A stretch of 63,973 nt of DNA, filler included, from Basidioascus undulatus (Eukaryota): the NCBI GenBank assembly GCA_000826855.1. It is 4 parts of 4 records of this genome, joined end to end, with 100 filler letters (N's around TTAATTAATTAA, not from the genome) between each part and the next. Parts side by side here need not be neighbours in the genome. Positions count along the whole stretch, not along the records: positions 32,591 to 48,736 come from JTLS01000603.1; 3 more parts are not named here. One strand, written 5' to 3'. Below are positions 1-63,973 of this stretch, piece after piece (positions within the stretch are counted from its first letter, which is position 1; each line of letters starts with the position of its first letter). A program made the position numbers and the translations under genes. Below the pieces are notes generated by a model. The model did no database searches. It worked only from the letters and a program-made list of their open reading frames with translations, and was not told the origin of the DNA.

Positions 1-1755
1 GGGGGGGGGGGGGGCGCGCGCCAGGGCGCGCTTCGTGAGCCTGGGCGAGATCGAAGGTGCACAATCGGAGTATGTACACCAAGACCACAATGCAAGCACT
101 GCATCGTCGCAATGTCAGTTAAGGTAGACGTGTAACCAACCGGCACGGCATACAGGTGAGCAGCACCACGGCGAGAAACACTTGTAACCAGCTTTTACTT
201 GCAATGTATCTATATCGACGGGCAACGGTATGATAGTGAAACAAACAGGATGGTGCCCGCAGCGATGTCAATAACTTACCTATTTGCTTAACGAACCCGA
301 GGCAGAGATCGCGGAGATGCCGCCAGTAACTGCGCTCCAAGGTAAGTCTCAAGCAGCATGGTAAAGTCGCAAAAATAGAGCTTCGTACCGAATTAAGCTT
401 GAGCAGAGTGGAAACATTGAGACTAAGAATAGTGACTTGATCAAACGCTGGTGCCGGTGGCGATGATACTAAAGACACTTACACAACTACGGAGAGCGTC
501 ACAGCCGCCAAGGACGTAGCGGCAGAGGGGGTACAGCACCATCCCGATTGAAGGCAAGCAGCGCTCCCTGCCGAAGTAGTGACCATTCGAAGTTTGCGCT
601 CACCACATCTTTGGCTGCCACCTGCTCAACACTTTTGTGCTCCCTGGAAGACTATTAGGGCGGTAGAAAAGTACTCACATTTCCATATCAACACGCCAAG
701 CGAGGCAAACAAGAGGCCCTTGATGACCTCGGAGTCACGAACGAGCTCTTCGGGTGAGTTCCAGTCTACCACCAAGCGCGACGAGGGATGAGGACTACAG
801 AAATGTCTGGTGGTAGCGGAAGGGAGCCAGCCTTTTGATCGTGCGGGGACACTACACTAAATGAACGTGCGCTGCCTGCTAAGTAACAGCGAGCCTTCGG
901 AAACTGGCAGAAACTTGGGAAGCTTTGAGACATACACAATATGACAAATATATAGCTACATCTTCTAGCCCTTGGAATTACTGCTGGGAAGCTACGTATG
1001 ATCATGGGGTCCCGGAATCAGGGCAGGAGTGATTCCGTCGGATGGGTGCGGGCAATGCGGAGCGAGCATATGCCAACCAACCGGGCTTCGGAGTGCTTTG
1101 GAGTTCAGTACAGGGTTCATGTTACTGTACATCAAGAACAATTGTACAGTTAAAACGTTGGTGAAGGTCATCGAGGCCCTCGGAAAACGATTCTTGGATG
1201 TGGGGAAGCGGAATGCTTAGATGCTGCGAGCCGACTACTCTGGAGGGAGTATGACGGAAATGCTACATTAATACACAAAGGAGCAGTATGTAGGTTTTGA
1301 GTTGCTTTGAGGAGTACCTCAAGCATAGATGTACATTGCAGTCGTAGTTCCTGCAGCTGCTGACCAAGCAGTGCTGCACATGGAGCGGCTCTTCAGACCT
1401 TTCGAGCACCGTCTATGTAAGTGCCTTGATGCACATGAGCCAACTTGAGGCAACCATGTGACTTTTTCCAGAACCCTGGGGAAGTTTTCAAACACGTATG
1501 GACACGGGCACTCACTGGATTGAACAATATCAAGTGTCGACCACGGCATGTCGCGATCTGCGACGCATCGTACCTGGAACTTGGCCTCCGCTGCCGGCGC
1601 CCGAGACATGCCGAATGAGCGAGGATCAGAATAGGATATGACGTGTATTCTGTGTACTGGCTGTCGTTCGAGGCTACTTTCGAGCAGACGCCTTCATCGG
1701 AGCCCTTCCTTCCACAAACCCCACCACTGCCTACTTTGCTATTCACGCTGGGAGC

Positions 1756-3003
1756 ATGCCCTTCACTTCACTTGATTATGTTCTCTCGAGCGTGTGGGAT
1801 TCCGGGAAGGGCCATTTTGGGGCGACAGTTGCATTAGCTGTCAATCGGTCGGGTCAAACCCTCCATTCTGGAGTTGCGGGTGAAGCGTCGAAGTGGATCT
1901 TGTCATTTGGTGGCAGAGCTGGACGCTGGCACGTTGAGAAAGGGTCCGACCCAAATACTCATGCCCCGTAAGTTACTCCCCAGGACTCGGCATTCTGGTG
2001 GGCTAGCATTACCAAGCTCGTTACTGAGCTACACGAGCGGGATGCCCTACTCGTTCTTCGAGCCGCTGCTCAACGATGGGCGATTGAGAATGGACCCGCT
2101 CGCTGGGGCAAATGTGCGTGCTGTTTGTCTTTCGCTGTCCGGTGAAAGCACGCTCACTTTCTATCGTTATTTCCTTCGCCAGGGCTCCTTCAAGCACCCG
2201 CGCCGATTCAAAGCCCGCGTCAAGTCGACCTACGGAACTGGTATGTGCCAAACGCTGGAGGTGAAATTTTGGGCATATCGGCGCTGAACTTCGCCATCAT
2301 GCCTGGACTGGGCCGGCCACCTCATCGCTACGGTGATGATGAAGAGCCCGGACAGTATTTCCAGAAGGCTATCCAAATCCACTCAATATGGGCAGCACCG
2401 GGTACGTTCCTTCGAGCGGCCTTCCGAGCTACTTGATTTCACAAAAAGACTTGGTTTACCTCTCTATCACAGATTCCGTCTCACCCCGGACATGCAGTCG
2501 CGCTTCGTCGGCCTGCTCAGGCGGCTGCCGCACGGTTCCCGCATCAAGACGGAGGATTTCCTTCCACTACGCATTACCTTCGAGTCGGGAGGCAGCTGTC
2601 TATTCGGCTCAGCGTCAGACTTTTCTCAGCTTATATTGTGCCTGCTGAACGAGGGCAAACATCGTGCGTCTTTCCATGACAAGATCCCTTGGAGGACCGG
2701 CGTGCTCCATAACTGTGCTGTACCGTACCCTTACGCTCTCAGCTCTTACTGGGGATCGAATCCTCAGCCCCGAGTCCACGGCCGCCCTCAAATCTCCCCA
2801 GCTTTCCGAAGGTGTGGTCGCCAGTCTCGAAGAACCGGCCATGGGCAGCCCCGTCATGGAAACATTAATTCATTCTCGCGGCGGGCACATGCAAAGCTTG
2901 GGCGGGCTTAGTTCCCAAGTGTGCCGCTGCAGTACTGTCATGATCAGAGTCTGGAAACTTAATCCGTCCGTTGCACGTTTCCTGACGTTCAACCTGCCCT
3001 AAG
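1756..3003 (+). pseudogene. Degenerate beta-lactamase-fold serine hydrolase (LovD/EstB-like esterase)
   Basis: Family-like motifs occur in the expected order but in different frames: LLSYTSGMPY (cf. LLTHTSG), STYGTG, GQYFQKAI, FRLTPDMQSR and FESGGSCLFGSASDFSQLILCLLNEG (cf. GGGGLxSTxxDY..LL..G). No clean spliced model or intact SxxK motif was found. Confidence 0.5.
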
Positions 3004-5030
3004 TTGTCGCTGGTACTATTATGCCGACCTCATTCCTTACGCTTGGGCTTGAATAGGGCTCCGGTGTGTTTAGCAACGTAAATTGGCAGATGAACGACTG
3101 CATTCATGCCTGAGGCGGTCCAGATGCATCGAGTCGGTTTGGTCAATCTGTCTAAGCGGCTGTACCAGGACCGGGATGGAAGACGCGCAAAATTATGTTT
3201 CATAATCAGCTCTGAAGTTTTTGTATTTAGCGGTCTATGGAGTGTATCGGAGGCACAAAGTCCTGAAATGGGACGTTCAGGTGCCCGTGGGCTAAATGCT
3301 ACGCAGGAGCCCAGCCTTCAAGGCCCTGTTCTTGGACCTCTGGGACAAGGTCTTGAGAGCGATATCCCCCCCCCCACCCCAGTCAATTTCGTTCGCCAAT
3401 TCTGGGGGGGGAAATCTCCCGGCTGTCGCCGTGATGTGTCTACGGTATTGTTCTTCTGCCTATAGAATGTAATGATTTACTTTGCATTAATGTACAACTC
3501 TTTTCTTATTTGCTGGTCCTGCACTGGCTTCAATGGGTCCATCAATTGGATAAGGACAAGGCAGGACAGGAACCGCTTCAAGCTCGAACCGCTGAGTGTC
3601 CGTGGCCGCTAAGTGGAGAGTGTCAAGACGGCTCCAGTCAAGTGCACCTGCAACATTGGATGAACCAAAGGTGTAGGTGAGTGAGATTTGGTTGAGAGTG
3701 TGACAGCTGCAGCTGTGCTCTGTGGCGGATCCGGACTACGCTGCGGCCTGCGGTGAACTGTGCTCTGTGCTTGCATTGTTTTTCGCAACTAAGGTTCCCT
3801 CAAGCACAGGTATTAAGCCCATGACTACCGCAATTTCAGCTTTCGGCTCTGTACCTTCCGGTATTTCCCTCACTATTACCCAGCGCGGTTCGCCAATGCT
3901 TTTCTCTCGCCTCGCGTGGATTGCTATGTTTCCGCACCATGCTTTTCTTCATGGGATATATCAAAGAACATGAGCAGGTATATTTCAATGAACATTTCCC
4001 CAGGAGTGAATCGGAGCAAGGTGGCACTTTCCTGTCCATCAGGTGAGACTGCTCGAGACTCCAGCGGCCTGCATTGCGATCCACGTATTCGCACAAAGAT
4101 CGTCATTAGGAACAGCTCACAGCTTGTGTCCTGTATTTTGAAAGTTTAGCTTCTGGAATCATATTTCTTGAGCTAGCCTGATCCTTCCGAGCCGGAGCCA
4201 GGTTAGCCGTGAAAGCGGTTAGCCTGGCGGAGACGCTGGAAGGTCCTGTCGTCAAGTTGTGCAATAGAAGGTAGATCTAAGGGGACGTCCATTTTTGAGG
4301 CCATGTATGCACAACCGATTTGCAAACTGCAGGCATTGACGTGGGAGCTGTCTGACCAGTCAACTTAAAAGGTCAAATTGGTTGAAAATATTGCCAGCTG
4401 CCTGAGGGCCAGGTGCGCGCGGAGCCCCTTATGTATTTAAGAACCGCTTTTAATTTTGGGAGAGTGAGAGTCGGATATGTATGGTACAAGCAGATATGCG
4501 ATTGAGCTGAAGGTGGAAAGGTCTCGACTGTCCGGTGTTTGTTTGCCGCTCGAAAGAGGGCATGGGCGGCAACGCGTGTGTCATTTCGCTGACGAAGGCT
4601 CGCCGCGTCGCTCGCGAACTCGCGAATGCCGCTTGCGCTCCGCTCATATCGAGCTCGACTAGCATTCTGTGCTCAAACTTGCAACAACTGCAACACAGCA
4701 GCAGCCAGGACTGCTGTACGTCGACCGCTCAATCTATCAAGGTGAGCCCGAAAGTGCGGAATCCTCCCAACACTGGCTTGCCCAGCCCCTTGGAGCCGGA
4801 ATCGCGAGCAATCCGTAGGCGAGTACGGCTTTGGTCGTCGTTGGGTGAATGGGATGACGCTCTGTAATGAGCAGATGCGTCCATGAATGGGAGTGTTCCT
4901 TGAAGCTTGTTAAGGGGGCGGCAACGCTGTGATGAGGCTGGCACTGGCTCAACTCCTTCTGATACTCATTCTGGCTGCCCGTATTGATCCACCGCTTGCC
5001 CCGACACACAGACCTCAACATATATACACG

Positions 5031-7379
5031 ATGGAGGATTCTGTGACCATCGAGGAGGCGACCGTCACCGTCCAGCCTGACTTCTCGTTCGTCCCTCCTT
5101 CCCGTCGTTCTCTCCGCTCCGACCTCCCTCTTGCTGAATACCTTTATCTTTCCCCAGGCAACGCCCAGACGCGTACGCCTGTCCAGAATCAAGTCGGAGG
5201 CTCCGGACTAACTCTCTTTCCTCCCGTAACAGCAAGACCCGCCGGTACGACCGCCAACTTCGGTGCGCTTCCTTGGTCGCCGTCTCAAACCGTGACCGAG
5301 AAACACTGACATCCCGTCTTGACAGTCTTTGGGCTGCTGCAGGACAGTCTGCGCTGGAGCAGGCCCGCGTGCTTGTGATCAACGGCACCGCATCCGCCAC
5401 CGCGACGCTCAAGAACCTCGTCCTTCCAGGTAGGTTGCTCACTTCGTGTCCGGCCGCAAGCCCGCGAACTCACTTGGGGATTTTACACCGTAGGAATCGG
5501 CCACTTCACCGTCCTCGATCCCGCAACCGTCACGGGCGCGGACATCGGCAACAACTTCTTCCTCGAGCCGAGCAGCCTTGGAAAGCCTCGCGCTGAGGAG
5601 GTTGTGCGCCTGTTGAAGGAGATGAACGATGGCGTGGAGGGAACGGCGGTGGTCAAGGTGCGTGCTTCCGCTGACATCACCAATTAAGGGCGACTGAGGA
5701 CTGACTCAAATGGTTTGCAGGACGCATCGGAGCTCCTCGCGTCTGATCCGTTTTTCTTCACCACGTTCACCCTCATCATCGCCTCCGACGTCACGCCCGA
5801 TCAGGCACGAGCCATCTCCGACCACGCGTGGCAGGCGCACATTTCGCTTCTTCTCATCCGCACCGCCGGGTTCCTCGGCTATCTCCGTCTGCAGGTCAAC
5901 GAGCACACTGGTATGTGGCTCACGTCCGCCTTGTCTTCAGTGCTGGAAGAAGCTCACGCGGTTTCGCAGTCGTCGACACGCACCCCGATGCAATCGTCGA
6001 CCTCCGCCTCGATCAGCCCTTCCCGGCCTTGCTCGCGCACGCGCAGTCTTTCGACCTCGAGAGCATGACGAGTGCGGATCACTCGCACGTTCCTTACGTC
6101 GTGCTGCTCATAAAGTATCTGGAGGAATGGAAGGCGACGGTGAGCCTCGCAATCCCGCTGGGTTTCTAACCCTCTGCGCCTGGACTAATTTTCTCTTTCT
6201 ATGGGTAGCATGGTGGCAATCCTCCGGGCACCTACGCGGAGAAGAAGGAGTTCAAGGAGCTGCTGAAGAAGGGCAAGCGGCAATCGGACGAGGAGAACTT
6301 TGACGAGGCTGAGGCGCAGGCATGGAGAGCGTTCCAGCCGACCAATGTGCGCAGCTCTTGGTACACCGAGTCTTTTGCGATATGCGGCTGACCGCTGTTA
6401 CACAGATCCCGAGCGAGATCGAGAAGCTCTTCGCTGACCCTGCTTGCGAAAACATCAGCGCTAAGGTAAGCTGCTTCGACTCACTCTCTTCCCTTCGTCA
6501 TACGAGCTCAATCATACGCAAACGCTGCAGTCCTCTCCCTTCTGGCTGCTCGTGCGCGCACTTCGGACCTTCGCCCGGACGACGTCCCACCTCCCGCTGC
6601 CTGGCGTCTTGCCCGACATGCGCGCCGACACCGCGCGGTACGTCGCCCTGCAGACTATCTACAAGACGCAGGCGCGCGCAGATCTCGCGGCCGTGCGCCG
6701 CGCGCTCGACGAGGTACTCGACGAGGTCGGCTTGCCGCGCGAGACCGTCGGCGAGGCGGAGCTGGTCGTGTTTGTCAAGAACGCCGCGTTCTTGAAGGTG
6801 TTCAGGGGCAGGAAGTTGAAGGACGAGCTGCAGACGGCGAGGAAGGTGGACCTGATCAGTGCGTATTTTCAGGTCTTTCCATCTTTGACATACGTGCTGA
6901 TCCATGGTCGGGCAATTGCAGAGTCGGGCATTGCTGATGAGCCGAGCCCCTCTCCGCTCGCGCACTACGTCGCCCTTCTCGCCGCCGACAACTTCTACGC
7001 CGAGCACAAGCGTTGGCCCGGCGCGGACAAGTCGGTAGATTTCGATGCGGAGACGGCCGCGCTCGAGCGCGCGGCGGGTGCAGTCGTCGCGGAGCTAGGC
7101 ATCGAGGGCGGCGTCCCGGACGAGGCCAAGCCAGCGCTTGGCGAGCTGTGCGTATTCGCTTGTCGCAGCTGCCCAAGACCTCGATAGCGGACATATTGAA
7201 CGGCGTGGTGTGTTTACAGGGCACGCGCGGGCGCGAGCGACCTCCCCAACACTGCGGCGTTCATGGGCGGCCTCGTCGCGCAGGAGGCGATCAAGCTCCT
7301 GACGGCGCAGTACATCCCGATCAACAACACGTGCATCGTCGACTTGATCAAGAGCACGACGGCCGTGTTCGAGCTGTAG
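5031..7379 (+). CDS. ULA1: NEDD8-activating enzyme E1 regulatory subunit (APPBP1/NAE1/Ula1), multi-exon
   Basis: Spliced peptides: [104 protein letters not shown] and [31 protein letters not shown] at 5031, TAG at 7377-7379. Confidence 0.95.
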
Positions 7380-7404
7380 ATTGACTACGCTTCTCTTCCA
7401 TACA

Positions 7405-8173
7405 TCACCCGCACACGAGCCGCTTCTTTGACATGCCTGATGCAACACACCCGCATTTATACCCTTTCTTTGTCCAGCTGTGAAGACCATGTCTCTGTGC
7501 CTCCGCATGCTGCGTGTGGGTATATCTACTACGAATCCAAGGTGCTATCAACCATTTGCACCTGCTCGCTCGCGTTAGGCTGTATGCCATACGCCGCCCA
7601 TTGCCGTTTCGACTCTCCTCAGCTTCCCTGGCCTCTCGTAGCTTATCACCGAAAGCGCTTGCCGTCCCCTCTTTCCCTGCCTTTCGCCAGCGGGCGATCA
7701 GCGCGGCGTCCGCGTAGCGTTCGTTGACAAGCCAGTCGAGCAGGGCGCGCGAAATCTGTGTGTAGGAAGCGGTCGTTAACTGTGAGTCCCGGGCGGAGAA
7801 AAAGTGTGTAAGCGTGCCAGCTCGCGTTTGTAGTGCAGATCGAAAATGTAGCGGCTGCGCCTTCGGTTCACCTCCATGACACGAGAGGTGAGGTCTTTCT
7901 TGCGCTTCCCTAGAAGGAACGACCGTGAGCTGGAGGCTGCAGGTGGACCCACGCTAAACTGCAGGTCGAGAGAACAGACTAATCAACAGACCTTCGTGAG
8001 CTTCGTTTTTGGCTTCTCTCATCTCCAAGGCGTATTCTGAAGGCATTTCCGCAACCTTGAGCGAAAGAGGCTCGCGAGGGGATGAAGAGAGGGCACACAC
8101 CTTCGAGGATCTGTTCGATGGCCTCAAACCCTGGGGGAGGCGGCCGCGTGCGGTTTGTGCGGATTTTCGGCAT
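7405..8173 (-). CDS. BUD31: BUD31/G10-like splicing factor, divergent, with the C-terminal Cys cluster missing (possibly decaying)
   Basis: Four exons give MPKIRTNRTRPPPPGFEAIEQILEEYALEMREAKNEAHEGKRKKDLTSRVMEVNRRRSRYIFDLHYKRELISRALLDWLVNERYADAALIARWRK, followed by unrelated sequence. The 3' end is uncertain. Confidence 0.75.
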
Positions 8174-9559
8174 AGCGTGTTTGTCAGGGGTCAGAGTAAA
8201 CTATGATGATGGTTATGAAGGGGTTGATAAAGTGTCGCAAGGAATAAAAAGGAAGGCATGTTGTTGAGGCGGTCGGTTACCGTGGGCATATCAGAGGTAC
8301 CGTTGCGGTCGCAGTGTCAGCAGCAATCTTTACGGTAATAACTTAAGCACTGTATAGGTTCGGTCACGTTACCATTCATCATTCGACGCCCTGAATGCCA
8401 CGCATAAGATAAGTATTGAGGTGATCAACGTGAGTTGTGCCTATGTGACACAGTCCATCTTCCAACTGGTGTTGGCGCTCGAGGAACGTAATGTCAGCTC
8501 CCAGAAACAAACCGCAAAACACCCTTTCCCCGAAATGTTGACCTCTTATTGTAACTTCCCCAAATGACACTGCAAGTGCTGTTGGAGCCCAGAGTAAATG
8601 GGCTGTGCTTGCAGCAGTTTCGCATTGTGGAAGGTTTCAGTGAATGCTTCACCATTACAACACATCAGGGTCCATACTTCGGAAACAGTGTTTCAACCCC
8701 AGCGCATTTTGCGAAGATCACGGCAGCAACCCCTACACCCCTACAGTTCTTCGAACCCTGCGCTTCGCAGTCTTCAACGCGCCGGCCTGTGCAGCTGCTC
8801 GACAGAGCTTTGCGCTCGGTTGTGATTTTCCCATATGTCAAGTCTCCTATGTTTCTTGCACGTGTTCCACACACACACACATGTGCACACACTGCCATAG
8901 GATAGCCCGCCCCGCATGCCGAACCTGCAGCTGGTGTGATAAGTCTTCGGTAAATGACACGGCGCACAGTTCAGTAATTCAACTCTCACCATGCTCGAAA
9001 TTTCGATGGCTCGTCTGGAAGAGAGCCATAAATTTATCATCCGTCTTCCACTAGCACTGTCCAGAGCCAACTTGCTTCCAATGCAGGCTGTCAGGTCGCG
9101 CCTGGACTTGATAGACCGGCACTCCTCCAGCTTACGCTTCTGCTTGGCTCTACTAGGGCATCCGAATAAGCTTGGTGCACTGTTCATTGCTAAGTACGGT
9201 GCTGAGGTGCGAATGAATAAGTTTTGAAAGCATCTATGTTTGGCATCGGGTTTGTCCGGCACTTTCGTGGACTAATGAAATTGACTGAGTGTTATGCGCT
9301 GTCGAGTTGGCGCATGGGGTTTCTTCAAACATGGGATATTTGTTATTGGGTAAGATGAAGATTGCTGCCACTCTCTTCTGCCGACTGTCAAACTTGGTGT
9401 GCGAGGGCCGCGGACGGTCCTCGGACAGAGCAGTGCGTGGTCTGCCAACCAATGCCAACCAACAACGCTACGTTTGCCCTTTGCTTCGACCATTACACCC
9501 GTCCGCGTCTTCATTGGCTCTTCGTTGGTTTCGGCATCTCGGTCTACATACAAAGTTCA

Positions 9560-11188
9560 ATGTCGAATGCTTCCGATCCGTCTCGTTCCAAGAGACGCTG
9601 GCTGCGCGCCAACAACATCATCGGCAAATGCGTACCTCCTCTCGTTTTGCTCTTTATGTGGTAAACGTTCAGCCTCGAGGACTGAAAGAGTTTCTTTAAG
9701 CTCACAACAAGGCCTTCCAGGAAGGGGTGGAAGTTGTGTACTTTCGAGATTGGGAGTACGTCTATCCGGCTCCCGTCACCGCGCTTCCGTGCAGGCTGAA
9801 TACTCTCTCGCAGTCGATTATCTGACCCGCAAACAGTGTCTCACCGTCCTTGGACCTCTCTACATCACGTCTTTCAATGTCATCTTCGTGCCTACGGTGG
9901 TGGCCTACCTACGCGTTTACTTCGCGCCGGCGAACCACTCTATCCCGCCTAGAGAACCGCCTCTTTCGGTCCGCGAGAAGCGGGTCGTACACGAGGTCGA
10001 TGGGCCGGACGGACAGGTCAGGCGATGCTGGAGGGACGACTGCCGGGGAAGGTGGAAACCGTGTAAGCCGCTGTGCTACTGGGCGAGGCTAATGCTGATC
10101 CTTTCTAGCTGCGCCTCGATAGCGAAGACCCGGCATTGTGGTTCTTGCGGTGTCTGCCGAACAGAATTCGATCATCACGTACGGTTTCTCGTTCTCTCAA
10201 GGTTATTTTCGATGCTAAATGTTGCTCGCAGTGTCCATGGGTACGCGTGTTCCCCATTCTGCAGTGCCAGGTCGTAGTCTGACTCCCCTTTAGTTTGACG
10301 GCTGCATATCCAGCTCGACTCTCCGGCCCTTCCTCATCAGTCTCCTCCTCGCACCCCCGCTCATCTTCCTCGGTGTCGCGCCCATCCTCTCTCTCTTCCG
10401 GGCGCACCTTGCCGCCGTTGTCCGATCCTCCGCAACGGCCCCGTGGATCCGGAGCGTCTGGTGGGACCGCTGGTGGAGCTGGGTGCCCGGCCCAGTAGGA
10501 TGGTGGGCTATCCGTGTTGGACTTGGCTTCTGGCGGTGGGATGGTCTGCCGGGAAGAGGCGTGGACGAGCCGAGGGCGGACGTGGCGCTCATGGTGCTGT
10601 GCGGGGTGGGGATCAGCTTGATCGCACTTGTGCGTCGTGATTTCTTTGCTGATAAATGACCGCCGCGGGAGAACGCTCACGGACGACCAATCCCCAGGGT
10701 CTCTTATACACCACTCTTAGCGGGATCTTCTCCTCATCTTCCACTATCGACGTCCAGCGCGCAAGGTCCTATAACGCCCTCCAAACGGCGCTCGCGGCGC
10801 TCGCATCCCCCTCCGAATCATCCGCCCTCCTCGCGGCGCAGAACGAGCAGAAGCACCACGACTTGGACGAACGCTCTAAGGCTCTGGATCCGCGTGTGTG
10901 GGTTTGGGTGCCGCTGGAGGGTGTGAAGGGGAGGGTTGTGAGGACGCGGGCGGAGGACAGGGTGTGGGACTTGGGGTGCAGACGGAATTGGGAAGAGGCG
11001 GTTGGTAGAGGATTATTTGGTACGTGTGCGGGCTGTGGTGACCCCAAAGAAGTGGGGTCGTACTGATGGTCATTTGTCGGGACGGGGGACCGTTAGGTGC
11101 GCGCACGTCTGACCCAACGTTGCCGCGTCTGAGCCCCACAGTCATGGAGCGCTTGCAGCGCGAGGCGGAGCGGAGCGCCTTCGGTTGA
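9560..11188 (+). CDS. DHHC zinc-finger protein S-palmitoyltransferase, multi-exon
   Basis: RRCWRDDCRGRWKP..KTRHCGSCGVCRTEFDHH|CPW|FDGCI across exons, flanked by hydrophobic segments, with a C-terminal WDLGCRRNW motif. The start codon is tentative. Confidence 0.85.
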
Positions 11189-12101
11189 TTCCAGCGATAC
11201 ATAGAATGGTCTTTCGGCGTCGCTGTGGGTGTCCCGCAAAAGGTGCACGCACACACTAAGGTTCTGGACAATCGTTGACGGAAGGCCTGCTTGGTACGAA
11301 ATCTGGGGCTGACGTGAGCCTCTTCGGCGACGTGCCGTCCACATGGATGAGGTTTAACATCCAGATAAATTTACCGATGTGTTTGCCAGTGCGAGACGAA
11401 CCAATAGTCCTCCCTCGTCGCAATTGACAGCGGCAGTTTGGTTGTGTCAGTTTTGTGCATGAAGAATCAGTGGCTCGCTTTACGCTGGCTACGAGCTTGC
11501 ACTGGGTTTCATTCTTCATTTCAAAGACCTTCCCATTTCAGACAAACTTTTTGCTTTGAGACTTCCGCACTGTCGAGTAATCTTGGGTTAATATCCTCGC
11601 CTTTACTGCGCTGGGTTTAATTTGGAGTGCAGGCCCGCGAATACGAACTGCTGTCCTCTTCATTAGCATGTTTTTCACACCGTCGGCTCTATTGGTTTGA
11701 ATTTCCAAGCGCAGCAGCTGTACTGTAGCTCAAGATACCCAGAAAAATTGCGAATCGAAGTCTTGCATGGCAACTTGGGTAACTGGTACATTTGGTGGGC
11801 GCTTCTCAAGGGGTTTCACTTGAATGGATAGGCGATCGTTTGGGAAATCGGAGTCAATTAATGAGCTACGAGCTATGAAGATCGTTGCTGAAAACCAGAC
11901 GATGCAGGATGGATGCAGCAGGCACGAATTCATTGCAGCGGGCGGCGATTCGCGGACGAGCGCGTCTTCGCGTGCGCCTGGCGCCGTCATGGACGTCGTT
12001 GCTCCTCTCGTCTTTGCCATCACCGCCGCCGTCCTGGGCTCGTCCCGCGCTCCTTTCTTTCGCTCCGCCTCTGCCCAGTCTACCACCGCATCTTGAGTCA
12101 G

Positions 12102-14553
12102 ATGTACGCCCGGGCGCTCCTCCGCTCGTCGGGCCTCCGCTCTGCCCGCGCACCAGAGGTCGCCAGGCCGCTGCGAAGGGTAAGCTCCCCAAAGCTCAGT
12201 GATCCATTCCGGATTCCTTTCTTTCGCGGGACTGATCTGGCTTTCTCTCGGAATATTACAGCGCCTGGCAACAGCGCCTCCCACACAACCGGCTGGCGCG
12301 ACGACTTCCTCCCATCCCGCTCCTCCCCCGCCCTCGACCAAGCCCCGTCGCCCCTTCCGTCGCTTCCTGCTGACGACCACCCTCCTCGCCGCGACCTTTT
12401 ACGGCGTGTCGACGTACGTATCTCTCAATAACGATGACTACGCCGAATTCTTCACCGCGACCTTTCCCGGCGCCGAGTCCCTCATCGAGCTCCTCGAGCG
12501 CACCGACCTCGCGTCTTCCGCGTACAAGCTCGACTCGATCGACTTTGGCTCACTGAGCGATATGGCCGCGCAGGCGGCCGCGGTGGGCAAAGACGCGTAC
12601 AAGCGCGTGGAGGAGGCCGTCAACCGCTCCATTGGCTCGGCTGAGGACAAGGCGCAGGCGGGCGGCAAGGAGGTTCAGGCCAAGACCGGCACTGTCGTCG
12701 AGTCCGCCAAGGAGAAGGCTGGTGAGCTCTCGGACAGCGTCAAGGAGCTCGTGCACAAGGCGGAGGCCGCCCTGCACCCCTCCTCTTCCGCGCCTCAGGG
12801 CAGCCCCGACACCGCGCCGCCTCGCACGCTCGAGGCGCCCGCAGAGACCTTTGGTACCCTCAAGCGCGAGGAGGCCACCATCCGCGAGCCTCTTCCCGCC
12901 GAGATCGAGTCCGCTGCCAATGCGGCTGCTGCGGCGCAGGATGCAGACAAGGCGGACGAGCCGCTCCCGTCGGCGGGCAAGACCAAGGAAGGCAAGAAGA
13001 TCTACAACGGCCCTCCCCTCCCCATCGGCTTCTCCCTCCCCCCGGGCTACGTCCTCCCTGAGCCCGCCCACACCGAAGTGTCCGCTGCGACCCCTCCAGT
13101 CCCCGCCGTCGCCGTTGCCGTCCCCGAGCCCGCGCCCGAGCACCCTGCGCCTGTGGCTGAGCCCGCGCCCCTCCCGCTCGTCGCACCCGCGGTCATCGAG
13201 CTCTCCGCATCCGAGCCCGTCATCGCCCAGCTGGCGGAGACGATCGACAACCTTGCGCAGTTCCTGCGCGAAACACCCGCGGCCGCCACGTCCGCGCGGG
13301 GCGTGATCGAGACTGCGCAGCTTGACCTCTCCGCGCTCGGCGACCGCCTGAACGCGATCAAGGAGGAGGAGAAGAAACGCCTCGAGGAGAGCTTGGATGC
13401 GCAGGCGCGCGAGTACTCCAAGATGCTCCTTGAGCACGAGCGCGACATCCAGTCCAAGGTAGACAAACAGGAGGCCGACTGGCGCTCTCAGTTCGATGAC
13501 GAACGTCGCAAGCTTGTGGATGCGTACAAGGACAAGCTCTCCGCGGAGCTCGAGACTCAGAGCGAGCTCATCAACCAGCGGTGAGTCGCGGAAGGCTGTT
13601 CAATCTTCCCAAGCCGGCTTTCTGATGCATCAGGATGGGATCGCAGTCTCAAGGAGCAGGTTGTCGCGCAGGGCGTCGAGATGCAGCGCCGCTGGCTGCG
13701 TGACATCAAGCTCAAGGTCGAGCAAGAGCGCGGGGGGCGTCTTGCGAAGCTCGAGTCGCTCGCGAACGATGTCAAGAATCTGGAGCAGATCACGTTCGAC
13801 AACGCGGCGTACCTGGACGAGAACTTGCGCGTGCACACCCTGTGGTCCGCGCTGCGCGCGCTCGAGCGCGCTGTCTCTGTCCCGCTCGCAGGCGCGGCCG
13901 TGAAGCGTCCGTTCCGGGACGAGCTGCGCGCCCTGCGGCGCGCGCTCGTCGATGGCAAGGACGACGATGTCATTGCGGCTGCGCTCGGGCAGCTCGAGGC
14001 GTCCGACGCCCCTGACACGGGTGTCGAGAGTCTCGGCGACCTCACCGCGTGGTTCAGCCAGAAGGTCGAGCCCAAGGTCAGGCAGGTCGCGCTCGTGCCC
14101 GAGGAGGACGCGGGCGTGCTCTCCTTCCTCGCATCCGCGGCCCTCTCGAACGTCCTCTTCCGCAAGAAGGGGCTCGTGCCCGGCGAGGATGTGCCGAGCG
14201 TCTTGGCGCGCGCGGAGTACTACTTGCAAGAGAAGGATCTGGACGCGGCGGCGAGGGAGCTGAACCAATTGACGGGTACGTCCTTCCTCTCCTCTTTCCG
14301 CTGTGTGCACTGGAGCGAATCAGGTGAATCACTTCTCGTGCCTAGGGTGGGCGAAGGTGCTGCTGTCGGACTGGCTGCGGGAAGCCCGCAAGACGCTGGA
14401 GGTGCAGCAGGCATTGGACGTACGTCTTCTTCCGTTTCTCAGCCGCGCCCGGCTTTCCTTCGCCCCTTCTTTGCCCCTACTCACGCACTAGTTTCCGGGT
14501 CCATGCAGATTGCCGAGACGGAGGCGACGCTGGCGTCTCTGCTCGTTATCTGA
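12102..14553 (+). CDS. MIC60: MICOS subunit Mic60 (mitofilin)
   Basis: Arg-rich presequence, TM segment FLLTTTLLAATFYGVSTYVSL, long coiled coil, MQRRWLRDIKLKVEQERGGRLAKL, and mitofilin domain [40 protein letters not shown]. Confidence 0.95.
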
Positions 14554-14972
14554 GGGACGGTGTAGATGATGATCAAAATTCTTTTGCGCGTGCACGGACT
14601 TGCCTAGATACCATTCGACCTGCAATGCCGCGTGATCGCGTCCTGCCTGGCTTGCGTTTACCTTGGCAGGCAGGTGGAAGGCCGAGTGGGCAGCGCAGTT
14701 ACGGCAAGACCTGTTCAACGGTACTTGCAGATGGATCCAGCGAGCAGGGGTGTAGATCGGCGTGATGCCAAAAAGAAATGATCAGGAAACCGCGTACACT
14801 TCCTGCAACTACCTTCGGCAAGCAATCCGTGGCCTCCACTCCATGCAGTTCACAATTCGTTCATGTACATAGCTATCGTCGGTTACGTCACTTGGACAGC
14901 GTTTGATCGTCGAGCTACGACCTCTTCCTTTCCATCACCATCTCCGCTTCGACTTTACAGGGCTTCGCATCT

Positions 14973-16032
14973 ATGTCCGCGCAGCGCGCAATCCAGACTA
15001 TGCCAAGCATGCTCTACGGCACGGCGTGGAAGAAAGAGCGGACGGCGGACCTTGTCGTCCAGGCGGTCCTTCAAGGCTTCCGTACGTTTGACTTGCTAGG
15101 GTGACAAGGGAAAGAACACGCGTAATGCAGCCGCTGCCGTCTCCAAACAGGTGGCATCGATACAGCATGTCAACCAAAGCATTATCGGGAGGACCTGGTG
15201 GGTGCCGCGCTCACCCGCCTGGCCTCAGAGCACGGCATCCCGCGCTCCTCGCTCTTCCTCCAAACAAAGTACACGCCGCTGCCGGGGCAAGACCCGTCTC
15301 AGCCGCTGCCTTACGATCCCTCCAAGCCCGTTCGCGATCAAGTCCTCCAGTCTTTCGCCACGTCGCTGCGCAACCTCCAGACCAACTACCTCGACTCGCT
15401 CGTCCTGCACTCGCCGCTGCCCGATGGGGAGGTGTCGACCCTCGAGGCGTGGAGGGCAATGGAGGCGCTCGTAGGAGAAGGCAGGGTAGGGACCCTCGGG
15501 ATCAGCAACTGCTATGATCCCGGGACGCTGGAATGGATATGGGAGAGGGCGAAAGTCAAGATTGGGGTGGTGCAGAACAGGTAAGTGAAGCGCTTCTTTG
15601 CGCCGTTCCACGAGCAGCAGTCTGATGCCTGATTTATCAAGATGGTTCGAAGGAAATCGCTGGGACCATGCAGTGGTAAGGTGGTGCAAGTCGAAGAACG
15701 TGCCATACCAGTTGCGTCTCCGCAGCGTTCTTCATGAAGAGCCAGGACTTGCTCATTTGAGATTCTTTGTCCCGCGCAGATCATTCTGGACGCTCTCCGG
15801 CTCTCCGAGCCTCCTCCAGCATCCGCTTCTCCTGGCACTCGGAGAAAAGCATGGCCTCACGCCTGCTCAAGCGGTCTACGGGCTCACACTGTCATGGGGA
15901 ATCAGGCCGCTGAGCGGGACGACGAGCGTGGAGCACATGCAGGAGGATGTGCGGATTGCACAGCAGTACAAGCGGGTGGATTGGGGGAAAGAGGGCGAGG
16001 ATATCGAAAGGCTCGTGCTTGGCCATGCATGA
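14973..16032 (+). CDS. Aldo/keto reductase family protein
   Basis: MLYGTAWKKERTADLVVQAVLQGFRGIDTACQPKHYRED, LFLQTKYT, SLRNLQTNYLDSLVLHSP, LGISNCY and PLSGTTSVEHMQED. Confidence 0.9.
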
Positions 16033-16108
16033 AAACAATTAATGAACATCGAGGATGAGGATAAGGGGCAGACGACACCTTGATTGGTCTGGGGAGACGA
16101 GTAAAAAT

Positions 16109-16180
16109 TTCCCCGTCCGGGAATCGAACCCGGGGCTGGGCGGTGAGAACACCCGATGTTAGCCACTACACCAACGAGGA
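16109..16180 (-). tRNA. tRNA-Glu (anticodon CTC), intronless
   Basis: The reverse complement TCCTCGTTGGTGTAGTGGCTAACATCGGGTGTTCTCACCGCCCAGCCCCGGGTTCGATTCCCGGACGGGGAA folds as a cloverleaf. It has A and B boxes and anticodon loop TTCTCAC, and is followed by a TTTTT Pol III terminator. Confidence 0.95.
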
Positions 16181-16201
16181 CATATATACTGTTGGAGATT
16201 G

Positions 16202-16301
16202 NNNNNNNNNNNNNNNNNNNNNNNNNNNNNNNNNNNNNNNNNNNNTTAATTAATTAANNNNNNNNNNNNNNNNNNNNNNNNNNNNNNNNNNNNNNNNNNN
16301 N
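16202..16301. other. Assembly gap with TTAATTAATTAA spacer
   Basis: N run with a central six-frame-stop spacer, the same in all three gaps. Confidence 0.95.
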
Positions 16302-16797
16302 ATGCCTGATGCGGAGCTGGTGGCGCAAGCTGCTACAGTTGGGCGGACGTTCAACGAGGAATATGGTGTGGGGGTGGGCGCGAAGGCGCCGAAAGGGGTC
16401 GCGCAGTAAGGTCGGAAGGGCCGACCATTGAGGGCTGAGGTACCATTGGTTGATACTGCTGGCAGATACCATTGATTTTGAGCGAGACATCTCATGAGCA
16501 CATATGTGCTTCTGAAACACAGGAGTGCTGGATATGTTCGTACTGTTTACCCAAGAGGCAGGAGATCTCACAAGCGAAATCGTGCGTGCGTTGAGTGCCC
16601 ACCTTGAGCCTCGCATGAGATGCCCGAAATGTTTGACGGACGGTAGTACTCTCGTCCATGTCGTTGCACCGCTAGGTATCGTAAGAGAGCTCAGTGCCTG
16701 TCATTTCCAATCCCTCTTGAGAACACTAGCTCAAACAAATAGCTCTTTCCACGAACAGTAGACCGGAGACTGTTACCCCATTCGGAAGCGCTAGAAG

Positions 16798-17770
16798 CTA
16801 GGAGTATGTCCAGATGTACCTATTGACTCTGCCCATTGAGCGCTCATCTCGAACACACCACGACAACAATTTGTAGTCATGCATTCTCTCCTTTGCGGAC
16901 CTCCTCCTGCAAGAGCTACATGCGACCCACGGTGCATCCAGCTCAGAGTCCGGGTTCCGGCAGAAAGCGACCCTCGTGACGACTGTTCTGCTCCTCCGCC
17001 CCCAAAAGCTCACAAATCCTCTCTTCGCAGTTAGAGTCGGATACGCTCCGTATTTGAGCTCGAGAAGTTTTTAGACCTGCGCTGCGAGCGAGTTTCATCA
17101 CGGAATCTTAAGTGCGATGCGGTGCTGTGAAAGCTGTGGTAGATCGGGACTTATGGGTAGGAAGCTGCGATTGAGGAGCCCGTCCTAGGAGTTGTTGGAG
17201 GTACAAGTCATAAGCATCTCCTCGAATGTGCAACTCTCTGAGGTTCGCACTAAAGCCGCTATCTGCGAGAAAGAATGCCAGCTGACGCCGAAGCTCCCAG
17301 GTGCCCGTTACATAGCCGTTGACATGAAAAGCGAACACTGACGGGCAGGACCTGTATGAGATGTGCTAAAAAGGGGCTTTACCGCCTCATCGAATCGAAT
17401 GACGCGTCAAAGCCGTCGAGTCTGACATCCAGTTGCTTGAACGGCCAACAGGCCTTGACGATGAAAACTGTCTCCTCTGCCAGTGGTCCTAAACTAATGG
17501 TGAGGGTGTCTACAAGGGCAGTGAAGTCGGGGCGGCCAACGATGAGCCTCGCGAATTTGGAAATGGACGAATTAGTCAGAAGCTCGATGTTCTGGACGAC
17601 ATGGGTGGCGAGTGACTAGAAAGCGTGCGAGACGGTTCGAAGCGAGAGCAAGAAGGTAATCAAGACGGTTACGACCGCGCTGGCCTTGAGAAACGATATC
17701 TCGGTGACGCGACTGAGGAGCTCTATAACGAAGGGAAGGATCGATATTGTGTGAGGTGGCTGTATCATGC
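16798..17770 (-). pseudogene. Possible decayed F-box-like protein gene
   Basis: ISILPFVIELLSRVTEISF..LLSLRTVSHAF*SLATHVVQNIELL resembles the loose F-box-like N-termini common in basidiomycetes. It has an in-frame stop, and a downstream fragment reads NLRELHI. Confidence 0.3.
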
Positions 17771-18418
17771 TGGTGATCATGGCTCTGGTGAATGCATTGG
17801 GATGCCGCTAAGCAGGGGGTAGCCATTGAGGGAAGATGTCCGTTCAAGTCCTTCCAAGTACCGGAAAAAAGGTGCAACAATTTCAATGTCTTTGATGTCT
17901 GATATATCGTTGAACGGGCATGTAGTATAAGGTGTCGTCGGGACTTCAGTCTGTGGCTAGCACGCTCACTGCTATCTGCGAAGCACGTTTGCAGTCAGTC
18001 CGTGTCTCTTAGTCAGTAACATTCTTCCTTCCACTTTCTGACCTCCAGCCCTAAAAAAGGATTATGTACCATGAAGACAAGTAACGCGGCCCTTTGTTGT
18101 GGCGGGCATGGATCCGTGGTGGCACGTTGTCCGTCCTTACCTTTTTGCCTCCGTCGTCCAGTTCCGAACGTCTACGAGACCCGCGCGCACAAGAGTTCAC
18201 TGCTGTGACAGAGGACTGTTTTGTGGAATGGAATGGTGGATCCTCACGAGCATCCGTTGCAGGCAAATTCGAGGCAACTCATCGGCCTGCAACCCGAACA
18301 TCCGGGGGTTGCCCGAGGAGTTACCGTGTGATCCCACGCCTTGCCCCTTGAACGCGTCCACGCGCAATCAATCGCGCTTTCTCTTCGGCCATCACCTCCT
18401 CCCCAACCGCCATTCTCG

Positions 18419-19908
18419 ATGTCGTCCATCCTTAAAACCAGTCTTACCCGCCTGGGACTCAGTGCGTCCGCTCGCCGTGGTAGTCTAGCAGGCTACAGGC
18501 GATCAGAGGCTGACGCTCTGCTCCCTATATTCTTGGTCTTCCCTCATGCAGTCCCAGCAACGTCCCTGACGGCCCTCTTCTTCTCGGTCGTGGGCCTCGC
18601 GGTCGTCCTTTCTCAGGCGTTCCGCCTCTTCCGCGTTGTTCTTGATCTTGCCGTTCGCCGCGGCACCTCGGTTCGTCTGCTCGAACCCTGCCCCGCCCAC
18701 GTCTCGGCGTACTTACCCTCCTGTGCTTGCACAGCTCAAGAAGTTCGGCGCCGGCAAGGGCGCTTGGGCTGTTATTACTGGCGCGTCTGATGGTATTGGG
18801 CGCGAGTTTGCGTTCCAGCTTGCCAAGGCTGGGTTCAACGTTCTGCTCGCTTCGCGCTCCGCGGAGAAGCTCGGGGTAGTCGCGGCTGAGATTGGTGCGT
18901 TTCCAAAATCCTTAACTTGGACTTTGCAGAGATGAAATCGTAGACTTACGTGCGAGATTTATTCGCGTGGGCTTGGGGAGACAGAGACGAAGTACGGCGT
19001 CCTCACGCGCACGCAGGCGATCGATTTCGCCGCGGGCGAGCCGAAGGCGTACGAGGCCTTCAAGAAGACCATCGACGAGCTCGATGTCGGTGTTCTGGGT
19101 GCGTCTCTTCTCGTGACTTTCTCTTAGCCACGCAAGTGACTGACGGATAGTCGGGCGGCAGTCAACAACGTCGGTCGCTCGCACTCCATGCCCGTGCCGT
19201 TCGAGGAGACGCCTCTGGAAGAGCTGGACAACATCATCGAGATCAACATCAACGCGACCCTGCGCGTGACTCAGATTGTACTTCCCAAGCTTATCGCGAA
19301 GTGCGTTCTTTCCCCATCGTTTCACCCTCACTGAGTCCTTTGACACCTTTCTGCCGCCAACAGCAAGAAGGGCCTGATCCTCAACATCGGCTCCTTCGCG
19401 GGCTACATTCCCTCGCCGTTCCTCGCGACCTACTCCGGCTCCAAGGCGTTCCTCGTTACCTGGACCCAGGCGCTCGCGGAGGAAGTCCGCGAGAAGGGCG
19501 TCACCGTCGAGCTTGTCAACACCTACTTTGTGGTGCGTGTCATGTCCCCTTTCTTCCGCTCCCTTCCGACGCTCCTTTCATCTCCCTTGCCGGCTTTCCG
19601 CTTGCTCACTCGAGTTCGAACCCGCCTCGCAGGTCTCCGCCCTTTCCAAGATCCGTCGTCCGACGTCGCTCATCCCCCTCCCCTCGCCTTTCGTCCGTGC
19701 CGTCCTGCGCCGGATCAACCTCCGTGGCGGAGCGGTCGGCCGGCCGTACACGAGCACGCCGTACTGGAGCCACGCGCTTCTGGACTGGCTGATCGGCGTG
19801 CTCAACCAGCCGGCGGCGCTGATCCGGTACAACGCCGGGATGCAGAAGGACATTCGGAGGAGGGCGCTCAGGAAGGCGGAGAGGGAGAAGGGCGGCAAGA
19901 CCGAGTGA
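18419..19908 (+). CDS. IFA38: Very-long-chain 3-oxoacyl-CoA reductase (17-beta-HSD12-like SDR)
   Basis: [64 protein letters not shown], catalytic YSGSK and C-terminal [13 protein letters not shown]. Confidence 0.93.
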
Positions 19909-20460
19909 AGGGGTGGGGCGCAGGTGGTCGAACACTGACAATCGGGGTCGTTCGCTGCGTGCGGGGCAAGGGGAGACGCACTCTAGGACTGAATTATGTG
20001 CTCTTTCGTGGGAACGAGGACATTACATACCCGTTCGAGCTTGATGTCTGCCTTCAACTTGACAACCGGAGCCAGCGACACATAAGCTCGCGGTTCTGAG
20101 GCAACACAATGCAACACGATTAGCAATCGGCCGATGCTGTGTGTGCAAGGTACAGGTGCAGTTGAAGGGAGGCTGCGTTCCAGCCTTGACACAAGCCCTT
20201 GCAATCCCCACCCCATTTCGGAGCGTAGCTGCTTTCTATTCTACACTTGAACATGGCCTGAAGGGCTCTTGAGAGTCGTCGTTACGGCATCAGCCCTTCC
20301 CTCATGCCGGGCTCGTGCCTGACCGCCAATGCTGAAGTAACTCAACATTTCATTCCAGCTTCCTTCGGACTCACTCGCGCCTTGACGTACCCTGTGCGTG
20401 CGGAAGTGGTGTGCACACGATAACCGGTGAGCACCATAGCAAAGAGAAGGGCGAAGAAAG

Positions 20461-20498
20461 ATGGCGAAGGAGCATGGCGAAGGAGCATGGCGAAGGTC
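20461..20498. repeat. 13-bp tandem repeat (ATGGCGAAGGAGC) x ~3
   Basis: Read directly from the sequence. Confidence 0.8.
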
Positions 20499-20732
20499 AT
20501 CGGATTGTCCTTAATGAAATAGTCAAATCCGACATCTTGGGCTTGGAACATGGTCGGTTCGCCCTATGCCGCGTGCAGTACATGATTCGCCGCAACTTCT
20601 GCTAGAAAGGTGGAATTGGGACAGCACGAATCGCTAAAGACGGGAACGCACAGGCAGGGCAGCAAGGGGGGTAGCGTTCGCAGCTACCGCATCGTTTCGG
20701 TGGGATAACTGCACATGGCCGAACTTCACTCT

Positions 20733-22144
20733 TCAGCGACTATCTGTACTGCGAAAGTAAACGAAAGGGAGACGTGACGCACAGCTCAGTCGGCTCGATC
20801 CCATCCTCTTAGACGACCTCCCGTCCAGAGCCTGGAACGCTTTGATCGTCTCCGCAGACATCCGTGCCTCCCCCGCCTCCGTCAACATCCGCACGAACCA
20901 GTCGTCGCGCTGGCGGAAGACGATCCATAGCGCGCGCTGGCACGGCACGCTCGCGTGCCAGAGGGGGCTCTCGAACGTGAAGGTGTGGATCGTCGCCGGC
21001 GGGTCTGGGGCGGGCGGAAGCTGGAAGTAATCTCCGCAGATGACCAACTGAATACCGCCGAATGGACTGATTGACAAAATGCGATCAACGGATATCTTGA
21101 TGATGGATGAGAATACGGCCTCACGACGTGGTGTTGCGCAGAGCGGAGCCGACGCTGGAGACAAGGGTGAAAAGCCGAGAGTTGACCATGGAGACTGGAC
21201 GGAAGACCGCAGAAGGTCAGCACGATGAGCGCTGTGATCTCTCAAGCGCATGACGATAGGCGGAATGCACTAGTCCCATCCCAATGCGAAAGAAACGAAC
21301 ATTAAGAGGTCTGCGATACGTACTCTCGTCCAGAATCAAATGCCGCAGCAGCAGCGTCAGCTACGTCCCGAGCAGGCAGCAACTGACAAACGTACAGCCG
21401 CACTTCAGTCCACCGCTTCCTCAGATTCTTGCTTGTGCAATGATTTGGCGATCAGGGCCTCCTCCTTGCCCTTAGCCAGGCGGAGTCCTGGACGCAAGAC
21501 CGGCTGACATCAGCGATCGACCAACAAGATGCAGGGACTCGCACTCGTACAGAGGAACCGAATGAAGGGTAACTCCGCCAATGTTGATGGCGGCGATGCC
21601 GGTCGGCGCGCAGACGGCCACCCGCGGGAGCCATGGCGTTGCTTGCAGCCTTTGATGATGGCATGCAGAAGCCGGGATTGGCCGGTGCCCTGTCCGCCCA
21701 CATGCGCGCCCACATCCATCCACCCACCATAATTAGCTAATGGGACGGTCGCGACAGCAGCTTGAAGCGGATGAGACAGAACAGAAATGGTACTCAGCGC
21801 ACAGCTGGTCCGGTGAAAAAGACTGATTGCCCGTCGCGCAAGACGAGGTCGTGGATCTGCCCCGCTCTCGGCTTCTCGGGCAGAGCAAGCAGGGGCGGCG
21901 CAGACGGGGCGGAGTACGGAACCGAGGGTTGAGCGAATGCGGCAGAGGAGGACGAAGCAGAGGCGGTAGTGGTGCCTGGGTAGTACATCGACGAGACAGC
22001 GTCCAGCGCCGCGAGCAGCTTGGATGACGATGACGAAGCTGCCGCTGCGGGAGGTGGCCGCGGCGGTGTAGGCTCGCATGCACGGGTAGAGAGGTCAAAG
22101 AGAGGGTGACGCTGGTATCCGGAGCTGCGAAGGGGGTTGTTCAA
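20733..22144 (-). pseudogene. PIF1: PIF1-family DNA helicase pseudogene (unprocessed, truncated)
   Basis: SVFFTGPA|GTGQS (Walker A K to Q), a frameshift before VAVCAPTGIAAINIGGVTLHS, then PFGGIQLVICGDYFQLPP and VFRQRD. No Walker B or C-terminal helicase motifs were recognisable. Confidence 0.8.
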
Positions 22145-22945
22145 CAGGGCGTCCGACCGGTGGATATGCGCCGCTCACGCACCAGCGTTCGGGTGCGACC
22201 GCCTCGCAAAAGTTCCAACGCGCTGAGGCACAGCTTGACGAAGGAACGCCTCGGCTTCTTGTCGGGTTGGGAATGACTGGTACTTGCAGCCAGGGAGTCT
22301 GGGACCTTGACACTACCAACCAACATCAGCCCTCCGTCCATCTCTGACCGCGCATCTCGCGCGCTAACGCTCGTTGGGTTGCGCTCCAGGAGGCCTGAGT
22401 CACGTTCGACCCACGATGAGAACCCATGAACACGGCAGAACCGAGAACGCAGGCTGAGCTCACCCGAACCAGTCTATGTACATCTTCGACCCCTCCCGAC
22501 CGTTCCTCACAGCGTACTGTCGAATTCCCGCCAAATCAGCCACTCCTACCTTGGGAAAGTCCATATTACGCACATTTCGGGCCTTTGGGTTTTCCCATCT
22601 GGACTTTATGATGGTAGAGAGAGGGAAAGGAAGAGGACGGAGGGGAAAAGGGAGGGACTCGAAGCGCGCCTGAGACGCGTCGCATCCCCGTCTGCTATTT
22701 GCAATCCAAAGCTGCAGTGAGCATCGAATAATATCGTTATTTTTCTCGTCGTGAAAGCTTTCAAGACAAGCTCGGATGCCGGCTTTTATTCGGAAGAATG
22801 CACGTTATGGAGCGAGGCAGAGTGCGACCATCTTCTTCAGGCGAGGAGCAGCTGCCAAGTGCCCACGCATGGCAGAGCTCCGTGTGCAACTTCAATCCTC
22901 GCATGCAAGGTCCTCGTCTATCTCGCGACTCCTGTATCCCGTGCA

Positions 22946-25034
22946 TCAAGCACCCGTCACCTTCTCCACCCTCTCTCTCTCCATCCTCTCCACCCTAACG
23001 TTCTCCATCCGCCTCCCCTCCTCCCACTCCAGCACGCGCATCTCGCGCCTCCCCCTCACCAGCCCCACCAGCCTGCCCACCGCGACCCACCTCCCCAGAT
23101 CCTCCTGCGTCACGCCCCCCGCGCCCGCCTCGCGCCGCATGTCCACGAACGTCTGCTGGATGTGTGCGGAGACGTCGTCGGGGATCTCGAGCGGGGTGGT
23201 GCGTGCGCGGGCGAGGTGCGCGCGCCAGCGCGAGAGGGTCTGCTGAGAGGGTAGTGCTGAGGGGGGCAGGGGGGCGTAGAGCGATTTGGTGGGTTGGATG
23301 GGGTGCACGGGGATGTGTGTCGTCCCTGGGAGCAGCGGCTTCCCGCCCCGGGTAAGGACGACGACGCCAAGGTCCGTCTCGAACTCGAAGCTGCTGAAGG
23401 GGAAGCGGTACGCGAGCTTCTGTGCCTCGAGGACACTCTGCAGCGCTTGGACGTTCCACACGCCCGTGTCCCCCAGCGTCCCCTCGCCCATGCCCGCCTC
23501 GTCGAGGACGAGCAGCGTCCCCCGTGCCAGCTGCAGGAAGCCGGACGTGAGGTCCTCGCCGGACGACGAGGGGAAGAGCGCGGACGTGTTGAGGGTGGGG
23601 ATGGAGAGGGTGAGGGTGGCGGTGAGGGGGTGGAGGAGCGCGAGGAGGGTCGGGAGGGTCGGACGGGATTCGGGAGAAGGTGCAGAGGGGAGGGAGAGCG
23701 AGATGGGAAGCTGGCCCAGGGGAAGCGAAGAGCGGCGGGAATGACTGAGAAAAGGGACGGTTCAGCATGCGAGCACAGTCGAAGAGGAAGATCTAGAAAG
23801 AAGACGCACATCCTGGCTACCAGCGCGAGCAGCACCCACCGCGCGGCCTCCTCGTCCTCCCCAAGTGCATATTCCGCAATCCACCTGACGATCTCCTCCG
23901 CGACCTTCTCCGCATCCGCGTCCGTCTCGTCCGTCTTCTCCCAGCGCACGACGCTTTCCGGCACCTCCTCCGCATGCAACACGTGCACGCAGGCCACGTC
24001 GGCGTTCTCCGCGCGTGGGACGAACAGCTCGTCGTCTGCCCCGGTGGGGTCCTCGAGCGGCGTGGGGAGCGAGGAGGGAACGAGCACGCCCGTGAAGTTG
24101 TAGGTTGCGGTGGGGCGGAGAGCGGTCGTGAGTGCTGGATCATAGGTCTGAGGGAACAAGGGAGAAGATTAGATTATCAAAAGAGAAGTTTTGGCGGAGG
24201 AGTTCCGGACGGAACACACCTTGATGATTGCACCTAGGCCTGACGCGGCGAGAGGCGCTTTTCGACTAGGGCCAGACGAGAATCGGGGAGCAGGGGAAGA
24301 TGATTCCGAGAGGGACAGCGAGCTAGCTCGATCCGCCAGGTCGGAAGGATGGGAGTCAAGGGCCTGCAGATTGCTCCCATACAATGAACGGACTGCCCAA
24401 GATCAATCGGAGAGGGCAGCACCCGTAAGACTCACCTCTTTGACCCACTCAGACTCTCCAGGAATCTCCACAGCGTAGAACAGCCCCCGCTCCCTCAGCC
24501 GCGAGTAGTCATCCTGCCCCCCAAAGTCGCTCTGCACCGCCCGACCACCACAAGCGCCCAGTCCCCTCTCAGCAGCTGCACCCTTGCCGCACATCCAAGA
24601 TGAGTGCGCACCTCGTCCTCCGCGCCCGCGCCGAGCGGCCCGCCAAACATGAGGGTCTTCCCTGAGGGGAGGGCAGAGAGGTACACCTCGTTGCCGTACC
24701 CCGTGTCCTGAACCATGCATCGGAACGAGGCGAGCGTGCCAGGCGTGGACCGCGGCGTGAGAGGTGGGATCTGCTCCGAGGAAGACGTGAGCGGACCGAG
24801 CGACGATTAAGGGGGGCCGCGCACCAGACTCCGCTCTTCGGCTGAGGGAAAGAGGTCCAAGAAATGGTCGAGCACGCGCTGCTCAAAGTCGGTATCGCCA
24901 TGCTCGGCTGGCGGGGGCAGGGCAGGCCGTCAGCTGGGGTGGTAGCGTGGTGGCAGAGGACGGTACGGACCGTAGAGGGTTTGGATGGCCGCAGTGGGGT
25001 TGGCGATGAAAGAATCGCGGCTGCTCGAAACCAT
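22946..25034 (-). CDS. MCMBP: Mini-chromosome maintenance complex-binding protein (MCMBP/Mcb1)
   Basis: MVSSSRDSFIANPTAAIQTLY, RFRCMVQDTG, LRERGLFYAVEIPGESEWV, ALGEDEEAARWVLLAL and DLTSGFLQLARGTLLVLDEAGMGEGTLGDTGVWNVQAL...YRFPFSSFEFETDL. Confidence 0.9.
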
Positions 25035-25576
25035 AGTGATAAATAAGGAAATTTGGCAGGAAGCGAGTACGCTGAGGCGATGGCGGGAGGGAAGGGAGGA
25101 ACAACCAAGAGGAACTGGAGGACCGCGAAGATCGCGTCGGTCATTTATCTGAGACATCCGCTGGACGCGACGCGTCTGACAAGCATTTCTCCATGTTACC
25201 GATCAAGAACCTTTCGTTTCGGACGTACGCTATGTGGATGAGAAAGATAACCATACCAATTCAAGAGGAGAACCGCTGAAAACAAGATCCCCACGCACGC
25301 GACGTTCACGGTGAAAATCGCAAACGGAGCCCGCAAGATCTCTGCAAGCTCCTGTCCAACACAGTGCAGTTAAAAGATCAGATAGTACCCAATAACCTTC
25401 AGAATTATCGAGAAAGTCTGTTTATGTTGGCCTATCAGCAGGAAGCCACAGAGGACTCTCTCGTCCAAGGCAGACACCACGCACGACTGCGTTCTTGTGC
25501 TATTCTCCGCGTGGCTATGGGACTGGTCAGGTCTTAAAAGGCAGCTCTAGCACTGCAGGGCATCGCATAAGCTCGT

Positions 25577-26676
25577 ATGAGGTATTGTCCGCCGCCGCCG
25601 CCCTGGAAGCATGCCCCTTTTAAGTACCGCAAACGCGACTGTGCACTACAACACCGAGGTACCCTGCTCTTCCTGTTACAAAGCTTCGAATCCTACCCGA
25701 CGACGAACAAACGAGGTCACCTCCGTCGACAAGACCTCTTCATCTACCTACAAGCTCTCGACGAACCCGCCTCTCCCTTCTCTCCCAACCTTCGATGCCG
25801 TCCTCATCTGCCTCCCTCTCCTCTCGTCATCCACCACACCGACCCTTCCCGCCTCAGCTGTCGCGGTCCCCGAATCCCCTATGGGGAGATGCACGTCACG
25901 ATCGCCGTACCGACCAACTCCACCGTCTCGCCCGCATTCTTCGGTGGTCCGGCCTCGTCGGTGCTCAGCACCGACTAAGCTGTGCGCGCCGGCAACTTGA
26001 TGGGCCCCCTGCCCGTCATTTCGGCTTCCCAATTCGCCCAGTTCGACAACGGGCAGTTCTGAGTGTATAAGATATTCTCGGAGACGGACAAGAGCGACGA
26101 AGAGCTGGATGAGATCTTTGGTCAGGGGACTGTGCAGTGGGCTTGCCGCAAGACCGTGCGTTGATTTGTTGCTTCGAGGGGTCGAACCTTCTGTTTCCCT
26201 CGTTGCTAACCTGCGTTTGGTCATTAGTTCAACGCTTACCCTCGGTAAACCGTGAACGTCGACTCCACTTAACGAGGCCTTGTCTTCTGTTAATATGCCA
26301 ATCCAACGTATCACGCAGCCTGACCCCCAACCCTACTTTCCCGCCCGTCGTTCTCGACGAAAACCTCCTTTACGGTGGTGCCTTTGAGCGTTTCGTCTCC
26401 AAGTACGTCCAAGCCTTGCTTGAGCACCATCCAGCATTCCCCCACGTCGACCGCTTTGCCTTCCTCATTCACAGCTTGGATACCCAGACGCTCGTTGGGC
26501 GGAATCTGGTCGGCCTCCTTGCGGACAGTTGGGGTTGGAGCGGTTGGAAGGAGGGCCGTGGCTCAGCTGCTCAGCCAGAGCGTCATCACCAGGTGGCCGA
26601 GGGAGCGTCTGAAAAGGTTGCAAAAGGGACAATGTTGTGTTTTCAAATAACCGCGATATTTCATCACTTGGGATGA
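25577..26676 (+). pseudogene. Possible hypothetical-protein relic
   Basis: Protein-like fragments (VYKIFSETDKSDEELDEIFGQGTVQWACRKT followed by a GTGCGT donor; LDENLLYGGAFERFVSKYVQALLEHH) occur in mixed frames. No family was recognised. Confidence 0.25.
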
Positions 26677-27401
26677 CTCGACTGCTTGATACAGCAGGGG
26701 TGAGGATTGCTTGCAACGGAAACAAAGCTGCAGGCGACAGCATTTTGCCCTGGGGACGGTACCTCCGTCCGTACTGTGTCTCGAGACTGACCTGGTCGAA
26801 GTTGTTTGCTGCTGAATCTGCAGACTAGTACTGGAGTCGAGACTCGAGGGTGGAAGTCTAAACAAGGGCATTCAAATGGTGCACTCTCCATTATGATATC
26901 CCACTGACACAGCATGACAGACCACGACTGTACCCACTGCTGCCAAGTAAAGCATCTGAGATACGTCTGCGCAAAGCACAGCCAAGCGAAGTTGACAGAA
27001 AAGACGAACATGTTCGGATAATACATTTTATCAAACACAAACAGAGAGAACGCGAGAGCGTGCGCTTGAATAGGATGAGCAAGCGGGAGAGAGTGCAAAA
27101 AAGACAGTGCGAAGAGGAAGGAGGACCGAGAGACACAGATCGGCTTAACAAGACAGAACCGGGGGACATGAAGACGCGGAAGGGGCACCATCGCTACGGG
27201 AATGGGAATGAGAAGGGGGATAAATCTACACGGAAAGCTGTAAAGCGATACGTAACGTAGCGAGGACCATAGCAGCAAGCCAGAGAGGGAGGGGGACGTA
27301 AAGAGTCTGCGGACCGAACCGAGAGAGAGCCCAAATGCGCAACCGAGAGAGAGAGTGAGAAGGAAAAGGACACGGAAGAGAGATAAAGACCGCAGTGCGC
27401 A

Positions 27402-30400
27402 TCACTCGATGATCTCGAACCTGCCGCGCTTCCCCTCGGGCCCATCTTCGCCTGCGCCTCCCGGCCCGCCGTCCCAGCTGCGCTTGGTCGCGTTCGGGAT
27501 GGGCGAGTTGCTCGTGGTGGATGACGGGGAGCCGTCCATGGCGCCCGAGGCGAGGATGCCGTGCAGCATGCTCATGTAGTGGTCGTCCGAGAAGCCCATC
27601 CCCGCGAGCGGGTTCACAGTCTCCTCATCGCCCGGGTTCGAGCCGCCCGCACCCGCGCCGCCGCCCTCGGCGGAGGGCAGCGAGAGCGCGCCATGCGTGA
27701 GCGCTTCGGAGAGGGCCTGGTCCGAGAGCGGTGGAAGGCCGAGCGCGCGCGGGATCTCCGAGAGCTGCTGCATCGTCTTGAGGTGGATCAGGTGTTTCTG
27801 AAACACGCACATGAGATGTCAATATCAGTAGGGCTCGGAGGGAGCGAACAGAACCATGCACCTCAAGCATGCCGAGCAGACCCTCCTTCGTGAACGGCTT
27901 CGGCAAAATGTCGTTCATGCCTGCATTCCGCCCACTCGTCAAGCCTGCGATCGGTGTTGGGCGTGCACCGGAGACACGCACCGTGCGAGAAGTAGTTGAG
28001 GATCTCGTTCGGGTTCGAGTTGGACGTCATAGAGATGATGGGGGTCATAGGATCGAACTGGCGGATCAAGCTCGTCGCGGACACGCCGTCCAAGTTGGGC
28101 ATAACGATGTCCTAATCCCCACCGCGCATCCCTCCATCTCAGCACCCACCGCACCAGCATACGCAGCGAAGCCAACACACGCACCATGAGCACCAGGTCG
28201 TACTTCTCCAAGTTCATCTTGTTCACGGCGCTGACGCCGTCGACGGCGACGTCGATCGTGCACCCGAAGACTTGCAAGAACTTCGAGCTGAGCTTGCGGC
28301 ACACCGCGTCGTCCTCGACGAGGAGCACGCGTGGGGGGACCGCCCAGCCGGGGACGAACGTGCTCCTGCGGACGCGGAGCGTCTGCTGGCCGGGCGAGGG
28401 CGGCTGGCCGGCGGGGGCGGGCACTGCGCTGGCGGGGATGGCGGAGGTGGACGCCGTTGACCCGGGCGCCAGCTCATCGGGCGCGTACGCATAGCTACTG
28501 CTGTTCGTCGCGCCGCTGTCGTCGTCCGTCCGCGGCCGGAGGTGGCCGACCGTGAACACGCGCAGTCCGTTCCCGTTCGGGACGTCTCCCCCGCCGAACC
28601 CGCCTACCGCAGCGCTCTGGTCGTGCGGCGGGTGCATGAAGAACGGCGCAGGCGGCGGCTTGGACTGCTGCTGCGCGCCGTTGGCGGGCGAGGGGGAGTC
28701 GCCCGCCGTGCCCGGGCGAGCGAGCGGGTCCGCACCCGCACTGCGGTCGACCGAGCTCACCGTCGTGCCGGTCGACGCAGGGCTCTCGCCCGTCGCGCGC
28801 TCTTTGCCCTTCGAGCCCGTCGGTGGGGCGGTGCCAGGGATGCTCGACGTCGAGGCGGCCGAGGTCGTCGCGCCCCCGCCGCCGAGCTGCCACGATGGGT
28901 CGAACAGCTGCTGCTGCTCCGGCGTCGGACCGAACCCGTCGATGCTCGCTGCCCGGCGCGAGATCTCGTTCATCTGCGCGAAGCTCGCGCGCGCGACCTC
29001 GGTGTAGGACGCGATGAGCTTCTGCGCTTGGTCGGAGGGGACGAACGGCGTCTCGCCCGTTTGCGCGGTGTCCTTGTCGTGCGATTTGGAGTCTGTCCAC
29101 ATGGGCCGGCCATGAACGATAAGCGCCAGGGAATGAGGAGATATCAGTGAAACGCGGATGGAAAGACTGACCGGCCTCGAGGTTGACCAGGTACTGGATC
29201 AAGCTCTGCATCAACTGGTCCTGCGCAACGAGGTTCTTCTGGAAGTTGAGCATCTCGCCGATGACGCCCTGGTAGTTGCGCTGGAGCCCTCCGATGTGCG
29301 TATACATCTCCTGCTGCATCCGCGCAAGCGAGTCGAGCTGCGACCGCAACCCTGCGACGTCGTGCCCCGACGCGGGCGGGCCGCCGTCCGCGGGGCCCGG
29401 CGTGCCTTGCGCCGTAGGCTTCTTGCCTGTTGGTGCTTTTCGCTGGAGATGAAATGTGGGGCGTGAGAGTTGGGTGGGAAGGCGGCACGGAGAAAGTGGG
29501 AAGGAAGACGCACTCGGATGTTCTCGAGCAGGTGTCGTTGGTTCGCCTTGAACTCGGGATGTTTGAACTCCCACGTCTGGTCGCCCCACGGCCGCTCCTC
29601 GCCCTCCTCGCGCTTGACCTGTCCCGGGACAAGGGAAGTCCCTCCCATCAGCACGCGCTCCAACTTTACACCTAGCATCCGCTAATCTGTGATCTTACCT
29701 TGTGGAAGTCGTACTTGTTCAGTTGCCGTACGAACGACGCAAAGTTCGAGTGCTTGAAGTGTCGAGGAAGAATGTGCCGCGTGAAATCGTTCATCTCCTA
29801 AATGATGGAGGGAGGTCAGCGCGCTGGCAATGGTACGAAAGTAAACCGGCGAAGACGTGCCTTGACCACGAACGAGTCCCCTGATGGTGTCCAGCCGACG
29901 ATGTGCGCGTACGACGTGTCCTCCAGCATCCTAATCCCGCCGGCAATGTTGAGCACCACCTCATCCAGCGTCGCCCAACCATTCGCGACTCACATGTACA
30001 GCTTCTTCACAAAGTCGCTCGGCCCTCCAGTGGGCGGGCCTCCCCCACCCGCGCTCCCACCCGCGCCTTCCCGCCCCATGCCATCACCTTGCGGTGGCAG
30101 CTGCTGATGGGATGGCGGCTGAGGCGGCGGGGGAGCGTTGGGGTCATACCCGCCCAGTGCGCCGCCGGTGTACAGCTGCGCCGACTCGGCCTTGACCTTG
30201 CGGCGCTGGGCGGCGGCGGCCACCGCCGCTGCTTGTTGCTGCTGATGCTGCGCCTGCGCGTGTTGTTGCTGCTGCTGTTGTTGGACGGAGGGGTGGTGCG
30301 GGACGTGAGGGGGGAGCGCGGGATGCTGCCACGTTGTGCGGCCGGTTGCGGATTCTGGTAGAGGAAGCAGGGGCAAAGGGGGCGTCAGTTTCGAAACGCG

Positions 30401-30860
30401 TCGCCTTCGAAGTTTGTAGGTTTTGCGGCGCATAGTGAGCACAGGAACAGTGGCCTTGAACGCCCCGAAGCCCCCATGAATGCAAAGCCGCGAGGTGTCC
30501 TGTCCGATCTCCCCTGAACCCAGGCGTGGATGTACGTATCCTGGGGTGCTTTGCCCCTGCAACCTTCGGGCTCCCTTCAAAATCTGGCACTTGAAGCGTA
30601 TGCTCACCTATGAAGAGGTTCCGCTGGGCGCTGTGGTCCCTGATCACCGCCCACCGCACCGTCAGCATCGCGAACCCTGTGTCTCCCGCGCTCGTCCCCT
30701 TCGCTCGACGGACGCACCACTGCGCCTGCCAGCCGGGCGGTAGAGGTGCGTGCTGGATATTCTGTGGATGATGTGGGTGCTGGGGCGGCGGTGGGCGCTG
30801 GTGGGCCTGCGCCTGTGCCGCATGGTAGGCGTGCGGTGTGGGCGGCAACGGCTGGGGCAT
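27402..30860 (-). CDS. SKN7: Skn7/Prr1-type response regulator: WW + HSF DNA-binding domain + coiled coil + receiver domain
   Basis: HSF domain [13 protein letters not shown]...[20 protein letters not shown], and receiver domain [19 protein letters not shown]...[15 protein letters not shown]...ILPKPFTK with the phospho-acceptor Asp retained. Confidence 0.93.
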
Positions 30861-32490
30861 GGCGGGGGTGGTGAGTGTGCGAAAGGCGCGTCGGGGAAGC
30901 GGCGCCCGGGTCGAGCGGCGTCTGAGTGGATGCCTGGCGCCGCGTGAGCTGGTCCTGGTGGCGGTGGTCGATACTGATAGCGAGGAGGAAGGGCGCAACG
31001 GCGAGGACGAGGGTGGGAACGGGGACGATCGGCGAGGAGGGGAGGAGTGGAGGGAGACAAGCGGGCGAAGGCGAAGGGGAATGCGGCAGGCGGCATGATC
31101 AGACCGCTGGGCGCGAGGCGCTCAGTATCGCTATAAGTTTGACAGCACCATTAGCAATCTGAGAGTCGCCTACAAAAGTTACTAGTAATGCTGCAAGTGT
31201 CTGAGATAATTGCAGCAGCGCGGCAAGCTGCACGCAGCATATCAAATTGCCTGGGCGTTTCGAACCCCCGTTCTCATTCCTACCACCTATTTTCCTTCAT
31301 GTTCACGGTGAGAGAAACTCCTCCGAGTGCCCAAGAAGGCTGTCCACACTCAACCATACATGATTTAATCGCGAGAGCTTGACCGGCGACGGCGAAGTTA
31401 ACATTGTCCATGTCTTGTCCTTCCTCGTCCTTCAGCTTGTCCTGCACGACAGTCGGCACAATCATGTGACACTATTTTTGTGGCAGCTGTCCTGCAGTGC
31501 TTTGGTGCATGCATGGCCAAAGCAAGTATAACTGACTCTTTCCAAGTATCAGGATCAACGGAGCCTCCAGCGTGCGCGAGCGCGCGAGGTCACTTGAAGA
31601 CGGGGGATGGATGGGCGTTCTGTGGGCTCGCTGCTGAATGGAAAGGAAACGCCGAAATTAAACATAGTCACCACTCCAGCCTACAGTTTCGAGCGCATAT
31701 CCCAGAGCTTCAAACGGAAGCGAGAGCATTGCTGCTTGTGAGGAAGAGGTGGCGGTTCGGTCTGTTTCCAGCTGTGTCGTGCGTCTTCCGAATGTGATTT
31801 GATTTCTTTCATATAATTGAAGTCAGCTTCAGTTTCCAATATGCTCACATAACAGTTATCAGTCTTTTTTGAAGTGTACCTTGTAAGCAGTACTTACACG
31901 AAATGCAACTTGCTTGCACTGGACTGCAACAGCTGGTCCGCTCCTCTTCTCTTCTGTGATTATGGGCTAGGGTGGCAACAGCGCGCAATACCTTAATGAT
32001 TCCCCCCTTATTTCTTCACCTCACACACCGATAGAAGGTACTGTCCTCCATGAGACAGCTTGAAGGGCAATTGAGCTAGCTTCAGCCCAGCTTCCAACTT
32101 CCTGGTAGCCGTCCTACCACGCAACGTCCCAGGTCTTTGACCAATTTTCAGCTCTGATTGCCTAGTTTCCAATGAAGGATTGTGCCACCTTGGAGCAAGT
32201 TTCAGAAGATTGCTAAGGCCCAGCTATCATCCGCTGAAGTCTTCATCGCCAAAAACCGCCCGAGCGGAATTAATCCCCAGCAACGTTAGTCGCCGAGCAG
32301 GCTTCACAGCCACATCGAGGTATTTTCCGCACTCTCACATATCCTTTTTTTTAACATGCAGTACTCATCCAGAGTCCACATCCAAACGAATAGGCAAAAA
32401 GCGAAAATCAGCAAACCAAGCAACACCGTCTCTCCGCGGCCGTCGAGGAGCACGATAGATACCCTCCACCTCCACCTCCCCGCCCTCCGC

Positions 32491-32590
32491 NNNNNNNNNN
32501 NNNNNNNNNNNNNNNNNNNNNNNNNNNNNNNNNNTTAATTAATTAANNNNNNNNNNNNNNNNNNNNNNNNNNNNNNNNNNNNNNNNNNNN
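32491..32590. other. Assembly gap with TTAATTAATTAA spacer
   Basis: N run that truncates the aminotransferase 3' end. Confidence 0.95.
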
Positions 32591-33773
32591 TGTGGCGCCG
32601 CGCCGGTCAGAATGTGTTGCCAGCGAACGCTTGCTGGATGTGCATGGTGACAACCTCTCCTTACCTGGAAGCAATCCGAGATTTTGAGCGCCTGAGCCAA
32701 GAACTCCTTCCCCGCGACGATCGCCCCGATGCGATGGCCGGGGATCGCAAAGTCCTTCGAGCAGCTATGCAGCTGCACGACCGTCTCGCGCCAGTCCGAA
32801 CCTTCCTCTCCCGTTGGCTTGGGCTCAGCAAGCAGGTCGTGCGGCCGCGACTGCCCCTTGGGGAGGAACGAGCAGTATGTCGAGTCGAGCACGAGCGCGA
32901 TGTTGCGCTCGCGCGCCAGACGCACGAAATCGAGCACCGTTGCGGCAGGGTAGGACACGCCGCACGGATTGTTGGGCGTTACGAGGACGATGGCGCGCGT
33001 GCTGGAGTCGATGAGGGAGGCCGCGACCGAGGCGGAGGGGATGAAGTGGTCGTGGGCGGAGCAGGGGAGACTGGGGCGGGCAGAGGAAAGGAGGCAACCG
33101 TCAGGTACATTCGAAACACTAGGCACCAAGGGACAATATTACGGGATGTTGTTTATACGGAGCTGGGAGAGAGTCTGTGCGTGGTTGAAGTAGTAGGGCT
33201 GTAAGAGGGAGGTTCAGCGTTCGGCAGGCTCGTCAAAGGCTTTAGCAGTCTACGGACAGTCGGGAGGATGATGGATGAGCCCGGAGGACAGAGCGCCAGC
33301 ATCGTCGTATAGAACGCGGCGTTACATCCTGAACCGCAGCACAAGTCAAGATCAAAGTCAGCCTGCAGTAGGTCGTCATGCAAGTCATCGCTCCCTCACC
33401 CGCAGTGACAGCAATCTCCTCCTCCGACACTCTCGCGGCGTACGCCTCGTTGAAGTCCTTCGCAAGAGCAGTTCTCAACGTCCGATCGCCAGCGATATCG
33501 CCATAGCCTGCAGATAAAGTCTGGTCAGTCGTCGCTGAACCGCATGTCTTTCACGAGTCGGCCATGACACGCACGCGTTGCCTCCTCCATCCGCGCCGCA
33601 TCAGCCAGCGCCTCCAGAAATGGGGGCGGCGGCGGCGTGCCCGGCACGCCCTGCGAGAGGTTGAGCAGCGGCCCGAGCGCGCCGTCGTAGGACGCTGCCC
33701 AGGCTTGCGCGAGGGGGATGGGCGGTGCGGAGGTGCGCACGACCGAGTCGTTGAGTGTGAAGGATGGCCGCAT
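32591..33773 (-). CDS. PLP-dependent class I/II aminotransferase (3' end lost in the gap)
   Basis: LLNLSQGVPGTPPP, IAVTAGCNAAF, PYYFNH, AIVLVTPNNPCG, LVLDSTY and PLP-lysine motif SCSKDFAIPGHRIG. Confidence 0.9.
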
Positions 33774-33780
33774 CGAGGGC

Positions 33781-33825
33781 TCGAGTTCGAGTTCGAGTGT
33801 TCGAGTTCGAGTTCGGGTGTTCGAA
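33781..33825. repeat. (TTCGAG)n-type short tandem repeat in the aminotransferase 5' leader
   Basis: tcgagttcgagttcgagtgttcgagttcgagttcgggtgttcgaa directly upstream of the ATG. Confidence 0.8.
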
Positions 33826-34550
33826 GGAATGGGGTCAGTGAGCCCGTTTCAAGAGGTCAGTGAGGTGGGAATGGAAGAGTGAGCGCTGAGGGAGGGACTA
33901 GATGAGCGTAGTTGCGGGGCAAGCGAGGCTTGCTTGAGGAAGCGACGCATGCAGAACCCTGCGCTGGTGATAAGAGCCGAGGTTCGCTTGGTTGCGGCAA
34001 CGTTGGTCCTGTCCAGTCATGTGGGCTTGTAAGGTGATCCGGGCGCGGTGAAGTTTCTCGGGAAGGTGAAGGGAGTGCCTTGCCGCGGACCCACTACAGA
34101 ACAGAACCCACTACAGAACAGAACGAGACTTCATACTGCAGTCAAAGGTAAACGTATGACCGCATTGTATGCGGCCACGCAAATGCAACATTACAAGTAG
34201 TACAGGCGAAGTGAAGAGAGAACAGTCCGTAAAGTACCGACAAAGACGCTGCACCGGAAACCCAAGAGACAAAGAAACGCAACCCAACGCCCAAACCGAC
34301 CCGTCGTCCACGCACACCATCACCGCACCAGCTCCTTCCTGACGTCGAGTCCTCGCTCCACACACATCAACGTACCCAAACCAACGGAACCACACGAGCC
34401 GCATCAACAGAGACCAGCGCGCTCAACACCCGGAGGCGGAGCAGCAGCGGTCCCAGGTCGAGCGGGCAAGATGGTGGACGTCGAGTGGGAGGCGTAGAGG
34501 GTAGAGGGCGAGAGGCGAAGACGGGAGAGAAGGGTAGGGATGGCACGGGG

Positions 34551-35650
34551 TCATGCGCAGATGGCGGGGAGGTCGGAGAGGAAGGCTGAGAGGTCGTAGT
34601 CGTCTTGGGAAGGGAATTCGGTGCTGGTGAATGCGCCGACGTCGAGCGGGCTGTTCAGAAGGGAGAGCGAGGCGGCGGGCGAGGCGGCGCCGAACGGGTC
34701 GTCGTCTTCCGCCGTTGTCGTTGACGCGGCGTAGGACAGGTGCGCGGGCGTAAAGAGATGCGCAGCCGGCGGGTCGAAGACGACGTCGTCTTGCGCGGGG
34801 GAGAGGGACGGAGATGCAAGGGAAGGAGAAGGGTCTTGGGGTGCGGCGGTGTTGAACAGCGCAGATAGGTCGGACGGCAAGACGAGCGCGGAGGCGGCGT
34901 CGTTGACGGCCGGCGAGTCGGACAGGCGAGCAGCCGCTGCAGGGCCCCGCTCCTCGTGAGAGGACGGGACGCCCTCGCTGCAGGAGGGCGAATGCTCGTG
35001 TCGCTTTCGTCGACGGTCGCGGACAGCGCCGGGGGCGTCATCGTGGATGGGGAAGGGACCTCGGAAGTGGTGGCTGTGCTGCTGTTCAGGCCGGAAGACG
35101 CTGTCTTCTTGAGCATCTCCATGAGCGCGCCGAGCCCGTCCTCGAGGCTCTTGACTCGTTCGCGGAGCTCCCGGTTCTCGCGCTCAAGGACTGCCACGCG
35201 CGGGGACTCGGCGGACGAAGTGGACGGAGATGTGGACGCGGTAGGCGTGCTGGAAAGCAGGGCGGTGTTTTCGGCCTCGAGGTGGGCCACGCGGGCTTCG
35301 AGCTCGGAGAGGTAAGCTTTCCTGTTGATGGCAAAGAGCTAGGTCAGTACTAGAATGCCCCAATGGAACCGCCAAAGAACGAGAAAGAGAACGCACTTCT
35401 TGTCGCGCGAGATCTGTGCCGCCTGGCGGTTGCGCTGCATCCTCGCGGCCTTGCGCTGCTCGGACGTGATGGGAGCGTCGCGCGGGGGCGGGGACAAGCG
35501 GTCGCTAGCGCCGCTATCGGAGGGGGTCGCGGGCGCCTTGCGCTTCTTGGAGAAAGAGGGAGCCGGAGAGGGAATGGAATAGGAGGACATGGTGGGTGCG
35601 GGCGAGGTCGACATGGAGAGGATGTTGGGATTGACGAATGCGGTAGTCAT
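34551..35650 (-). CDS. HAC1: bZIP unfolded-protein-response transcription factor (Hac1/Hxl1/Cib1/XBP1 type)
   Basis: bZIP EQRKAARMQRNRQAAQISRDKK|KAYLSELEARVAHLEAEN, one spliceosomal intron in the basic region, plus a 41-nt Ire1-type intron. The spliced form ends at 34551 and the unspliced form at 34655. Confidence 0.88.
34940..34980 (-). other. Unconventional (Ire1-cleaved) 41-nt intron
   Basis: Both ends lie in 7-nt CTG|CAGC loops on stems (CGCCCTC/GAGGGCG and GGCC/GGCT). There is no GT-AG, and removal joins the two reading frames. Confidence 0.88.
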
Positions 35651-35822
35651 GGCGGGTCGTGAACGGAGTGAGAATTAAAGGATGGAAAGAAAAACGGTAA
35701 GGAAAGACGTGGAGATGAGGGGATGAGGGATGTAGACGTGGAAGGTGGCGGTAGGATGGCAACTAGAGCGGTCTCGCATGGATTCGACACACAGTGCCGG
35801 CGGCTGCACAGCACGCAACGTG

Positions 35823-35858
35823 GAAGTTTCGTGGAAGTTTCGCGAAACTTTCGCGAAC
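35823..35858. promoter_or_regulatory. Heat-shock element (nGAAnnTTCnnGAAn) upstream of the HAC1-like gene
   Basis: GAAgtTTCgcGAA at 35834-35846, with additional GAAgtTTC and TTCgcGAA pairs on either side. Confidence 0.6.
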
Positions 35859-36349
35859 ACATTTTTTTTTGTGTTGTAATGTCAAAAATTCCATCTCGTC
35901 CGATGGTGAAGGTGCAGCATCCTGTGCACATGTTTTTACAGTATTCGTTCCCTATCCTAATTCGAAATTATCAAAGACACGTGGCGAAAAGTGCCTTTGA
36001 TTCAAGGCAGTCCGAGCGCCACTCCCATGCCGTCAGTCTTCGTCTGACCAGTATGGAGATCCGTTGGTCATATCATGAGTAGCAAATACATACAAAATGA
36101 GTGTCCAAGGATAGGAAGTGAGGGGGCGCAGTGCCTCAATGAAGCCACTCGAGTCGCACAGCCGCTCGAAGACTCTCCGCACCCGAACAAGGCAGCGTTC
36201 TACGCGAGGACAAGGTTCCAGTTCCAGACTTCTCGTTGGTTCATGAGATCAATCGAGACAAAGAGAAAGTATGTGAGAGGATTCCCTTTGAAATGCGTTG
36301 AAGGGCCATTCTCGGCCTTCCGTCAGCACTGAGGGATGGGTAAGCTGTT

Positions 36350-38250
36350 AAGATAGCCTAATGATTTTGGAGTGGGCAAGGGAGAGATGGCGGTCGACTT
36401 TGGCAAGCCTTCTGTGGAAGGGGCAACACAGCTGCTTCAGGCAAGGACAAATTTGGGGGTACAGATGCACTGAGCTTATAAATCCAGAGAATTCTGAATG
36501 CATAAATTTGAGATTGACATCCCCCTGTGCAAGCTGCTTGACAGGCCACGGAATGGCCGCTTGCAGCGTGCACGATCAAGTTGCGGTGACTCCCTGCAGC
36601 GTCGCCGCATGCATTTCATCAATAAACGTCCACCAACTCGCACTTCAATTCTTGTCCCCATCTCTTTTCGCATATATATTACCCATCCCTCTCACCTTCT
36701 CCCCATCCCTCCATATTCCCGCCGCCATCTCCTCCACTTGCCTTGTGCCTCAATCTGAAAGGCCTCTACACCCAACCATCACCTTCTCCACCCCCCAACC
36801 TCCCACCTCTCCTCCCCAGCGCAACATGCCCTCCTGTCCGGGGGTAGACTACCCACAGCCAAGAGGCAGCGGCCCTCCTTCTCGCCTGGACCCATCAGTT
36901 AGCGGCAGAGGTCCACATGTGGGCCCAGGGAGCAGCTGAGGGGGTTGTGATACGTGAGGGAGTACGGGAGTGGGGAGTGCGGGGGGGTGCTGGAAGAGGC
37001 CTTGGCGGCATCAGAGATGGGAATGGGAGCATTTGGAAGTAGATGAGGGATGTCGAGGTGGGGAGCATAACAGGGTGGACGATGTGAAGTACCGATCCAC
37101 TGCGGTCGTCAACAGGGCATGGCTGGCCATAGATATTATGCTGGTGGTAGGAGTGTTGGAAGTTTATTTTCACTAGTAATATATTAGGATCTCAGGTACC
37201 TGTCTGTATACGTATGTTTGAGTGAAGCCTGCCGCAAGCGCCGCCGGAGATATGAGCCCGCTGTAGGCGCGGTCGCAGGCAAAGGGGGGCTGCGGGGGGT
37301 GCCCCCGCCCGTCATTGCGCTCTGACAATTGTAGAATGTGTCGAAGTACACAACCCACCGAGAGCTATTATGTTATGCCGGTGTTTTGAACTTGCAGGCT
37401 AGAAAGCTTGCCGGAGGCAACAGCCCACTGCAAGCGCTGCCGGAGCCGCCGGAGGCTGGGGGGTTGCGGGGAGACCCTCCGCTTTGATCTCCTTCAACAT
37501 TTGAATAATAACTAAGCTATATAAATTATATTCCTTGAGCTCCCCGTACCTGTGTCTTCACCCCCCTCACACCTTGAGTTATGCAGGTTCAAGGTCAGTA
37601 GCGGCGGCCCTGGAAGCTTCATGCAGACCGGGTGTCTGCTGACGCCTGTCTCGCAGGTGCCTGACAGTGCATAATATTGCGGCTGCGCTTTGGGATTGCT
37701 GGTCTCTGAGGATTCGCGGAGGCGGTCAGCACGGGAGCATTGGGAGTGGAGATGGCTATCTCGCACACTGTTCTTGTTGTTGTTGCAGGCTGCATTGGCT
37801 TATATCGAGCTTATCTCCCCCCGAGGAGGTGCTCTGGCGGAAGGGGATGGGCCCCAACAGCCCCTGCTGAAGGGGAAGGGGAGATGGCAAGCATTGAACC
37901 CGCGCTGCCAGCCTCGCCAGCTTGTCCTGTATTTCTTGATCTCCTCCTCGCCCTCAACCTCCCATCATTCCACCGCGTCCTCGTTCCCAAGCATTTCATC
38001 CATGCAGACCCCAGATAGGTATTTTGTACTTTTTATGTGTAGGATGAAGTTCTCCGCTCTTATTTCGCAACGGTTGGTGTGTAGCGCTTTCATAGCAGCA
38101 TCTCAAGAAACTAACAGAAAATATCGCTGCTATCGGAATGATCTCCTTGCTGGCACAAGCTCATGTCGCTGCAGCCACAGCCAGGCTCAGAGCAGCATCT
38201 TGCGATCGTCTTAAGCTGCGATGATAAAGACGTTACGAATCTATTCAAAA
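36350..38250. mobile_element. Possible transposon relic
   Basis: Compositionally distinct (by eye poorer in CpG, with AT-rich patches) and containing a duplicated GC-rich hairpin motif at 37228-37482. No transposase motif was recognised. Confidence 0.25.
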
Positions 38251-38834
38251 CCCAGATCCAATTTACATACAGATACATAGAATATTGTGAATGTAGCTCA
38301 TGATACCTAGGCCGTTGTCGGGCCACAGAACCTGCGAAGTTTGTCTGCCTGATCGTTCTGGGCAGCGGACATTTGCAATCCTCCAGTGTACCGTGCTTTC
38401 TTTGAGTTGAATATCAATTGGATCTGTCGAAATAATGCTGCCAATGACAACAGATAATTTCTGTGAGCGAGGTAGCCACACAAAGAGCGTTGCTGTATTG
38501 CCGGCTGCCAATGGGGCCGCAGGCAGCCTCGAGGTCGGACTTCTCTTTCTTCACCCGCATGGCCCACATGAACTTCTTGGTCCTGTTCGTCGAAACTCTT
38601 GATCGTCCACATTTTGATATTCCGACCCCGCAAAGGTACCTTCCGCTACAGCCAGGCACAGCGAGCACAACCGCAACGTGGACGTGCCTGGCGTGCCGCA
38701 GGACACCTTGGCTTTCTTGGCCTGCCCTCTCGCCTGCCTGGCCGAGCATACAATCATTTCCGTGGAGTCGCCGGACAAGATATGAGAGACGCATTCTAAA
38801 TTAAAGCATTCTCCGCTGGTAGCTTAGGCTCGAG

Positions 38835-38851
38835 AACGTGCACAGAACGTG
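38835..38851. promoter_or_regulatory. Two tandem CACGTT (Pho4-type E-box variant) sites upstream of the phosphate symporter
   Basis: gagAACGTGcacagAACGTGcag, about 140 nt upstream of the ATG at 38986. Confidence 0.5.
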
Positions 38852-38985
38852 CAGAGGTCAGTGGAAGCACCCATAAAGGTCGAGCGATGGACAGCTGCAG
38901 GGCTTTTTCACTCGTCTCTCACGGTGACGGCCGCTTGAATCCCTTATCTCTCTAACCACCGCCCAAGAGCGGACTAGTAGTGAAG

Positions 38986-41657
38986 ATGGCTCGCTTCGTA
39001 AGTTCCAAACTGGAGAATCCTGGGATAGTGAGCGGTCTGAGACTGCTGAGACGACCGTGTGGCCATGACTGCATGCAGGCACAGTACGACTACCTCTTTG
39101 CGTTCTCGCTCATCTTCGCGTTCTTGGACGCGTACGGTACATCCGCTATTTGATTGAAATTGCTTCGAGGACTTCCTTCTGACTCCATGACCCACAGGTA
39201 TCGGTGCCAACGGTGCGCTTCCGTGCTGAAGGACCCAGCCGACAGTGACAATGACACTGACTGTCCTTCACAGATGTCGCCAACTCCTTCGCTACTTCCG
39301 TCTCTTCGCGCTCCTTGACTTTCCGTCAAGCCATGCTGGCGGCCGCGGTGTGCGAGTTCCTCGGTGCAGTCCTCGTCGGTGCTCGTGTCGCTTGTGAGCA
39401 TCTCGTTCCACATTCTGAAAGCCCAGAGTGCATCTTATGTCATCTCCATTCCGCAGCCACGATCAAGAACGGTATCATCTCCCTCAGCGTCTTCCACAAC
39501 GACCCCGAGGTTCTCCTGCTCGCCTTCACCTGCGCCATCGTCGGCTCTGCCACCTGGCTCACCTTCGCCACCCGCCACGCCATGCCAGTCTCGACGACGC
39601 ACACCACCGTCGGCTCTGTTATCGGTATCGGCATTGCCGCCGGTGGCCCCTCGGCCGTTAAGTGGGGCTGGGATGGTGTTGGTCAGATCTTCGCTTCGGT
39701 ACGTCCACGCTCGCGTTCTGCCAGTCCGCTTGTTTCACGAAGCAGAGTCTGACTGCGGTTGTTGACATTTTCACAGTGGGGTATTGCGCCGTGTATTGCT
39801 GGTGGCTTCGCCTCCATCGTGTACCTCATCACCAAATACGTGGTCCTGCGCTCCAAGAACCCGGTCAAGATGGGTCTTATCACCGCGCCCGTCTACTTCT
39901 TCATCGTCTCTGTAGGTCAATTTTTTTTTGTTTTTTTTTTTTGCCTCAATGGGGTGCCACACCAATCTGACGCCTTCTGCTTCCAACAGGCTATTCTTAC
40001 CATGTCGATCCTGTGGAAGGGCTCGCCATCGCTCAACCTCGACGAGCTGCCCACGAGCACGCTGGTCGCTGCCATCATCGGCACTGGCGCTGTCATCGCC
40101 GCACTCTCCATCCTTTTCTGGTGAGGCGCCGCCGTCTGTTGTCTCGTGTGAACATTGCAGACTAACAGCTCGCACCAACTTCCCAGGCTTCCCTATGTCT
40201 ACTGCCACGTGGTTCGGGGCGACTACACTGTCAAGTGGTACCACTTCTTCCTCGGCCCGCTGCTCTGGCGCCGCACTCCCCCTGCCGACGCGTCCGCGTT
40301 CACCGCCGACCGCGCTGTCCCGGACTACTAGTACGTCCATCTTTGTCTAGGGTGATTCTTTCGTTGAAGTAGAGTTGCTCACCCCCGATCCCTGCAGCGC
40401 CGGCCACCGCGAGGAGGACCACGTCCCGGCCACCGTCGCCTCCGACGACATTGAGGCTCGTGCCAACGACAAGACCCCCGGCGAGACCGACGAGCTTTCC
40501 CAGAAGGGCTCTTCCGAGTCTCCCGCGACCAAGGTTCCCCACCCGTCCAAGCTCGCTGCGGAGGTTGAGAACAACGACCTCGCTGGCCGCCCGCCTCCTC
40601 CTAACTAGTATGTCGCATTGGTTTTTCTGACATTCCGGCTTGCCTCTGACTTTGCTCGCTGCAGCCGCACGTTTGACGGCTCGTGGATGGAGCCCTGGAA
40701 CATGTACACTGTCCTGCGCTACAACGCCCTCCCCTGGGCCTGGTACTGCCTCTCGGCCGGCCTCCGCACCGACATTCACAAGATGCAGATGTCCGGCACG
40801 GACAAGGAGCAGGAGCGCATCAAGGCCATCCACTCTCGCGCGGCTCAGTACGACAACGTGGGTAGTCTTCTATTCTCTTCTGTGTCACAGTAGCTGACAG
40901 ACCCGTTCTGGGAGCACTGCAGAAAGTGGAGCACCTCTTCTCGTTCATGCAGGTCATGACTGCTTGCACGGCGTCTTTCGCGCACGGCGCCAACGTAAGC
41001 TCCTTTCCACTGGCTGGCACGAGGATCGGCAGCTGATCAGCAGCTGACCGGCTCCTGAATTTCTATAGGACGTCTCCAACGCCATCGGCCCTCTTTCCGT
41101 AGTTTACGGCGTGTGGTCTACGTCCGAGTTCCCGAGCTCCAAAGCGTCTGTCCCCATCTGGATTCTCGTCTTCGGTGGTGCGGCCATCGGTGCGTCCTCA
41201 TTCCACAACCTTCCGCCTACTATCTGATATTTCCCCTAACTTGGCTGTCTTTACCTTCACAGTTATCGGGCTGGGTACTTACGGTTGGCGCCTGATGTCC
41301 GTGCTCGGCAACCGCCTCACTCTCCACTCCCCGTCCCGTGGCTTCTCCATGGAGCTTGGCGCGTCCATCACCGTCGTCCTCGCTTCCCAGCTCTCGATCC
41401 CGGTCTCGTCCACCCAGTCCATCACTGGTGCGACTGTCGCCGTCGCGCTTTGCAACGGTGACTGGCGCGCCATGAACTGGAAGATGCTCTGCTGGATCTT
41501 CTTCTCGTGCGTCGATTATCCCTATCTTCCTTTGTGCCTTGACTTGCTCGGCTGACCCTCATTCCCCCAACACAGCTGGTGCCTCACTCTCCCCATTGCG
41601 GGCACGATCTCGGGCTGCTTGCTCGGCATCATCCTCAACGCACCCCGCTGGTCTTGA
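38986..41657 (+). CDS. PHO89: PiT-family Na+/phosphate symporter (Pho89/PHO-4 type), multi-exon
   Basis: QYDYLFAFSLIFAFLDAYGIGANDVANSFATSVSSRSLT, PVSTTHTTVGSVIG, FAHGANDVSNAIGP, LTLHSPSRGFSMELG and PVSSTQSITGA. TGA at 41655-41657. Confidence 0.95.
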
Positions 41658-41899
41658 GCTTTAGCTGGACGCGGATGAAACTTTTAGAGGCCTTGCGGCC
41701 CTTCCCTCGCTCTCTCAAAACAGGCTTGGACCACTCTATTCTAGTGCAGTCAAATTATATGCAGCTCGCTCGATGCGTTCACTTTAGGAGACACCTGTAT
41801 ATCGTGTGTCCTTCAGGAAAAAGGGTCAGCTTGTTCCCGCATCCAAGGACTTCCGAAACTGCAAGACAGATATTATTTACAGTGGTGACATTTGTATTG

Positions 41900-43908
41900 G
41901 GTTCAGGATTTCCGACAGCATCATACTGTCAGCTGAGACAAGCAGGATGCGCTTCACAGAGGCTGCGATGTTCTCTGGACCAAGGAAAGAAGAGTGCTCA
42001 CCTTGGGGGTTGATGAAGGGAATGTAAATGTCATAACACAAGCAACGAACTCACGGCGATGTGGGTTTGAAAATCTCTCATCAGCGGCTTGAAAATCTCA
42101 CTTAGGACACTCCAGACTTACTGCTCGTCACCACAAGGAACAAAATGAGAAGCATGAGGCTTCCGCCAGCTTTGCTGATTACTCCTGCAGTGGCAGCGGG
42201 ACCGGGTAGCCCAGCAGACACGTCGCTCGCCGAGAGTACCTTCATTTCCGGGTCGCCTTGCAATGCCACAGCGGAAAGGCGCAGGCAAGTAGCGAAAGCC
42301 AGGGGGATCAGCGTCCACCTGAGCGGTCGTAGACGGAAGTCAACACAGACGTTTGTCCTGTTTAGACGAAGGAGATACTTACGCAAGACCACCCAGCAGC
42401 AAGTGCTTTCACGGTGGTAGAAGGCTTAGACGCAACCGCGCGTTGCCAGTAACTCTGATCTTGAAAGACACTGCGAAAGAGCCCACTCAGCGGCGAATGT
42501 CGCCTACGAACAATGAGATTGCGTACGTCGGAAAGTTGCCGACTGCGTAACACAGAAGGATAATTGAGTATTGAAGGCTATCAGCACTGAACTAGGAGAT
42601 AAAACGCACTGATCTTCATGACACCGAAAATGAGGCCGTTCTTCGAGCGCATCGTCACGTAGCTTCCTTCCGCGTTCCCATCGACAGGCATCGTTGCAGC
42701 CGCCGTTTGCAACAGCTCCCACGTTCGTGCGGGCTCCCAATCTTGTCCGAGGTGGTGTATCTATAAAAATGTGACCGTAAGCTTCCAGCATACCCATTAG
42801 CGCTCCAAGGAAGGAAGCCTACGCGACGAAAAGGAAGGTGAAATAACGCTGTAAAGGACGAGCGAGTGCGTGTAATCGCACAAAAGGGCAACGTGAATAC
42901 CCCCCATCAAAACATAGATTGCGGTTCCAATCGCTGCCTTCAAGGATACTCAGTCAGTTTAAACCCCCTCGATCGGGTTGTCGATGCGAGGCAACAAGAC
43001 GGACGTGTCAAGACGCAAGCTGCCAAGGTGTGCATGCCTGTGAGGTCGTGCACCGTCGCTAAGCCACCTCTGCAAACAAAGTCTAGGTCAGCTCTGAGAC
43101 GCTCCCTCTTCAACACGTCGAACGTACGGGATAAGCATGGCTGCGCAAAGAGCCCGTCAGTGCTGGTACCATGGTTCTGAACGCGATGCTCCCTACACGA
43201 GATTATGCAGTTCGTTGCAAGACCGAAGAAAAGAAAAATGAGGTGTCCAGCGCGACTTCAGCGGACCCTATGATCTCGATGAAACTGCATCGTAGCAAAC
43301 CACCAGATCTTCGTTAGACATTGCAGGGGGGTGACAGGCCTGTATCCGCCGACACTGGCCTACGTGTGGGCATAGGGAGAGTTCTTCTCCAGCTTCGACG
43401 CAATCATCTATGGAAAGGGCGGCTGGTAAGACAAGTGTAAGAGTAAGCCAGAAAGGAAGCTCGTGGCTCACGGCGAACAGCAGGACTGAAAGACACAGAG
43501 TACGCGATCAGCACCGGTCTTTACTCTGCAACGCTCGTGCTCACCTTGAATAGTAGCTCCAGCGTCATAGAAGTACCTCCCGCTAATACCGAACTGGCAT
43601 GCCTTGGAGGACGATGTGAGAAGCGTTGCTGCCCAGGTCCAGGCCGACACAATGCCGTCTCGCGATGAGATCCGGGTTAACCGACCTTGAGGCCTTCAAA
43701 AGGGGTCAAGTAATAGCTCATGCGAGAGCTTCCGCCTATGATATGATATTTGACAGACCGAGCTGAAGTCCTCTGAAGATTGATGAGCCCCCGCGTACCG
43801 CTGCTGAGGCTTGGTGATTGTAGTCATGACCACGGTGAGCGTGAGGCCAACGCCTAGCACCACTCCGTACCCTGCACCATAGGGCAGGATGGTATATGCG
43901 TCAGACAT
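41900..43908 (-). pseudogene. DUR3: Urea active transporter (sodium:solute symporter family) pseudogene
   Basis: [55 protein letters not shown] and LSASDVSAGLPGPAA are interrupted by frameshifts and stops. The C-terminal part was not recognisable. Confidence 0.85.
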
Positions 43909-44894
43909 GGGTGGGGGTGTGTGGGGCGCTGTAAAGTTTGTAATGTGGTTTGTAGCAAGTCGTAGAGTGTACGGGAAGAGGAGAGGACGTTCCTGGATCT
44001 TGGAGCCAGTGTGCCTTACACGACGAGCGTGCAATCGCACTCGATTCCAAACCTCCAATGACAATCCACGTCTCCTGCTGCCAAGCGCAATTCTGAAATC
44101 CAAGAAGGCAAGCGGTCGGGAGGCAAGTAAAGCCGCTGGAGCGTATGTCCGTAGATAAGGTGAAGCGACGGTAAGCCAATGGCAGTCGCGCGCAGTGGGT
44201 GAGACACTGTCACCTTCCAAGCTCCCACTCTGCCTTTGTGCGCTCCGATAATTCCAGGACTCATCATTAATGGATTTACCATCAGTATGCCAGACCTAGC
44301 CGGGCTCGGCTTCCCTTCCACATGCGACCGAAGGCGGTGCTATTTGTTCTTTTTGATGTCCCATGTGCGATCAGGTTCTGATCAATCCGCTGTTTGGAAA
44401 GCAAAGGAAAATACACTATTCGTCTGCACTTACAGCCTGGGGCACAGAACATGAGGACGTGCTGTCTCATAGCAACAGCTCAGACTGCGCTCTTCAGTTC
44501 TCCCATTCGACGACTCGCCGGACGACAATGGGGAGAGCGCCTTTGCTGCCGATATCCAGGTTGAGCTCTATTTGACAATGTATGAGATTGGAAGGTGACG
44601 ACAGTGAGCATTCAAATTTGAGCCTGCGGCAGAAGTCCATGGCTCCATCGAGGATGAGCCAGGTCTAACAGACCTCCCAGCCTCTCGCGACTCACGTTCT
44701 GGACATTTAGCTTTCCATCCATGCTCTATCTTCCCAGCCGTGGTCAGTCACCCATACGTGCATGGCGCAACGCATAGACGTGCAAAGAAGCATGCAAAGA
44801 ATCAAAAGGTATCATGCAAATGTCGCAGTCCCAAAGGCAGCCCATCCACCAACAGTCCTCCACCCATCTCCCCCCCGCCCCACTGACACCCACT

Positions 44895-47700
44895 CTAATA
44901 AAGCAGATCCGCGTCCCCGTTCGTCCTGCTCGCCGTCGCAGGTGCCGGGGCAGGGGCGTCGGCGGTGTACCCGCCCGCGAAGACTTCTCCGAGCTGGGCA
45001 TAGACGTTGTCGCCCGCCCCCGCGCTGTCCTGCAGCAGCTGCAGCTGCTGTGGCGCGTCTTGCGGCTGGGTGAGATCGGGCACCGGCTGCGGCTGCTGCG
45101 AGGGCGGTAGCGCGACGGCCGCGGGGACGGGCTGCGTAGGGAGAGGCGGCGGCGCCGAGGAGCGCGAGACGGCGAAAGCGACTGCGCGGCGCGTGGAGGG
45201 GTCGAGTGCGGGCGAGTCGGGAAGGAAGCGGGGCTTGGTGCCGCGGACTGACCAGTTAAAGTGCGTTAGTCCAAGGGTGGCAGACGTGCGCTGCCGATGG
45301 GTCAGGATGGACGCACTGAAAGTCGACGGCTGCTTGTGGTATATAGACGAGAGGGTACCGGCTGTTGCGCCATACGCAGCACCACCGTGTCAGCCAAGCC
45401 CTCGCCACACGCTGCGACACCGCGCCACGCACTGTTGAGCAAGAGCGAGTCCAGCAGAGAGCGGTCCATCCTGTCCGTCTCGGTCGATATTGGCGGCTTC
45501 TCGGCGAGGACGATGTCGCGCGCGGCGCCGGGGTCGGTCGAGAGCAGGCGCCAGTAGATGAACCCGCGGTCGCGCAGGTCCGGGTTGTCGACTTCCTCCG
45601 TCGCCCACTTGAGCACCTTGGGCACGAGCTCCTGCCCCGCCGACGGGCGCTTGATGAACAGCTTGACCGTTGCCGTCAGGAGCGCGAGTTGGACCTGTGC
45701 GTCGGTCACAAAGGCAGAAGCTTTCGGGTGAGTGCTTGTTTCTGAGACACAAGGCAGGAAGCGAAAACGGCGCACCTCGACCGGCTCCTCCAAGAACGAG
45801 AACAAGAAGTCCTCGAGGAGCTCGTCCGAGTTCTCGATGCGATCCGCGTACTGGCCGATGATCCAGATCATGGCCGCCTTCGCCTCGGGCTCGTCCAGAC
45901 TGTCGAGGTTCTCGCAGAGCGTGCCGATGATGGACTCGTACGTGTTCGGGTACCGCCGGAAGATGTCCTTGATAACGACGATCGCCTCCTGCACGACGTA
46001 GTTGACCTTGGTCTGGATGAGCGTGAGCAGTGCCGCGATGCACTTGTCCGCCGCGGAGGCGATCTTGATCGCCAGACGCCCGATCGAGCGTACGGCCTTG
46101 CGGACAAAGTCGACGTCCACCTCCGAGGCGTATCTGAAGTCAAAGTCTCACGCCGTCAGCTTGGAGGCTGCGAGGGAAGGGAGGGAGGAGCGAGAAAACG
46201 GACTCGGTCAGCTCGGCCAGGACCTGCTCGACGTTGTCCTCCTTCGCGAGGCGGTACATGATCTCGAGCTTGGCGAGCTTGACGTAGATCAGGTCGCTGT
46301 ACTTGATAAAGAAGATCTTGACCTCGTTCTGGAGGACGATGGGCCGTCGCTGGATGATGAGCAGGATGTTGCGGAGCGCGACGTATTGGACCTCGGGGCC
46401 GGAGGAGAGGAGGGTGACTGCTCGAAGCAGCGCTGTCAGATCAAACGCCTAGGTCTAGACCAAACGGTGGTGGTTCTTCTGGACACACCGAGAGGAGGGG
46501 AGAGCTTGCGGCAAAAGCCATCGATCACGTCCTGATCAGATATGTAGTTCATGAGGTAGAGCATGATCTTGCACGTCGTGAGCACGACGGCCGAGTTGGC
46601 GTGCTGTAGCCGGATCGCTATCCGGTCCGCGAGGATCTCGGCGTCTGTCGATTCTTGCGGGACGAAGTGAAGCAGCGAGTCGAGGATGTAGATTTGGCCC
46701 CATCTGAGAGAATTGACCGGAGTTGGCGAAGCGGAGAAGATGGAACAAAGGGAGGAGCACGCACTCTGAGCACTCGCTCACGGCGCTGACAAGCTTGCTC
46801 GCGATCGTGAGGTTGAGCTTGAGAGAGATGTTGTCGCTGCGCTCGGCGATCTCGGTGAGGGCCGCGACGGCGTTGGCGACGACGCTGGCGTTGGCGTCGG
46901 CGAGGAGGTCGCGGAGCATGCCGATGAAGCCCTCGCGGTCGACGACGCGCCGGTCGTGCATCCACAGCTTGGCGACGCAGATCGCGGCCGTCTTGCGCAC
47001 ATACGGGTCCTGGTCGCGCAGGCTGTGCCGCAGCGGGTCGAGGATCGAGGAGGTAATGATGGGGAGGGGGATGTATGACATCGTGCGGATCGCCAGCGCA
47101 CGCAGGAGCGGATTCCGGTCGGCGCAGTCCTGCGGGGGAGGGATGGAGAGGGGATGAGGGTGCGTGTGGGAGGGCAGCGGGAGGATAGGCTGGGACGCAC
47201 GGAAAGGAAGGAGGGGATGGCGTGTTGGATGAGGTCAGAGCGGGCACGGCCGTAGTTGATGAGGTAGAGATAGACCACTGGCTCCATTTCCCCGTAAGTG
47301 GCATCCTCAGCTACCACTCAAAAGAAAGACGCACTCTTCTTGATCTCAATATCAGGAATGCCCATGCACTGCAGCACGTCCGGGAACAGCGGCGACACTG
47401 CGCTCTCCCGCACGCATATCAGCCTTACCTCTCCCTTCCTCCAGCCCCACCCCTGATATGTAGAGCCAACGCACTGTCAGACCCCATAGTCATGTTAGCC
47501 ACGATCTTCTTGAGGACGGTCTTGCGGCGGGCGAAGCCCTTGTCCTTCCGGTCGGCCTGCTGGAGCTCGGCCCGGAGCCTGCACGCTCATCTCCCCCGTG
47601 TCAGCGCGCGAGTCCGGCGCTGGGCGCGGGGAGGGACAAAACCGCACTCTTGGATCTTTCCGCGCTGGAAGAAGCGCGCATCTTGGCCTGCGGTGGACAT
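44895..47700 (-). CDS. APL1: AP-2 adaptor complex beta subunit (beta-adaptin)
   Basis: [17 protein letters not shown]...[51 protein letters not shown] and [17 protein letters not shown]. The N-terminus matches the fungal AP-2 beta type as recalled. Confidence 0.92.
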
Positions 47701-48509
47701 GGCCGTGCAGGGAGCGAGCGGGCGTGTGGGCGGGCGGTCAAGGGAAGGCGGGAGGAAGGGGCTCGACGATGCGCTCTCCCGGTCGAGCTACGGCCGATCG
47801 ATGGAATGCGGCTTCCCGAGAGAGTCCTGAAAGAATTTGGACTGAAAAGGGGGACTGATACTCTGTGGAAAGGGTAAGATGCGAGGAGGAGGTGATGAGG
47901 CCAGGGCAGGTCAACGTCCAAGGGTAACGATGGCCAGCTTCAACACGAGCCTCATGCGCGCCTTAGCCCCGCCGGCCGGTTCAGTCTCAACGCCCCGCTG
48001 TGAAGCACTTTCAAGTCCATTCAGCAGGTTTCCAGAGCTCTGATAAATCTTGAACTACAAAATAAATCCAAATTTAAGTGCATCATGCGCCTCCGTAAAC
48101 AATCGGTCAGAACGCACCGAATATGCAGCTGAGATCGACGTCGAGAGTGTGACGTTGACGTGCACGGACTCGCTGCGCTCCCGGCACTTTCGTGTCCTTC
48201 CCGGTCCACCATCTCCCCAGGCGGCCCTCTGCCTGATTCCCTCTCGCTGTGCCATAGGATTCCCATCGAAATAAGCCTAAAGGTGCGTTGTTTCCCATTT
48301 ATTGTTTGCTTTCGGGTAGACTCGGTCTTAGCGCCGGGAGGCTTGTGTGCGTGCGTGGCAGCAGACGCTCATCTCACGACCCTTCTCCCGCCCGTACGAC
48401 CTTCCACGACCGTTCTCTTCTTTTGGCCTTGATCCTGGACAGGTACGCTCTGCACTCCCCCATTACTCCCATCAGTTTCCAGTTGACCTCCCTCTCCCCT
48501 TCCTCAGCC

Positions 48510-48736
48510 ATGTCCGACCAGCCGCCGGTCGCCGCGGCGGCCTCCCTCTTCGGCGAGGCGCCTTCCAACGACTTCTTTGCCTCCACGGACGCGCAGCCCT
48601 CCGAGCCCGCTCCCGAACCTACGTTCGCTCCTGCATCGCAGTCAGAGCAGCAGAAGGAGGCCGCTGAGGAGGCGCCCAAGGAAGAGGCCAAGGAGCAGCC
48701 TCAGGCCGAGGAGGCCGCCGACCTCTTTGGTGGGAC
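48510..48736 (+). CDS. 5' fragment of an acidic low-complexity protein, possibly the Sec16 N-terminus; the remainder is in the gap
   Basis: MSDQPPVAAAASLFGEAPSNDFF...AADLFGG resembles basidiomycete Sec16 N-termini from memory. The ORF runs into the N gap. Confidence 0.4.
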
Positions 48737-48836
48737 NNNNNNNNNNNNNNNNNNNNNNNNNNNNNNNNNNNNNNNNNNNNTTAATTAATTAANNNNNNNN
48801 NNNNNNNNNNNNNNNNNNNNNNNNNNNNNNNNNNNN
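48737..48836. other. Assembly gap with TTAATTAATTAA spacer
   Basis: N run. The flanks appear to belong to different genes, so the true gap is probably much longer than 100 nt. Confidence 0.95.
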
Positions 48837-50275
48837 TCGTCGAGCTTGTCACTGGGTCGTTCGGTTCGGATGTGGCGGCTGTGCTCGCTGCGTGGGGGAA
48901 CGGCATCTTCGGCAGCGGCGGGGGCAGGCCGAAGGACAGCTTGGAGGTCGGGCCATCCCCCGAGTCCGCGCAGGACTTCCTCACGCCCTCGCCCTTGCTG
49001 AGCAACCGCCAGCGCATCTTCGCAACTAGCGATATAGATCTTGTGGACGAGAAGACGTTGGATGGGCGGCTGGAGGCGGAGGCGGCGGAGGAGGAGCGGG
49101 TGCAGGAAGAGTACGACTCGAAAGCGCTGTGAGTGTTGCGCAACTGACTTTTTTCATCAGCCGTTAACTCACACCCCGAGTCCTCCCAGGCTACTGCAAC
49201 GACTCCTCGGCTCCCTCGAGCACTTTGCCACCGCCTCCTCCACCGCGACCTCCTCCCTCCGCGCCGCCGCGATCCACTTCAGCCAGCTCGAGCACGAGAC
49301 GCGCTCCGCCGCGGCGTTCGAAGTGCGGTACCGGCCGTCCGACCCACGGGCAGGGGACGAGCTAGCCGCCCTCCGGCGCTCGCCGTCCGCGATCGAAGCC
49401 GACTGGGAGGCAGAGGACCTCCTCCCTCCCCTCGCGTCCGAGCTTCCCCCCTCGCGCAAGAGCTCCTTCCGCCGCTCTTCCTCCTCGCGCTTCGAGCCGC
49501 CCTCCCCGCAGCCAGCACAGCCGCCGCCGCAAGGGCGCCCCCGCGCGCCGCGGAGGAGGTCGTCGTTGGATGCGAGGGGCAAGAGGGTCTACCCGCCCGA
49601 GGCGCTCGCGGACACGGAGGACGCGCTCGAAAAGCAGATCGTCGCTGTTAAAACGCGCGCGGAGCGGGTCGCGGCGAGGCAGGAGCGCATGCAGAAGAGG
49701 CTGGAGGAGAAGCTGGCGCTGCCGCTTGAGCGCCAGGCGCAGGAGTTCGTTGAGGATCTCGGGATGGTGAGTGCCTTTCTGTCTTTCTTTGGTCCATCCC
49801 GCTTTGGCTAAACCGGGTTGGATTGCAGCTCGGCCGCGTCGAGGATCAGTACGACCGGCTCATGTCCGGCGCGGCGCAGAGCATGACCGCTATCATCTTC
49901 TGGCGCTTTGTCGGCCTCATCGAGGTACGCTTACCCGACATACCGTTGCCGTGAAGCTCACTCAACAATATCCATCTGGTTCAGGGCTCCCTCGTCGTTC
50001 TGTTCGTCTTCCTCGACATAGTCGCCACCTTCGCCAACATCATCCGCCGCGCGCTCTACGTCCCGCTCTTCCCGATCATCGTCCTCGTCCGGCTGCTCAT
50101 CTGGCTCTTCCGACCCCTGCTCGTCCCGCTCTGGACGCACGCCATAGTCCCCATAGCTGAGGCGGCCCTGCGCCCGCTCCTGCTTCTCCTCGGCCGCCTG
50201 CTCCGCACGATCTTCGTCGCTGGGCGGAATGGCGTACGCATCGCCCGCGGCTGGCTGTGGGGCGATCGCGATTGA
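48837..50275 (+). CDS. Hypothetical coiled-coil protein with C-terminal hydrophobic segments (5' end in the gap)
   Basis: High-GC3 exons with GT-AG introns; LEKQIVAVKTRAERVAARQERMQKRLEEKL and YVPLFPIIVLVRLLIWLF; TGA at 50273-50275. Confidence 0.65.
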
Positions 50276-50893
50276 GGCCGATCTTCTGTTTCGTTGCTTC
50301 TTCTTAACCTTTCTCGCTAACTGGTGTCTTCCTGGACTGCATGCTACTCATTCCGCGATTCCTTGTCATGCCATACCGCCGTTCTGCATTGCATCATACC
50401 CACATTTCTGTCGATCTGTTTACACGGAATGAATACTCGTCCGCTTGTCGAGAGATCGTCGGAACGCTATGCTATGATGAGGCGGCCGTGAGCATTCCCC
50501 GAAATCACGACAGCGGGCCGCTGTCAAGGCCCCGTCCGGATTCGCAGTCCTTCCTCGTTCCTCTCATTTCAAGCTGGCCGCCCTTCGCCCTCTCGACAGA
50601 AGCTCGACGTGGTCTGCGCGGGCAAGTCCTCGCTCATGCTTTCTCAGTCATTCAGTGTAGATCCTGCGCTCTAGGCTTTGTAGAAACATTCCGTAGACCC
50701 CGTTCTTACGCAGTGTAGACCCCCTTCTCAGTAATGATCGCCATCTCAGGTCTGTGCGGGCCCTCGGGGATCGCATCCCGCTGATTCTGGCTACTTTGGT
50801 TTTGGTCCAGGCTCGCCTACTCGACGGCTCCATCTGAACGCTCCACTTTGGCGGACTTGAGCGGCGCTTCTCCTGGTGCCAACATCTGTGTAT

Positions 50894-51066
50894 AAAAAGC
50901 CACGTCGATCACGACTGAGGGTGGGTGACAATCACCCACCGTGTCTGCTCTTTCTTCGGATGTGAAGACGCCACATACATGCGGCGCTCCTTTTAAACCA
51001 TAAGGCCATACACGCAGCGTCCTTTCAACGGAACGTGCGTGGCTTTGCGCCTGCAGTCGTGTCGGA
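50894..51066 (-). ncRNA. Candidate structured non-coding RNA of unknown class
   Basis: A closing stem CACGACTG/CAGTCGTG encloses several hairpins, followed by TTTTT on the minus strand. Confidence 0.35.
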
Positions 51067-51734
51067 CAAACATCACACTAAAAGGACAGCCTCGTACACA
51101 AGTATTTTTCATTCATTGCCTCCAACATGGCCTCGTATAGCGCCGCCGGTTCGCCTGCTTCCTTCGTTGACCCTTCAGTATGTATAGCTGCCCCACAGCC
51201 TTCTGCCCTTTCATTGTTTTGATAATGTCGCTCTGTAAACCAGCCGGACTGCTTCGCACCCCCCTCACGGAAGGTTGCAGCCACCGAGCTAATCATGCAA
51301 ATCGCTGATATCTCAGGGCTACGCTTGGGGTACGTACTCTCGGTCGCATTGCTATGGGCGAATACGAAGACGATCGTCCGACTCACCACCGTCTACCATT
51401 TTTCATCAGACAGCAGCCGTGAAGGCAGCTCGTTTCCAGGAAGAAGAGGAGGCGATGGAGCTCGAGAATAACGCGCTCATTCTCTAGCATACGCAGGTTG
51501 GGCATTGTGTGTGCTTATGCCGCTTACTCTTATCGCTTCTTCTTTCGACACGTTGTATTGCAGATGTAGTGATTGATAGAATGTGATTATCCGTCACCGC
51601 CAGAGCGTATGAGCTCAAGTGATGCAGCAGGGCGAGAGCAAGGGAGCGAAAGGCCTCGGCTGCCACTTTCACAACAGCGTGAATCGCGATAGTGCTCATG
51701 TCAATCATCGGTGCATCGGTCGACCGAGTCAGCG

Positions 51735-54700
51735 TTACATCAAACAACCCTTCTTCCCCAAGCTCAGCTTGATCTTCGGCGCGCCGCTCGCAGATGCAGC
51801 CGGGCTCGGAGCGCCAAACTCGGCCCCGCCTGTGTACGGCGGGCTGGTCGCGAGCGGACTTGGAGTAGGCGGGTTCCCGAAGGCTCGTGGCGCGGCGACA
51901 GGCGGCGGCGCGGCGTAGAAGTTGCCCGTGAGACCGCTGTCGAGGCCTGAGCCGAGGGGAGGCAGCGCGCTGCCCGACGCGGCGGGGGACGGAGCTGAGG
52001 ATCCGCCGGCGGGTGAAGCGGCGCCACCGCCGTTGAACTGCGCCCAGAGCGGACACTTGCGGTTGGTCTCTGCAAGGCCGGCATGGATTCAGCACCTAAT
52101 ATCAGAGCGACGCAGAAGACAGAAGTACTCATGTGCCCGAGCTGCCCGCAGTGGCCGCACTTGCGCTGCAGAAGAGAATGACATCAGCAACTCATCGACA
52201 GAAGACAGGCCCCGCGGCGCACATACAGTCGTATCGGGTTTGGCTGGGCGGTTCATCTTGATCGGCACGCCACCGCTCTGCGCCAGCTTGGCGTTCTTGC
52301 GCTGCAAGCGACGCTCCTGGTTGCGCTTGAGCTTCATGATCTCCTCCTCGAGACTACGAGCAAGTGAGTACCGTCAGTAGTTGTTCGCGATCGCGGAAGA
52401 GTAACCGACAAGAGGAATGTACAGCTTCTTGCGACGCTTGTCCTTGTCCGCATCGCCAGTGGGCAGAATCGCGTCCGCCGCCAGGCTCTGCTCCTCAATG
52501 ATTTGGCGCTTGCGAACGTAGGCGTTGATGACGGCCGGGTCGCGGACGATCTCAGTCTCCCACACGCCCTTGACCTGTACAACATGTCCGCGCGTGAGCA
52601 ACACGACTCAATTTCCTAACGCGGAGACCGGCACGCACCAGCCGCCTGATCTTCAGCACCTTCGACGAGCCTCCATACCTGTCGCCGCGGCTGCCGACGC
52701 TCATAGCGTCGTCGCGGTCCGGCGTCGAGTCGCGGCTCATGACGGACTCCGAGCGGCGGTACGACGCGGGCGTGCCGACCGAGCCGGCGTGCGGAAAGCG
52801 GCCGTGGCCGGCCTGGGCGCGCCTGGGCGGCTCCTCCTCCTCGTGGTCGCTGAGCTCGGGCGGGACAGGGTTCGAGAGCGAGTCGTACTGCGCCTTCCAG
52901 ATGCGGGCGATCTCGGCCTTGTACACCTTCTGCTGCTCCGCGACGTTGTAGCGATGCGCGTGCTTGGGACGAGCCTCGATCTCGGCTGCGAACAGTAGGT
53001 GTTAACACGTCGGTCGAGAGGCGCAAGTAGGCCGCTGAAGGACGTACCCTTGACCTTCTCGGGATCCTCACCAGCTCGCAAGAAGATGTCCTTCATCGAA
53101 ACGCGGATGAAGCTGAATGCCTCGCCGCGGCCCGATGGGTCGCCCTCGCCATGGAGCTTGAGCATTGCCTTGCTCTGCGTCGCGTTGACGAAGTTCTTGG
53201 TCGTGATCCACGGCGCGAGCTGCTGCTCGATCGAGAGCTTCGTCTCGTCTCCGCCGGTCGGGTCCGCGTCATCGCCGCCGTCGCCGGCCGAGTCGCCGTA
53301 GCCCGCGTCTAACAGGTGGCGCTGGCCCACCTGCATCGCCTCGCAGAGCGCGACGGACTCGGGCGTGACGAGCTTGAGGATCTCCTCCGAATCGGGGACC
53401 TTCGTCGTCGCCTTCAGGCGCCAGAAGCCCTGGTGCTCGCCCTTGCGGTGGTACTCCATGAACTCCTGTGCGCATCGTCGAATCTAATCAGTACCGATTT
53501 CGCATGCGTCCGCTGAGTGGCGGTGGCGCACCTTCAGGCGCTGACGCATCTGGAGCTCGTTCTGGTCCGGGAAGTATTTGATGAGGCGGTGGATCTTGAG
53601 CCGTTCGCCCTTGGTCTTCTTAAGCAGCTTGAACGCGATAGACTGCAGCCGGTACTTGAGTGTGTTGGTGATGACACGCGAGTGCGGACCGGGCACGGCA
53701 GTGACCGGGTACGTCTGGCCGACGGTGAAGAGGTTCTTGATCTCGCGGATGTAGTACTTGGTCTCGGTCTTGGTGGTCGACCTGCGAGGCGCAACCGTCA
53801 GTATACGAGCGGCTGAAAGGGAGTAGTTTCATCACTTACCGGATGACGAGGAAGTCGGTGGGATTCGGCTTGTGCCGGAACAGAGGCGCGCGGATGAGGT
53901 TGTTGTACAGCGTGGGTATGGTCTGGCCGGGCTGGACGAAGCCAAGTTTCATAAAGGGCGACTCGTCCGCGACGTCGAGCACGAACGGCTCCCCGATGTC
54001 CGCCTATGCGAAGGGTTGTCAGCTCTGCCCTCGCGCCCACAAAGAAGGGGTCGCAGCATACCTTCGGAACGTGGTCGTCGTTCGGGTCCTTCTTGCGATA
54101 GTAGTTGACGAGCACGCTGCCCATGCCGAAGTTGGAGATGATCGGCGGGTACTCCTCCTATTGCCCCATCATCGAACGGCTTCAGCATGGTTGCGCTTAG
54201 GGAACAAGCAGCAACGCAGCACGCACCGAAAACTCCCACAGCACGAACGGCCCTCCGTCCTTCAAGCTCAAGTCCTTCGTTGTGCGCACGCCTTCGACGC
54301 CGCCGTCGATGCGCGCCGCCCTGCGCTTCTCTTTGTCCTTCTTGCGCTTGCCCGAGCGGACCTTGGTGAAGCGGAGCTCGACGTTGCTCGGGAACGTGAG
54401 CGCCGCGCGGTGGAACGAGCGCGCTTCGTTCTTGCTGAGGCGGGTCTTGTACTGTGGGTCGAGGCGAACACCAATGAGAACGCAGGACAAACGCAAAGAC
54501 CTAGAGACAGGGTGGGAAGACTCACGAAGGGCAGCTGGAGCTTGAGCGCGGGGTACGCATGCTGGACGTCGATCTGGCCGAACGTCTGCCGGATGCGGTG
54601 GCGCGGGCCGGCGGCGGACATCTCGTAGTGGTGGTCGTTGGAGAGGTTGAACGGGTCCTTGTCCTTCTCTTTCTCCTTCTCTGTCGCGCGCGACCGCTTC

Positions 54701-56081
54701 GTCCCGCGAGCTGTACACCATGAGCGGATGAGCGGAAGCCCTCAAAAGCTAGAAAACAGGATTGGAACGCACGTTCTTCTTTCTCTATAGGGGGCTCGAT
54801 CTCCTCGAAGATGAGGGCGGGATCGTTCATGTCGAGCGTGAGACCCGTGAAGGTCTTGCGCGGCGGCGCGCGGTCGTCCCAGATGATAGAGCGCGTCCAT
54901 TCTCCGGACAGTAGAGACGGGTTCGGGGGCAGCTTGTTGATAGACGGAGCTTCAGCCGCCGATCTGAAGGGAGATGTCAGTTCTGCTGTGGTAAGAAATG
55001 ATACGCAGCACGCGGGTGCGTACATTGACGGGCGCGCAGAATGATCATCCCAGATGATCGCGTCCTCCCAGTCCGCGAGCCCGACCATGCTGAAATCCTC
55101 GTTGCTCCCGTCCACCCGCTATAACCCCTCGCAGCATGTCAACCACCGATATCCGGAATGAAACGCGCTGCAACGCACCCTTCCCCGATGCAACGCCGGA
55201 ACCCATTCCTCCTCGCTCTCCTCGTCCGAGCCCTCGGCCATCCCCGGCGGCTGCCAAACCGCGTCGACCATGCGCTGCAGGTGGCTGCGCTTCGGGCGGT
55301 TGACGGCGACGGAGCGAGAGAACGTATCGGTGGTAGATGGAGCAGGGACATATGAGGGAGGAAGTTGCACTGGACAACCGTGCCGTGCTCAGCTACCAGC
55401 CCACCGAAGCCGGAAAGATGGACGTACGTTGCTTGAAAGGCGCTGTGTGCCTCAACCGCTGCCGCTTCGCGCCCTTCGGCGCAAAGAGCTCAGTAAAGTC
55501 GAGCACCGCGCCCGGCTCGAACGCGGGGAAGAGCGCCTTGACGTCCTTCTTAGGTGGCGGACTCGGCTGGGGCTCGGGCGCGGGGCTGGCCTCGGGCGAA
55601 CCAAAGATGCCCCTCATGTCGTCGTCCTCCATCTCCTCCTGCTTCACCGCCGGTGTCCGCACCTCCTGCATCGGCTCCTCCTCCTGCTCATCATCAAAGT
55701 CGTCGTCCTCCCCTCGCAGCTTGGCGCGAGTGGCAGGCGCTCCGCTCACGTAGCGTTCGCGGCGGAGATCGCGATCGACCTCCGCCTCCCAGTCGTCGCC
55801 CTCGTCCGCGCCGATGGCGGCGTCATCATCGCCTTCGTCCGCGAACTTGGCAACGTTGATCTGCTCGCGCGAGATGGCGGAGGACGCGGGCCCGCCGAGG
55901 CCGAGCGCAGCGAGGTTGGCCGGATCGAAGTCGGCGCCCAGGTCGCCGAGGACATCGGTGAGCGCGAAGCCGCCGAGTGAGGCGATGACAGAGGACTCGT
56001 CCTGCAATTTCACCGCACCCCCTTGTCAACACTCCATAAGCACAGAGACTGCCATGACAGCGTGCGCACGTCGCGACTCAT
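51735..56081 (-). CDS. TAF1: TFIID subunit 1 (fungal type, no bromodomain)
   Basis: DPFNLSNDHHY, EFSEEYPPIISNFGMGSVLVNYYRK, TLYNNLIRAPLFRHK, QNELQMRQRLKEFMEY, QQLAPWITTKNF, GEGDPSGRGEAFSF and zinc knuckle RKCGHCGQLGHMKTNRKCP. Confidence 0.95.
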
Positions 56082-56685
56082 GCTGATGGAACGGACGCGC
56101 GGCCGTTGCGAGCTCCGGCTGAGGCTGACGAACGAGGAGGGGGTGAGCTGAACGAGTACAAACGCCGTAATATGCGATACTAATCGCTTCAAAGTGGTTT
56201 AAGAATGACGGTGCGGGAGAAGGATGGTGCAGGATACGAAAGTGGCGACGGTGAGCGGTGAAGGTGCGGTAACAGTGCGCTCCAGGGGGACGCGAGCGAG
56301 CGGGCTCATAGCCAGCTTATTTAAGCGATCCTAAACTCATTTTTAGTTTATTCACCTCACTGGCGGTTTAAGACGAGTACATCTGCGCTTCGTCTTCTTT
56401 ATTTCAACACTATGCTTTGATAAAGTCAAATGGAAACCTACAAAACACTTATATGCACGAGACCTCTAGACATGCGGGTCGGGCTGCCATTCAATCCAGT
56501 CGACCTAAGACTGTTGCTAGTTCAGCAATGCTGTCGTTCTGAATCGCAGCGCATGTTCCGTTGACTCAGGGGGAGGCAGGATCTGAGCTTGGAAGTGCAT
56601 ATTGCACCTAAAGAAGTCTACACACCCATTTCCCCCCTATGCTACTGACAGGCGCCTGGTATGAAACACGTTCTTTCGCACCCCC

Positions 56686-57500
56686 CTAGAACGGCATCAG
56701 CCCCGTATGGCTGCACCCCTCCGGCCCCGCATCAATCCAGTCGACCTCCCACCTCCCCCACGCCAGCACCGTCTTCGCCTGCACGTCTCCCTCCCAGAAG
56801 GGCTCCGACACGCCAGGCCGGAAGGGTCCGGCCTGGAAGGCGAGCGGGACGACGCCATCGGAGCGCTTCCAGGGTTCGAGCCACGGCGGTCGAGCGAGTT
56901 TAGGTGCGAGGTGTAGAAGTGCGGGCCGGGGTGGAGGGTGGAGAAATTGAAGTGCGAGAGAAGACGGCGAGTTGGGTACAAGGGGTTGAGGGGTGAGAAA
57001 AGCAGTCGTTGGTGGACAATATTAATGAGGAAATCATTCAGTGGTCAGCAATTCAGCTATTCAACCATGAGCCCGAATACGCAGACGAGACTCACCAGCT
57101 CCGCGACGTACGTCCTCCACCTGCTGCTGCCTTGTGCTCCATCGCCTTCGCACACATATGCCCATTCTTCACCCGCCCTCTCCTCCCCACTCCAGACACT
57201 AGCGTCCCACGGCGCGCAATCGCGCACCCTCCACCCAAGCGCTCTTCCACGCCTTCCGCACAGCGTCCTTCGCAGCGTCCTTCCACCCGCGCCCATGAAC
57301 TTGCTCAGCCGCCACGCCTCGCTCTGCGTGTCGGGAAGGAGGCTGAGGAAAGGGTGCGAGTGCGGCGGCGGCGGGAGGAGGAAAGAGAGCATGAACGAAG
57401 AGGGTAAGGATATGCCCGGCGAGAGCGGATGCGAGGGTGCGTGCGTTCGAGATTGGCCGAGGACCTGCACGAGAGGCGTGCCGAGGAAGGGAGAGGACAC
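56686..57500 (-). CDS. Hypothetical protein or relic
   Basis: Coding-like frame PKLARPPWLEPWKRSDGVVPLAFQAGPFRPGVSEPFWEGDVQAKTVLAWGRWEVDW, with upstream GC-rich segments. No family was recognised. Confidence 0.3.
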
Positions 57501-59082
57501 TTTGAGGAAAGGAATATGTCAAGATAACAATATTGTCAAGAGCTGAGTTGTGGAAGGGAAGACCTACCCGCTATGCAACAACGCATGGATCCTCGCTCGT
57601 ACTCTGCCTTCGCAGCAGGTCCTAAGAACCCAGTACGCAAGAGCTGCTGCAGCTTCCATACTGTCATGCCGCCCTACTGAACCAATTTGTCAGCTAACCG
57701 ACCGCAGTACGAAGGTCATCAAGGACGCGAAGACGGACGACCGAGTGACCGAGAAAGTGGAGCGGGCGCTTCGCCGACCACTGCGGGTAGAGCGGATGCG
57801 CGATGGTCCACCCGTATCGGTCTTGTCCCGCCGAAGCAGCGTGCTCAGCGCCGTAGCGACCTGGCCGCTGAGAAGCTGGTAGTACAGCTCCACGGCGCGG
57901 TCGTGCAAGCTCGTGACATGCCTCCCCCCTGCGTCACGGCAACGAAGCAAGGCGGATTCTGTCGAAAGAGAGCACTTTCCTTTAGCATTATAAGAGAAGG
58001 TATAAAGTATGACGCACTCTGCGAAAAGCACCCGCCGTTTCTTTTCGGATGGGCCGAGCCCGCGTTGAGCTCGTCCTGAAAACGCCCCGAAAGGCGGGAG
58101 GTGTTGGCCGAGAGGAAGCCCGCGACGATAACTAGAGGTGAAGGGTTGTCCTCGTGTTCGGCCTGATGAGGGTGAAAGCTCGAAGGCCAGATTCGAAACC
58201 GAAGAGAAGAGTGAGAAGCGAGTAGAAGAGAGCAGGAAGGAGGACGGAGGGGTGCAGGAGCGTCATAAGCGTGAGCTCGATCGATTCGTTATTTGTATAG
58301 GTGGGTATGTGAAGGAGAGGAAGAAGGTCGACTTGCATCCCAAGGTATAGAATGCTCCAGACAGAGCAGTGGTGGACGAGCTGTTGATGGAAGAAGGCAA
58401 GGTGCATCAGGCACCGACTCCAGCTCGTCAAGGCGGCCTGACAGGCACCAGAAAACGTCATCGCCGTGCTGCCTATTCTCAAACATTTCTTTTTCGCAAG
58501 AACCAGCTAATAGGTATTTTGCAACTCTGCACTTCATAAATTACTCTATTGAACCAAGAGGAGTGTCACAGTCAACGAATCAGTCGGAACGTCTTCGCCT
58601 ATTTTGCGTTGGGCCATCATCGGTTTCTTCCATGTAAGTAACGACAACAGCTGCTCATGTCTTGGGGCAACTTTGCTTCTCCCGAGAGCCGTTACAGGCC
58701 ACTGTTGTCTGTAGGTGCCGATGTAACAAGGTAACAACCTGGTGGAATGGTTGTTTTTGTACTCAGCCTGTCATACGTTCTGCAGTCCATGGCACACCCA
58801 TCACACTCAGCACCATGTTTGGTATGTCAGGGCAACGCATCGACATGGACGGCATTGCACACAAGAGCACGGTAGGGAGGGATGCACTACTAAAAATACA
58901 ACGTTCGGTGGGCGTGCGGGACATGGGCGTCGGAGACAAGTAGCGTAGAGTGGCACAGTCGTAATAACGGATTTGGGCGTGTATAAGTGTATATTGTAGG
59001 GTATTGGAAATCCGAAACTAAGGGTAAGGAGGAGGCTTCCGAGCAAGGCAACCTGAGAAACGAAACGAAAGGGAACCAGCAA

Positions 59083-61526
59083 TCAAGCTGCGAGGGCAGC
59101 GTCCGCATGAAGCGAGACGGCCGTCTCGTGCTTGCGCCTCCGCATCTCGGCGGCGCGCTTGATGCCGAACGAATCGGTAAAGACCTCGTGGACTTCCTCG
59201 AGCGAAAGGCCACCGAGGTCGGGGAAGCTGGAGAGGGATGGCGCAGAAAATGAGCCGGTGTAAGAAGAAAGGGAAGGGAGAATGGGTAGCGCACCAGAAA
59301 AGCACGAAGATCCACCCGAGCAGACATAGGCCCGCGTAGAAGCCGAACGCGCCAGCGGGGGTGATCTTGCGCATGAGGGAAAGGTAGGTGAGAGAGATAA
59401 GAAGCTGCATGGATCGGTCCGGGAGTTAGTGGACCTGCACGTCTGCACACGAGCGGCCATGAGAGCCTTACGTTGCCGCCCCAGTTGCAGCCGGTCGCTA
59501 AACTCGTGCCAATGCCACGGACATCGAGAGCCTGTGTTCGAGCGTACGAGTCAGTCAGTACGGTCAGCTGCTCGACCAACCAAAGACGCCGAGGAAGACG
59601 CACGAAAAGCTCGCCCTGCTGCCACGGGACTAAGATAGAAATCGATGTCAGAATTGAATTAAACACCTTCAGTTGCAAAAAGCACGTACTGTTTCCAAGA
59701 CCAACAGCGTATGACAGAACGTAGAGGACGATGGCGAGAAGGACGAGGCTGGACCACACCTTCGGGTAGTCCGAGTTCTCGAGCAGGTCGCCGCCCGTCT
59801 TGCGCGTCAAGAAGTGGAAGCAGATGGCGGCGAAGGTAAGAGAGAAGACGAGCCCGGGCGCAGAGAAGAGCATCACACGGCGACGACCGATAATGTCAAT
59901 GTACTCTGTAGGCCGTACCGCCGAGGTCAGCAATGCGCAAGGAGATCCGCCTATTGAATGAGGGGTACGGACTGAAAGCGAACAGAGTACCAACAAAGTT
60001 GGTCCCGGCGACAATAAGACCGACCGCGGTGGGCTGATCGAAGCCGATAGTGGCGAAAAGCGTGGCTGATGGGCAGCGGGGAGGTCAATGGGACCCCGAG
60101 CGGCGTAATTGTGGGAGAAGAATTTGTTGCTCACCAGAGTAGTACATAAGGGTGTTGAAGCCACAGAGCTGCTGGAAGGCCTGGAGACCGCAAGCGACAA
60201 TGGTGGCGCGACGCTTGACTGTATTGCGAGCCGCCCATCAGTGTCTGCGACCTTGGCTAGGAACCCGACCGCGCTGCTCACCAGGGTTGGTGAACATGCT
60301 GAAGAAGCGCTGGGCGAACGTCGTGCCCTTGACGACCTCGACGCTCTCCTTGACGCTCGCCTGAAGCAGGTCGACCTTGAGCTTGATCTCGTCGGCGGAC
60401 GCGTACGGGTACACCTTGGCGAGGACTTTGCGCGCATCCTCGACACGCTCCTTGCGGAGGTAGTACCGCGGCGTGTCCGGCATGAAGTGCATTGCAATGA
60501 GCTGAATGCCCGACGGCACAGCGCAGATGCCGACCATCCAGCGCCAGCCGTTGTTGACGTGCGCAAAGCCCGCGCCGATGCCGTCTGTGAAGGTGCGGGG
60601 AAGGAGAAGGGTGAGGATTGAGGAACAGATCGCGAGGGGGAGGTAGGGGCTGTGAACTGACAGGCAACAACTTGGCCAAGCGTGATGAAAATCACGTTGA
60701 CGGTGACGAGACGGCCGCGAAGACCTGTTGTACCAAGCGCCAGTGGGAGGTGAGTTGGCGAAGGATGAGTGAAGGCGTGGAAGACGCACGCGTCGGCGAG
60801 AGCTCCCCAAGATACAACGGGGCGATACAGGCCGCCCAGCCCACACCAAAACCCAGAATGAACCGCCCTGCCACCATGGTCGCCACCTGCAAACGCCAGA
60901 AGGAGCTCAGCGAGGCTCCCCTTTGAGGGATCAGCAGCACGTCGACAACTCACATTGTGCGCACAGGCCTGGACGATGGCGCCAACAGTAAAGAAGACAT
61001 CGGCGGCCGCGAGAACCGTTTTGCGGCCGATCATATCAGCGACGATACCAGCGCACAGGGCCGAGATCAGCGCGCCTGGGCAGAGCGGAAAGGAAGGTAG
61101 GTTCAGCTCGATATCACTCAACAAAACAACGGTCCTCATGCGCACCAAGTGTTGTTGCAGAAGTGATGAGCTCGCGCTCCCGATCCCCCAGAATACTTCC
61201 CAACGCATCGCCAATCTCCACCAGCGTTCCTGAAATGATGCCCGTATCGATACCGAAAAGGAATCCTGATACAGCAGCCGCGGTCTGCGAGGGTGGGACA
61301 TCTCGTTCAGCTACACGCCCGCGTGCAGGAAGGCAACATGGGAAGGAAGACGCACGACGAGGAAGACGACGAACGCGGTAACGCGCTCCTCCCCTTCAAG
61401 AGCGATGGCGGCGTCGTCCGCCTTGGCTATCGGACGGCGGGGCTTGGTGGAAGCGTGCTCATACTCTTCTGCGAACCCCTCCTTGCCCTTGTCGGACGAA
61501 GGAGTCGAGAGGGACAGAGTGGACAT
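59083..61526 (-). CDS. ITR1: Myo-inositol transporter (MFS sugar porter)
   Basis: [74 protein letters not shown] and [21 protein letters not shown]. Confidence 0.92.
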
Positions 61527-63973
61527 AAGAGCGCCGATGGTGGCTGATGGTCGCAGTCACGGTGGGCCGGGAAGATGGGAGTGGGCAAGAGTACAAGGCT
61601 GCCGTCGTCAGCCGGTGGTGTCGCCGTGCGAAGAAGGTGTGAAGAGAGCGGGCAAGGTGGGCGTGGCCGAGCTGATGAACCGTCTCGACGATTGGAGTGT
61701 CTTCTTGCACGCGACTGGAGTGTGGTTCCTTGATGAGCGACGGCCGATACGTGGGAAACAACCGATCAGATCTACCGAGATGGGCAGCTTTTGAGTGATC
61801 GATAACCCCTTCTTGGTCCCCGGGATCCCCACGAGATGGAAGCTCGAGGCCCGGCGGAGTTTGAAATCGATCGAGGCAGGTGTCAAAGTGAGGCACGCCG
61901 GACCGATCGCGCCCCTTCCAGAGCGTCGAGATTGGTTGGGACTGGGTTGACCGGGGCCACATCCGGTGCCCAGCGCGGGGCACCAAAAAATTTGCAGTTT
62001 CCATGCGGGGCAAACTGGGGCCAGACAGGTTCTCCGCTCTCACGCGGGCGTCGCTGGTTCCTTGAAAGACGACCGGCATGATGCCGACGGGTCACGTTAA
62101 ATGACTGCACTGCATCTTCGACTCTTGCATGGCTGATACCCACGTCGGGATGCGGCCCGGAAGAAGGGAAAGCATGCCCTTGCCCCGATGTCGGAGCTTT
62201 GAGCAACTCCAATCCAGTTCCACGGGGGAGGGTTTGAACAAAGACGACCGAACCGCAAGGCCCGCCATTCGGTTGCGCTTTCACATGACTTCTGAAGTCG
62301 AAGCGCAACGAAGTAAATGGGAAACAGGATACTTTCAGACTGTGTGGAGCTGAGGGCTATGCAAACTGCCGCAGGACTTCTCAGGACCCTGAGCAGTGCA
62401 GGCAGCACAACTGGAGGCATGCACAAGAAAGGCAGGCCAAGGAGAAGATGGCATGTCCCGGGTGTAGTAAAAGGATCGATAGAACAATCCAGAAAGTATG
62501 GGTGGGCTCCAAGCGAGCGGCTCGGAGCTGCGGAGGCCGAAGAGGTCGACACCGTGACACCAGGCGAGCGCACGCCGTGCCCACCCCTCATGCTGAGTAC
62601 GACGTGTTGAACGGGCTAGACGAGTCATCGGCCGTTCTGGCGGAAAACTGTCCAATCGGATACCTCAGACCATTGTTTTATTGTCTGACTATTCGCAGCG
62701 GTGTCGCACTGCTCGCAGCCCCGAAATCATGCAAGGGGTCGCGCTCCACACTCCGCACGACGAGCGCAACCGTTTCGGCGACTGCACGCGCTTTCGGCTT
62801 TCAGCACGGCGACTAGCCAATCGCAGACTCCCATTCTCTCGGCATCCCGGGCCGCGCTTCCTTTGAAATTCTGGCGTTTTCTAAGTACCCACGGCACTGT
62901 CTTCAAGTTCGAACCGATGTACGGGCGTGCTCCTGCGAATGGGCTTGAGGCAGCGCTCGGACGAGACGGCGAGAGTGCGACTGTAAATCTTTGATGTTCT
63001 CCGCGCTTTGTAACTTGCAGGATGAGTTTATGCGTTTATCAGGCCAGATTACCTGGGCAACAGAACACGCACAACTGTTTGCACGAGCATCATGGTCGAG
63101 TGCGATGGGTAATAGGTTGGCCAGCCGCGGTTCTGAATCTCACGCTCAGCCTATCCTCTTCCTCCTCCCTGCTCAGATCCCAATTCGGATCCAGTCAGGC
63201 TCAGTACGTGGGATATGATGAGCGTACAGTATTTTGTCTCTACAAAGCCGCTAGATATTGCGCGAGGCGTAGGCAGGAAAACGGATAGTCATGGCTTGTG
63301 GCGAATCGAAGGCTCTGTCAGCCACTGGTAGGTCGCGCAGGTGAGGGAGAAAGAAGATTAACGACCCATTGGACAATATGGTTCTAATGCAGCTGAAAGG
63401 GGGCCTATTTTGCAGTCTATTAGATCAAAGTTCGAGAGCGGTCGTCCTGTTTGTCCTCGCATGCAGTAGGCAATAATTCATTCGGATACACCGAAGTCCG
63501 CCGTCGTCAAATGTACCTACATATACTTTTCCAAGGCTTCCAACAACACTTTATATAATGAGTGTGTCCAGAAGGTGGTAAGTTAGTCCACTGCGCCCGT
63601 CCTTTCAAAGTCGAATTCGCCAAACCACCTCAAAGAGTCTTCAACAAGCTCGCACGCCCGAACAATACACGGAAATAATATGTCTATCTAATTCCCTCAC
63701 CTTTCACCCCACACCACTATTATATAATAGCTAGCAAAAATCTAAATAACGGGAAGGCCAAGCGGCGCTCCGAGCGAAAGAGAAAGTCGGTCCACACCAA
63801 ACCCAGTGGGCGAAGCGTTGCACGACTGCAGCATGCGAGGTCAAAGTAGGTGAGCTATACTACTGGAGAAAGAAGTTATATTGTGGAATGTATGTGTTTG
63901 TGTGGATGTGTGTTGAGTTGAAGCAGAAAGAGCACATTGGGACGCGGAGACATGCGGGATGGAGATGGAGATG

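Follow-up and report, generated by a model that had tools for sequence, protein, structure and literature searches.

A candidate 41-nucleotide Ire1-type intron in a HAC1/XBP1-like bZIP gene of Basidioascus undulatus

A minus-strand gene of Basidioascus undulatus (assembly GCA_000826855.1) is very probably a HAC1/XBP1-type regulator of a basidiomycete-like fungus, with positions 34980-34940 as its unconventional intron. Positions count along the window, that is, the whole stretch of DNA analysed (63,973 nucleotides, filler included). In the proposed model, the mRNA would fold into two short hairpins, which an internal hairpin and an outer stem would keep side by side. Once activated, Ire1 would cut the seven-nucleotide loop CUG|CAGC of each hairpin after the G, and a tRNA-ligase-type enzyme would join the exons. 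The loss of 41 nucleotides (2 modulo 3) would exchange a basic, Pro/Arg-rich tail for an acidic one serving as an activation domain. By analogy with HAC1, XBP1 and Hxl1, we infer the Ire1 cleavage, the ligation, the control by ER stress and the activating role of the tail. An Ire1-type intron had been proposed in a sequence-only reading of this DNA, and the layout of the element, the junctions of its relatives, the match of a covariance model and the GC content by codon position all argue in its favor.

The host gene is laid out as follows:

34551..35650, minus strand: bZIP gene, HAC1/XBP1-like, from the start codon (ATG at 35650) to the stop of the spliced frame
35397..35650, minus strand: exon 1, N-terminal part and basic region, aligning with the basic region of the relative P0001
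35322..35396, minus strand: GT-AG intron of 75 nt (GTGCGT ... CAG) between basic region and zipper, read by eye
34981..35321, minus strand: exon 2, leucine zipper and linker, ending at the predicted 5' cleavage site; placed by bZIP_1 and by homology to Agaricomycete XBP1-like proteins
34551..34939, minus strand: exon 3 as read after splicing, coding for an acidic tail of 129 aa that begins with the split Ala codon; its stop codon is at 34553-34551
34655..34657, minus strand: stop codon TGA of the unspliced frame, after a basic tail of 108 aa counted from the 5' site

That the gene belongs to the bZIP family is demonstrated. The Pfam model bZIP_1 scores 28.4 bits on the exon 2 piece (cut-off 27.6), while bZIP_1/bZIP_2 give 13.8 bits, below the cut-off, on the exon 1 piece alone. 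Joining the two across 35396-35322 restores a continuous bZIP: exon 2 opens at 35321 with the rest of the basic region and continues into the leucine zipper, and the hairpin element lies about 110 codons past the start of the zipper. The products are 327 aa long when spliced and 306 aa when unspliced. A word index returns a single protein match for the zipper piece, a bZIP protein of Artomyces pyxidatus (E 1.6e-4), which is the nearest protein. When this protein and the two exon pieces are used in a profile search, 466 relatives are recovered. Among the matches listed (120 of 466), all the named ones come from mushroom-forming fungi, and UniRef gives many the name X-box-binding protein 1; in blastp, exon 2 matches these 120 with E-values down to 1e-13. 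These sequence comparisons support the assignment of the host gene to the fungal HAC1/XBP1 family of bZIP factors, as had been suggested from the DNA alone. In all six Agaricomycete genomic loci checked, the basic region is uninterrupted at the place where the window has the GT-AG intron.

The neighbouring ORF pieces of the window belong to ordinary eukaryotic genes. Those at 12184-14550 (plus), 45305-47234 (minus), 52740-53483 (minus), 58893-61310 (minus), 19344-20096 (plus) and 27942-29198 (minus) correspond respectively to mitofilin/Mic60, an adaptin N-terminal region, a TAF1-like DUF3591, a sugar transporter, a short-chain dehydrogenase and a weak response-regulator receiver match. No kinase/RNase is found among the 18 large ORFs of the window. 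Upstream of the gene, an alternating TTC/GAA array at 35818-35858 (minus strand) resembles the heat-shock element consensus, with a perfect unit at 35834-35846 that lies 184-196 nt before the ATG of the bZIP gene. The array holds the window's only TTCNNGAANNTTC, which is within chance (0.55 expected, and at least one in 39 of 100 shuffles).

The hairpin element straddles the end of exon 2 and the beginning of exon 3:

34993..34998, minus strand: outer exon-exon stem, 5' arm CGAGCA (read directly, and from the fold)
34970..34990, minus strand: 5' splice-site hairpin, 7-bp stem 34990-34984 / 34976-34970, loop CUGCAGC at 34983-34977
Between 34981 and 34980, minus strand: predicted 5' cut, after the G of CUG in the loop
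34946..34968, minus strand: intron-internal hairpin, 9 bp with one bulge, loop UCAC (from the fold)
34933..34945, minus strand: 3' splice-site hairpin, 3-bp stem GCC 34945-34943 / GGC 34935-34933, loop CUGCAGC at 34942-34936
Between 34940 and 34939, minus strand: predicted 3' cut, after the G of CUG in the loop
34927..34932, minus strand: outer exon-exon stem, 3' arm UGCUCG, 6 bp with the 5' arm (read directly, and from the fold)
34940..34980, minus strand: candidate Ire1-excised intron, 41 nt (from sequence, fold, rarity and covariance model)

This anatomy is demonstrated: the twin identical seven-nucleotide loops, the internal hairpin and the basal CGAGCA/UGCUCG stem that had been described are all read directly on the minus strand. 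The upper end previously given to the element, 34998, stands, but its lower end is 34927, three bases past the 34930 first proposed. Ire1 substrates carry two stem-loops with seven-nucleotide loops of the form CNG|CNGN, cleaved after the G, and both CUGCAGC loops fit this rule, on stems of 7 and 3 bp. Cuts after CUG in the two loops would remove 34980-34940, which are the 41 nt originally announced. The structure as drawn has a free energy of -38.5 kcal/mol and is the optimum when both loops are held unpaired. The unconstrained optimum, at -40.4 kcal/mol, pairs the two palindromic CUGCAG stretches together instead. Compared with shuffles, the z-score of the fold is only -2.2, and 5 of 200 shuffles fold equally well.

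Such a z-score leaves some room for a first alternative, namely that these are chance hairpins in a GC-rich bZIP gene, that the mRNA is never cut and that only the 306-aa protein with the basic tail is made. We hold this to be very unlikely. The heptamer CTGCAGC is indeed common, with 32 matches on both strands against 16.8 expected. As a seven-nucleotide loop closed by three or more base pairs, however, it has two copies in the 64-kb window, both in this element, and an exact twin within 15-120 nt occurs once in the window and in none of 100 dinucleotide shuffles. Under looser loop rules (CNGCNGN or CNGNNGN), the twins observed are at chance level when set against shuffles (2 vs 2.75; 19 vs 25.6; 6 vs 3.5). 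A loose loop consensus alone thus proves nothing, and since loose twins are no commoner than in shuffled sequence, it is the strict motif and its context that carry weight.

The element also occurs in relatives. Scanning metagenome contigs with the zipper alignment yields 38 loci, with a best-segment identity of 33-64 %. Most of the zipper is spanned in 35 of them, at 33-46 %; the relatives are distant, with 35-46 % identity in the zipper. They share a conserved CCACC[UAGCACG]GGUGG hairpin (loop in brackets), followed after 35-50 nt by CC[CUGCAGC]GG, which is conserved as well, and when UAG| is joined to |CAG, the reading frame obtained encodes conserved acidic-tail motifs. The element is present in 34 of the 38 loci, 31 with the strict pattern and 3 as variants, and its length is always 2 modulo 3:

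Strict pattern, 35 nt: 1 locus of 38
Strict pattern, 38 nt: 4 loci of 38
Strict pattern, 44 nt: 8 loci of 38
Strict pattern, 50 nt: 18 loci of 38
Sequence variants keeping the element (one of 47 nt): 3 loci of 38
Contigs without exactly the element (L001, L014): 2 loci of 38
Unrelated: 2 loci of 38

The last two related contigs, L001 and L014, read an uninterrupted ...HLA|AG... in one frame; no poly-A tails, which bear on an RNA or DNA origin of these two, are found on the short contigs. The exact junction also occurs in four of the 120 public proteins listed (P0034, P0055, P0068 and P0075). The excised form of this clade-wide element therefore exists in public contigs and annotations, and the homology of the window's element with it is demonstrated. 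In the relatives the element interrupts an Ala codon in phase 1 and is followed by GCG G. The window is identical in this respect (split codon G|CA, then GCG G), and its 41 nt fall within the 35-50 nt of the relatives. Across 26 non-identical relatives, the outer stem, 5' hairpin, internal helix and 3' hairpin are 95.8 % paired, against 28-47 % in slid-partner controls. Five pairs have both sides changed, and a covarying helix stands at the place of the window's internal hairpin.

Alignment with related sequences had been suggested as a check on the loops and the second frame. The layout, the codon phase, the frame shift and the 3' loop are kept in the relatives, but their 5' loop is U(A/C)GCA(C/A)G and not CUGCAGC. 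This loop (L002-L036, for example L004:2388-2484) breaks CNG|CNGN at two positions, and despite this its junction appears in L001, L014 and the four annotated proteins. A scan of the 38 loci for a simple twin-hairpin consensus finds none, because the 5' loop of the relatives does not fit the consensus applied.

A covariance model (R1) derived from these 26 relatives only was searched against the entire window, with its filters disabled. Its top match is at 34915-35002 (minus strand), with 29.0 bits and an E-value of about 4e-6 under a rough calibration; the next match in the window has 11.6 bits (E 0.31). In the R1 alignment both loops, the internal helix and the outer stem are all in register, and the 5' stem of the window differs from the R1 consensus by two double changes that keep the pairing (A-U to C-G and C-G to U-A). 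The element is thus conserved at the same place in the relatives, of which 34 of 38 hold it and two exist without exactly it. That R1 picks this spot alone, and that codon phase and frame shift match those of relatives with intron-less contigs, weighs against chance hairpins. A covariance-model search with Hac1/Xbp1 intron models had been suggested beforehand. Rfam RF04247 (Hac1/Xbp1 intron) has its only match in the window here, with both loops aligned and the internal hairpin taken as 21 inserted nt, but the 24.5 bits obtained stay under the gathering score of 41 bits; the E-value is 0.083 when 1.4 kb is searched and 3.8 over the whole window. This gathering score is an operational cut-off. 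The same model, at E up to 10, also finds nothing in the related loci on which it was tried (20 of the 38, a subset of L001-L025), though these hold the element of the clade.

Removal of the 41 nt shifts the frame and gives the protein a new C-terminal tail. The switch from a basic to an acidic tail is confirmed by translation before and after excision: the unspliced tail has no D+E, 26 K+R and a pI of 12.0, and the spliced tail 17 D+E, 1 K+R and a pI of 4.05. Evidence that the second frame is a coding one comes from the GC content at codon positions 1/2/3. In exons 1-2 it is 0.556/0.596/0.818, and in the post-splice frame of exon 3 it is 0.672/0.562/0.797. Third-position GC in exon 3 is therefore 0.797 in the post-splice frame versus 0.672 and 0.562 in the other two, and the unspliced frame has its GC peak at codon position 2. 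Codon-position GC thus shows that the downstream coding frame is the one reached after 41-nt removal, a demonstrated signature which again speaks against chance hairpins.

The length of the reading frames carries no such information. Exon 3 (34554-34939) is largely or wholly free of stops in each of its three minus-strand frames, the two alternatives staying open for 94 and for 128 of the 128 codons. The 94 open codons of the unspliced frame are matched in 56-72 % of synonymous randomizations. ORF length is consequently no evidence, a point in favor of chance hairpins, as is the lack of homologues of the tail. The idea that selection maintains the length of this unspliced tail was rejected, the frame being as open as chance predicts in GC-rich sequence. 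For the acidic tail, a word index gives no homologue among 906 candidates, and HMMER against 1.84 billion representatives gives one match only (2944 aa, 9 stretches), taken as low complexity. The best blastp hit against the 120 listed relatives has an E-value of 0.61, at both C-termini. When a profile of 30 relatives' acidic tails is compared with the 1368 six-frame ORFs of the window, the spliced-tail ORF is not among the matches listed, and a profile of 72 relatives' basic tails does not find the unspliced tail among the window ORFs. By eye, the C-terminal FPS...D.LS resembles the DFPSALDLEL motif of the relatives; this likeness is only a lead, because all tail homology searches failed.

A second alternative is that a short spliceosomal GT-AG intron nearby joins the two frames, independently of Ire1. 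Between 35059 and 34937 there are 11 GT...AG pairs of 20-110 nt and 2 modulo 3, for example 34965-34937 (29 nt) and 35024-34978 (47 nt), and 37 of the 42 acidic-tail models among the 120 listed relatives use something other than the exact junction. We nevertheless consider this extremely unlikely: the donors available (GTCCCT, GTCCGC, GTCGAC and GTCCTC) are unlike the real donor of the gene, GTGCGT, the shortest candidates fall below the usual size of fungal introns, and the intron-less contigs of relatives show the hairpin-loop junction. As for the public models, 75 of the 120 listed carry a basic tail (...PPRRR-type, out of frame), 42 an acidic one and 3 are unclear, and 31 of the acidic-tail models run into the intron and shift frame elsewhere. 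The forecast that gene predictors would model such a gene incorrectly fits these relatives, with 75 of the 120 listed ending out of frame and 4 having the exact junction. The remaining alternative, a decayed relic of an Ire1 intron no longer used or a paralogue other than the UPR regulator, would gain from the distance of the relatives, but it is exceedingly improbable for a gene in which both loops have the perfect consensus, the four helices and both ORFs are intact and the third-position GC signature of the second frame is kept.

With an Ire1-type intron as the preferred reading, a further idea can be put forward tentatively, and we think it rather doubtful. The window element and its Agaricomycete relatives might form a subclass of Ire1 introns with three hairpins and 35-50 nt, missed by RNA-family models. 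The relatives violate the C(-3)/G(+3) rule in their 5' loop and nevertheless seem to undergo excision, while the window is canonical at both sites; Ire1 might thus be less strict, or have another specificity, in some of the Agaricomycotina. The palindromic loops of the window can also pair with each other, and the minimum free energy fold in which they do so, 1.9 kcal/mol more stable than the substrate fold, could perhaps hide the cut sites until the RNA is remodelled. In the literature covered on Agaricomycete and basidiomycete HAC1 introns and on 41-nt unconventional introns, no 35-50-nt three-hairpin type is described; Hooks and Griffiths-Jones 2011, outside this scope, may cover basidiomycetes. 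That work is reportedly the survey behind the Rfam Hac1/Xbp1 family, and the three-hairpin type is not claimed here as unpublished.

The mechanism itself is already known from HAC1 and XBP1, and the intron of the window, very probably a real one, is an unexceptional case of it; nothing in the current understanding is overturned, because this mechanism is textbook knowledge. The practical interest lies elsewhere. A correct gene model becomes available for a likely UPR master regulator, with a 327-aa form, presumed active, against an unspliced form of 306 aa, and the 41-nt size shift would offer a ready assay and marker of ER stress. For mushroom-forming fungi, most of the public models listed for this family end in the out-of-frame tail, and the version of the intron found in this clade escapes the curated RNA family model.

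Among known systems, the introns of metazoan XBP1 (26 nt) and of Ustilago maydis cib1 (65 nt) lie on either side of the candidate in size. Metazoan XBP1, as represented by RF04247, shares the twin seven-nucleotide loops and the outer stems, and the loops of the window align to the CUGCAGC loops of the model; unlike it, the window has an internal hairpin, which adds 21 nt between the other two. In Saccharomyces cerevisiae HAC1, passages of the Hxl1 report describe loops cut by Ire1, a C-terminal tail that is replaced and a 252-nt intron that pairs with the 5' UTR and blocks translation (PMC3154848). Among the 20 inverted repeats of 34500-36000, none shows such complementarity to the intron upstream of the ATG. 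Passages of the Pycnoporus genome paper report no clear Hac1 orthologue (PMC4101180), and Coprinopsis and Laccaria homologues are listed as uncharacterized in parts of the Hxl1 report (PMC3154848). U. maydis cib1 is described as a basidiomycete HAC1 homologue with an unconventional intron (PMC4836707, PMC5024300). In this it resembles the window gene, a likeness of description and not of sequence.

Cryptococcus neoformans HXL1 is likewise compared by description and not by direct sequence comparison. According to parts of the report on it, this basidiomycete bZIP gene has a 56-nt Ire1-dependent unconventional intron with stem-loops at its borders, and Hxl1 is very divergent in sequence (PMC3154848). 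The same source gives it a conventional intron near the bZIP domain and the unconventional one downstream, as in the window, and both introns exceed the 19-29 nt of most fungi and mammals; it differs by its 56 nt, against 41 nt here, and by its CAG borders (PMC3154848). The XBP1/HAC1-like genes of Agaricomycetes (proteins P0001-P0121, loci L002-L036) depart from the window by their 5' loop, by tail motifs that are undetectable in the window, by a zipper identity of only 35-46 % and by a basic region free of the GT-AG intron. They nonetheless share with it the bZIP family, an element placed after the linker downstream of the zipper, the outer stem, the 5' and internal hairpins and a 3' hairpin with the loop CUGCAGC, together with the phase-1 split of an Ala codon, a length of 2 modulo 3, and the pair of basic unspliced and acidic spliced tails.
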